From the NCBI GenBank assembly GCA_025786725.1, contig JAHLTZ010000007.1, forward strand, positions 310,001 through 374,000: a DNA stretch of 64,000 nucleotides. The letters run 5' to 3'. Shown in pieces: positions 1-64,000 of the stretch (positions are counted from its first letter, which is position 1; every line of letters starts with the position of its first letter). The stretch comes from Syncephalis fuscata S228. Taxonomy: Eukaryota; Fungi; Zoopagomycota. Under the pieces are notes generated by a model, which made no database searches, was not told the DNA's origin, and saw only the letters and a program-made list of their open reading frames with translations. Position numbers and translations under genes: made by a program.

Positions 1-991
1 CTAGTCTTCATTGCTACTAAGCTCGGCGAAAAAGTCATCCATATCTGCATTTATAGCAAATTAAAATTAGCGAATTAATTGAGCAATAATCAATAGCTTA
101 CCCGTTTTAACAGCCTTCTTTGCATTCTTCTTTCGGTTAGATTGCGTTGCTATTACGCCTTCAAATTCGTTACGTTCCATTGCTACACGGATCTGTTCGC
201 GAATCTTATTGCGTTGTTGCAATGTATGTTCGCTAGCATCGTTATTATTATCCTTATCGTCGGATGTTGTTGGAAATAATGCAATATATTTTTGTCCGGC
301 GGGAAAGTGCTGCAAAATATTAGATGATGGCGTAGTGTGTTGCATATACACTGTTACTTACTATGACATAGTTTAGATCAATCTCAAGGTCCTTAATCTC
401 ACCATCCAGCCTTCTTTGCTCTTTAATTGTATTGATACAAATATCAGTAGCTATATATTATGTTATTAGTAATAGTAATTACCTTGCTCATCAATATTAT
501 CAGCCACCTTTAGTTTTTCTAGTCGTTTTTTTGTTTTTTCCAATTTTCGTCGCACTTTCTGCTCCTCTATAGACACAAATAGTTATTATTGTTTTCCATA
601 CTTTGATATCTAGACCATAGATTTACCAATAAATCGGACCATTTTATATTTACTTGCGCGTCGTTTCTCAGTAGCTGCACGGCTGCCTTCTTCCAATTGT
701 AGCTGCAATGCTTTCAATCGTCGTTCCGAAGCCACTTTTATATCAGCCGTAATAGTTGGCTATCGTTCATTCAAATAAGCAAAGACTCATAACAACCGAA
801 CAACTTACTCGTCGTAAAAGACGCTCTGTATCGCGAATTCGTTTGCGAATGGTGGCATTGCTCTCTCGTGTATCATTCTTGTTATTATGTCGTTTCTTAT
901 ATGGCATGAGACGGCTTGAATGGTTATTGCCCGATGCTCCAGAAGAGCCTTGAGTACGGTTTGCTTCAGCCATTCTTGAAATATTTTCCAT
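1..991 (-). CDS. EFG1: rRNA-processing protein Efg1-like (multi-exon)
   Basis: Spliced reading gives IRKRIRDTERLL...ERRLKALQLQLEE...SKYKMVRF...HFPAGQKYIALFP...DDFF, the Efg1 family pattern. The last exon ends in TAG at positions 3-1. The start could be ATG 991 or 907. Confidence 0.8.
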
Positions 992-1178
992 GCTGTATAT
1001 TGTTAAAAAAGAAAAATAAAAGTGGCAATGAAGTGTTTGTATTGTTTGCTTATAAACTGTTATTAATTAAACTGTGTAGTTCCATTTCTTGTTTCAGGTC
1101 GTCAGTCAACAGACACTCAGTGCTAATCTTTTACACCACGCGATATACTACGTGAAGACACGATAGCTCAGGATTATT

Positions 1179-2861
1179 ATGGCAAATTTACATCAACCAG
1201 CTGAAATGGCGATAGCTGATGAACTACGGAATGTAACCAACAGCGAGCACAATGATGAAGCAGATGATTTATTTGGCAGTGGGTCTGACGACGCGGATGG
1301 TGACAGTCGCCCAACTGAAGCAGCTACTTCCAATGCAGCAATTAGACGACGTGGTCGTTTGGCAGTAGAATCAGACGATGAGAATGACGATAAAGATGGA
1401 GACAAATTGGCACTACCAAATAGCCATGAAGTAGTGGATGATAATTCGTAAGCGAAGGATGTTAATATTAAATGTTATATTTATGTAATTAATCACTAGA
1501 GATGATGAAACGGGTCTGTTTGGAAGTGATTCCGAGGCTGAATCTACAGGATCAGTTACCAATGATGTAGGTGGTAAAGCATCTAGGTAAGTGTTATTTG
1601 TACACTCTACACCGATGACAGACTAATCAAATACTACATCTATATCTATAGAGCAACTCATAGTGATGAAGAAATGGATGAACCTATTGCACGAACACCG
1701 CCACCAGCTCTTCGTATTCATCTTACGCAACCATCAGCTCCTGTTAGTGGAGAAGATTCGGTAACTATTGAATTAGTGGTTAGTATTAACTATTACTTAT
1801 GATTTGCAGTCGGATTATTATTTGGCCCGTCTACCAAAACACTATCATTTAGAAACAAAGCCATTTGACCCAAGTTCATATGAAGCGGAAATATTAGAAG
1901 TGTTAGATAAGGAAGGAAAGACGCAAAATACTGATGAACAGAGTAATACAGAAGGTAAAGGACGCAACGCTAATAGCGGCGACGAGGAAGCAACACAACA
2001 AGCAACTCAGTTGCGTTTACGAGTACAAGGTGCACTACGCTGGCGACATGCGCCTCAGTCGGCTACTGAAACCAATACAGAAGTAATGAATACATAGTTT
2101 TATTTATCATCTAGTTTACATTTATGTTAGGTGGAATCGAACGCACGTATTATACGCTGGTCCGACGATAGTCTATCACTTTATGTCAATGGAGAACTAT
2201 TTGATATTGATCGACAGCCTATGCATGATGAACACCATTACGCACTTACCCATCATCCTGAAGAGGGTGTTTTAAAGGTAGATCGTCGTCTTACATCTCA
2301 TCTGGTATTCCGTACAACTTCAGCCACTGGATTAGCGGCTCAATTGGAGGCAGCCTCGACGGAACAGAAGAAACAGACTAAAGCAGTTCTGGTGTTTGAA
2401 GATCCGGAAAAGCTGCAGCGACAACAAGCAGAGGTAATAGACAAAGCTAGTTGGCATAGTAATGTTTATAATGAATTATATAGGTTGAGAAGCAACGTTT
2501 ACGCCATGAACGTAAAATTGCCTCCTATACACAATCTCGTGTAGCACGTCAATCTGCACGGCAGTATGCTGATTCTGGTTTGACAGTTGATGATTTAGAG
2601 GCTGAAGAATTAGATGACCGAATGGAAACGGACGATTATAGTTATCGAGCACGTGGAGGACGGAACAGACGACAAGGCAACGAATTAAGTGATTTTATTG
2701 TAGATGATGAAGATGAAGAAGTAGATGAAGAGGCGGACGAGGAAATGGTCAGTCATAAAAGTCGTCGACAACAACGCTATCGACAATATTCTGACGACGA
2801 TGACGATGATGATGAAGATACTAATAATAACAATAATGATGATGATGATGATAAGTCATAA
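1179..2861 (+). CDS. LEO1: Paf1 complex subunit Leo1 (multi-exon)
   Basis: Acidic N-terminus with DLFG motifs; PFDP...LRWR...ESNARIIRWSDDSLSLYVNGELFDI is the Leo1 core; acidic tail; short GT-AG introns. Confidence 0.85.
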
Positions 2862-3839
2862 AAGTTCAACTATCAATATGGTATAAAGTATGGTTCATCA
2901 TTATTGCATCTATACTGTAATGGTACTACTGTTATTTCAACACTGTTTTATAGCAATAAACATAGTATAAGCATGGTTTATTTAGCCGATAGTAGTCAGA
3001 AGTGAAGATAGAATAACGGATAATAATAATAAATTATAGTGTAATATATGTGATCCTGTATTATTATATAAAAGCTACTTCACTTCAAGCCCCTGCCCTT
3101 AAAGTGGGGACAAAAAGATCCATAGTTTGAATAATAAATTATCGATTAGTTTTTACTACTGATAAGTGGTTTATTGATATCGCGTTGCTTATTTATTCAT
3201 TTAAACTGTTAATTTATTGTTCCATCTTCTAGAATATAATTATATTTCATCATCTTAATAATGACACTTTCTATGAATACACTTGTCTTTAAAAAATATC
3301 AACTTTGATTGTATTTCCTATTACACTCAGTTACATTGCCAAGAAATAGCTAAATAGGAAATAATTTAATATTTCTATTAACTGATTTATTGAATACGGT
3401 TATAAACTGATCCAAAACCTTTTATAAATATAGACATATTGCCAAGCACTATGTCCCCCATGGCAAGCAAAGGTGAAGGTTTTAGCTGTCATATAATTAT
3501 TAGTATTTATTTTGATAGTATCACATGAATGAGCTGCTGTGTAACCATACACCCTGTTGCTGTTTCCTCTTTAAATATCTAACATATAGTGCTTGGCTTT
3601 TGCCGAATATCTATTACTTCTTATTCTTTTCGTCCTTCTATCGAACTATCGGCTGTATATTGTCGCATCTATTTCATATCACTCTTTTCGATCCAAGTTA
3701 AGCTGGTCTTAGCCTACCTGTCGTATATAACCTTCTCCGCCACTACTGCTCCACAACTCCACAACTTACCATTTGTTGTTATTATTGTGTGCTTGTATTT
3801 ATCAGACTATTGCTTTAGTTAATTTCAAACTAGCACAGC

Positions 3840-4695
3840 ATGGCAACACCTGCTCGAAGCTCAAGTCTTTTGACCAAATCGGTAGCCACTGCGGCGGCAA
3901 GTGAGATAGCGCGGAGAGCTTTACAAAGCAGTAGCAACAATAGCGCAGCTTCTTCACCCCCACCGGCCCAGCAAAAGAAAAATGGCAAAGTCTCTAGGAA
4001 TAAAACCACGATGGCTGTAGCCATTGCCCGACCTGTGGCAGCGATGGCTGCCACCGCAGTTACAGATGCTATTATAAAACAACAATTGTCGTCATCGTCG
4101 GCCGCAGCAACACCGCCTGTGCCCCGTCCAGTACACGCGGCTACTGCACCACCAGTTATTATGGTGGCCGAACCATCTTCTTCAAATCAATTCAATAAAA
4201 TACGGCGTAAAACTCGTCCTAATATGCCCCACCACCGGTACAACCGTCTTCTACCTGAGGATCGCGATGCATTTAAAGCGTTTAGATCACGGGCTAAGTG
4301 GCTTGATGGCAAGAAGACCTGTTGCTGTTGCCTCACTGTCGGTGTAGATCCATTGATTGGACTACTACCGGTTGTGGGTGACTTTGCCGGTGTTGTTCTA
4401 GCCACCATGCTGTTGTATACTGCCATGCACACTTGGCAATTACCACGTGCCTTGATTTCTCGTATGATCCTTAATATTGCTATTGATGCCCTGGTAAGTA
4501 ACAATACTGCTGTTTCTTAGATTAGTCCTAACAACAACACATTACTATATGACTGCTTAATAGGTGGGATTTGTGCCAATTATCGGTGATTTGGCCGATT
4601 TCATGTTCAAATGTAACTTGAAAAATTCTGACCTTCTCGAAACATTTTTAATGGAGAAAGCCAGTCTCGCCCAGCAGCCTATGGCAATGGCTTGA
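3840..4695 (+). CDS. DUF4112 family membrane protein
   Basis: Exons 3840-4493 and 4564-4695; GVDPLIGLLPVVGD...RMILNIAIDALVGFVPIIGDLADFMFKCN. Confidence 0.8.
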
Positions 4696-4927
4696 GTACC
4701 GTTATTGCCATTGTTTATTCGTTCTATCCCAGTAGTTATTGGCAACATTGTTTATTTGTTTGTTTTTCTAAAATTTATAAATGCATTTAAAACAATACAC
4801 AGTAATGATTTGCATATTTTGATATTTTACAATGATTTCAAATATAATAATGTTTTAATCATTGTAACAAATAACTTCTAATGTGTATTAATATAAAATA
4901 ACAATCTTTGCAGGCAAGCAAGTATTT

Positions 4928-7316
4928 CTAAGCAGATGATTCATTAAGCGACTTGATAACCGTGTCCAAGGCGCTGTACCATTTGTCACGAATACTACTG
5001 CTATCAGCAGCTAGTAGGTAGGGACGCTCGGGCGTTATTAGCTGGAAGCAAAATGGTCTTTGTTTGGACGGTGGATCTGCTATCATTTGAACTGCTTGTA
5101 CTTGGGCCAAAGGGATTAGCTGGCGTACTGTCGATTCCTATAGTGTTATAACAATGTTTAAATTAGATACTTATATTATATATCAATCAGCTAATTACCT
5201 TTTCATTTTTATAATAGGCTAAACGATTATCACGTAGAACAAACCATCGTTTTTGCCATGCCTAGTCGTTCAAATGTTATTATTAAAATAAAAGACATAA
5301 TAAATAAATGATGCGGGTCTTACCCGAATAATGCCCACCTTGTTATTCTGTGATTGCTTTGTTAAGTAGCCTTGTAAAGGTTGATCAGAGCTATTACCCG
5401 TAACATCTGCAAGTATCGTATCTTCTTGCTGAGATGCGGCTCCTGTATTGATCGATGTTCCCGATTGGTTACTAACGGGTGCACTGCCACTTGTTTTTGC
5501 TGTTCCATGCTGAATACCAGAGCTGTCTACCGATGAGCGCGTTGTGGCCCATGAGGGCAATAATGAACGGCGATGATTGGCTGGCTTTTCTACCGGCGCT
5601 TCTTCTTCTTTGGTAGATGAACGACGGCTTCGTGCGGCTTGGCATGCCTCTCGCAACGCATGTGTCCATCCCAGTAGTTCTTCCGGTGATCCGGCTTGAA
5701 AATAGTATTTGCGACGCGTGGTAAGCACACCAAACACATTCACACGCTTCTTTCGCGGGATGGCCGCCACTGCTTTTACTTGGGCCAAATCGATAATACC
5801 CAACGATTTATATTCCTATTATTTCAATTAATGATGAGGTTCTAACAAAGATTAATTTACTTACACGTTGATCTTTGTAATAAACAAGTTGTGTAGGTCG
5901 TAGTACGAACCAACGCTTTTTCCATATCTATAATATATATTCGCTATTAATATATACTACCTATGACTATCAACTCTATAACTTACCTTTCGCGGCCCTC
6001 CTCGCTTATGGAGCTGGCCACTTTTGATAATATGAGCTGAAGTAAGCGTATTCAGTGTCTCATCCCGTGTAATCATTTCTCCTTCCTCATAATCTTCGTC
6101 TTCGCCTTCATCCAAATCATCTACTTCTTCGGCATCGGCTAGAATGATTGCTGCTGCTTCTTCGTCATCCGACATTAGATCAAATTCATCATCTGCGTAC
6201 TCATCAAAGCTAGTTTTCTCTATATGTTTGTTAATATGCGCATCTTCTTCATTCTGGCTACTCATTGGTGTAGCAGTAATTGCCGCATCTTTATGCAAAC
6301 TACTTTCAGCCATTTCATTAGCTGGTTCAGTCTTGTGCACAGTAGTAGTGGCAACAGATGCAGGTCGGCCAGATGACTCTCTTTGAACTACAAATGTTAC
6401 TGTACGTCCATTGGAAGCACTTGTTGCGCTGATCTCCAATGGTGCTTGTTGTGAATTAGGAGCATTCAGTGCTACGGAGCGGTGAAAATTTGTTTTGTCT
6501 GGCAAGCTAGCGACTGGAGATACGTGGCGTTTAAGAGGCGTTGTATGTTGCGGCTCTTCATCATGTAGTGACGCATTGTCAGAAACGGCAGCTGCACGAG
6601 TCTCCCGGATTGAATGCAGCCATGAAAGCATATCTTCCGGCGATGGTGCTGCAAAGTAAAACTTTCGCTTTGTTGTTACAACGCCAAATACGTTGGCACG
6701 CTTTGACTTGCGCTTTTTTGTTCTTTGAACTTCTGCACATGCCAAAATACTATCCAATGGAATGATGCCCAGCAATTTATACTCCTATATATATATTCAT
6801 GGTTAGCGTCACCAAAATCATATTTTACTAGCATGGTAACCATCGACTAGCGCTGAAGCATTCTATATGTACCTTTTGGTCCTTGTAGTAGACTAGTTCG
6901 CTAGAACGTAATATAAACCAGCGTTTCTTCCAGGCCTAGTTGTATTTAACAGATATGAATACAACCCTGTACAAAATGCCAATGCTTACCTTGCGTATCT
7001 CGCCTCGTTTCATTAGATAGCCGGAATAGATTGTTTGTTCACGGGTGACTTCTGTAAGTTGGCTTTTACTTAGATTCATTGCTTCCAACTCGTATTGCTC
7101 TTCTGATTCATAGTGCAGAGCGGCTTCATCGTGGCCGCCACTTGCTTGTCCAGGCTCATTCGTGCAGTCAAATAGCTCTGGTTCCGAGTCTGATTCATCA
7201 GAAAATGGAATAGGATCGAGCTGAGCTCGTGGCGAGCGGCTGCTGCTGCTGTTCTGTTGTTTGGCCGTCTCGGCGGCGATGCCGGCCGTGGCGCTGCTTT
7301 GTTGCTGGGTTGACAT
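4928..7316 (-). CDS. Protein with three tandem PH domains (Opy1-like)
   Basis: Three copies of G(Y/Q)LxK...W(K/Q)KRWF(I/V)LR...L(V/A)YYK...W, each split by introns at the same two positions. Confidence 0.8.
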
Positions 7317-8102
7317 GATAGAGACAAGTGTCTTATTCTAAAGTACACTGTGCTCTAGTATTGTTATCAAGTGTTTGATGTATAATGCAATAGATGGATA
7401 GATGGATAGATGGGTAAATGAATCACAGACCAAGGAAGATGAGTCTTTACTGAATATTGCAGGGGAAAAGTGAGCGAAGCATGTTACGGGATGGGAATCG
7501 TTGTTGCATGTGTTTCTCTATTAAAAGCGTGACGGGCCGCGTGTCCTTAACCAAGGGGGCTATACTATTTCAAGTTGAACCGCATCAATACTAATTCTGC
7601 CTAATGGAAAAGCCGAACTAACAGCCAATTATTATTGACCACTTTATTCTTTATTCCTTACTATTGACCTGTTATATTATACTTATTGCTTCATTAATGA
7701 TATGTTCTATAATGCTAACCTTTAGCTTTGTAATCCATACAACTACACTCATACAGTCATTCAAACAATGTCAGTAATTTATCTAATTAACTATCTTATC
7801 TCCTTTATTACTATTAAACAATTTATTAGTCTTTATTGTAATCTAGTGGTCAAATGATTATTTTTAATACCATTGAATCTAATGAACATGGTGATGGGTG
7901 GTGAGTGACATTAAAGTCTAAAATACTCATCATTGTAGATTTATTGTCCAGTATGCAAATATTCAGTGTACATATATCCTCTATTCATATATATCATTCC
8001 CATTATATCATATACTGCTATATACTAGTTATGCTATTTTGGATATATTATATTGTTATATGTCCCAATTACATATAACTTGCTAAATGGATTAGGTGAA
8101 TG

Positions 8103-9581
8103 AGTCGATATTTATCAATAACAACGCTAGAACAAAAAGGATAGCTACAATAGCTAGCGCGTACTTACTAGACAATAAAGTTATATATAATATAAAGAAT
8201 ATACAACATTGAGTGACGATTAGCCGTGTTGAAGCTACTGAGCATATATGCATGAGTAGATGAGCGGAATTAGTCGAGATTTATTAATAATAGCGCTAGA
8301 ACAAAAATAAAACTAGTTTTGAATAGAGGAAGGCTAGGCAATTATATAATGATATATAAAATGCTAGATATACGGTGAGAAAGCATGCAAAGCAATGTCA
8401 AAAATATAGTGCATATAGCGCAATAAGTGAAATAAATAATGTATATTGAAGCATATAAACAATAGAATGTATTTAGTATATCATAGAATGGTATATAACA
8501 GTGTGGGACAGAATGGGAATGATATAGGTGAATAGAGTATATATGTGTACTGGATATATGCATACTGGATAATGGATCTACAGTGATGAGTATTTATAAT
8601 TGATGTCACTCACCGCTCATCATCATGTTCAATAAATTGGTTATTATTAGATATCAGCCATTTGACCACCAGAAAACAACAAATGTGATAATGTAATGAT
8701 TAAATAAAACTCACCACTTGTCCCCATGTTCAAGAGAACGAAAATGTAGTTCAGCTACGCGAATGTTATTAAATAAATTCATTTGACCCCAAATCACACT
8801 AAATGGGTAATAAATTGTTTAATAGTGAAGAAATAAACCAACATATAATAATAGCATAATACGAATCAATGGTTAAACAAAAATATGCCATTTAAAAAGG
8901 ACTGTAGATAGACTAGTCATTGTTAAATAAAAGACTCAACCTTTAGATGGCAGTAGTACTTTGCATTATCGCTGATGGTCAATCACAATGATTTTATAAC
9001 AAAAGCTTTTAGTAAAGCTGAGAGATTAGTAAAAAGATAATGAATTATTTGTAAATAATAACAGAAAGAAATAACTAGTGGTTATATTGTTGCTTGGCCA
9101 TGTGGCAATATAATCGTTATTTAGATTGATAAATGGTTAATAGTCGTATTATGACAATAATTGCCTTATTAATAGGCACCTTTGGTGATGCGTTGGCCAT
9201 TACATATCACTATTGTTTAAGTAGTATCGTAACGTACCAATAGTAATATATATTAATAGATACACCATTGTAATATGTAATAATGTGCGTATGGTGCACA
9301 CCATTAATAACACGCACCTACTAGTTTATCGACATCTATACTAACTATACCCGGCACAGCATAACTATTATCCATACTAATGCTATTCTTATCGGTAGTG
9401 TTACTAATAGCCCACTAGTTACGCTTTGTGTTTGCCTATATAACATCTTCACATTCACAAGCAATAATAAATAATGTCGTATTTTCTTTACTTGTACTAC
9501 ACACTCAGCAGCACTATTGGCCTCCCTTTGTTATTGGATGTATTAAGAGTGGCTGCATTGTATAACTATGTTGATTAGCTA
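8103..9581. repeat. Left arm of 1479-bp inverted repeat (partner 20157-21635)
   Basis: Reverse complement of 20157-21635; paired coordinates sum to 29738 at both ends and internally. The ORF track shows the same 73-aa string at 8342-8563(-) and 21175-21396(+). Confidence 0.95.
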
Positions 9582-9659
9582 CTACTACTTACATATAACT
9601 ATCTTAATATTCGTAAAATACCCTTTGTTTAGTTAATAAAATAACTTGGTTTATATGTC

Positions 9660-10280
9660 AGACTTTAAAATTTTGCCTGACTAATTTACACACCACTTCC
9701 ATTCAGCAATAAGTATTTACCATATGAATTAGCACCTAAAACTAACACATGATCCTATGACGATCAATATCGTCAATATCATTGTCGACGTCATATTATT
9801 ATTATTACACGATTATACTAATTATTTTAGTATACAAACCAACACATTTTATTGCTCAAGTACTACGATAGTCAGAAAGTAGTTGTCGGACTTTGAATTT
9901 TTGCCTGACTAAATTACACACCACTCCACCCGGCACCAAATATTCACCATATGACTAGTCATATGAATTATCTATTCATATGATCAATCCGATGACTAGC
10001 CATATGAACTCACTCCTGACTAACCCATGATCTTATGACGATGATCGCCGACGTCATAGTATCATTATTACTATTATTATTACTATTATTATTATTATTA
10101 CTATTATCACACGGCTATACTAATTATTTTAGTATAAAAACCAACTCATTTTATTAACTAATAAACGATATCTTACATCCAATTGTTGAACTGTCTTATC
10201 TAACACACACATTCTATTGATCAAGTCCTACGATAGTCAGAAAGTAGTGACTTTGACGACAGTAGTGACTTTGACGACAC
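9660..10280. repeat. Two tandem copies of a ~230-390-bp dispersed repeat (GACTTT...TTTTGCCTGACTAA...CTACGATAGTCAGAAAGTAG)
   Basis: Copies start at ~9660 and ~9888. Others are at 19811-20155 (direct) and ~22762-23060 (inverted), with partial diverged copies at ~23130-23300 and ~30490-30640. Confidence 0.85.
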
Positions 10281-10346
10281 TTAGCATAATAGTAATAAGT
10301 AAAAATAGCCGTGTGACTGCTTTTCGGGGCAAAAATAAGTAAAAAG

Positions 10347-10418
10347 CACCGGTACAGGGAATCGAACCCTGATCTCCTCGGTGAAAGCGAGATATCCTAG
10401 CCGTTGGACTATACCGGT
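10347..10418 (-). tRNA. tRNA-Glu(TTC)
   Basis: Cloverleaf ACCGGTA/TACCGGT, anticodon loop CTTTCAC, T-arm CAGGG-TTCGATT-CCCTG, followed by a T5 terminator. Confidence 0.95.
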
Positions 10419-11594
10419 TTTTGTGCTGTGTATTACAACTAAAATTTTAAGCGCTTTAGAATATATATTAGAAATTTAAAATTTTAATAATTTACTTTGC
10501 CGTTACATTATGGCGCTATAATAAATTTAATGGCACTTTTGTTATAATTAACAAATATTTAATTGATTTAGAACGTTTTTTAGTCTGTTTGACTAATAAT
10601 TTTAATAAACATGATATAATAATTAAATTATTTATTTATTTAATACACTCATTTTTATTAAATAATAAATCAAAGTGCTTAATCAATCACAATTCTTATA
10701 ACTTATACCCGTTGCTTATATAACTGTATGATATCTTAAAATACGTATCAATTCAATTAATATTATTATATTTTATTATACATGTATTTACTGCTTATAA
10801 TGTGTGTTTAGCAAGTATTAGTACAACTACTGTTCGTGTCTAATTGTTATGCCCGCCTTATTTATACATTAGTCACTGTTTTTGACCTACTTCATTTCAT
10901 CGCTTTAAGTGTCAGTTTTGCTTACTACTTGCATTATACTGCTTTTGTTGAGTAGTTTGACTAAGTTGTTACACATTCTACTATTATTTAAATAATGATA
11001 TTGATCGTTGATTACGTTCACTTATACAGATAAAGTGGCTGTAACTAGTCTTATTAAATGCTGCTAGTTTAATTTAACTATACAAAGCTACTTTGTATGT
11101 TTTGCATGAACATTTTGAACACAAGTTATCACATGCCTAAACGCTGTAGATTTATATAGCATATTTATAATTTAAATGGCCAACATTGTCATGTTATTTG
11201 CTTTATTGATTTTATTGTCTAATTAAAGGCCAATGTTGGCACCACCATAAATTTATATTTAGAAAATAGCATACAAAGTTTTAGCAGATTACTAAATATA
11301 ATTGAAATAAAACTATTGTTTATTACTACATGTTTGCATAGCTGAATAAACACAGCTAAATGCAGTCTTGTTAGTAGTATAATAGTACTGTTGGCTAAAA
11401 GTTGAATAAACTAAAGCATTGAACGGAACTTGATATATGGATGAACTGAAAGGCATACTTGTCAAATGATCTTGTTTTATGCCAAATGGGCACTTAAGGT
11501 GTGCTGAACAATTAAACCGCTGCATTACCAATGCTAACATATTGGAGATGCAAGTTATTTATGCTCATAAACATATACAGCTCATGTCATATAT

Positions 11595-12878
11595 CTAGTA
11601 TATCGGCCAGCGACGTATGATCTCAGTTATTACCTATTAATAAGTGTTATTGAACGTACAACAAATAGTATGTAATTAGTATACAGCTAATTAAAAGCAA
11701 CATTACTTACCGTCTATTAATAGCAATTAGTGAACACACAGCAAATAGTATGCAATTAGTACATAAACAATTAAAAACAACACCACTTACCGGCTATCAA
11801 TATACATTAGTGAACGAACAGCAAATAGTATGCAATCAGTGATAGTTAGCTGCTATGGTGTTTCACTTACGACCTATTCGTACAAGTTGTTAAAAATGCA
11901 TAGTATATAGTGTATGTTCAGCACATAATTAATAAATATGTAATTTCACTTACAACCTGTTATGATTAAATCATTGACAAACACAGTACATATAATGTGG
12001 TGAATATACAGACATCTAATATGCAACATTACTTACATCCTATTAATATTGAGTTATTAGTAACAGCGAATAGCATGAAATTAGCTCATAGCCGATTATT
12101 ATATAACGCCACTTACTAACTATTATATTCAATTATCAATCCATAAATACATAGCATATAAGTGATAAATAGCTAATTGACATGCAATATTACTTACACG
12201 CTATCAATATTAGGTTGTTAATACACAAATAAACACCATGTAATTAGCGTATTTTTAATCAGCATAAAACATTACTTACTAGCTATTCATGTTAAATTAT
12301 TGGCCCACACAATGTATAGCATGCAATTAGTGCGCGGTCAATCAATATATAGAATTACTTACGACCTGTTATATTGCATTGTCAATACACACAGTACATA
12401 GCGTGTAGTTAGAGTATAGGCAACCGATATACAATACCACTTACAAACTATTCATATAAAATTGTTGACATAAACAGTGCATAGCATGCAGTTAGCCCAT
12501 AGTCGCTTAATATACAGTATCACTTACTGCCTATTAATATTAAATTGTCGATACACATAATATGTAGTATTCAGTTAGCGTATATTCAACTAATATTCAG
12601 CACTGCTTACATTCTAATAATAGTAAATTGTTGGTAACGAATAGTATAAGATTTTTGCCCAATTATTTATTATACAGTGCTACTTACTGGCTATTATATT
12701 CAATCGTTGACAAAAAATCATTAGTTATTAATACACTGATAGGCATAATATTGATGCATATTTGTTGTAATTAAAACATACCAGTATTTACTTGAGCTGG
12801 CACGGCATCCACTGTGACTGTATTAGTCACAAAAACTACGAAAAAGACGCAAGCTGCAGTAATGGAAAGCTTCATCAT
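11595..12878 (-). CDS. Small secreted peptide gene with 13 single-codon (3-nt) micro-exons; 15 exons, 54 aa if all are included
   Basis: Exon 1 12878-12792 = MMKLSITAACVFFVVFVTNTVTVDAVPAQ|GTAAAT. Then YAG-NNN-GTAAG at 12690-88, 12613-11, 12530-28, 12447-45, 12365-63, 12282-80, 12200-198, 12119-17, 12039-37, 11956-54, 11873-71, 11793-91 and 11713-11 (PNAFVLRLDVVPT). Last exon 11633-11595 = VITEIIRRWPIY*. Confidence 0.8.
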
Positions 12879-13540
12879 GGTATTGTTTGTTATGGTATTG
12901 CTTGTTGAAACAAAAAAGTAGAATGGATGATAGAGTGAAGTAAGGATACCGTTGATTAGTTGTGTACACTTTATGGCCTATTTAAATCTATAACTATGGT
13001 AACATATTAGCATGCTGATTGTATGGAATATACCATTGATATGCCATGTAAACCAATAGCAACACGTCCACGTGGTAACTTGAAACATGCACAGAGTAAT
13101 AGATTGATAATGTGATAGCATTATGCATATTCTATGTTTCAGCCTATTCGGCAATTACACAAAAATTCGGCGATATCAAGTATCCAGTATATATGTGCTG
13201 TAAACAAACATCAACCTGCTTTTTGTTTCACACTGAAGTCAGATTAAAGTCCAGCTGACCACTGAGTTTTTGAAGCATGCACAGAGTAATAGATGGATAG
13301 CATGTGTCAATATATCTATATATAGATAATATTATGAATATTTGGGGCACAACAATTTAATAGGCAATGATATCATGACTTGTCTTGATATAGAAACAGC
13401 AAAGAATAAAATAATAAAACGCAAAAAATACATAAACATGCAGTCTATTTAGTATGTTTGTTCAGTATTTTACAACATATAAACTATTCCTTACACTTAT
13501 CCTTTTATGCATTTTTTTGCAAAAGTAACGAGCTATAAAC

Positions 13541-15070
13541 ATGATGTCAAATTTGAAATGGAATCAAGTTGCAATGATAAGCAGCATCTTGGCACTAGTA
13601 TTTATTGTTCAGCCTATATTTGCTACACCGCGTAAAGCCAATTTACCCGAAGGTAGATTATTATACCAGATACTTTATGCGTCCATACTAATAGCATTGA
13701 TATATAGATGTATTTGAACCTGATCCACCGCAAGTATACGATGGTATTGATATACCCGCTGGATTTGAACAAGGTGAAGAGACATCATGGGAGCAACAAC
13801 TACAAGGCATGGATGTGAATGTCATGTGCCGCATACGAAACAATCTCAATGATAAATTTCGATTTCTTCAGGTATTTATTAAATATTGCCAATATTACAA
13901 CTAGCTAAGCAATTATAAATCTAGGACCTTAGCCGCAAACGAGTGCTATTACAAAATGATCCCGGACGCCAGTATGTTTTACACCCGCAACGCTCGTTCA
14001 CTTTTCGAGGCAAGCGCTGTTTTGTTATGCCTCGCTCAGTTGATGAAAATTTGAATGACTTTTATTTAAATTACATACCATCTTTGGCTGAAGCTAAATC
14101 GATTTTATCATTTTTCACTAAATTGATACAAGGTAGGCCTAGCCGATATGTTTGAGTATGCACAGTAGCTCATAATGAAATATGATTAGGTATTAATTAT
14201 ATCCACAAAGTTGGATGGACCAACATTAGTTTAAATGAGTTCAGTAAGAAAATGTCGCATTAACATTTAAGCCATTGCTAACTATAAATTATAGGCATTG
14301 TTGTTAGATCAAATCTCAGTAAATATCCTGTTATCAATGTAATGAAAATTGAACAGCTAAGACGCATCAAATTTAAAAACAATATTGTAGTACTGATAGC
14401 TGCACCTCAAATGAAACTATTATATCTTCCTGAATGGATCAAAAATACTAAAATCGATCCACGTAAGGCTGATCTATGGAGAATCGGCGAACTTTTTTAT
14501 GCTTTCCAATATGAATTCTACTTTAAGATGCCAAAAAAATCCACTAAGCAAATTTTAGAAGAAACTTTTTCCAAAATGCCAGACGTTAAGCCAGAACTCC
14601 ACGACACACAACAGCAGTTCAAAAGATTTATGCCATACTTCAAGAAACTTATTGAAGATAGCTATCAATCTGGATTAATAACAAAAAATAACGGTCGAGC
14701 TATTCTATTAAATACGAACAGCGGATTTCTAAAGAACAGCATTGATATATCGTTGTCGCCAATCAAGCAAATTTATTTAACGATAGAAATGCTAGACTTA
14801 TTCATTGCTGCGCAAAACTGTGTTTTTGGAAATAAGCCATTGCGAGGATACTCACAGTTTTTGCTTAATGGGCTCTTCCAACTAGGAATATATAGCATGC
14901 TTCCTGATATATATATAGCACATCCAAATGAATATACTCCCGTATTAGACATGCTAAATAGGCTGCTAACACTCAATCCCGAAGAGCGATTAACGCCGGA
15001 CCAATACTTGAGACAATTTGATAGAAATACAAATGCCAACCTTTTGCATGTATCTGATCAACAAAATTAA
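13541..15070 (+). CDS. Secreted protein-kinase-fold protein (probable pseudokinase), 437 aa
   Basis: Exons 13541-13652, 13708-13871, 13925-14132, 14190-14243 and 14295-15070 splice in frame. N-terminal signal peptide (MISSILALVFIVQPIFA). Kinase C-lobe motifs GINYIHKVGW, YLPEW, KADLWRIG and LLTLNPEERLT; no HRD or DFG. Confidence 0.75.
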
Positions 15071-15797
15071 CTATAAAACACCAGTATGATAGACAATTAC
15101 TTTTAGTAATAAACATTAACATTTGCATCAAGTGTGTTTTATAGTGAAATAGTCGACGCTAAATGGCTGGATGATGGCAGAAGCAAATAAATAAATACAC
15201 CACAGTATTTGTATCATATTAATCGTTCATCAAACATGTTAGTATACTAATCAATGTTGATAGCAAGCCAGATACACTGTCAAGCAGTAAGAGGCTAGGT
15301 GGGAAATTAGTACAAGCATAATTAGCTGAATACAAAGCCTCTTGATTTATATGTAATATTTGATACTGCTTAGTGTACAAGCTGTCACATAGACGGCATC
15401 GCAGTTGAAGCTACAATAAGAGCAAAACTAAAATTGGTCACTAAGGCTGTCTGTATGGCTATCATAATTAAATCAATGACAATCAAGCGTATATTTGAAC
15501 AGTGGGATATAACAAGGATTTGAATATGGATCAATCAACCGATGTAGGATTTACACATATATAAAGAAGCACATGTGATATTTTTATCTAGGCTTCACAA
15601 GAACTGTACTAGTATATTGATAATGTAATAAAATATATTGTTTATAGAGATTATAGCATATAATTAAAAAATAATTGAATACAATGAAAAAAATAGATTT
15701 CATAATAACTTGAATATTGATAAAACGCTAGTCTTCAAACTTAAATTTGAAACTATTGGCCCAATGCTATAAAAATATGCAACAGTATTAGAAAAGC

Positions 15798-17091
15798 AAT
15801 TTTAACGTGATTAGGTGGTAAAATGCAATGGCATATGAATTAGAAATATTAGTCATTTAATTAATAAAGCGTTACTAATAATACGTATAACTTTACGTAT
15901 AATAAAGCAAGTTGTCTGATACTTCGCATAAGTGTGTGTATAACATATAGGTAGCTATTGACAAAGTATACCGCAATTACATAGCGTGATAGTGTAATGG
16001 TAGTGATAATACGTTAATAAATGTGCAAAAATAGCAGTTTTTTACTGTTTATGGCTTGTATAATTAAAATACAGCAAAATAGTTGGCAGATTCAAGTTCC
16101 CCATGCTAAGCTTTACCGTCTGGTATAAGATTTAGAACAATGATTTTTGCAACAAATGTTAGTCAAAAATGCAGTCTACGTATAAATTAACAAAAAGTGA
16201 CTAGACTTTATAATTTCAAGCAATTTAATACTAATAATTAAATTTGGCTTAAAGTAAATTCAAAGCGTTCTACAACACTAAAACAAGCATAATAAGTTGT
16301 TATACATAAATAACGACATATAGTAGTAAGTTATGCCATATATTTACATATAGCAGTTTTTCATTAAGCTACTTATGTAAATCGTATTTTTGACTAACAT
16401 TTGTTGCAAAAATCATTGTTCTAAATCTTATACCAGACGGTAAAGCTTAGCATGGGGAACTTGAATCTGCCAACTATTTTGCTGTATTTTAATTATACAA
16501 GCCATAAACAGTAAAAAACTGCTATTTTTGCACATTTATTAACGTATTATCACTACCATTACACTATCACGCTATGTAATTGCGGTATACTTTGTCAATA
16601 GCTACCTATATGTTATACACACACTTATGCGAAGTATCAGACAATTTGCTTCATTATACGTAAAGTTATACGTATTATTATCGATGTTTTACTATATGTA
16701 TTTAAACAATGTAAACTGCATTTTTGACTAACATTTGTTGCAAAATCATTGTTCTAAATTTTATACCAAGCGGTACATCTTAGCATGGGGAACTTGAATC
16801 TGCCAACTATTTTGCTGTATTTTAATTATACAAGCCATAAATAGTAAAAAACTACTATTTTTGCACATTTATTAACGTATTATCACTACCATTACACTAT
16901 CACGCTATGTAATTGCGGTATACTTTGTCAATAGCTACCTATATGTTATACATACACTTATGCGAAGTATCAGACAACTTGCTTTATTATACGTAAAGTT
17001 ATACGTATTATTAGTAACGCTTTATTAATTAAATGACTAATATTTCTAATTCATATGCCATTGCATTTTACCACCTAATCACGTTAAAATT
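15798..17091. repeat. Foldback-like palindrome 1
   Basis: Arm 15798-16170, spacer 16171-16385, inverted arm 16386-17091 carrying one extra ~334-bp tandem unit. Confidence 0.9.
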
Positions 17092-18238
17092 TCTTTCAAG
17101 ATATTAGCTCAGGATTATATATTTACTATATATAGAAAATAGAATAAAAAACTCATATTTAAGTGTGCAATACACATTGAATCATTTATCCAGTAATGCT
17201 CATATTAGATCATAATGAAAATATTTAATTATATTATTTAATCCGGGATGTCAACTATTTTACATCATTTATTTATTTCAATACATTCGCTGCTTATTTT
17301 TAATTATATTGCTTTATCTTCTAATTAGTTTTCTTTTTCATGGTATCTATTAATTGTCACTGGCGTGATTATTGATTAGTATACGTACTTAATTCATTTA
17401 ATACATAGTTTGGTAATAGTTTTAACTAAACAGCACTATTTCCAACAGTGTGAGCGTACTAATCGTACAATGCTCAATAATGTAACACTTATAACAATAT
17501 AAGGAAGGCCAAAGTAAATAATAAAACATTCTTACCATCTTATTTCTAGTTGTACTATATATAGTTTATATCATTCGTAAATGAGCAGTAATCCAGCAAA
17601 AAAATTATGTCAATCATATGTTAATTATATTTTTACATTATTATTTCATTACTTAACTCACTAAACAGCAATAAAAAATAGTAGGCAGTACTGTTTAATT
17701 TTTTGGAAACTATACCCTGTTATCACATTAAACCAATACGATAACAAGTCGGCTATATGACAATTCGACCATTGGTACAAGCTACATTTATTGTTTCTAG
17801 AAACAGTTCCGGTGTACCATTATGTTTTTGCTATTGCTTTGCCGCCAATCCTAATTCCCAATGGCTGCATACATTCCAAACAACGCTTAACACCAATACT
17901 GCACCAGCTTTAAGGCACTGAAATTGCATTTTTGCTTATAACACACTTAAAATAGCTCAACACTTCAGTGTGCAATGCAATAATATTAATTATTTGACAC
18001 TTGTGCCATCCAGAAATATTATATTGGTATCTACCTCTACATTACTTATTTGAAAGGTAAATGATACAGCTATTGCTTTTAGCGAAACAACAACAGGTGT
18101 GTAACATTTGTTGCTGCGTTCATTGATAATATTAATGTTTAATAGTCGCAGTTTTCCTAAACATGACATAATACTGGCAATACAGCTGCTCTTATATTCA
18201 TATACACATCGATAATGTATAATAAAGTTTTATTTTAT

Positions 18239-18904
18239 TTATGATCTGTGATAAATCAATGATTTTATCTCATCTTCGGATACATTATCAAAGTTTATTG
18301 GCTTCTTTTCAATGCTAATACGTTCGGATTTTACTGATTCATTTATTGAAGGTGAAGGTGATGTATTGTAGCGTGATTCTTTGTTAGCTTTCTTTAATAG
18401 CGATGTAGAAAATAGCTGGCTTCCATTGAAGCTTTTTGGTCTAACCTTAGCTAGTGTCTCCTTGTTTTTGGTAAAAAGATTCGAAACGCTGAGCTTTGTT
18501 TTAAGCGATGACGAACTCAAGCGTTTATGTTTCGGTGGCAGTGGTGGTAGCGGGCGATCCTTATTTTCAGCACTTGGTCCATGTAATATATTTTTCTTCA
18601 GCTCTTCAGTACCTCTATTTGACCAATGTTTGGGTGGTTTTGGTGGCGGTAAAACTTCGACTTTACTATTTAAATAGTGTTCATCACTAAGTGCTTGTAA
18701 TGGACGATTGTTATTGCTAAAACTCGGTTTATGCAATATAGGTTCATCTAGCTCTTTACTACTTCTATTTGACTGATGCCGCGGTGGTGGCGGGATTTCA
18801 AATTTACCGTTTACATAACGTTCATTATCAGCTGGTGCTGCCGCGATAAATGCCGTAAACGCAGCAAGATTACTTAGTATTATAGCAATAGCAAGCACAC
18901 GCAT
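18239..18904 (-). CDS. Secreted proline-rich protein, 221 aa, with internal duplication and RPLPPLP motif
   Basis: Intronless ORF; signal peptide MRVLAIAIILSNLAAFTAFIAA|AP; two ~48-aa repeats; TATA-like run upstream (~18980-19005). Confidence 0.75.
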   Translation of the reverse strand: MRVLAIAIILSNLAAFTAFIAAAPADNERYVNGKFEIPPPPRHQSNRSSKELDEPILHKPSFSNNNRPLQALSDEHYLNSKVEVLPPPKPPKHWSNRGTEELKKNILHGPSAENKDRPLPPLPPKHKRLSSSSLKTKLSVSNLFTKNKETLAKVRPKSFNGSQLFSTSLLKKANKESRYNTSPSPSINESVKSERISIEKKPINFDNVSEDEIKSLIYHRS

Positions 18905-19571
18905 TATAATTGTCGTATCAATTTGTAATTATAATAAAAAGAAAAAAATAAAATATACCAGAGACTATGCGCGTGAAGGCTATAATATATATGTATATAT
19001 ATATCAGCACATGTGCGTGGCATGTTCCAAAACTAAATACAAATGCTTAAACAAAACAACATTAGCACGTTTACAAATATTTATTGGATAATTACTTGAT
19101 TTATTTGGGTTACAATGCTTTTTATGGTCTATTGTCAAATGCACCCATGTTGTATTTGCATATTGGTTCAGATAATGCTTTGTCTTTCTTTATAGCTCTA
19201 TATGTGTGTGTATCTATATACAATTATTCAAAGCGGTGTATAACAAATACTCATATGTAAAAATGTGTTTACTAATTTTTGCTAATATACTACATGAAAA
19301 ATGCTACTAGTGATAAATCTATAAATAAATGATCATTTATTATAATTATAGTTTTATTCACTCTAAAATATTATTATTTATAATAATTATTTAATTAGAA
19401 GTATGCGATAAATGGTAAAATATAAATGATATAGTTAAACAAATTTTAGCTAAATAATTAATGTTATTAGCGTTATATATAGCTTGTAATACTTTTGTAA
19501 AAAATGTAATATTAAACAAGGTATTATTTTAAGTTTTGCTTTATGTACCATTTAAAACGCAAAATTATATC

Positions 19572-19643
19572 GGTTGCATGGTGTAATGGTTAGCACATCA
19601 GACTTTGAATCTGGGGACCTGAGTTCGATTCTCAGTGCGACCA
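19572..19643 (+). tRNA. tRNA-Gln(TTG)
   Basis: GGTTGCA...TGCGACC-A acceptor stem, anticodon loop CTTTGAA, GTTCGATT T-loop, T-run just downstream. Confidence 0.95.
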
Positions 19644-19810
19644 AACATTTTTGCACATTATTTTTAATAATGTGCAGTACTTTTGTGACTTTTTACATTT
19701 TTAAGCATTTGTCGGACTGTAAAATTTTGCTTAACGAATTACACGCTACAACTGGCAATAATTTACCATTACGAATATTAAGATAGTTACATGTAAGTAG
19801 TAGTAGCTTT

Positions 19811-20155
19811 TGGACTTTGAAATTTTGCCTGACTAAATTACACACCACACACCACTCCATCCAGCACTAAGTATTTACCATATGAATAGATAATTCATAT
19901 GATCAATCCGATGACCAGCCATATGAATTCACACCTGAGCTAACCCATGATTCTATGACAATCAACATCGTCAATATTATTGTCGACGTCATATTATCAT
20001 TATTATTATCATTACACGGTTATATTAATTATTTTAGTATATAAACCAACACATTTTATTAACAAATAAACAATAAATTGTTAACTGTCTTATCTACAAA
20101 ACACATTTTATTGATCAAGTACTACGATAGTCAGAAGGTAGTGACTTTGACGACA
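19811..20155. repeat. Copy of the tRNA-adjacent dispersed repeat
   Basis: Direct match to 9888-10260. Confidence 0.85.
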
Positions 20156-20156
20156 A

Positions 20157-21635
20157 TAGCTAATCAACATAGTTATACAATGCAGCCACTCTTAATACAT
20201 CCAATAACAAAGGGAGGCCAATAGTGCTGCTGAGTGTGTAGTACAAGTAAAGAAAATACGACATTATTTATTATTGCTTGTGAATGTGAAGATGTTATAT
20301 AGGCAAACACAAAGCGTAACTAGTGGGCTATTAGTAACACTACCGATAAGAATAGCATTAGTATGGATAATAGTTATGCTGTGCCGGGTATAGTTAGTAT
20401 AGATGTCGATAAACTAGTAGGTGCGTGTTATTAATGGTGTGCACCATACGCACATTATTACATATTACAATGGTGTATCTATTAATATATATTACTATTG
20501 GTACGTTACGATACTACTTAAACAATAGTGATATGTAATGGCCAACGCATCACCAAAGGTGCCTATTAATAAGGCAATTATTGTCATAATACGACTATTA
20601 ACCATTTATCAATCTAAATAACGATTATATTGCCACATGGCCAAGCAACAATATAACCACTAGTTATTTCTTTCTGTTATTATTTACAAATAATTCATTA
20701 TCTTTTTACTAATCTCTCAGCTTTACTAAAAGCTTTTGTTATAAAATCATTGTGATTGACCATCAGCGATAATGCAAAGTACTACTGCCATCTAAAGGTT
20801 GAGTCTTTTATTTAACAATGACTAGTCTATCTACAGTCCTTTTTAAATGGCATATTTTTGTTTAACCATTGATTCGTATTATGCTATTATTATATGTTGG
20901 TTTATTTCTTCACTATTAAACAATTTATTACCCATTTAGTGTGATTTGGGGTCAAATGAATTTATTTAATAACATTCGCGTAGCTGAACTACATTTTCGT
21001 TCTCTTGAACATGGGGACAAGTGGTGAGTTTTATTTAATCATTACATTATCACATTTGTTGTTTTCTGGTGGTCAAATGGCTGATATCTAATAATAACCA
21101 ATTTATTGAACATGATGATGAGCGGTGAGTGACATCAATTATAAATACTCATCACTGTAGATCCATTATCCAGTATGCATATATCCAGTACACATATATA
21201 CTCTATTCACCTATATCATTCCCATTCTGTCCCACACTGTTATATACCATTCTATGATATACTAAATACATTCTATTGTTTATATGCTTCAATATACATT
21301 ATTTATTTCACTTATTGCGCTATATGCACTATATTTTTGACATTGCTTTGCATGCTTTCTCACCGTATATCTAGCATTTTATATATCATTATATAATTGC
21401 CTAGCCTTCCTCTATTCAAAACTAGTTTTATTTTTGTTCTAGCGCTATTATTAATAAATCTCGACTAATTCCGCTCATCTACTCATGCATATATGCTCAG
21501 TAGCTTCAACACGGCTAATCGTCACTCAATGTTGTATATTCTTTATATTATATATAACTTTATTGTCTAGTAAGTACGCGCTAGCTATTGTAGCTATCCT
21601 TTTTGTTCTAGCGTTGTTATTGATAAATATCGACT
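20157..21635. repeat. Right arm of 1479-bp inverted repeat (partner 8103-9581)
   Basis: Reverse complement of 8103-9581; no mismatch seen in the stretches compared. Confidence 0.95.
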
Positions 21636-22508
21636 ACTGTTGGTCATCTGTTCATGCATATATGCTCATTATTTTTTACACAGCTAGTCATGTTCTTTCA
21701 TTATCTGGTCATTCTACTACATATCATTTTATCATTCTGCAATAGCTACACACTATATAACAGGACTAGCGCTAATGCTATGACAGTGATGACAGTTGGA
21801 CTCATCACTATATAGCATAGGTTATATGGGCTACACTTACTTCTTTCTATCACTTTTCATTACGTCACCATCACACTCTTTCTTTCTATTCCTTATTGTA
21901 CTTGCCATCTGTATTCTTTATTCATCACTTTCATATGTAATTATGATGGTAAGTAGGTATGCTATATGCACATCACGCTTGAGTCTATCTTTTCTGTCCT
22001 TCATACCATCTTACTTTGTTGTTGCTGTTGTCCGCCAAATATTCTCTTATTATTTACACTATACAGCGTGCATGTATGCTAGTCATCTACACTATATGCA
22101 TTCTGGTTATTGCACATCATTGTTTAATGCGCAGCGTTGCTTTGTCATCTGTTACAACTATTGAATAGTATTTACATTTTATATTGATATGTAGATTGTA
22201 CCACAGTAACCACAGTTACTTTTGTTATTATTCATTGTCTCGTTGGTATGAGTCATCTATCATATTGTGCTGATGATAACAGTAATTATATTAATAGATT
22301 ATATGCATATACTATTAGCATTATTATATGCCTATTTATTTATATGTAATATATCTATAATCATTGTTATTATTATAAGTGTACGCTTTATTCAATGCAT
22401 GATGCAATCTTGGGGGAGGGAAAGACTGCGTGTGACCAAATGACAGATAGTAACAGTTTTACGTAAAACAGAAATTACGAACGACCTGCAAAAAACTGCC
22501 TTCATTTC

Positions 22509-22626
22509 AACTACGTTCATTGCGCCTAGAAAGCACCGGATCCCGTCCGATCTCCGAAGTTAAGTTAGGCCGCGCTTCTGTAGTACTGCGGTGGGGGACC
22601 ACGCGGGAATGAGAAGTAATGTAGTT
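22509..22626 (+). rRNA. 5S rRNA
   Basis: 118 nt; helix I AACTACGTT/AATGTAGTT; GATCCCGTCCGATC, box A-like GAAGTTAAG, TAGTACT, box C-like GTGGGGGACC, GGGAA. Confidence 0.92.
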
Positions 22627-22634
22627 ACCGAATA

Positions 22635-22707
22635 GCCCGGTTAGCTCAATCGGTAGAGCGTGAGACTCTTAATCTCAAGGTTGCGGGTTCGACCCCCGCA
22701 TTGGGCT
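22635..22707 (+). tRNA. tRNA-Lys(CTT)
   Basis: GCCCGGT...ATTGGGC-T, TAGCTCAATCGGTAGAGC D-arm, anticodon loop CTCTTAA, GGTTCGACCC. Confidence 0.95.
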
Positions 22708-22709
22708 TA

Positions 22710-22715
22710 TTTTTT
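22710..22715 (+). terminator. Pol III T6 terminator, the first T-run after both the 5S and tRNA-Lys
   Basis: TTTTTT; no run of 4 or more T between the 5S start and here. Confidence 0.7.
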
Positions 22716-22761
22716 GTTGCGTTTGGTTGTACGTAATCTTTTTGCGGTAATTTTAAGTTAA

Positions 22762-23060
22762 CTGTCATCAAAATAGCTACTTTCTGACTATCGTAGTACT
22801 TGATCAATAAAATGTGTTTTGTAGATAAGACAGTTAACAATTGGATGTAAGATATTGTTTATTGGTTAATAAAGTGTGTTGGTTTATATACTAAAATAAT
22901 TAGTATAACCGTGTAATGATAATATGACGTCGACAATGATATTGACGATCAATATCGTCATAGGATCATGTGTTAGCTCAGGTGTGAATTCATATGGTAA
23001 ATACTTATTGCTGAATGGAAGTGGTGTGTAAATTAGTCAGGCAAAATTTCAAAGTTTGAC
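22762..23060. repeat. Inverted copy of the tRNA-adjacent dispersed repeat
   Basis: CTACTTTCTGACTATCGTAG...TTAGTCAGGCAAAATTTCAAAG is the reverse complement of the 9660, 9888 and 19811 copies. Confidence 0.85.
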
Positions 23061-23399
23061 ACTAGTAACAGGTAATAATTCACCATCACTTAGTTTTTAC
23101 CATATAAATTAACAACAATATGTATTCTCATCATCATAATATACTACTACTATTATATTAAGTAAATATTTAGTATGTAAATTATTTATTAATTAAATAA
23201 ATATAATATTACATCCGATTGTTTACTGTCTTACCTGTATTCACATACTTTTATTGTTCAAGCTAATACAATACTTAAAAAGTAGCGATTTTGATGACAG
23301 AGATAAATTAGAAAAGAACGCAGTGATGTGACTTTATAATGTTTAGATAATTGCGCTTTAAATACGTGAATTAATAAATGTTGATCATTATGCGAACAG

Positions 23400-23570
23400 T
23401 GTAACGATATTATATTCGTTACGGGAAATAATTGTATAATTTAAATATTATGCAATTATTTTCCCACAACACCTTAAATTAAAGCTCCGCAAAGCTTATA
23501 AATAACACACAATTTCTGTTTAATAAAAGATAATCTTTATTCCATTATATCCTATTTTACGGTTGTTACA
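23400..23570 (+). repeat. 5' LTR
   Basis: TGTAAC...GTTACA, identical to 28244-28414. Confidence 0.95.
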
Positions 23571-23571
23571 T

Positions 23572-23589
23572 TGGTAGCAACGGGTAGTT
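23572..23589 (+). promoter_or_regulatory. Primer-binding site, probably tRNA-iMet
   Basis: TGGTAGCAACGGGTAGTT; its reverse complement ends GCTACCA like eukaryotic initiator tRNA. The host tRNA is not in the window. Confidence 0.7.
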
Positions 23590-23597
23590 ACTAGTAT

Positions 23598-23770
23598 TTG
23601 CGTTTGTCGCACCGTTATTTTTGCGTTTGTCGCACCGTTTATTTTGCGTTTGTCGCACCGTTATTTTTGCGTTTGTCGCACCGTTTATTTTTGCGTTTGT
23701 CGCACCGTTTATTTTGCGTTTGTCGCACCGTTATTTTGCGTTTGTCGCACCGTATATCGCGTTTGTCGCA
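23598..23770 (+). repeat. 8-copy ~22-24-bp tandem repeat in the retroelement leader
   Basis: (T)GCGTTTGTCGCA(CCGT) repeated with T/A-rich linkers. Confidence 0.9.
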
Positions 23771-23886
23771 TTGTCCTCTTTTCAATTTTATTTTATTTTT
23801 GCTTATCAGTGTTTGAAAATAAGCACCGCTGTTTTAAAATTACGATTCAGTATATAGTACACGTTGAGACCGATTTTATTCTCACC

Positions 23887-24729
23887 ATGAATTCCCGCTC
23901 ACCACTCACACACACCGAAAAGTTCACCGGTGATTCCAGTTTGCCTGTGGAACATTGGTGTAACATGGTAGAAGACGCATGGGAATTGGGTACATTTACA
24001 GACGAACAAAAACGTATAATGGCGTCCCAACAACTATCGGGACCAGCGGCAGTTTGGTATCAATCGATACGCGGCGGTAATACGCCATATAGCACGTGGG
24101 AACAACTAAGGGACGGAATTTTAGAACGTTTTGGTGGCAATCGATCAGCGGACATCGCGCGTTTGGAACTCACACGATTGCGCTGGACAGAAGATAAAGA
24201 CATTGAAGAACATATTACAAATTTCACAGCACTGCGTAGTCGAATTCCAGATGCCGCTGACATGGAATTGGTTACGGCATTTCGACTTACATTGCCGCCG
24301 GAATACTTGACCGATTCGATACATAATAAACCCACCAATATTAACGAAGCTTACGCTTCCACACGTGCTTTCTATTACTCAAGGAAACATGGATTACAAC
24401 ACTTAATACCACCACCAACTAAATCTAATAACGGCCCAACACCAATGGATTTAGATACTATAGTCCAAGCTTTAAATAGTTTAGGTTTTATTAATAATAG
24501 CAACAGCAGCAATTACAATAACCGTAAAAATTACAATAACGGGCCTAGATGTTACACATGTAACAAACGTGGCCATCTAGCCAGAAATTGTAATCGCAAT
24601 AACAACCGTAATTACAATAACCGCGATAACAACAATCAACAGCAATCTAACAGCTTAGATTTACAATCAACAAATGTCGACGTCCAAGCAAACAACAACG
24701 TAATTCAGGGAAACGACAACCGTCAGTAA
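23887..24729 (+). CDS. gag: Gag (280 aa) with CCHC zinc knuckle
   Basis: EKFTGD...A..W...W..L..GILERFG capsid pattern, [22 protein letters not shown]. Confidence 0.9.
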
Positions 24730-24766
24730 TTAAGTGCGGCACACTTACTGACGGCCAGGTTGCCGC
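24708..24766 (+). promoter_or_regulatory. -1 ribosomal frameshift signal (G GGA AAC plus H-type pseudoknot)
   Basis: In-frame slippery heptamer 24708-24714, 5-nt spacer, stem 1 CCGTCAGTAA/TTACTGACGG, stem 2 GCGGCA/TGCCGC; pol is in the -1 frame. Confidence 0.85.
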
Positions 24767-27700
24767 TAATACTCCGATACCACCCGGATTTGAGCAGTCT
24801 ACACTCATTCAAGGTCGCGCTAGCTCCGGTTTAATTACAGTAGCACCCAAAATCAATGGTGTTCCAGCCCATGTATTAATCGATTCTGGTGCATCCACCA
24901 ACTTTATGGATATTGAATTTGCCAAGAGGGCTCAAGTACATGTTACGAAACAAGCAAATTCAGCCAATGTAAAGTTGGGAAATGGTATGGAGTGCGGTGT
25001 ATCTGGTACTGCTAATAAAGTGCCTATTATTTTCAATTATCTGAAAGAACAAATTGATTTTACTATTATGAAATTGGGCAACTATAATGCAGTGCTGGGT
25101 ATGCCATGGCTAAGAAAACATGAAGCGCAAGTAGATTGGAAGACCGGTGTTATTAATTCTAATTGTAATTCAGCACCCAAAAGTACATTAGAAATTACCG
25201 ACAAAATTCAGCCTTCATTCATGTCAATAGAAGAAGTCGAGCAAACAGAAGCCAATGATATGATTTTATTAGCGATGATAAAAGAAAACAAAGAAAAAAA
25301 TGATACATCGTTAAATGGCCGTTACGCGCGATTGTTGGGTGAATTTGCCGATGTTGGACCAGAAGAATTACCACCTGGTTTACCACCAAAAAGAGACATT
25401 GATATACGTATCAATTTGGTGCCACATCAGCAGCCACCATTTCGGCCTACATACCATCTGGCAAAGAAAGAGTTAGACGAGTTGAAGAAACAGATCGATG
25501 ATTTGTTAGAAAAAGGCTTTATTAGGCCTAGTACATCACCATTTGGTGCACCTGTACTATTTGTGCGGAAGAAAGGAGGTGATTTACGTATGTGTGTGGA
25601 TTACAGAATGTTAAACGCACAAACAATTCGTGATCGTTATGCGTTGCCACTGATCGATGAATTATTCGATCAGTTACATGGGGCGAAAGTATTCTCAAAA
25701 ATAGATTTGAGAAGTGGATATCATCAAATAAGAGTAAATGAGGATGATATTCACAAAACAGCGTTTAGAACGCGCTATGGGCATTATGAGTGGACGGTGA
25801 TGGGATTTGGATTGACTAATGCACCGTCAGTATTTATGCGATTAATGCATAATGTATTTCATAAATTACTAGACAAGTGTGTAGTGGTATTTTTGGATGA
25901 TATTTTAATATTTAGTAAAAATCATACCGAACATGAGTGGCACTTACGGCAAGTGTTACAATTACTAAGAGAAAACAAATTATATGCCAAATTAAGCAAA
26001 TGTGAATTTGGTAAAGATGAGGTGGAATTTTTGGGACATATTGTTAGTGGCGATGGTATAAGACCACTACACGATAAAGTAATGGCTATTGCAAATTGGC
26101 CTATACCAAACAATCTGAAAGAACTGCGCTCTTTCCTCGGATTAACTGGCTATTATAGACGGTTTATTCGTGGATATGCTGATACTGCACGGCATTTAAG
26201 TCAATTGACTAAGAATGATGAGCCATTCACATGGGGAGATAATCAAAATACAGCATTTGACACACTACGTAATGCGATAGTTACAGCACCGGTATTGGCT
26301 ATACCAAATGTTAATGCACCATTTATCGTTACTACAGATGCATCTGATTATGCAATTGGTGCAGTATTATCACAAATAACCGATAATAATGAACATCCTG
26401 TTGCATTTATGTCACGTATATTACAGGCAGCCGAAAAGAATTATGCTACATACGATAAAGAAATGTTAGCTATTCTAGAAGCTACTAAGTTATGGCGCCC
26501 ATATCTTAGTTATGGCCATTTCGTAATATATACTGACCATGCACCGCTTACGCGCCTGTTTAAGCAAAAGGAAATGTCATCACGCCAAACGCGTTGGATT
26601 GAGCAGTTGCATCAATATGATTTTGATATCATATATAAGCCAGGCCGTGCTAATGTTGTAGCCGATGCATTATCACGACGTACATCGCCTAGTTATAACG
26701 CTATAAATGCTACAAATCTCTCTTTATTCCAACAGCGTGTTTTAGCTGGTTACGATCATGATGAACACTTTACAGGTGTAAAGAATGTTCTTATGGGAGG
26801 AAGGGCTGCAGGCAATGCTGCGGCAGTTAAAATTTCGCGACATTTTCGGCTTGATGATCATGGATTAATGTACGAGTTAAAAGACATTGAACCACGATTA
26901 TGCATACCAAATTACGATAATCTATATTTGGATATACTTAATGATCATCACGATGCAGCTGCTCACTTCGGCGAAGAAAAGACTATTGCAGCCATTAAGC
27001 GTAAATATTATTGGCCTGGATTGTCCAACATGACAAAGCGTTATATTAGGTCATGTGAAGTGTGCCAACGCACTAAACACTCCCAGCAGTTACCTGGTGG
27101 ACTATTACAACCACTTCAAATTCCGGAAGGACGTTGGCGCGATATTGCAATGGATTTTATAGTGCAATTGCCACGTACTAGTAGTGGTTATGATGCTATT
27201 TTTGTTGTAATCGACCGCTTTACTAAGCGCGCTCACTTCGTACCGATGAAGACGACAGCTACGGCTGTTGACGTTGCACAATTGTTCATGCAGAACATTG
27301 TACGTCTTCATGGCATGCCCCGCTCTATTGTATGCGACCGTGACGCCAAGTTTACCAGTAAATTTTGGCAAGAACTACATAAAATACTTAACGTACGTAT
27401 ATTTATGTCAACAGCATTTCATCCCGAAACAGATGGCCAAACAGAACGCGTAAACCGCACGCTAGAACAATTATTACGTACATGCGTTAACTATCAGCAA
27501 AATGACTGGGATCAACATTTAGCATTAGTTGAATTTGCGTACAATAATGCTAAGCAGTCATCAACTGGTAAATCGCCATTCTATACTGATTTGGGTAGCC
27601 ACCCCTACATGCCAGACGATTTAGTACGACAACACAACTTCGGCAACAAAACTAACGTGCAAAGTACTGCTGCATTCCTGCAAAAGATGAATGACATTTA

Positions 27701-28229
27701 TTTAGAAACACGCGAAGCGTTAAAGAAAGCACAAGAACGACAAAAACAATATGCAGATCAGAAACGAAGAGAAGTAGAATTTAAAGTTGACGATATGGTG
27801 CTGTTATCAACAAAGAATTTGACACCAGAAGCGGAACGTGAACGACCAAAACGTAAATTGGCTCATCAATTTACGGGACCATTTAAGGTCATTCAACGGG
27901 TATCGACTGTAGCGTACAAACTACAATTAGCACCTAACATGAAAATGCACAATGTGTTCCATGTTAGTCTGCTAAAGAAGTACGAAGAAAACCCGCCAGA
28001 GTTTATAGATCGTTACCCGCCACCGCCACCACCGGAAATAATAGATGGCAACGAAGAATACGAAGTAGAAAGCATATTAGCTAAACGGGTCAAACGCAAC
28101 AAAATAGAATATCTCGTTAAATGGAAAGGCTATGCGGAACATGATGCAACCTGGCAATCGTTACGTGACTTAGACAACGCATCAATACTAGTACAAGAGT
28201 ATGAAAAGCAACACCAGAGTCGGCGTTAA
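24708..28229 (+). CDS. pol: Pol: protease-RT-RNase H-integrase-chromodomain
   Basis: The frame is open upstream of the track's Met and contains LIDSGAS. RT FLDD, RNase H TDAS, HHCC, integrase core ([19 protein letters not shown]), GPF, chromodomain YEVESIL...YLVKWKGY. Confidence 0.95.
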
Positions 28230-28243
28230 TCCAAGGGGGATGA

Positions 28244-28414
28244 TGTAACGATATTATATTCGTTACGGGAAATAATTGTATAATTTAAATATTATGCAAT
28301 TATTTTCCCACAACACCTTAAATTAAAGCTCCGCAAAGCTTATAAATAACACACAATTTCTGTTTAATAAAAGATAATCTTTATTCCATTATATCCTATT
28401 TTACGGTTGTTACA
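28244..28414 (+). repeat. 3' LTR
   Basis: Identical to the 5' LTR; followed by TSD AACAG. Confidence 0.95.
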
Positions 28415-28662
28415 AACAGCTACTATCAGGACTTTTACTAGTATTTAAAGGTTAAAAATACTACAAATACATAGACAATAAGATAGAAAAAAAGGTTGTT
28501 TTATTACAAGTTGTGTACCAATTGTATGATTTATATAGTCTTAGAGTAGCGTAATATATAGATACACTGCTAAAGCTAGTGCTTGTTTTTATATAGTAAA
28601 GCTGAAAGAATAGTAATGAAAATAATAAAATATTTGCTAAATGACAATAGGAAACAAACAAG

Positions 28663-30486
28663 TAAGCAAATATATTACTAATTGGCCATGTGACAACATA
28701 ATCGCTATTTAGATTGGTAAATGGTTAATGGTTGTATTAAGACGACAACTGCTTTATTAATAGATACATTTAGTAATGTGCACTAGTAGACACATCACTG
28801 TAATGTATAATAATGTGTAAAAAATGTAAAACTGGCCACAAAAGTAGCAATAGCTTTACATAGAATAAGTCAAATTGTATAGTATTTTGCACAAGTATTC
28901 ATATGATATATAGATAGCTATTGATAAAGTATACCGCAATTACATAGCGCGATAGTGTAATGGTAGTGATGATACGTTAATAAATGTGCAAAAATAGCAG
29001 TTTTTTACTGTTTATGGCTTGTATAAGTAAAATGCAGCAAAATAGTTGGCAGATTCGAGTTCCCCATGCTAAGCTGTACCGTTTGGTATAAGATTTAAAA
29101 CAATGATTTTGCAACAAATGTTAGTCAAAAATGCAGTTTACATTGTTTAAATACATATAGTAAAGCATCGATAATAATACGTATAACTTTACGTATAATA
29201 AAGCAAGTTGTCTGATACTTCGCATAAGTGTGTGTATAACATATAGGTAGCTATTGACAAAGTATACCGCAATTACATAGCGTGATAGTGTAATGGTAGC
29301 GATAATACGTTAATAAATGTGCAAAAATAGCGGCTTTTTACTATTTATGGCTTGTATAAGTAAAATGCAGCAAAATAGTTGGCAGATTCAAGTTCCCCAT
29401 GCTAAGCTGTACCGTTTGGTATAAAATTTAGAACAATGATTTTTTGCAACAAATGTTAGTCAAAAATACGATTTACATAAGTAGCTTAATGAAAATCTGC
29501 TATATGTAAATATATGGCATAACTTACTACTATATGTCGTTATTTATGCATAACAACTTATTATGCTTGTTTTAGTGTTGTAGAATGCTTTGAATTTACT
29601 TTAAGCCAAATTTAATTATTAGTATTAAATTGCTTGAAATTATAAAGTCTAGTCACTTTTTGTTAATTTATACGTAGACTGCATTTTTGACTAACATTTG
29701 TTGCAAAAATCATTGTTCTAAATTTTATACCGAACGGTACATCTTAGCATGGGGAACTCGAATCTGCCAACTATTTTGCTGCATTTTACTTATACAAGCC
29801 ATAAACAGTAAAAAACCGCTATTTTTGCACATTTATTAACGTATTATCGCTACCATTACACTATCACGCTATGTAATTGCGGTATACTTTGTCAATAGCT
29901 ACCTATATGTTATACACACACTTATGCGAAGTATCAGACAACTTGCTTTATTATACGTAAAGTTATACGTATTATTATCGATGCTTTACTATATGTATTT
30001 AAACAATGTAAACTGCATTTTTGACTAACATTTGTTGCAAAATCATTGTTTTAAATCTTATACCAAACGGTACATCTTAGCATGGGGAACTCGAATCTGC
30101 CAATTATTTTGCTGTATTTTAATTATACAAGCCATAAACAGTAAAAAACTGCTATTTTTGCACATTTATTAACGTATTATCACTACCATTACACTATCGC
30201 GCTATGTAATTGCGGTATACTTTATCAATAGCTATCTATATATCATATGAATACTTGTGCAAAATACTATACAATTTGACTTATTCTATGTAAAGCTATT
30301 GCTACTTTTGTGGCCAGTTTTAAATTTTTTACACATTATTATACATTACAATGATGTGTCTACTAGTGCACATCACTAAATGTATCTATTAATAAAGCAG
30401 TTGTCGTCTTAATACAACCATTAACCATTTACCAATCTAAATAGCGATTATGTTGTCACATGGCCAATTAGTAATATATCTGCTTA
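28663..30486. repeat. Foldback-like palindrome 2
   Basis: Arms 28663-29467 and 29683-30486 (~805 bp, near-perfect), built from the same ~334-bp unit as palindrome 1. Spacer 29468-29682 is the reverse complement of 16171-16385. Confidence 0.92.
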
Positions 30487-30889
30487 ATTATTACTATTAT
30501 CATTATTACTATTATACTAAGTAAATATTTAGTATATAAAGCAGGTTATTTTATTAATTAAATAAACATTATATTACATTCACATATTTTTATTGTTCAA
30601 GCTATCACGATAGTCAAAAAGTAGCTATTTTAATGGCAGCTGTGTACACGTTTGATTGCACGTGATTTTTTGCGGTATCTTTAAGCCGGTTACAGTGCGG
30701 AAAGTACATGTGGCGTTCCGGTAGAACGGTCGCGCTACTTTGGCCACCAGTATTTAAGTGACGTACTTGTGCTGTATTCGTTACACAATACTGCTTTAAC
30801 ATTTTGTTTATTCATTACACTTTTCCTGCTACTAGTTCGTCATCTATATAACTACGCGGAATTTACTGTTTTTATTCTACACTACCAAC

Positions 30890-32217
30890 ATGCTCCCTGC
30901 ACTACTTCGTAATACTGCTGTACGCGCCAGTATTGTCAATACAAACGTGTGCCGTGCATTTAGTGCGGCCGCGTCATCATCTGAAGGTGGCGTTAGTTTT
31001 AACCTGTCTGAAGATCAACGTGCCATCCAAGAGCTAGCTCGCAACTTTGCAGCTGAAGAGATCATACCAAAAGCGCGTCATCACGATATTACTGGCGAAT
31101 ATCCTATGGAGATTATTAAGAAAGCATGGGCACTTGGTCTTGTTAATACGCATGTACCGCAAGAGTGTGGCGGTCTTGGTCTTGGCGTGTTCGATTCGAG
31201 CTTAGTGACGGAAGAGCTAGCATATGGTTGTAGTGGCATTCAAACAGCCATAGAAGGCAACAATCTGGCTCAAGCACCAGTTGTATTGGCTGGCAATGAG
31301 GCGCAGCAGCGCAAGTATCTTGGACGTATGACGGAAGAGCCATTGATGTGCGCATACTGCGTGACCGAACCAAGTGCTGGCTCTGATGTTGCAGGCGCCA
31401 AAACACGCGCCGAAAAGCAGGGCGACCACTGGATACTTAACGGCCAAAAGATGTGGATTACTAATGGCGGCAAGGCCAATTGGTACTTTGTATTAGCACG
31501 TACCGATGCAAAAGCAAGCACTGGCAAAGCATTTACTGGCTTTATTGTGGATGCTGACTCGCCAGGTATTACTGTAGGCCGCAAGGAAATCAATATGGGC
31601 CAACGTGCCAGTGATACGCGTGGTATTACATTTGAGAATGTTAAAATACCCGATGAGAATCGGTAAGTTTATTTGCTTGGATGTTTGCTTATAAATACTG
31701 AATAGTTTCACTGAATAAAACATTTATTAGGTTGGGCGAAGTTGGCCAAGGCTTTAAGATTGCCATGGGTGCATTCGATATTACTCGCCCGTTAGTTGCA
31801 GCCGGTGCGGTTGGTCTTGCTCGTCGCTGCTTGGACGAATCGACACGCTATGCACTGGAGCGACGCACCATGGGTCAACCTATCATTCAGCATCAGGCCA
31901 TTCAATTTATGCTAGCTGATATGAGCATTGGTATTGAGTCGGCTCGTATGATGGTGTGGCGTTCTGCTTGGTTGCGTGACCAAGGAAAACGCAACACGTA
32001 TTACGCTTCAATTGCTAAAGCATTAGCAAGTGAAGTGGCCAATAAGTCTGCAGCCGATGCCGTGCAGATATTTGGCGGCAACGGCTTTAACACTGAGTAC
32101 CCGGTTGAAAAGCTAATGCGTGATGCTAAAATTTTTATGATCTACGAAGGAACAAGTCAGATCCAGCGTCTGGTCATTAGTCGCTTTATTGCGGAAGCTG
32201 CCGCTTCTAAATCTTAA
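30890..32217 (+). CDS. Medium-chain acyl-CoA dehydrogenase, mitochondrial
   Basis: Exons 30890-31662 and 31731-32217; [43 protein letters not shown]; N-terminal targeting-like peptide. Confidence 0.95.
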
Positions 32218-35200
32218 ATCATTATTATAATAAAGTAGCAGTCGATTATGTACAGCTTATTAATTGTCGTTTGTCTATGACATGTATGAATCATTGACGC
32301 ATAAACGATTAATAAAACAAAGTTCTATTGTTAATATAAAGTACGCAATACGGTCAAAATGATACACCGACATTACTTCATTCAATACTTGTTTGTATAA
32401 AGGCGACTAATAATATCAATGAAAAGTATATATGATAATTATAGGTAGGATAGGCACTGAGTGCAATACAATAAGTGGCACATTTAATGATGATTTAAAT
32501 GACTCTATCATTTGTTTATCGATTGTTTGATTAAAACGTTTGCTTGTCTAATGCAGATAAATATAATTTTTATTTAGTATACAAACCATTGTACCATTGT
32601 TCCATCTTCTATAATATAGTAAAAGTTGGTATGTATTGGAATATACTGGCTTTAGTATCAATTAGCTTTTTAATACATTCGCTATTATACTGAAACTATG
32701 CTCTATGATAATAAGTAGTTTTGATGTCAATTGACATTATTATTATCAATTCACTTATATTAACAACACAACGTATAATCTACGTCACTATTTTTTTTAC
32801 ACTTGACAGTATATATCCACAGCATATACTTTTACATACCATATATGCTACACAAATGGTATCGATAATAATCTAACTATTAGTTAAATTCGAACACTTT
32901 CTACATTAATCTCTTGCAAATTACTTTCATCACTTCGATTATTGACGTTATCATCTTTATTGATACAACAAGTACATTTCTAGCTTGTTTTTATGTTATG
33001 TTGAGTATACGATGTAAAATCTCATTTTATACTTTGCTCTTACTATAAATTGCTCTTACTATTCATTTAGCAACAACATTGCAATTTCAACATTGGCAGT
33101 GCGATTTGTTACTACAAACTGAAAAAACCGTTGTTAGTACGATCTGCAGTGACAATCTATGATAAATTAGAAAATAAGGCAGCTTTGGCAACATGTAGTC
33201 TGTATGCTATATACTAGTATATGTGCTTATATATGATTGTAATAAGTAATAAGTTAATATTAAATTGCTAAATATCATGATTCATTGTTCTATTACAATT
33301 AGTATATAAGTAAATGGTAATAGCAACAATATTAATCTATATTATTGTTGTTACTGTAAAGTATGCAAAAAATTATATTTCAAATTCCTATGCCACTCAT
33401 CGTTCAGCTTCATGTTCAATAAACGAATGTTTAGTTTGATAAAATATAATATTATTTAATGTAGTAATTTGACCATTAAATCATACTAAGTTGCTAATGA
33501 ATTGTAATAAAAGGCATAAATAAAAAAATCATTGATGTTATTGTCTGCATAGATAGTGTATAAATGTATTAAATGGAATTGTAATCTAGCTATTTAAGTA
33601 TCAATAGCTTTCCAATCAAATAAATAATGACTGTTTAATCTTAAAACAAATACCAAGCATAACATTAAATAAACAACAGCAAAAGTTATTATCATAAGAT
33701 GCTGTTACTTTAATAAACACGCCATATATTTCTTTATTGAAATCATTTCAGTTCAATGTAAATACATACATCTCTTTGTTGCCACTATCACATTATTTAT
33801 TTAACCAATACATTTAACAAACGTGCAATAACAATACCAATTAACACTTGACTGGATAAAAATCAAATGAATATATTCCCCTCCATTTGGAAAACCATGC
33901 CAAGCGATGACACCAACAACAACGTGTAATACTGCTGTTGATACTTGTGCCAATAAAGGCAATAATTGGTATTGTAAACTACATGCAAAAATGATAAAAG
34001 GTGTTGATAAGTGCAGTCCAGATATATTTGTTGATTTGGCACAAAGATTTAAATGATTATAGCAAGTATTTGTTAGTAATAAAATACTTACATCTGGTTG
34101 ATTGTTGTTCGTATATAAGTTATAAAACACATTTAAAATAATTCTTCTGTTGTTTGGATATTGCTATTATCTGTTATGCAATACTATAAATAAATGTAAA
34201 AGTTGTTAAAAATTGTTAAAAGTTGTTAATCATGATGATCAGCTAATATAGAAACTATGCGTCCACCTGGAATACTGGCAATACTACGACTTGGGCGTAA
34301 GTAACAGTTGTCAGAAGCACATAGCCCTATACTAGCTTCCTATCAGGATGACAATACGGTTTATTAAACGATATGATATGCAGCAATAAACATCACTGGA
34401 CTACTGGTTCACCCAATTGTAGCTAGTGTGTAAAGCTAAGCGTATAAACACCGCTGCATACTACAATTAAAAACGAATATTGCCAAATGCTGCAGCATTA
34501 TTAAATGGTTACAACATAATAGCTAATCTTTACCACGCTGTAACCAACTGCAGAAATACCATTAACAATCCGCGCAGAAGTTCTAGCACAAGGTGGCTCT
34601 TTCATAACACTGCGGTAGCGACGCGGCATTTTATCCGATATTTGAGACTAGTATTATGTTGCACTTCATTTAATAACGCCCACAAGTAAACAGTAAACGA
34701 CATGTAATTGTCTACAAAGATGATTACATATCACATCTGGCCTAGTGTGTGATGATAGTGTTCAGCAAGTCGGAAACCGCTACACACCTCCAGCGCGCGT
34801 TTAAAACAAGTGGGCACTAGCGTATGGCCACCCATTACAGGTGCGCCGCATCGGCATGAGGTGAGTTACAACAGCGATATTTAACTTGCTAAATATCGCT
34901 GCCGAAACCCCAAAAGTTCCACATGCATCCGCACTACACTAGTATACATTCGCCTATTACAGGCAACCATACAATATTAATCTTAGTATAATGCAATAGT
35001 CTGCAATATCGCATTATACATACAATACTGCCCACAAGCAGTACACAGTATTCCATGGTCAACCAACAAGGGGACCACACACCACTGGATGTGACTACTA
35101 TTCCTGATGCATACCATTAACAAACAGCTTACAGTATATTAACAACTGGAAACAGGAGAAGGCGAGGTAATGAGCAAAAGTAATTATTGCACACCTTTAT

Positions 35201-36185
35201 GAGTTTGGTCTAAGACATGCCTACCAATTAGAATGCATAATATTGGTAAATAGTACGTGGTAGCTGCTCATTGGCGTATTGCAACTGACTGAAACCTTCT
35301 AATGTCAGATACCATCTTATCAGTATATTGGATTATAATCCCTTCCTTATTTCCATATTTGCTCACTTTTTGCCTTCCATTTGCCGGTCATTTCCGCGCA
35401 TAATCAGCATATCTACACTGGCTAGTTGAATCAATTGGCCAATGCAACTGAAACATAGCCAAATACAACCATTCTTAATCAGTTGTACCACTATAATAGC
35501 GGCTCTTTCCGATGCTATCAATATTTTCAGGGTCTAGCGGGTATTTTCACTTTCCCCAAGTATTCTTGCCATTTGGCACGCAATTAGATTAATCGATCCA
35601 CACAATTTATTACTGTATTAGTTAAATAAAAATGACTACTTTTCTTTAGAAATATGGTCTATAAATAATTCACCGATTGAGTTTCAATGCTACTAAATAG
35701 AAATAAAATACACGTTGTTCATATTACATTACAAAGTCCGTTAAAGTTATGAAGTAAAAGCAGGAATAAACACGTAACCATATCGACTGCAAAGGCCAAC
35801 ATGAAAACCAGTATGATGTGGCACATGCATGCTTAGCCAAGTGACTATGCAAATACCGATGTGTGCAATAGTTTGCTATACAGCTTAGGACTGAGCTATA
35901 GCATCAGTAAGCAGAACATACTACAGCGGATGTAGAATTAGTGTATATGTACAATAAAGTATTATTATTTTATTACTTTCAATACTGACTGATATTATAC
36001 TATTATAAGCGTATTTAAGTCGATTCAATTTATTGTTACAATTGTCTAAAAAACAGATGGCACTATTTAACGTGGGCCAAACATATATTTTGTTTTAAGC
36101 ATTGTCGCTATTGCACTTTCATCTTTTGTTTCTTTGCTTTTAACAATTACTCATTTCCATTGTTTTTACTTGATATCTTACAATC

Positions 36186-38671
36186 ATGAATCCTTCAAAC
36201 GAGCAACAAGCGGCGACTCCAGCTTCTGAGTCCACCTCCTCAAACTCACGCTCAGCCTCGCCTGTCGCGGCTCTTTCTACCGCCACATTGCCATCAGGCC
36301 TTTTAGGCAATGGCAAAGCATTCTACGCAAAGATTCCGGTTTGCTGGGATGCTTTGACGCAAGAAGAGCGCAATAGCGCTGTAGGCTGGCTTGAAGTATA
36401 TGGAGAAGAGCCTCAAGGTATGTTGGAATGATACTAAACGTATATGTATCTAAATAATAGCTGCTTAGAATTCATTTTGATGGCTAACCAAGAGTTCATT
36501 GTTGGTGCCGACCAACAGTGGTAAGTAACAATAAACTTATGTATAGTAGCAAACTAACAATATGCCAAATCTTCAATAGTGACTACCAGTTAAGTGTGGC
36601 TGATATGCCACAGGTCTGCTTTGCAGTATCGGCAGTAAGTATATCATACACTTTAATAACTAATCATTAACTATGAATCATCATAGGACCATACAACAGT
36701 CTCATGCACGGTAAGTAATAACTATTTAACATTTTTATTACTAACTAGTAAATTAGAACATGGGATTGCCGACTTTAATGAGTAAGTTTTAATAAGTAAT
36801 AGAAATCAAATTATTAACGTTTAATTTAGTGAATAATCATGAGGTAGTTCAAAATGAAGTAGATCAAGATAAAGATAAATGCTTCATTAAGATTCCAGGC
36901 TGCAAAAGTAAGTACCGATTGTTTAATATCATTGCTATTAACAACATTTATTGCAGCTACATTTACGGCTTATAATCTTAAACTGGCTATCAGCTCGCCA
37001 GAAGAATATAATTTAAATTATATTTTAGTAAGTTTACAAATGCAATTAGATAGTAAAATAACACACATATTGCTACCATAGAACGTTCATTCTTATTATG
37101 AAATTACGAGCGATGCTCTTGGGCAGTAAGTATTTAGACCAGTAAGACAACTAGGTAGCTAACTATTTATAACAGCGGCTCCTTTGGCACGGTGCATCTA
37201 GCATTGAATCGCAACACAGGCCAACGTGTTGCGGTTAAGGTCTCATTACACCGTAATAATGAAGACCGCATTGCAAATGAGCTTGCCGCCTTACGTAGCG
37301 TAAGAAACGACACTCATTTCGCAACGTTGCTAGATCAAATAGGCACTCCCAACAAAATGTACTTGATTCTTAAGTACATGGCCGGCGGCGATCTGGCTGG
37401 CTACGTCAGCCGCCATGGACCTCTTCCAGAGATGGAAGTAAAACATATCTTTAAGCAGCTATTCGAAGGTGCTCAGGTAAGTACTACTACAATTAATAAT
37501 TAAAATACTAATACTGCATTAGATTTTACACAATCTGAATATTGCTCATGGCGGTAAGTAAACATGCATTTATATTACAATTATTAATTATGGCTGTTAT
37601 TATCACATAATTAGACATCAAGGTAATTTATTTATTTAACATTATGCAGCATTGCTAACAATCAAATAGCCACGCAATATATTGTTAGCTGCAGACTGTG
37701 AGCGCCCTGAAGTCGTGTATACGGACTTTGGGGAAGCCCAGTTTATAGATTCTCATATGCCGTATGTTTATTGCGGCACCGTGCCATACATAGCACCCGA
37801 GGTGGTGTTGGCATCAATTATGCGACAAAATCTATTGTCAATTGCACTAGGCGACGAGGATAATGAGTTTCGCAACCAGCTAAACTCGTCAACTGTCAGT
37901 GGGTATGGCACCCCCATTGACATGTGGAGCCTAGGCGTAATGCTCTACGAGTTGGTAACAGGTAAGTGCAAACAAAACAAAATGTCATACTAACTATTTT
38001 ATGCTGCAATTAGGCCATTATCCTTATAATAATCGGCATGGCGTTTTTGGATACATGAAGAATGTATTGACAACGACGCTTAATGTGGAGCAGACAAATC
38101 AACTCAGCAATGAAGGTAAGTTGAATATTTATTTACTAACAATAGCTAACATTGCGCAGCTATTGATTTGATAACGCGGCTACTGACCATTGATAGTAGC
38201 ACGCGTTATACAGCAGAAGACGCGCTGGTTTGCCACTGGTTTGATGAGAAGGAGCAAGTGGATGCAGATGCACCACTTAATGTCGTTTCTTTAAATGAAG
38301 AAGAACCAGAAGCATCAACGGCATCACCACCACCACCAATGACACCAACAACAACACCACCACCAACGACACCACCACCACCAATAACACCAATAACAAC
38401 ACCAATAACAACACCAATAACAACACCATCACCAATAACAACACCAACACCAACACTACCAATAACAACGCCAACACCAATGCCATCACCACCGCCACCA
38501 ACAACAACACAAGCAGCATTTGGGCCAACAACAAAGAAGCAGCGGCTAGCGCCTAAGCTTTTACAGCGACGCCGCCTAAAGCGCCAATGCTACTCAAAAT
38601 ACAAATCACAAGGTGCTGCCAAACGGTCAATTCCCTTCCGAAAATGCCGCCTCAATAAAGGTGCATATTAG
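36186..38671 (+). CDS. Intron-rich CAMK-type Ser/Thr kinase with degenerate FHA-like N-terminus (Chk2/Mek1/Dun1-like)
   Basis: About 14 exons; GSFGTV, VAVK, HGDIKPRNILL (spans 3 exons), DFG, CGTVPYIAPE, DMWSLGV; Pro/Thr repeat and basic tail. Confidence 0.75.
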
Positions 38672-39825
38672 TTAAAGGTAAGAACTCATTAGCAATCAAT
38701 CAAATCATAATGCTAACTATCTAATATACTTAGTTGCTTTACATCATCTATTCATTGCTTATATGTACCAATAAATATTGTGAATATTCTTTTATTTAGT
38801 ATATAAATCATCGTTTCATTTTCTACAATGTAATAAAACTAACATGTTTTATTTTAATGACTTTTATTCTTTTAATACATTCGCCATTATACTGAAGCTA
38901 CGTTCTATAATAATGAGTGTTTTTTGGGTGTAAATGATTTTATTCTTTTAATACATTCGCCATTATACTGAATATATGTTCTATGATAATGAGTAGTTTT
39001 GGTGTCAAATGACTTTTATTCTTGATGCATTTATTCATTTACTATTAATCTGTTCTATGATGTACTGACATGTTGGGTAGATTGACTTTTATTATTTACA
39101 CTATTTATTAATAAGTCAAACTCGGCTGTTTATAAATATTGACTCAGGCTCACATCTCACAATCTACGTCATCACATTTTCTTTCTCTTTCTTTACACTT
39201 GATAGCATATATTCACTACATATACTTGTGCACTCCATATATGCTATTTAGATAGTATCAGTAGTTGGCTGGCTACTAGTCAAGTAAATAGTGTAGAGGG
39301 TGTTTGTACTTGCATTGCTCTTTTGTAATCTGACCTTTTTTATAAATCACTTTCTTCACTTCAATCATTGGTGTTAACAACTTTTATTGACACGGTAGGT
39401 GCATTCCTGACTTGTTTTATGTTATCTCGAGCATATACTGTAAAATCTTGTTGTATGTTTTGTTTTATTATGGATCGCCATTGCAGATCATCTGGCAACA
39501 ACTTAGCAATCTCAACAGTGGCAGTGCAATATGCTACTGCCAGGGCTGTAGAAAGCTGCTGTTAGTACGATCTGCGGTAGCAATCTATAACAAACTAAAG
39601 GATACAATAAATTTTGTAGCATATAACTACCACATTGATTCTACATCAATCCTGTGCATATATAGCAATGGCAATATTGAAAGTACTGCTAGTATGGTTG
39701 TTGAACAAGTCTTCAACGCCGATACAGCAATGTAATCCGCTACTATTGCTACTACTGTGTGTGCACAATTACCAGCATAATGACCGCACTGGATATGTAC
39801 TGTTACTTCTTTACTAATAGAATGT

Positions 39826-40478
39826 TATATATGTGTACTGGATATATGCATACTGGATAATGGATCTACAGTGATGAGTATTTATAATTGATGTCACTCA
39901 CCGCTCATCATCATGTTCAATAAATTGGTTATTATTAGATATCAGCCATTTGACCACCAGAAAACAACAAATGTGATAATGTAATGATTAAATAAAACTC
40001 ACCACTTGTCCCCATGTTCAAGAGAACGAAAATGTAGTTCAGCTACGCGAATGTTATTAAATAAATTCATTTGACCCCAAATCACACTAAATGGGTAATA
40101 AATTGTTTAATAGTGAAGAAATAAACCAACATATAATAATAGCATAATACGAATCAATGGTTAAACAAAAATATGCCATTTAAAAAGGACTGTAGATAGA
40201 CTAGTCATTGTTAAATAAAAGACTCAACCTTTAGATGGCAGTAGTACTTTGCATTATCGCTGATGGTCAATCACAATGATTTTATAACAAAAGCTTTTAG
40301 TAAAGCTGAGAGATTAGTAAAAAGATAATGAATTATTTGTAAATAATAACAGAAAGAAATAACTAGTGGTTATATTGTTGCTTGGCCATGTGGCAATATA
40401 ATCGTTATTTAGATTGATAAATGGTTAATAGTCGTATTATGACAATAATTGCCTTATTAATAGGCACCTTTGGTGATG
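39826..40478. repeat. 653-bp direct copy of 8538-9190 (third, partial copy of the long IR arm)
   Basis: Same sequence at a constant offset of 31288 at both ends. Confidence 0.9.
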
Positions 40479-40944
40479 TGCATTAGTAGACACGTCATTG
40501 TGGTATATAATAATGTGTAAAAGATGTAAAACTGTCCATAATCGTGACAAAAGTTCTATTGTTGATATAAAGTACGCAATACAGTCAAAATGATACACCG
40601 ACATTACTTCATTCAATACTTGTTTGTATAAAGGCGACTAATAATATCAATGAAAAGTATATATGATAATTATAGGTAGGATAGGCACTGAGTGCAATAC
40701 AATAAGTGGCACATTCAATAATGATATTAATAAATGAGAAAAGCACGAAACGACTGTCACAAATGAATGTGTACTAATCATTATTCTATTTACTAACCAG
40801 AGCCAGCTGGCAGACAAATAGAATAAAGACAAAGGCAGACAGGTAGGCAGACGAATATATAAATGAATAGATAGAAGGGTGGATGGGTAGAAAGATAGAT
40901 AGCTTGGTAGTATAGACTGTAGCCAAGAGACAGGTGTGGTATCA

Positions 40945-41870
40945 TTACAGGATAGTGCACTTCTTTCGACGAGATTTACCATGAGTACCATTTTGTTTAC
41001 CGGTACCTAGTATGCCGCCTGCACGTCGTACTTCGCGTACCAATGCATAGAATGCCTCATCTACATTGTCGGCAGTCTTTGCACTCGTTTCAAGGAATGG
41101 ACAACGCCATTCGGCTGCCAATTTCCTGCCTTCATCGGTTGACACTTCGCGCTCATGGCTGATGTCCGTCTTATTACCAATTAGAACAATAGGTACGTCA
41201 CGATCATCAGCCGCGCCTTTTACATGGAGAATCTGTTCGCGCCGTTCAGCCAACTCTTCAAATGATCCTTTTGAAGTAACCGCGTAGACAAGAAGAAAGC
41301 CTTCACCACGCTTCATGTACATATCGTACAATGCGGTGAATTGTTCGGTACCGGCCGTGTCGATAATTTCAAGCAAACAAGGCAGTTCATCGACCTGAAG
41401 TGCACGTCGGAAGCAGTCTTCTATAGTTGGATCGTAAAATTCAATGAAAAGTCCTTGGACAAATTGAATCGTCTATAATAAAACAAAAGAAGTGTAAAAA
41501 GATGATAAATGATTAGTATTGATATTTCTATTAATAATAGTATATTCATCATTAATACTATTTCATTTCTATTGGAAAATGGTCATTACTATATTAAATA
41601 CAGGATTAAATACAAAAATTCAATACAATCTATACAATGCCATGTAAACAAGTAAAAAAAAACACCCACAGCAAAACCACATGGCACCCACATGGCTATA
41701 CATAAATAACTGAATGATTACAGCTATAGATAATTACTACAATTATCTATGACTATGCTTATTATACCAACAGTAACGCCATCTAATTGCACAATCTGAC
41801 ATTCTCTACTTACTAGGGCAGATTTTCCAACACCACCTGAACCAAATACTACTAGCTGAATAGTTTCCAT
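40945..41870 (-). CDS. Rap1/Rsr1-type Ras-family GTPase
   Basis: Exons 41870-41814 and 41472-40945; GSGGVGKS, YDPTIED, DTAGTEQF (Thr61, Rap-type), NKTD, ETSAK, CAAX CTIL. Confidence 0.9.
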
Positions 41871-42686
41871 AGCGCTATAGACAGTAATAGGTTAGTTAAT
41901 CAATCAATGGTGAGTCAAATAGTAAGACGCCGAATAGATGGCACCACTTCTTCACTTACTACTATGAATCAAAGCAGATGAATAGCCCGGTCCAATATAG
42001 ATAGCGTGGCAACGACGAATTAAGCTATCGATGTAAGATGACAAATAAGTATGCTAATTCGCTACTTTGCAATAAATGGCTTAGTAGAATTCAAAGTAAG
42101 CGAGCGGAGAACAGGTCACAAAGTGGAAGAAGAAGAAGTGAGGCAAGGCGAGAATAAAAGCATGCGTGCGTGGGTGTGCTTGTGATAGTCTCAGCACTGC
42201 ACGCATAACATCTTTTATTTTCAAAGACTTTCCTGTTATTACTACAAATGGATCGGGTAATTATTACCATCGTTGCTATCTAGTAACTGTAAATCCTTTT
42301 TACGCAGCAATGCGATGTTAATAGACGCAGAGAAAAGTGGTTTTATTTGCACAATAAATTCAAGTAATCAGAGACATTGATAAAAATAAACATAGGTGTT
42401 ATATTAATTCTGTGTTGTTGTTTGTTGTTGTTATGTTGTTGCATGTCCACAAATATAGCCTGTAATTGTTTATAAAGCCAGACGAAAGTAGCAGTAAGGC
42501 GAGACCGGCACGCCTTGCAATTGAATAAACTGATATCCTCAAGGCAAGTCGCTGTTTTTGTAGTTGATTAAGATAGAAAAGTTAGAAGGAAGGACAAAAA
42601 ACAGCTGTAGACAGATCAACAGATAAGACGTAAAATAAGTCTTTAAGCGCAAAAGTTAACAAAGTAAATGCAGTAATATACATGCA

Positions 42687-44726
42687 TTAACAATGATGTG
42701 TTGTCGAAGTTCCATTTGTACGAGCCGTCGTGGATCCTGCATTATGATGTTCCAAGTTAATAATACCAGTAACGACTGTACGATGGCTGTGGTGCATATC
42801 TATGTTGCTAGCATCTGCGCCATCGCTACTATCGCCTAAATCCGGATTGCCCAGCCCAGCTATCATTCTTGTATCGTTAGTACCGTTCTCGGCTGCTGCT
42901 GCCGCCGCCCCTGCCGCCGCCGCTTCTGCTAATAATATGCTAGGCTGTCTTGTTTGCACCGTTTTACCGAGTAATGCCGTGAGATCAATGCCGGCCGTAT
43001 TATTGGTATCCATATCCATACCTATTTCATTATTGGCACCGGGACTTGAAGTGCCATGCAGTAGTGCACTTTGGCCACCGCCTGGCATTTGTACAGGCAA
43101 GGCTGTGGTCGTTGCTATGGAGGCCGGCATGCCCACAGAAGTAGGTAGAGCATGTGCAGTACTATGCTCATCATTTTCGGCCGCTTCTATATCCGCGTCA
43201 GCATCATCGGCACTGCTTAGACCGCCTGTATCCATAGGAATGTCCGATTCATCGTCCATCGCGGTATGGTGTGGGAAGTGAAGGCCATGTGCTGTCAATG
43301 GCCCTGTATCGTCTGATCTAGCTGGAATAAGTCGCGGCATTTGTGGAGTAGCTGGCGTAATTGGATCGTTGTTTAGCATAGGATCGACTGGTGTTAATGG
43401 CGCAGGAGTTACACGCGAAGAGCGTGAAGTAGATGTACCATCTGGAGGTAGATTTAAGCCTAATGCTAATCCAATTGCCGTCATTTCCTCTACTTCCGCC
43501 GTTTCATCTTCATCTTCATCAGCTGGCTCTGCCGCTAAATCAACATATGAACGACACATTGGACAGCTAAATCCATCAACCGGTTCAAATACAGTGCGGC
43601 CACCACGATTTCGTCTTGTTCCTAGTAGCGTGCGGACACATGCATAATGGAAAGCATGGGCGCATGACGTTAAAAAGAGTGGAGTTCGTCGGAGTGGCAG
43701 TAAACAGATACAACAATCGGTTGTTACTGGACCAATAGATAATGTGGAGTAAATTCTTGTGGTGCTTTTGTGTCGCCGCCATTTCTACCATCTTTTGGTG
43801 CATTTAGAAGATTAGGCGATAATGGAGCCGACGAGCTTTGTGATCTTAATTGGCGTGATATTGCTTGTGCTTCAACCAATGCCGTAAATGTGGCCATTCG
43901 AAGTGCCGTGCTGGCAACTGAGCGACGATTAAGCTCCACACGCATTCGAACACATCGGTAAATTTCTTCTTCTCCGCCACGGTACTCCACTCCTAATTGC
44001 AAACAATCGCCGTCACGTAGACGATGAGCATCGCTGCGTATGTTTTGTGCAGATAGTCTGCTATGGTTGAGAAAAGTGCCCGATGAACTAGAAGTGTCAC
44101 GGATATAAAACTAAATGATAAAATAAATAGAAAATAAAGTTAGTTTTATATTATATATTAAATAAATAAAATTAACAAATTAACAAATAAATAATAAATA
44201 AGTTCAAGTTACAATAAACAATAATACTATTAATTAAATAGTAATTATTATTATTACTGACTCGACTGAAACATTAATATTGGCCGTTATGAATACTTGC
44301 CTTGCCATCTTCTACCCAAATTTCTGCATGTGAACGACTAACAACTTTGCTTTTGAACAAGACATCTTCTGGGGGTGCTGTGCAATTTGTGCCGGCAGCA
44401 CTAGGGCCAGCCGGAGAGGCCTGTACGCCAGGAGAAGGCAAACCTTCGTTTTCTGGTGAAGGTTGGTTGCGTTGGTGTCTATTGGTGCGCTCGGTGTAGC
44501 GACCAACTTTAACAACAACTCCCGGGGAGATAAAGCGTTCTATGACTGGAAACCGCAGCGAGGGAGAAAGAGAAGAGCCGGAAGAGCTGGACGGTGCATT
44601 GGTGAGATAAGGTGCCAGCCGTAAATGTGGAATAGAATTGGGCAGCGGAGAAGTGGCCGTTGCCGGGCCACCTGTATTCGGCGGCGTGCTGGTTGCAAAG
44701 GAATTGGTAGTATTTAATGCAGACAT
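42687..44726 (-). CDS. FHA + RING E3 ligase, Dma1/Dma2-like
   Basis: KVGR...FKSKVVSRSHAEIW...FYIRDTSSSSGTFLN...LQLGVEYRGGEEEIYRCVRMRVELN; RING-H2 CCIC...CAHAFHYAC...FSCPMCR. Confidence 0.9.
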
Positions 44727-47700
44727 GGTCCTTCGACCGATAGATGCTCAAGATGAGTCTAGATGAAACTACTTCGATACAGGTACAAACCGCAATGGCT
44801 GATCACGACGTCAATGTATATATGGATTACAGCCAAAGGGTGTTGGCAGCGTCGAGAGACTGATGACGTTAGAAGCACAGCGGATGATGCGGACTGAAGG
44901 CCGTACAAAAAGTGCGTGGTAGCGCAGTAGTGTCGTCGATGTGTAAGCAAGCAAAGATGGTAGCAAGAGCAGCCACTTAGAAGTGCGCAGGTAGCAGCGA
45001 ACAAACAGAAAGAAAAATGAGGACGACAAGCGCAGATGGAAAACCAAGTGATACTGGGAACGAAGAAGGTCAGGGGACAAATAACGCAAGGCAATCCAAG
45101 GTCACAAGCTCAACGCGTCAACATATGAGCAATGCTACACTTCAATAAAAGTAAACAGGTCGATAGGGAAAGATCAGTTGTGAAAAGAATAAAAGGGGAG
45201 CTGAACATAAAATTGGCTTTAAGAAGGAGAATGTGTTGTTTAAAAGCTATGTGAGAATGCTAAGCCTTTCACTGGATCTATCGAACAGCAATAGGCCGAC
45301 CACCACCATTCCAGACAATATCAACGACCATGGACCAAACGACAATTCAAACTGTGTAGCCAGTAAACGTGGAACAACCATAGTTTCAGCAACAATAGCG
45401 GTATTCATGGTGTATTTTGCTTTTTTGGTTATCATTAACTGTGGCATTGTTTCGTTTGTTTGGTTTTGAGCGTCCTTTAGTGTATAGAAAGGCGGTTGAG
45501 GTACGGCCAGTGGTTTAATAGTTCAAAATGTTATTGATATAGAAGTATTGCAAGATATGCTAGTAAGTCAAGTGATATTATTTGATATATAAGTGTAGTT
45601 AAGTATTTTGTTTTCTTTAAAATTGGTAATGTTAATCATGCTAATGATGTTAAGTGACCATTATGCTGATGATTTATTAGTGATTTTACATCATTTTTGT
45701 TTGCTATATAAATCACTTTAATTTCACAGTTTTCAATTTGCTAGTACTTTATAACTGTAGAATGAATGATTACAAAGATGTGTATCATATTATATTTATG
45801 AATAGAATGATTGAAAAATATGGAACAAATAATATAAAGTGTATAAAATAAATATTGAGTCATTAAAGCCATAACAAAAATGATAATGATGATGATGATG
45901 ATAATGGCTATTGTTGCCACTTAATATTAATCATACATAGATAATTCTAATTCACATCTTAGCTGATTTTCATGACTTGGCGCACACAATTTAGGAATAT
46001 ACGATCGAGTAAATCGAATAATGGTCGAGTGGTTATTCCCGTGCCATGACGTCGTGAATAGTAATGTGCGAGTATTAAAGACCATTCGAATGATCAAGGT
46101 TAACAAGGCAGCTTGCCTATCACATCGGTGATTGGATCATGTGTGATGGCTTTCAAGGAGCCAAGGTTTAATTCACCTATGCCCAATCAAGCATTTGACT
46201 GGCCAATTTATGAATATCTGAATACAAATAGCTATATTGAACTAAATAAGATTTTTGAAAAAAAAGACGACAAGGGTCGTCTAAAGAGCTTTATAGCCAT
46301 TTATTTGGCAAAAATGGCATGTGCATTTTGGTATGCCATTGATGCATTATGCTATGCAAAAAGACCTCGTTTTGTTTCATGTCAGGCTTGGTGTGCCGCT
46401 ATTCTATGGCTATACTCATGGCTGTTGCTGGTTGACCTCTGTCGTGCCTGCTACTTCTTCGTAGATAATAGCGCTCATTTTACAATACACACGGACGTCA
46501 TCTGACCCGATGTTAAGTTCATTGTTAGTAATTTCATTTGCTTCGAATCGCCTTTTATGTGATGGCTATACAATACTCGAATACAGACATAATTAAACAC
46601 TTTACATTAACAATACTAATACCGGCTATTTTCTTTGTGGACAAGTAGCTGTTGGTATGCGTATGTTGATATACAAGTGATAAGGATTGACCAGCTGTTA
46701 CATTCAGTGATGATAACAATTGTCTGTCCCACCAATATGACTACATCTGCACTTGTGACCACATTGTTTTAAACTAGGCTGCTATGTAATGTGCAACCAT
46801 GCCTTCCCCCGTTTCTTCCTTTGCGTTGAATCTGCTATCAGCACAAGCATTATTCGGCCTGGGCTAAAAGAGGACATTATTCCAGTTCAGTGTATTATCA
46901 TTACATGGTAGCCTGTTTGTCGTTAACGATGTCCTCTTATGGCCTTGACTAATTTTCTTTCACCTAACTTTCCCTTTCATTGTTCCGTTTCTACACTTAT
47001 CTTCTTGCTTATTACTCAATTAATTAAATTAATATTATACCCGAGTAGACGTTAGTATACACGTCTACAGACTTTAATCTTTTAATATCACTACTCCGCC
47101 ACGCTCTCCGTATTCAACACGATCGTCTATCCTACTCCATCATTAATATTCAATAATCAACCATTACGTGTCGCCACCGTGTTATAGTATCGTCGCTTAA
47201 ACTGAACCTTCATTAGAATTCAACCATAATAATACTGTTATCCTTGCCACTACGCTTTAGAGTGTTTATTTGACGAGTATAGTTTTCCAGACTCGCCTGT
47301 TTCGTTTAGGATACAACCATAACTCAACAAGACGTAAACTCCGATATATTTACTTGGCAGGCAAAAAAGTGGAACATTGATGATTATTTCCAGCTATTAG
47401 AAGCCCGATTCTTTTAATCTTTCGAATCGAATCATTTATATAATAGAATTTAACGCCATTTACGTTTTCGTTAACAACTTGAACTATCGGGCAATAAGCC
47501 ATTTTAGTTTTTTCGTTCACATCCATTATTAGTCTAATTGCTAAACTAAGCACCTCATTTCAGAAATTTCACGCACCTCGTTTTAATTACTACTCCGACA
47601 AAGGGTTTACGATCAAATATAGGTATGTACTGCGCTAATTACAATGTATAGAATTCTTTTATTCTTTCTTTGGAGATTAGTCTATATGATATGCTTGCGG

Positions 47701-50237
47701 GCTCAGGATATTCTAAAGCACTACAGGCGACAATTTCCTTTTTTTACGTTTGAATTATCGCGTTTGTATGTCCATTTCCGTTGCTGGCATCAGCTGAGGG
47801 GCAGTTAGACTGTTTATATATCTTTACAGGTTAATAATGGTGGGATTCTGCCAATTTACCCATCCTATTTACTTCTTGCGTTGATCGCTCTTTATAAGCC
47901 TTTCATTTTCTATTAGCTGTTGGCAAACCATCTCTCATTTTTATACACAGCGTAATATCGTACTTTATCGATACCACTGCCTTCTTTATTATCGTCTTTT
48001 ATAACCATCTGCCATTTTCTGCTGGTGCAGCTGCGTTTACACAACTTCTAAATTTCAAATTATCTGCACACACTGTGCACACTTGCATCCGCCTGGTAGG
48101 TTTGCTGCTCTGTGATTTGGTTTTACTGGTGATTCTACCCATGCAACGTCCATAATGGCGTTGCCAAAATTAAGTCACACTACTTGAACTGCAGTTGTTA
48201 TGTATTTTCCCAGCCTATGCCATGCAGTATATCAGAGCGCAGGTTTCCAACTGTTACTTGCAGTCAGTATATTTTGATGCTGAAAGAAAAGACATTTATG
48301 GCGTATTCTTGTTTGATTTTGCCCATTTCTACATTGATGCTACTGCCATTAAGGCGTACACATCCGTCAAACGTATTCCGTATTCCATGTCATCAAAAAT
48401 AGATACTAGACCGCATTGACCTTTCGTTACTCATACTTTCATCAATGGCTACCATATTGGCACTTACACATGTTTGTCACTTGCCTAATTCCGTCATTTT
48501 TGGTGTTGTTGGTTTGATCAATCCTTTACTGTTACAACTATACACAATGTCTGGGTACTTTTGTACCAATAGACGTGGCCATGCTGTGCGACCACTTTTT
48601 GTGCTACGCAAGGTCAAGTTGAATTAAAAGCATTGCGTGAATACGTAGTCAATTACAAGGACGATCATACAACTCCTATTTTCCTTTACAGACTTCTCCA
48701 CTATAATTTACCATTTTACTATTCACCTTTTTGGGATTTAACTGTTTATAACTGTGGATTGTAGAGGCAGCATTTGTCGCTATCCATTTTCTTGCATCCA
48801 TTTTTTGTTAGTCGCTTTATCGACTTCTCCACCACAAGCAATTAGTTGTCCAACCAATTGCTTTTTATTCCATTTTGATAGAAGTAGTGCTGTGTACTTG
48901 GCTATTTGCCACATTATTACTTAATATTACATTGGATTGATTACAGTGTTTAGACGCTAACTATTGTCTTTATTAATAGCCTTTCTCGACACTAATACTA
49001 GTCGTCTTGCTGGACTAATTTACTCTTGCACTCACAGTCATCATAATCTAATTACAACATCCTGTTAATTACAGCGGTTATCTACTGATAGCTAACCAAT
49101 CAAGCCTATTTACCGACAGAATACATTACATACCAGTTTTTAACATCTGCATGTAAGTTATTTGATGCAGCGCTATGTATTGAATGCAATGCTATGTGAA
49201 TAATTCAACATTATCATGCTTGCTTTGCAACAATGTGTACATTGTTATGCTTGATAAATTTACCGTATATGGTAGATTCCCTACATTATCGGTGTTCGGC
49301 ATTTGATCTTTACCATTAATAACAGCGATCATAACTCCGAGGCTGAGTTAATCACGCAGTAATAGTATGAATCTGCCTTCATATCGGGGTATTAGACCGA
49401 AATGATGCTGAAAAGCAGGTTTTATTGGTGTGTGTGTGTATGTGCGCAAACATGCTATTGCTATTATTATTAGTATCTTCCTTATGGTCTCGATCTTTGA
49501 TACATTATCGTGTGTGTGAGCCCCCTATCTGTTTCTCGGTCTATTTTGGATCATGGATTTTTGTCGGATCATTTTTGTTCGGATAAAATAATTTTGTGAT
49601 CACACATTCATGTGGATGGCGCCATGGCGCACATGGTCAACAGCCACTAGTAGTGTTCAATTAGCGTCCAGCATGCTGGATTTGCTTACTATCACTCTAG
49701 AAATGCTGCCTTGACTAGTTCTCACCTTACACACGCCTTTGGCGCCTTGTAAAGGTGCGGTCGTGTGGTACTTGAGGCACTGTTGCAAAGGAAGGTCACT
49801 GTGCATATCTCACGCTGCCCATTCACATGTGCAGGTCACATTCGATGGTATGGCGCGCTGTATGGCGCGCAACCAATCTAAGGGTTTGCCCTACCAATGG
49901 CTCTGCTGAGTCGATGTGCGCGTGACTAGTGCTGTTTGCCATGTGGCTCGGTTTCGTATGCGTAGTAGCTGACAGCGCAGGTGTGGATTGGCAAGTGGCA
50001 TGGGATTTATTTAAATGCTGCAGCTATGCCGATGCAGCCACTCTTCTTGATTACCGTACTTTTTGCCAAGTTTTACAGATTATCGTTTTGCTTATAGTGT
50101 TGTTTACTTTCGGTGCTGTTTTTTCCAGCTGTTAATAGCATTCCTTTCTGCCCTTTTTCTACATTGATTGTATTTGCTCTAGCGACAGTGTTTCAGAGTT
50201 CACATTGCCCTTGATTACTATCCACATTGACACGCTT

Positions 50238-50261
50238 GCACACACACACACACACACACAC
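50238..50261. repeat. (CA)n microsatellite
   Basis: About 11 CA units. Confidence 0.8.
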
Positions 50262-50865
50262 CACATCATTCAAGGCACGCTTCCAAAATTATTCCATTTC
50301 GTCGTGTTCAAACTGGTTTCCTTTTATAGCAACAGGTGTTAATTGCCTTAATTAAGGGACCACTCGACTTTTGTTGATATTCTCTTCTTTTTATATTGCC
50401 GTTCCATTTCGTTAGCATTCCTTCAAAGTGTTTAGTGCTTGCATTTCCGTTTCTTTTTTATTAGTTCATTACTGTGTTTGGCTGTGCCACACTAATACCT
50501 CTCTAGTTAATTCATTCTACTGATACTCGACTGTATCTTATTTGTACCTGCGTGGTTATAATATGTATGTACCTTGTGCTGTGTAAAAACAACATAGCTT
50601 GAAATTATCAAGTGTAAATTATTATATTGCGATTTTTGCACATTGTTTAAATGTTGTACTAATCATTAATTTGTTTATTACCATTTATAGTAGCAGCTTA
50701 ATATAATCAACTGTACGCGCTAGTTTACATACATCTACCGACTGGATTCGGCTTTTAGTATTTCGCTTATTATTACTCTGCAGCTATCGATATTATCTCC
50801 GCTTCTATCTGTCAACAACTTGTTTTTACTTATCATCGGCATTTCACACGTACAGTTACCTAATA

Positions 50866-52581
50866 ATGTCGTCTAATTACACTACTTCCCGCATGGCCGG
50901 CACCACCTCCGCTAATACAAGCCTCTATTCCGATAATCTTAGCAATACATCCTCTGGATCTTCCATTGGGTATTTGCTTACACCATCGCCTTCACGTCAA
51001 AGTCATGGACAATCTGCCTATGTTAGTGGCAAAGTCACTAGCGTGAGCGGCATTGAATTTAATGCTAATCTCGAAGCTGAGTTGCTTTTCAACTGCCATG
51101 AAGCTGAAATGGTCGTGGGTGCCAGTGGTAAAAACAGCTACACTCGTAGCCATGCTCGTACTGAACAAATTGAAGATACCATTGGATACATGAGCGATGA
51201 AGAAGATGACGACATCGACGAAGATATGGATGATGAATATGTAGATATTCCATCGTCCGCCACGAGCAATCCATCAGCTGATGCTGCTGCTGCTACTGCT
51301 GATGCCATTGCCTCTGAGGAGCCATCGCCATTGGCTAAGCTGGCTGCTTCTGCCGTGTGGACAATGCTTACTCCACGTCTTAACATCCCCGCTCCATCCT
51401 CTTTAAAGTCACTCGCTCAAAGTCTACACTTTGCTTTGGAGGCCACGCAGCTACCACGCGTGATGACCCACCTCGCTTTGTTCTATCTACACCGTTTACT
51501 TGCCTGCGCCGATCGTGCTGATCCAGTAGAACGGCAGCGATTCTTTGAGGCTGCTTCAATCTCAAACAAGCTGACTGGATCGCATTTCTCTGCCTATCAT
51601 CGCCTTTTCACCGTAGCTCTTGCTTTGGCTGATGCATATTTAGACGATCATGCCTACGCTGGCAGCGCATGGTCCCAGGTGGCTGGTGACAATCAGTCTC
51701 GCCTATGGAATCGATTCCATATGCAATCGCTCGATATCATTAGCTGGCGTTTAGAAGTGCCAAACAACGACTGGGTACGCTGGCGCAGCTGGTTGGGCGA
51801 CTGGTGGCGCGCCGTTGGTGTCACCTACTGGTCGACTAGCGGAAAGGGTACTTCAGCCAAGACAACTTTGGCCAAGTCTACTTCTTCCTCCTATGCAGCA
51901 CCAACGACGCCAGTCTCTCCACAATCCGTCGTTTCAGCTACATCCACCGCAACCTTGTCACCCGCTCGTACGCCCGTTTCGGCAAGCAACTTTTCTTTGG
52001 GTACAAACTCCCCGTTAACTCCAGCTAAAGATAAACATTTGGCCTATCCAACGCCATCACCCGTCCATCTCCACCCAAGCTACGGACAATCGAGCTCACG
52101 TGGTTCGGCATCAGCTCAACCACTTCTTACGCCATCCTCTTCATTTGAGGACATCTCGTCGGTCAAACAGGCGAGCGGTGGTCGTTCTACGCACCATTAC
52201 TACTCAACGCCTGAAACTCCAGGACGAGTAAATGGTAATAGTGGTCATGACGCTGGCAACGTATTCGATACTGCTCATTACGAGTACGTAAAGAAGGCTC
52301 GAATTGATCGTGGCAACACCGCTAATGAGGCCCCATTGATGATAAAAATAACCTCCAGCTCCAATCCCGGCTATATGTGCTCACCTGTACGTCGTCGTAC
52401 CTCTTCGGTCAATAGTAGTAATGCCAGTGCTGTCTATTTGGCAAAGGCTGAACATGCTATGCTGCCTTCTCCTCAGCCACCTCAGTCTCAGCCTCAACGC
52501 TACCACTACCCGGCTAATACTGGCCAGCTAGTGACTATGGAGCCACATGCATTTTCTTATGGTAGCTATTATGGCCGTTAA
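50866..52581 (+). CDS. Pcl/Clg1-type cyclin-fold protein
   Basis: 571-aa ORF; ATQLP...LALFYLHRL...YHRLFTVALALADAYLDDHAY...AWSQV...WRLEV; Ser/Pro-rich flanks. Confidence 0.75.
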   Translation: MSSNYTTSRMAGTTSANTSLYSDNLSNTSSGSSIGYLLTPSPSRQSHGQSAYVSGKVTSVSGIEFNANLEAELLFNCHEAEMVVGASGKNSYTRSHARTEQIEDTIGYMSDEEDDDIDEDMDDEYVDIPSSATSNPSADAAAATADAIASEEPSPLAKLAASAVWTMLTPRLNIPAPSSLKSLAQSLHFALEATQLPRVMTHLALFYLHRLLACADRADPVERQRFFEAASISNKLTGSHFSAYHRLFTVALALADAYLDDHAYAGSAWSQVAGDNQSRLWNRFHMQSLDIISWRLEVPNNDWVRWRSWLGDWWRAVGVTYWSTSGKGTSAKTTLAKSTSSSYAAPTTPVSPQSVVSATSTATLSPARTPVSASNFSLGTNSPLTPAKDKHLAYPTPSPVHLHPSYGQSSSRGSASAQPLLTPSSSFEDISSVKQASGGRSTHHYYSTPETPGRVNGNSGHDAGNVFDTAHYEYVKKARIDRGNTANEAPLMIKITSSSNPGYMCSPVRRRTSSVNSSNASAVYLAKAEHAMLPSPQPPQSQPQRYHYPANTGQLVTMEPHAFSYGSYYGR

Positions 52582-53745
52582 AGCACAGGATGCCATAGCT
52601 AGTACCATCGTCCTATTATTCTATAGGAACATAAGTAGATAATCCTGTTTCCTTGTTTCTTTTGGTAAATATGTTTGATAATATTTATTGTCACATCATA
52701 ATGAACCATTTACACATCTATTCGTCATCCATTCATTCTCTGGTTTAGAATGATAGCGATGTGTCCTTTTTGATTGAATTTTTCTATCTTATCATGTTGT
52801 TATCTTTTTTTAGTGCGGATGCTTTCTTCAATACTTGTGTATTAAGGAAGTATTGGATTTGGTTACGCACATACACATTAATCAGAATAGCAGCTTAATC
52901 ATCAACATTTTATCTCCCTATCAACAATCTCGTCATTACTACCATATCATTGTCGGCAGCATTTTGTAGTATTTATATTATTGAATGTTGTTACTATTTT
53001 TATTACCTGTGGTGTGATGTTATCTCATCCAATTACGCGTGTTATATTGCACTGTTTATTTAGTAGCAGCAACCAAATGGCTACTATTATAGCTATTATC
53101 ATTTCTATTACTACTATTACCACTATTACTACTATTACTACTACTACTACTACCATTGCTACATCTATGGATTCGGCTACAAGATGGTGAATGATAATTT
53201 TCCGATATCAAATAGAACACCATTATAATAGCTGGTATCTGCAATTGATGATGTGCTTACGATAATTGCTATGTTCATTAAATTTTGTTAATTTCAAACT
53301 TATATATCTTATTGTGTGCTATATTGAGCAATGATCAAATATTTAATTATTGCTTGTAAGTTTTTCAGAAGAAAAATAAACTATGTCTAAGAAATATATA
53401 AAATAGTTGTAATTACTTGCGTGAGAAGACAAATTAGTATCATCATCATTAATGGTTCTATAATAAATAACTCGTGTAAACTACATTAAGAGCAAATAAT
53501 TGTACGAATTGTTTAATCAATAATATAAATAAAATAAAAGAATAGCAATTAGAATGTTAAATTAATTACTTTAAGCACTTTGTTAATTGCTATTAGCGAC
53601 GCATTTCTTGTGATAAATCTATCATTTAAAAATAGAGCTTTTTAGGCAGCTTTTCAAAATTTAAAATAACGCGCTGGTTTATAAATTGACTTTTGTATAA
53701 ATAATTTAATTTTTCTGTTCAATTTTTTTGTACGATTTAGGTTGC

Positions 53746-55193
53746 TTAATCCACAGCTATAATTTTCTTGTCATGTTTAAATGTATAAAGAATAAATTTA
53801 CCCATAAATAATGAAAATCGATTAGTATATACGTTCATACCTAAAAAGGAATGAGGTTCAAGCATCAAACTTAAAGTTTTTGCATTTATGTGTGGTAGTA
53901 TAGCGCCATCGATTATGCTGTGAACCGTCCATTCTTTTTCAGATATAACAAAAACGCGGTTAGAACCAACTAGTGGTATTGTACCACGAAGATAATTGTT
54001 GTGCGTCCAAATGGGCTTTACATTCTTAATGCAAACAGTTGAGTATCTGTATTCTGTTGAAATCATGGCCAAATGTACTTCATTCTCCATACGCTCTTTC
54101 GGCATTTCATCATTAAACGGGGAGCTATACTCAATTAAAAACCGGTTATCATCCATTTTTTTAACAAAAATCTTAAAGCTTTTGAATGTATTAAAACAGA
54201 TCTCTCCTTGCATCAGACAGCGTGGACCATATCCTAGATAGTGATTTGAAAACTCCCATACATTTCATGTGATTATGATAGTAGTATCTGAATAATGCGA
54301 TGTTCTACTAAATATGATTGCTGATTCTTCAGTAACTTTTAGTAAAAAAGTTTCTCCTTCATTAGTTGTAATGGTACCCATACACATTTGACCGTTGGCA
54401 AGGTAAAAGACGCGAGTGATTATCAGTAAAGCAGACTGAAAGTCCTCTCCAGCTGCTGGTTTTAACTGATTAATCATCATCCATCGGCCACGAATATTTG
54501 CTTTATCGCATAAACAGGAGAATTGACGCGGCCGCATAATTGAGACTAATGTACTGGCCAAATAAAAATGACGCATGGTATTTCGTGGCCAATGTTTATG
54601 CTATTCGCTTGTTGATTAATAGTCACTACAAATCTGTCTGATATCAAGCATTGCTTTGCGTAACCTATAAAATTTACATCATCCCGAAATAATTTACGCA
54701 AACACCAATATCGTTTAGTAAAATTTTTCCCTACCGGCTGGCATTGTTCAACAATAAGACAATTATGCAGATAGATATGACGATAAGCAATTCGTTGCAA
54801 TATAATAAAACGACTGTTGTTTGGTTCTTTTTCTGATGCATTCTTGATTAGATATGGTGTGTCATTAAGCCAATTTGCATCAATAGCACGCCGATAACAA
54901 AAAGCACAAAACCACTCGATGTGCTGGTTATTCATCTAAGTAGTTTTGATTGTTTTTTTTGGTCTGTGATGCCAACAACTTTGATGCACGCACTTTCTTC
55001 ACATACCAGGCCAGCCATTTTATTTCGTTGTCATCAGTAAGATTATAGTATTGCTTATATTGTTGATGCCAAAATTATTCTGTTGACTAATACAGTACAA
55101 CACCCATTTACTGCAATATGAAAGCAAAACAAGTGGATCGCTGTCGGTAAATGCAGCAACACGCCCAATAGCAAGCATAGGGATATGGTTCAT
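53746..55193 (-). pseudogene. Frameshifted relic of a putative F-box-like protein gene
   Basis: Four co-oriented ORF pieces in different frames with no evident introns. The start MNHIPMLAIGRVAAFTDSDPLVLLSYCSK resembles an F-box motif. Confidence 0.45.
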
Positions 55194-56107
55194 TGTGCAT
55201 AAGTAAATATGACAAGAAAGGGATAGTAGCTGGATTGGCAAAAACTATTTATTTCAATGACACTTTGCTAAAAGATAAAGGATCATAGTGTGTAGTTATA
55301 ATGAACATGAGCTAGACGCGCATTTTGATTTATATATATGTTGTGCAACCTTCAAAGACCTCGAACCTTTTGGATTAACGTTCCAAAAGCTATTGTATTT
55401 TGACTGTTACATTTTTTATTTACTTATTTCATCCCTTCACTTGTAAATACAACTAAACATTCATTTATCACTACAACATGTATGATATTACATCTAACAT
55501 TAATTAATTCATGTGTAGTTATCATACAATAATGTAATTAATTAGTTATATTTATTATTGCTTAATACTTACATTGTCATTTATGATATTAATTGTTTAA
55601 ATGCCATTTACTTAGTGAATTGGCTATAAGGAAATGGCTGTTTAATAAACGACATTTATAATAATTATATTAATATTGATCCTACATTACAAATATGCCC
55701 AAAATACAATAGTAGAATATTAGAAAATAGAAGAGACTATTTAAACATAAGAATCCACGTTGTACATAGATGCAACGACTGCGGAATGACATAGAATTGC
55801 CATTATATGGCTTCTATCAATATTCTATCAATTTTTCTACACATAACCAACAACAATAATAATTGACCTCAAATGTTTTAAATAAATCAAATAGTATGCT
55901 ACATCCTTTATTTAAATTAATTTATTAACAGTATATTAATAAAATACCTTGATCACATAGTATGATACATATAAACTGTGTATGTAATCACACCATTAAT
56001 CCTTCTTGATTACAAATCAGCCTATTGGTACAATAATCGTAACATTTCAACAAATAGTTAAAATAGCAATATAATTAACAAACACAACAGTTTTTATTAC
56101 TTTATAA

Positions 56108-59100
56108 TTAATTGTCATCATTATTGTCATCTTCATCTTCATCATCATCGCTTAGATTCAATTCAATTTGATTAGCATTGGTATTGCTTTCAGCTGTAGT
56201 GCTATCCTGGTTATTATCACTTGAGGGAACGAAACCACTGTTTTGAGTAGCAGGTTTAAATTGAATACGCTGTTGTTGTTGTTGCTGTTCCTGTTTCTCT
56301 CTACTGGCTAATAGTTGGGCTGATAAAAAGTTGACTTCTGTGTTGAATTGTAATTGAACTGAGCGTTTAATACGTAGCATCTCTTTAAACGTATCCTCAT
56401 TGCCGTGTTTAACCTCAAATTCATGCCATTGTTGCCAGAAATCGAGTACCGTCTAATAATAAAAAATGGTAAATAGTGATAAATAATAGTAGTAGTATTC
56501 ATAGTTTGTTACTTACCCGTGGATCACAAAAGGCCGAGCCATAGGCATAGATAGCTCGGGCCCGGTCAATTTCTCCTAGTTTACGTTCCAAGTCTGCAAA
56601 TGCTATACACATATCCTTGGCTTCACGATCAGGTAATGCACCAATGGCCCGTTCATAGATTTCCCGTGTCGCAGCCACGCCAAATGTTTGGCTGACTTTA
56701 GCAATATAAAATTTGTACATCTGTGCAAATAGATTGCAGTAATAAGCATAAGTATCTATCGACTATATACGGCGTACTGCCTACCTCCATACAGTCCTCC
56801 TTGGCCACGGCTGCTGTAGCACGATCGTAAATTCGCATGGCATTCTTGGCCAGTCCATGATCTTCCTCTAGCTTGCCGTACATTAAATAGAGTGGCTTTG
56901 CATGTTTCTCTGGACATTTCTCAAGTGCTTGTTCAAACAAATCACGCGCTCGTTCCAATTTAGATCCACCCTATTTAATAACACATAGTCAGTTAATACT
57001 TGCCTATTTATTTTAAGGTTTCAGTGCTTACATATCGTTCGACAAATTTAGACAAATAAATATTCCACAGTTCAAAGGCTACTGGATATCCAAACAGAGC
57101 TATACCTCGTTCATATACCTATTCATCACGAGATCATCAGCCAATAAGCTAATGAATCAAGCTGTGGTATAATAGCCTACCTTGAAGCCTTCTTCAAAGT
57201 AGTGATGCTCCTCTAGCAATCCCGCATAATTTACAACAATCTGTGGTGTGGCTATACGCAGTTGAAAGATACGATCGTAGATGGCGCGAGTTGAATCTAT
57301 AGTACCGATACTCTCTTCAAGATCGACGTAAAATGACCAAAGTCGAAGTGATTTGAATACACGGCGTTGTACAGCTATTGACTAATATGTATTATTTTTT
57401 AGTATTATTATCTTATAACTATTAATATTGCTACCAATCTATTAACTTACTTCATCTTTAAAGTGAACATTTGGATTGGCTGGAGGAACTGTAGCACGTG
57501 CCATAACTTCTACTGCCTCTTCAAAGTTTCTAATATATCAATTAATTAGTTATACTATCTATAGGGCCTATACAAATACTTACTCATGTCGTAATTCCAT
57601 CTCGGCCCATTCACACCATATATCAGCCAATTCGTTAACTGTCTTAAATTCAACATTAGTAGCTTTTTCAAATATTTGACGGGCATTGTCCATATCATCT
57701 GCTTGTTCGTAGAACTGGGCAAAGTCACACCATAGTTGCGTAAGCTTTCCGTAAGCCTTCTTTGGATGAACTGTAGCCAATGCTTTTGTATAAGTTTCCA
57801 CAACCTATTATTAAATAGAGACGTATGAATCAACACTATATAGTCACCTAGCAAACCATCCAAATACCACTTACCTTCTCTGCATTGTCCTCCCATAGAC
57901 TAACACGTTTCTGCCATTCGCCTATATTATTTGGATTTTGCCGTAATAGAACATCATTGACTAGGAATGGCCGTCTATCCATCAGTCGTTCAAATCGAGC
58001 CAGACGCAAATCTAGCTCTAATGCTTTACTTGGATTGAGTGCTTCCTTTTCTTGATTAGCCATTTCCATACTGGTCGATATAATCGATTCTTCAAATTCG
58101 GCATATGCATCAAATATTTGAGTGAAATCACGTACGGTATTTACTGCCTCGATGCCTTCTTCAAAAGTATTACGGGCCTATATTCATTTTATAATAAGCA
58201 CACCATTTGCAACAGCTATCTTTTATAGTTTTTGTTACTACTTTACGACAACTCGCTTACCTTTTCAAATTGGCCTAGTCGAATCCAGTAACGTGCTAAT
58301 GAACACCATATACGGCCAGCCTGATCGACAAATCGTTTGGCACCCGCACGAAGTATCTGCTCCACACGCATGCCTTTTAAATTGACTTGTCGTGGATGTT
58401 CACAGCACAAATCCGACAGTTCCGTCCATAGTTGATAGTGTGATTTACCATGAACTGATCTGAATTTAGGATCATTACAGATTTGGGCCAGCTTTTCCGC
58501 TGCTTCAGCATAATATTCAAGTTCAATAAGTAGATCAATATAATCTTCAATCTTTCCTGGTTCAAGCTATTCATCACAGTATTAGTAAATAATTCTCACC
58601 ATTACACCATTAATAACTATTAAACCTACCTTAATATAGCGTTTAAATACACGCATAGCCGTTTCTCCACTAGCCTTTTTGGCAAACTTCAAATAAAGTG
58701 GCCAAATACGATCATGTTGCGTTACAGGTAATGATCGCAGTGCCCGATCAAATACACGACGTATAAAAGTCAATCGATTAGCCAAGTGTCGTAATAGAAA
58801 TTCACAATAATCAATCCAAATACGTGGCATCTATCAATGGTTGTAGTGTCGCGTCTATTCATTAATAACTAATTAATTACGTGTACCAACTATTACCTTG
58901 TGTAAAAGCACCAAGGCGCGTTCAAAACAGCCAACTACACCATCAAGCTGGGTTGAATGCTGTACGGCATTCATAGATTGCACTGCGCGACAACGTAAAT
59001 CCAAATACGTCTTCCATAGTTTATACGAGCCAGGCAGTGCTTTGACCGCGCGTTCATAAACAAAAAACAAATGACTAGACGGCGCGTTTTTTTTATGTTC

Positions 59101-59290
59101 TATATACCGTTGCCAGGAACGCATCGAATCTGGATTCCGGATTAGATCTTCCTCGTAAGGAATATCCTCCTCGGTCTATATACATGTATTAATGATAATA
59201 TTTAATAAAGCGTAACTCTTTTGCGGTGCTACTTACAATCATGTACAGTAATTTGCTAAACGCATCTTTATCTTCAATAGATGTCGACAT
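56108..59290 (-). CDS. SYF1: Pre-mRNA splicing factor Syf1/XAB2 (HAT repeats)
   Basis: [89 protein letters not shown]. Confidence 0.95.
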
Positions 59291-59408
59291 TGCCAATACA
59301 CGATTAGTGTTTTTATCAAGTAACAAAAAGTAGATTGGCACAGGTTAAAAGTTAATAACAAATCAAATTGGTGGAGCTACTGTATTTTGACTTTCACATT
59401 TTTATCTA

Positions 59409-61047
59409 GGGAAATTAGAAAAATACATTGTTTTAATTTTCTTTAAATTTTATATATAATAAATACACTGTTTTTTATTTTAATTAGAAAATATACTAGT
59501 TTTAAATTTATAAAAATTTATTTATCAATAAATCATTTTTTGCTTGCTCCACACCGTTTTCTTGTAATGGCGTTCACTACAAATTAAACATTCTTTAATG
59601 ACACGTTTTCTTTTCTTAATAGCTGTTTCACTAGTAGTTTGTATTTGTTCTTCAACAAAGATGTTTGTTTCAACGTTACTAATGCTAGTGTTTACAAACA
59701 TATTCTTGTATTGTGTCCTTTTAAGCTACAATTGCGACAAGCATATCGCTGAGAGGCTTCCAAAGCTTCACCACAAAATCTAATTCTTTTAACTTTTGGT
59801 CTACTGGCTTTCTTCGTTATTGTCGGTGGCAAACACAAAATGTCTGCAGTAATTGATTCCATTTCAACCGGACAAATATTTGAAGCAGATAGTTTGCTTA
59901 AATAATTAACGGTGTAAGATTTATCAATAAAATCATCTAATAAGAGCTTAAGATTCTTCAAAATTATTGCCACATGACTACAAACAAACTTCATCTCTTC
60001 CCAGTATCCACATGTGCAGGTTTTGCAGTTAAATCTACTGTTTGACAATACCAGACTTGATATCTTTAACTTGAAATTTGGTATCAAATAATCATCAACT
60101 ATATAATTATTGGCGTCAGTTAATGGTGATTTATACAACAAATAGCTATTATTAGATAGCAATCCTTGAGCTTGTAAATACTTGATTCAGGTATTGAATC
60201 TAATGATGTTTAAGAAAATAAACTCAGTTGTTTTTATTTTATGAGATATTATAGCAACAGCCAAATGAAAGGTATTGCTATTTCCATCTTTAACAACTGC
60301 AGCAAGAGCAACACCGTTATAAGAAGATCTCAAATGGCAGCCATTAATTACCAGTACTTTACGAGTATAGTGGTAAGCTTTAATAAATGATGAAGGACAT
60401 AAAAATGCTCTTTTAAAGTTACCAGACTGGTTTTGCAAAAAAGTGCTGAACAAAACCCGGATTAAAATGCTCAAATTTGATAAGGTAATTAATGAATGAA
60501 AAATAATTAATATTGCTGCTAATGTTATTCTTTTCATTAAATTAAGAGCAGACCAAGCTTTGTAATAAGAAATATCAACTTCTGTTGAGCTATTACAGTT
60601 GTTAGTGTATATTGAATAATCAAATATGTAAATACCTTTATTTGTACATTTTTTATTTTACATTTGAGAATATAGCAACATCATTCGTAATATATTTAGC
60701 AATAGATTTAATATTATCATTACCAGAATTATATAAACAACTATTAAAATGTTTAATATTGCATTGAAAAATCTTTACTAGGCCAGTTTTCTGCTTTTGG
60801 CAGTTAAAACAAACTGAAATTTGTTGCTGGAACGGTATTCATGAGGACAAACAAGCTGTAATCTTGTTAAATCGCTGTTTTTTCTTTTAAAATTGCAACC
60901 GTTAACAAGCTTAAACTTGTCAACAGCGGCTTTTAGTTCTTCAATACTGTTAAATATAGCTTTCTTAAATAAGTTGGTAGACATTTGGTAGATTTTTCAA
61001 AACGGTATATTTTGATAAATAAAAAAGTGTATTTTTCTAATTTATCC
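59409..61047 (-). mobile_element. Decayed MULE/MuDR DNA transposon
   Basis: Broken transposase (INGCHL...YNGVAL...DGN; SWIM CTC...CSH; CRNC..KGHNTRIC). Terminal inverted AAATTAGAAAAATACA; flanks TTTTTATCTA/TTTTTATTTA match 9/10 (TSD-like). Confidence 0.8.
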
Positions 61048-62072
61048 TTTTTATTTATTCATTTCACTCTTTTTTCTTAATACGTTTAAATACAATTAAA
61101 CATTCATTCATCACTATTCCATGTATAATATTGCATCCAACATTAATTAATTCATGTGTAATTATCAATACAATAATGTAATTAATTAGTTATATTTATT
61201 ATTTCTTTAATATATATATATATTGTCATTATGATATTAATTGTTCAAAATGAAATATTAGAATGTTAGAAAATAAAATAGATCATTCAGATGCAATAAT
61301 ACACATTGTACATAGATGCAATAATAAAAATACGGAATGATATGGAATTGCAATCATATGGCTTCTATTAATATTTGATCAGTCTTTCTACACATGGCCA
61401 ACAACAACAATAATCAACCTCAAATGTTTCAAAAAAATCAAATGGTATGTTACATTGTTTATTGAAATAAATTTATTAACAATATTTTAATAGAAAGCAA
61501 TATAGCTATGTTGTGTAGATAACGACATAACTTTGATTGGAACAAATTGTACTTTGAAAACAGATGTGGGAGTAAAGTACAATAAAACCAAATTCAAATT
61601 CAAATATTAAGTGAAAACGAAAAGTGCAATAAAAATAGGTGCAAATGACAAATAATAATTTAAATATAAATCAATTGATTCGTCAATTATTCAAGTCTTT
61701 ATAGTTAATCTCGTAAAATGAGCGGTTTATTTGGCATTTTTGACAAAATTAATGCTTGGTTAATAAAATAAATATAAATAAAGGTTACTTTGGCTGTAAT
61801 TTGTTACGTTTATGCAATAAAAATAGTAACTACAGCAATTTAAGAATTGGCCAGGATAGTCAGGGATTAAAAAAGCTTAAATATTTTGTTGATAATATTT
61901 GATATCTTTTTATGTAGTGTTTTCTATGTAATGCCATATCAACACTTGGAACATTTAGTAGGTGAATTCTGGATTTTATAGTATAAAGAACTGTATATCA
62001 TAATAATTATATTTTATGACACACTTTTAAAAAGCTGTACAGTATGAATATTATTTATATATAATTAAATAG

Positions 62073-62583
62073 TGATCCACCAAGAGAGAAAGAAGGATGG
62101 CGTCCAGCAAGATTACAAACAGCTGACAAAATGCCACTTATTGTATTCGGCGATGCAGTGTTTGACAAGCAGAACAATGTATACAAGGGCCATCGATCTG
62201 CTGTTGTCAACAAGTGCTGGCAAATGTTGAAACAATGAGAGCGTCGTGGAGATCTTGTTGCCATTAAAATTAATGAATATCTTTCTTCTCAGGTAAGTAT
62301 TTAATGTAATCATTATTTTATTTAACAATGTAACAATTTAATAGATTTGGCATGTCTGTAAGGAAAAAAGTCTAATAGAAAAGATTGTTGTAAATGGTCA
62401 TACCCACCACACCACCTTAGTTTACCAAAGCTGCCAGGTAGTGTGGAATCGGGATGTCATGGCAAGCAAAAATCTTTTTATATCATCGAATCAATCTGGG
62501 ATGGAAATGGCAGACCAGCTGAGTTTGCCAGACCATCTCAGGGCAGTACAATTATCGCAGAGAACGCGGGTTCGTCTCAATGA
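62073..62583 (+). pseudogene. Fanzor/TnpB-like nuclease C-terminal relic with one intron (62293-62344)
   Basis: PLIVFGDAVF...KGHRS...LKQ*ERRGDLVAIKINEYLSSQ|IWHVC...LVYQSCQVVWNRDVMASKN...(fs)SIWDGNGRPAEF, matching the RuvC-II / Zn-finger / RuvC-III layout. Confidence 0.75.
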
Positions 62584-62700
62584 GACTTTTTAGATATTGA
62601 AAGTAAGTTTTATTAAAATGTTTAAAATAGCAACTACTAATACAATGTTCTATTACATTTAATTGTATTTTATGCAAATGATAATGTTATTACATTATAC

Positions 62701-62780
62701 TAATGTTTATTGTGAATGATGATATTACATTAATGTTTATTATGAATGATGATATTACATTAATATTTATTGTAAATGAT
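62701..62780. repeat. 30-bp tandem repeat (~2.7 copies)
   Basis: TAATGTTTATT(G/A)TGAATGATGATATTACAT at 62701 and 62731, partial at 62761. Confidence 0.8.
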
Positions 62781-63008
62781 CATTTAAACACAAATTAATT
62801 AATCAAATCACTACAATTGATTGCGTAAAATGATTTGCTGCTTTGAGAATTAGTGTAAATAGCCTAGTAGAAATGATTGTTTGATTATTTGCCGACAACA
62901 CCCGACTCGTAGTTCATCCTTTTTATTCTTTTGTTGATCTTTAAATTGACTAGCTGTCTTGCTGGTACCACTGCTACTACTACTGCTGTCGTCGTTGTTA
63001 CCGCCACT

Positions 63009-63312
63009 ATGGTTCTTCCACGGGTATTCTCTACTTTCAACGTCGCCGGATTCTCATCGGCTCGCACTCCTCAGTGGTAAGATGACTACAAGTACTTGGA
63101 TTCAATAGAATAACCGCGTTTCTTTTACTTTTACATTATTGCATCTTATATCATTTATATAATATAGGTTCCCAGTACTTGCTCGCTATGGTATAGCAGC
63201 CGGTGTTGGCTTGACCTTCTTCATTACTGACGTGCCTATTGTACGTCGCGATGTCTTTGCTCATCTTCCCGTCGTACGTGATATTTATCCTGTGCCCAAG
63301 GAAGAAGAGTAA
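63009..63312 (+). CDS. QCR10: Cytochrome bc1 complex subunit 10
   Basis: Exons 63009-63076 and 63168-63312: ...PQWFPVLARYGIAAGVGLTFFITDVPIVRRDVFAHLPVV... Confidence 0.75.
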
Positions 63313-63451
63313 TATAGATAGCCGATACTCATCTCGTTATCAATAAACTCTGACGCTATTCCAGATGAACATAAACTAATTAATAATACAGTATAATACA
63401 ATACAATACAATATACACATATAGTAGATAATCATTGCTTTATTGCTGCAA

Positions 63452-64000
63452 CTACCACGCATCTTCTCCTACTTCAATGTGGATGCCAGCTCGACGCAAA
63501 CGATCCACCAATGGTGTGCCAAATGCAGAGGCTGGTGTCAATACACCGCCATTATGGCCTGGTAGTTTATGACGATTCTCTATCATGGCCAGTGCAGCCT
63601 CAGAGATCATTTTAACTGATCCGTTAAAGCGTGGATCAATTCGATCCGATAAAATAGCCTTGACGGTCTTGGGAATCTTCTCCTTATCACTGCTCTATAT
63701 GAACTGTATTAGTATTATTTATAGCGCTACTATAGAGTGTACCTACTCTTTCATAGGCTACACGGCCTACAAACTTCATGGTCCAGCTGCCGCCTTCAAG
63801 TTTCTTTGGTGCAGGTTGACCGGCCCATCGTGGCCAGACCAATCGCATAAACCAGCGGAAGGGTGGAAATAGAAGGCACGAGCTGAATCCTACTTCGGTG
63901 GCCGTGTAATAAAAGGCCGTAAAACGATTGGAGTAGGTGCGAGTTTCACTAATGTAATAAAAGTTAAAATGGTTTTTGCGTGGTGGTGCTTTGGTAATAA
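63452..64000 (-). CDS. Saccharopine dehydrogenase-like oxidoreductase, 3' part (runs off the window)
   Basis: KMISEAALAM...GGVLTPASAFGTPLVDRLRRAGIHIEV, the family C-terminal motif. Confidence 0.7.

Follow-up and report, generated by a model that had tools for sequence, protein, structure and literature searches.

A gene of 15 exons, 13 of which are only 3 nt long, lies on the - strand of the analysed window, a stretch of 64,000 nucleotides of the genome of Syncephalis fuscata S228. The gene is transcribed, and its 13 3-nt exons are spliced and included in the transcript. Considered as a whole, it is very probably a functional, expressed protein-coding gene of S. fuscata with micro-exons in phase 1, and it belongs to a family that comprises 150 genes or more. 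The initial annotation described a secreted-peptide gene in which a run of 3-nt exons follows a signal-peptide exon, and this description is supported. A cDNA contig demonstrates that the gene is expressed and spliced.

The 64-kb window contains 13 matches to the pattern YAG-NNN-GTAAG. They follow one another with a step of 77-83 nt from 11711 to 12693 of the - strand; the + strand of the window and the remainder of its - strand have no match. This recount is identical to that of the initial annotation, and so is the re-extracted list of the 13 triplets, which read in genomic order on the - strand CCA AAT GCA TTT GTC CTA CGT TTA GAT GTT GTC CCG ACG. The stretches between the triplets (74-91 nt) begin with GTAAGT, once with GTAAGC, and end with YAG. 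In the 29.4-Mb assembly of S. fuscata, the pattern of two consecutive units has 3270 matches against 0 for the reversed pattern used as a control. Thus the array pattern does not arise by chance. The species of this assembly was identified from two of its tubulin ORFs, which match exactly the NCBI proteins KAI9598425.1 and KAI9591933.1, both labelled Syncephalis fuscata.

The transcript was found in a public run from 2017 (X1), which is kept as contigs and whose type is given, by guess, as 'RNA?'. In this form isoform ratios, transcript ends and strand are not readable, and rare variants drop out. Of the words sampled from the locus, 19% are contained in the run, which is approximately the exonic share. 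One contig (record 2; 400 nt, depth 778), aligned to positions 11200-13100, has 0 mismatches against the window. It consists of 12932-12782, then 38 extra letters, then 11634-11424. The reverse complement of the 38 letters is the list of triplets given above, from CCA to the AC of the thirteenth triplet ACG, whose final G is absorbed by the alignment at 11634. Thus exon 1 is linked to the last exon through the complete set of triplets, all 13 in genomic order, and the joining of these two exons, for which a search in transcripts had been proposed, is found together with the full triplet run. No skipped isoforms occur among the contigs of this run, which lose rare variants; the only spliced form recovered includes the complete series of 13 exons in their genomic order.

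The assembly contains a second copy of the locus (contig C336, locus L044), which is 98.96% identical, with 20 differences in 1919 nt. At positions 12855, 12845, 11582 and 11550, where this copy differs, the cDNA contig has the window alleles. A processed DNA copy was considered as a source of the spliced contig and rejected, since only these two loci in the assembly have near-identical exons 1, and both of them retain the introns.

The corrected gene model is given in Table 1. In the initial annotation, exon 1 had 29 codons and ended in phase 0 at the GTAAAT of 12791. Its ATG at 12878 and the hydrophobic N-terminus that follows were borne out, but its end was not: the cDNA runs to 12782, the joint being 10 nt further, at the GTATGT of 12781, and this donor is homologous throughout the family. 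As exon 1 ends at 12782 with a GTATGT donor, all introns are in phase 1 and each triplet is divided between two codons. Consequently, two adjoining exons contribute to every residue of the mature region, and the product requires correct, ordered and complete splicing. Instead of the proposed last exon of 12 codons, VITEIIRRWPIY followed by TAG, the cDNA gives G|GT AAT AAC TGA. The previously suggested peptide (PNAFVLRLDVVPT, VITEIIRRWPIY) was read in the wrong frame, and the phase-1 product ends with ...AKCICPTFRCCPDGNN.

Table 1. Features of the micro-exon gene and its flanks (window positions).
Feature	Position	Strand	Evidence or remark
Upstream region common to paralogs (putative promoter and 5' leader)	12931..13058	-	blastn
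TATA-like TTTAAATAG	12978-12986	-	within shared upstream region
5' UTR, minimum extent	12879..12932	-	cDNA contig begins 12932
Exon 1, coding, 97 nt = 32 codons + 1 base, phase 1	12782..12878	-	cDNA contig to 12782, then CCA
Intron 1, 91 nt, GTATGT donor, ATAG acceptor	12691..12781	-	cDNA joint
3-nt exons 1-7	12690-12688, 12613-11, 12530-28, 12447-45, 12365-63, 12282-80, 12200-198	-	pattern + cDNA contig
3-nt exons 8-13	12119-17, 12039-37, 11956-54, 11873-71, 11793-91, 11713-11	-	pattern + cDNA contig
Whole array, 13 exons of 3 nt	11711..12690	-	all triplets ordered in cDNA contig
Introns 2-13, 74-80 nt		-	donors 11 GTAAGT + 1 GTAAGC; acceptors 10 TAG + 2 CAG
Intron 14, 77 nt	11634..11710	-	array coordinates + cDNA contig
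Exon 1 end ...AATACTG; last exon start GTAATAACTGAG			splice-flanking sequence
Last exon, coding part, (G)GT AAT AAC TGA	11623..11633	-	cDNA contig; stop 11625-11623
3' UTR	11296..11622	-	cDNA contig reaches 11424; putative poly(A) site
AATAAA	11324-11319	-	in distal 3' UTR common to paralogs (~11478-11296)

The gene thus has 14 introns of 74-91 nt, and the CDS joined from its 15 exons is 147 nt long (48 codons and a stop). The region 12879-12932 contains no upstream ATG. The precursor of 48 aa consists of 32 residues from exon 1 (12783-12878), AKCICPTFRCCPD encoded across the micro-exons, and GNN before the TGA. Exon 1 encodes a signal peptide and a short linker VPAQVNT; by the -3/-1 rule and the family alignment, the signal peptide is predicted to be cleaved after ..VDA. 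There are four cysteines, and all four of their codons are split by introns (T|GC, T|GT, T|GT, T|GT).

The phase-1 frame carries a coding signature in other arrays of the genome as well. The parsed set comprises 17 distinct arrays with 417 introns (median 78 nt), 391 exons of 3 nt and 24 exons of 6 nt; the family statistics rest on these arrays plus genome-wide pattern counts. Among the parsed introns, 349 have the donor GTAAGT, 8 have GCAAGT (GC-AG introns), and 372 have the acceptor ATAG. In the phase-1 frame, which is set by exon 1, there are 2 stops in 424 codons, and cysteine accounts for 17% of codons. The corresponding values are 4 stops in 440 codons and 0.9% cysteine in the frame of whole triplets, and 34 stops in 425 codons and 3.5% cysteine in the third frame. 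When the order of exons was shuffled 1000 times, the phase-1 frame contained 24.6 +/- 3.8 stops, with a minimum of 10, versus 2 observed. Genome-wide, the 3270 adjacent pairs of triplets include 401 cases of T|GY, that is, a cysteine codon across an intron, and 0 of T|GA, versus 144 of V|GA; T|AR occurs 9 times.

The list of triplets as sense codons, given in the initial annotation, is right in itself, but does not indicate the frame, as the whole triplets TAA and TAG hardly ever occur in the genome (2 of 2478). This scarcity most likely reflects a splicing constraint, namely avoidance of competing splice sites, as TAG would create a tandem acceptor, and TAA before GT, a shifted GTAAGT. It is no sign that the triplets are codons.

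All arrays inspected elsewhere in the genome start with an exon 1 of the same type, MKLSIAVVCTIVVA...MVDA(K/N)PALVRR followed by one or two residues. It ends in phase 1 at G|GTATGT; this junction was seen in 25 of the 27 genes examined, and the window gene shares it, as follows from the cDNA joint. Exon 1 of the window gene is homologous to that of this MKLSIAVVC... family of pre(pro)peptides, and its peptide aligns with the family exon 1. In a protein search of the genome with exon 1 of one paralog, 323 candidates were found at first look, and 150 of them were scored. All 150 have E < 3e-7, so that the family has at least 150 loci. In approximately half of these loci, by our count, the open frame is only 39-43 aa long, meaning that an intron follows immediately; in the remainder it is 50-146 aa. 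Some of the long frames belong to paralogs without micro-exons. For example, locus L046 has an ORF of 64 aa with the same signal/pro part and a tail with four cysteines. A homology search with this protein retrieved only two annotated proteins, both from S. fuscata and both without micro-exons, and nothing above threshold was found for the peptide family in Pfam. Thus the existing annotation has apparently missed the micro-exon type, in agreement with the suggestion that gene finders would overlook it. Some arrays are broken: L034 is truncated, and L181 and L188 contain in-frame stops.

The similarity of the window gene to its paralogs extends beyond the coding part. The region 12879-13080 (- strand) matches 12 paralog loci in blastn with 70-75% identity over approximately 100-130 nt; exon 1 DNA matches approximately 11 paralogs at 69-76% identity, typically about 75%; and the distal part of the 3' UTR resembles the 3' ends of 25 paralog loci, some of them without micro-exons, with an identity of 68-77%. 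The family members share a common chassis consisting of the putative promoter region, the signal/pro exon, the phase-1 donor and the 3' UTR. The mature regions are hypervariable and cysteine-rich; some are coded in a normal exon, others in arrays of exons that measure 3 nt or, in some cases, 6 nt. The mature part of a typical paralog follows the RR (Kex2-type) site at the end of exon 1 and has six cysteines, CxxCxxxC ... CxxxCxxxC. In general, the cysteine frameworks of the paralogs are regular and even-numbered, and the number in the mature region of the window gene (four) is even too. However, its pattern is C-x-C-x5-CC, and its exon 1 ends with ...VDAVPAQVNT and thus has no RR site, whereas most paralogs have ...VDA(K/N)PALVRR. 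By these comparisons the window gene is a diverged, atypical family member, the most diverged seen. As both the RR site and the common cysteine pattern are absent, the processing and fold of its peptide may differ from those of the paralogs.

The introns are related as well. In the genome, 374 distinct introns align to one consensus of 80 nt, which is conserved along its whole length (60-99% per column) and matched by the consensus of the window introns. The latter are mutually homologous, with pairwise identity of 56-78%, and the best match of each in another array has an identity of 69-81%. Introns 13 and 14 of the window gene are 77% similar, and the array of locus L051 contains blocks of nearly identical units. 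These two observations suggest that arrays grew by duplication of modules consisting of an intron and 3 nt of exon. An intronic stem joining the 5' and 3' splice sites like a zipper was considered and rejected: RNAalifold found no consensus structure across 300 introns, and single introns fold no better than shuffled sequences, with z from -0.3 to +1.3 for the window introns, positive in 12 of 14. No intron matched Rfam at E up to 1. Probably, the conservation reflects recent multiplication together with selection for strong and accessible splicing signals within introns, as a 3-nt exon can contribute nothing else.

The following mechanism would account for these data. Splicing would proceed by intron definition, since a 3-nt exon offers nothing to bind, and introns would be removed one by one with the use of their near-consensus signals. 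Neighbouring introns would have to be removed in turn, as splice sites only 3 nt apart, one 3' and one 5', cannot both be occupied. After removal of the signal peptide, a peptide of approximately 23 aa, with the C-terminal part ...AKCICPTFRCCPDGNN and four cysteines expected to form two disulfides, would be secreted. The arrays would be enlarged through duplication of 'intron + 3 nt' modules. The hosts of Syncephalis fuscata are Mucorales and Mortierellales. This species of Zoopagomycota is an obligate mycoparasite of other fungi, the genus being cited as such (PMC13188720). It is no pathogen of humans, animals or crop plants. The peptides may have a role in its contacts with the host fungus or with competing organisms.

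One may extend this to a tentative scenario, which we consider possible rather than likely. The micro-exon would be a codon cassette: introns of approximately 80 nt, of the same array or of different arrays, would undergo unequal crossing-over or gene conversion, by which single residues would be gained, lost or exchanged with the frame intact. This would drive fast diversification of a mycoparasite repertoire of several hundred peptides. Low-level skipping could add to this diversity, and the architecture could be widespread, while unannotated, in eukaryotes of soil and gut.

The initial annotation suggested another source of diversity, namely that the 3-nt exons are cassettes, skipped in varying combinations, so that a single gene gives rise to a peptide library. 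Indeed, as all these exons are 3 nt long, any skipping is frame-neutral; minor isoforms could exist, as rare variants drop from contigs; and the micro-exon genes (MEGs) of Schistosoma reportedly vary by alternative splicing (PMC10526429). However, the sole spliced form recovered, at high depth, contains the complete ordered set of exons, and a single invariant all-included form is the outcome that the initial annotation itself named as confirming the gene while contradicting diversification. Moreover, since an intron interrupts every cysteine codon, skipped forms would have lost or displaced cysteines, with odd-numbered sets as a result, whereas the frameworks of the paralogs stay regular and even. 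Finally, the paralogs, at least 150 in number, already supply diversity. This reading is thus unsupported so far and seems unlikely.

Two further possibilities concern the status of the product. The gene could be a transcribed relic, that is, a decaying family member which is still spliced but has lost a useful peptide. This would agree with its position as the most diverged member, with the divergence of exon 1 and the age of its introns suggested by their low mutual identity, with the absence of the RR site and the presence of only four cysteines, and with the existence of visibly broken arrays elsewhere. However, the ORF is intact, the number of cysteines is even, all 14 pairs of splice sites are intact, and the depth of the contig is high. 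The duplicate copy, 99% identical, has no change in any micro-exon, although this argument is weak given the small number of differences between the copies. We consider decay very improbable. Alternatively, the gene could serve as a host for functional RNAs derived from the introns of approximately 80 nt, for example small RNAs, with the spliced exons an untranslated by-product. This would explain why the introns are conserved over the full length, whereas the triplets vary. It is at odds with the strong coding signature in phase 1, including the complete avoidance of TGA versus the abundance of TGY across introns and the high cysteine content, with the conservation of the signal-peptide exon, and with the similar cysteine-rich peptides encoded by paralogs that have no micro-exons; nor do the Rfam, RNAalifold and folding results point to a structured RNA. 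The probability of this explanation seems to be minimal. A functional protein-coding gene remains the preferred interpretation.

The closest known analogues are the MEGs of Schistosoma and the bicycle genes of aphids. MEGs, whose exons are 3-81 bp long, also encode secreted products of a parasite, start with a signal-peptide exon followed by a run of tiny exons of 3n length, and form families (PMC10526429). As in MEGs, most of the CDS of the window gene is in tiny symmetric exons between the signal-peptide exon and the last exon. However, the exons of MEGs are mostly longer than 3 nt, their introns are long (up to 5 kb) and unrelated, and alternative splicing is documented, whereas in the Syncephalis arrays nearly all internal exons are exactly 3 nt, and the introns, approximately 80 nt long and all in phase 1, belong to one homologous family. 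Unlike a MEG, the Syncephalis array looks like an 81-bp satellite, and the one form recovered for the window gene is that with every micro-exon included. The bicycle genes of Hormaphis cornu and other aphids form a large family of secreted, cysteine-containing putative effectors with many micro-exons of nearly uniform phase, and are hard to find by sequence (PMC9168663). They differ in being animal genes with introns in phase 2, approximately 17 exons on average, which are small but not codon-sized, and much longer proteins with CYC motifs; homologous tandem introns have not been reported for them, unlike the Syncephalis arrays. The introns of the window gene are in phase 1, and its product has no CYC pair.

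The multiplicity of near-identical introns within one genome, implying recent multiplication, is shared with introners. The latter, known in Micromonas and, as introner-like elements, in fungi, are near-identical spliceosomal introns present in thousands of copies per genome, which implies recent intron multiplication, and have spread into unrelated genes. In contrast, the Syncephalis introns are in tandem, each with 3 nt of exon, and the copies inspected are all within one gene family. The family logic is analogous to that of cone-snail conotoxins, with no homology claimed between these unrelated organisms. Conotoxin superfamilies are large paralog families with a conserved signal/pro region and a hypervariable cysteine-rich mature peptide, encoded in ordinary exons. 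Ratchet points of recursive splicing (AG|GTAAGT) resemble the arrays in that the acceptor almost abuts the donor, and two introns are necessarily removed in turn. Isolated 3-nt exons can be spliced, for example in Drosophila hth and human RPS24 (PMC7392893, PMC11162997). However, the known cases are solitary, either one site within a long intron or one micro-exon, as opposed to 13-42 consecutive ones carrying the whole mature CDS.

In the literature other than subscription journals, we found no runs of 3-nt exons, and no micro-exon genes in Syncephalis or any other fungus; the only related cases were isolated 3-nt exons, MEGs and bicycle genes. Thus, provisionally, this architecture appears to be new and so far undescribed. 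What is new compared to MEGs and bicycle genes is the codon size of the exons, the mature peptide encoded almost wholly in them, a single family of short homologous introns, the occurrence in a fungus and the thousands of micro-exons.

Accurate joining of 3-nt exons in runs of 13 to more than 40 far exceeds the limits on exon size derived from animals. Such an exon has no room for an enhancer and allows hardly any pairing with U1. The arrays offer a natural system for studying intron definition, the ordered or recursive removal of introns, and how close a 3' splice site can lie to the next 5' splice site. ORF finders, standard predictors and RNA-seq aligners overlook at least 150 genes for secreted peptides in this fungal genome of 29 Mb, and similar arrays in metagenomes suggest that this blind spot of annotation is general. 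The frame-neutral module of an intron and a codon is a plausible engine for variation in both length and sequence of peptides. The family members themselves may be considered as candidate effectors or antifungal peptides of an obligate mycoparasite.

Arrays of three units were sought in metagenome contigs and found in at least 120 of them, the long contigs Ga0307515_10002804 and Ga0307507_10002296 being examples. The consensus of the S. fuscata introns had no blastn match among these arrays, which thus are not close relatives. Among the metagenome contigs listed, some are plain satellites, and others have diversified triplets, with at least three families of introns, all unrelated to the S. 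fuscata family. Two contigs (L068 and L084) contain a signal-peptide-like first exon that ends in phase 0 directly before the array.

The whole window gene is present a second time in the S. fuscata assembly. This other copy is 98.96% identical to the window gene across 1919 nt, with 20 substitutions and no indels; none of the substitutions falls in a micro-exon and two are in exon 1. Either a haplotig or a recent duplication could account for it. The features considered here are listed in the table.

Locations of the second gene copy, paralogs, arrays and window neighbours
Feature	Location	Strand	Remarks
Second copy, whole gene	G000:C336:34991-38199 (L044)
Paralog without micro-exons	L046:1518-1712 (= G000:C350)	+	inverted twin L047
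Paralog without micro-exons	L049	-
Arrays with GC-AG introns or 6-nt exons	L035, L050, L174, L178-L181, L189, L190
Broken-looking array	G000:C1:474000-480000 (L034)
Broken-looking arrays	L181, L188
Metagenome arrays (examples)	L161, L127, L077
Metagenome arrays (examples)	L068, L084	-
Ty3/gypsy-type retrotransposon	window 23644-28229	+	gag ORF and 1107-aa pol ORF
Neighbour	window 13541-15070	+	divergent to window gene

The paralogs without micro-exons (L046, its twin L047, and L049) have the promoter region, signal/pro exon and 3' UTR in common with the micro-exon family, and their Cys-rich mature part is encoded in a single continuous exon. The change between the two forms may have occurred by intron loss via cDNA or else by intron gain. 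The alpha- and beta-tubulin genes of the same assembly (L031, L032, L033) are uninterrupted single ORFs of about 450 aa; thus intron-free housekeeping genes contrast with thousands of array introns.

GCAAGT donors, and thus GC-AG introns, account for 8 of the 417 array introns, and 6-nt exons occur repeatedly at the third position, following a TTAG acceptor. Some arrays look broken. The array of L034 stops abruptly at unrelated, GC-richer DNA, and L035 is its longer inverted twin. In L181 and L188 there is an in-frame stop within the array, which could mean that the gene is a pseudogene or that the C-terminus of its protein comes early. Across the genome, T|AR junctions number nine.

Runs of AG-NNN-GTAAGT units spaced by 60-110 nt were observed on at least 120 metagenome contigs (L053-L172). 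Among those listed, diversified triplets occur in at least three unrelated intron families. One of these, a low-GC family (16-24% GC), comprises at least 23 arrays, and the longest run among the matches listed, in L161, has 49 units. Directly upstream of the arrays in L068 and L084 there is a signal-peptide-like first exon that ends in phase 0, and therefore the triplets of these arrays would be whole codons.

In X1, a public run kept as contigs and only guessed to be RNA, the summed contig depth at window positions 11392-11519 is 4180-7327, compared to 778 for the window gene's own contig, although such contig-derived depth is no gauge of expression. This region is the portion of the 3' UTR common to the paralogs, and therefore the high depth probably reflects stacked transcripts from many family members.

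The pol ORF of the retrotransposon in the window encodes reverse transcriptase, RNase H, integrase and chromodomain domains. In the divergent neighbour, the ORF at 14342-15070 has a weak, sub-threshold protein-kinase match (Pfam, E 2e-4).
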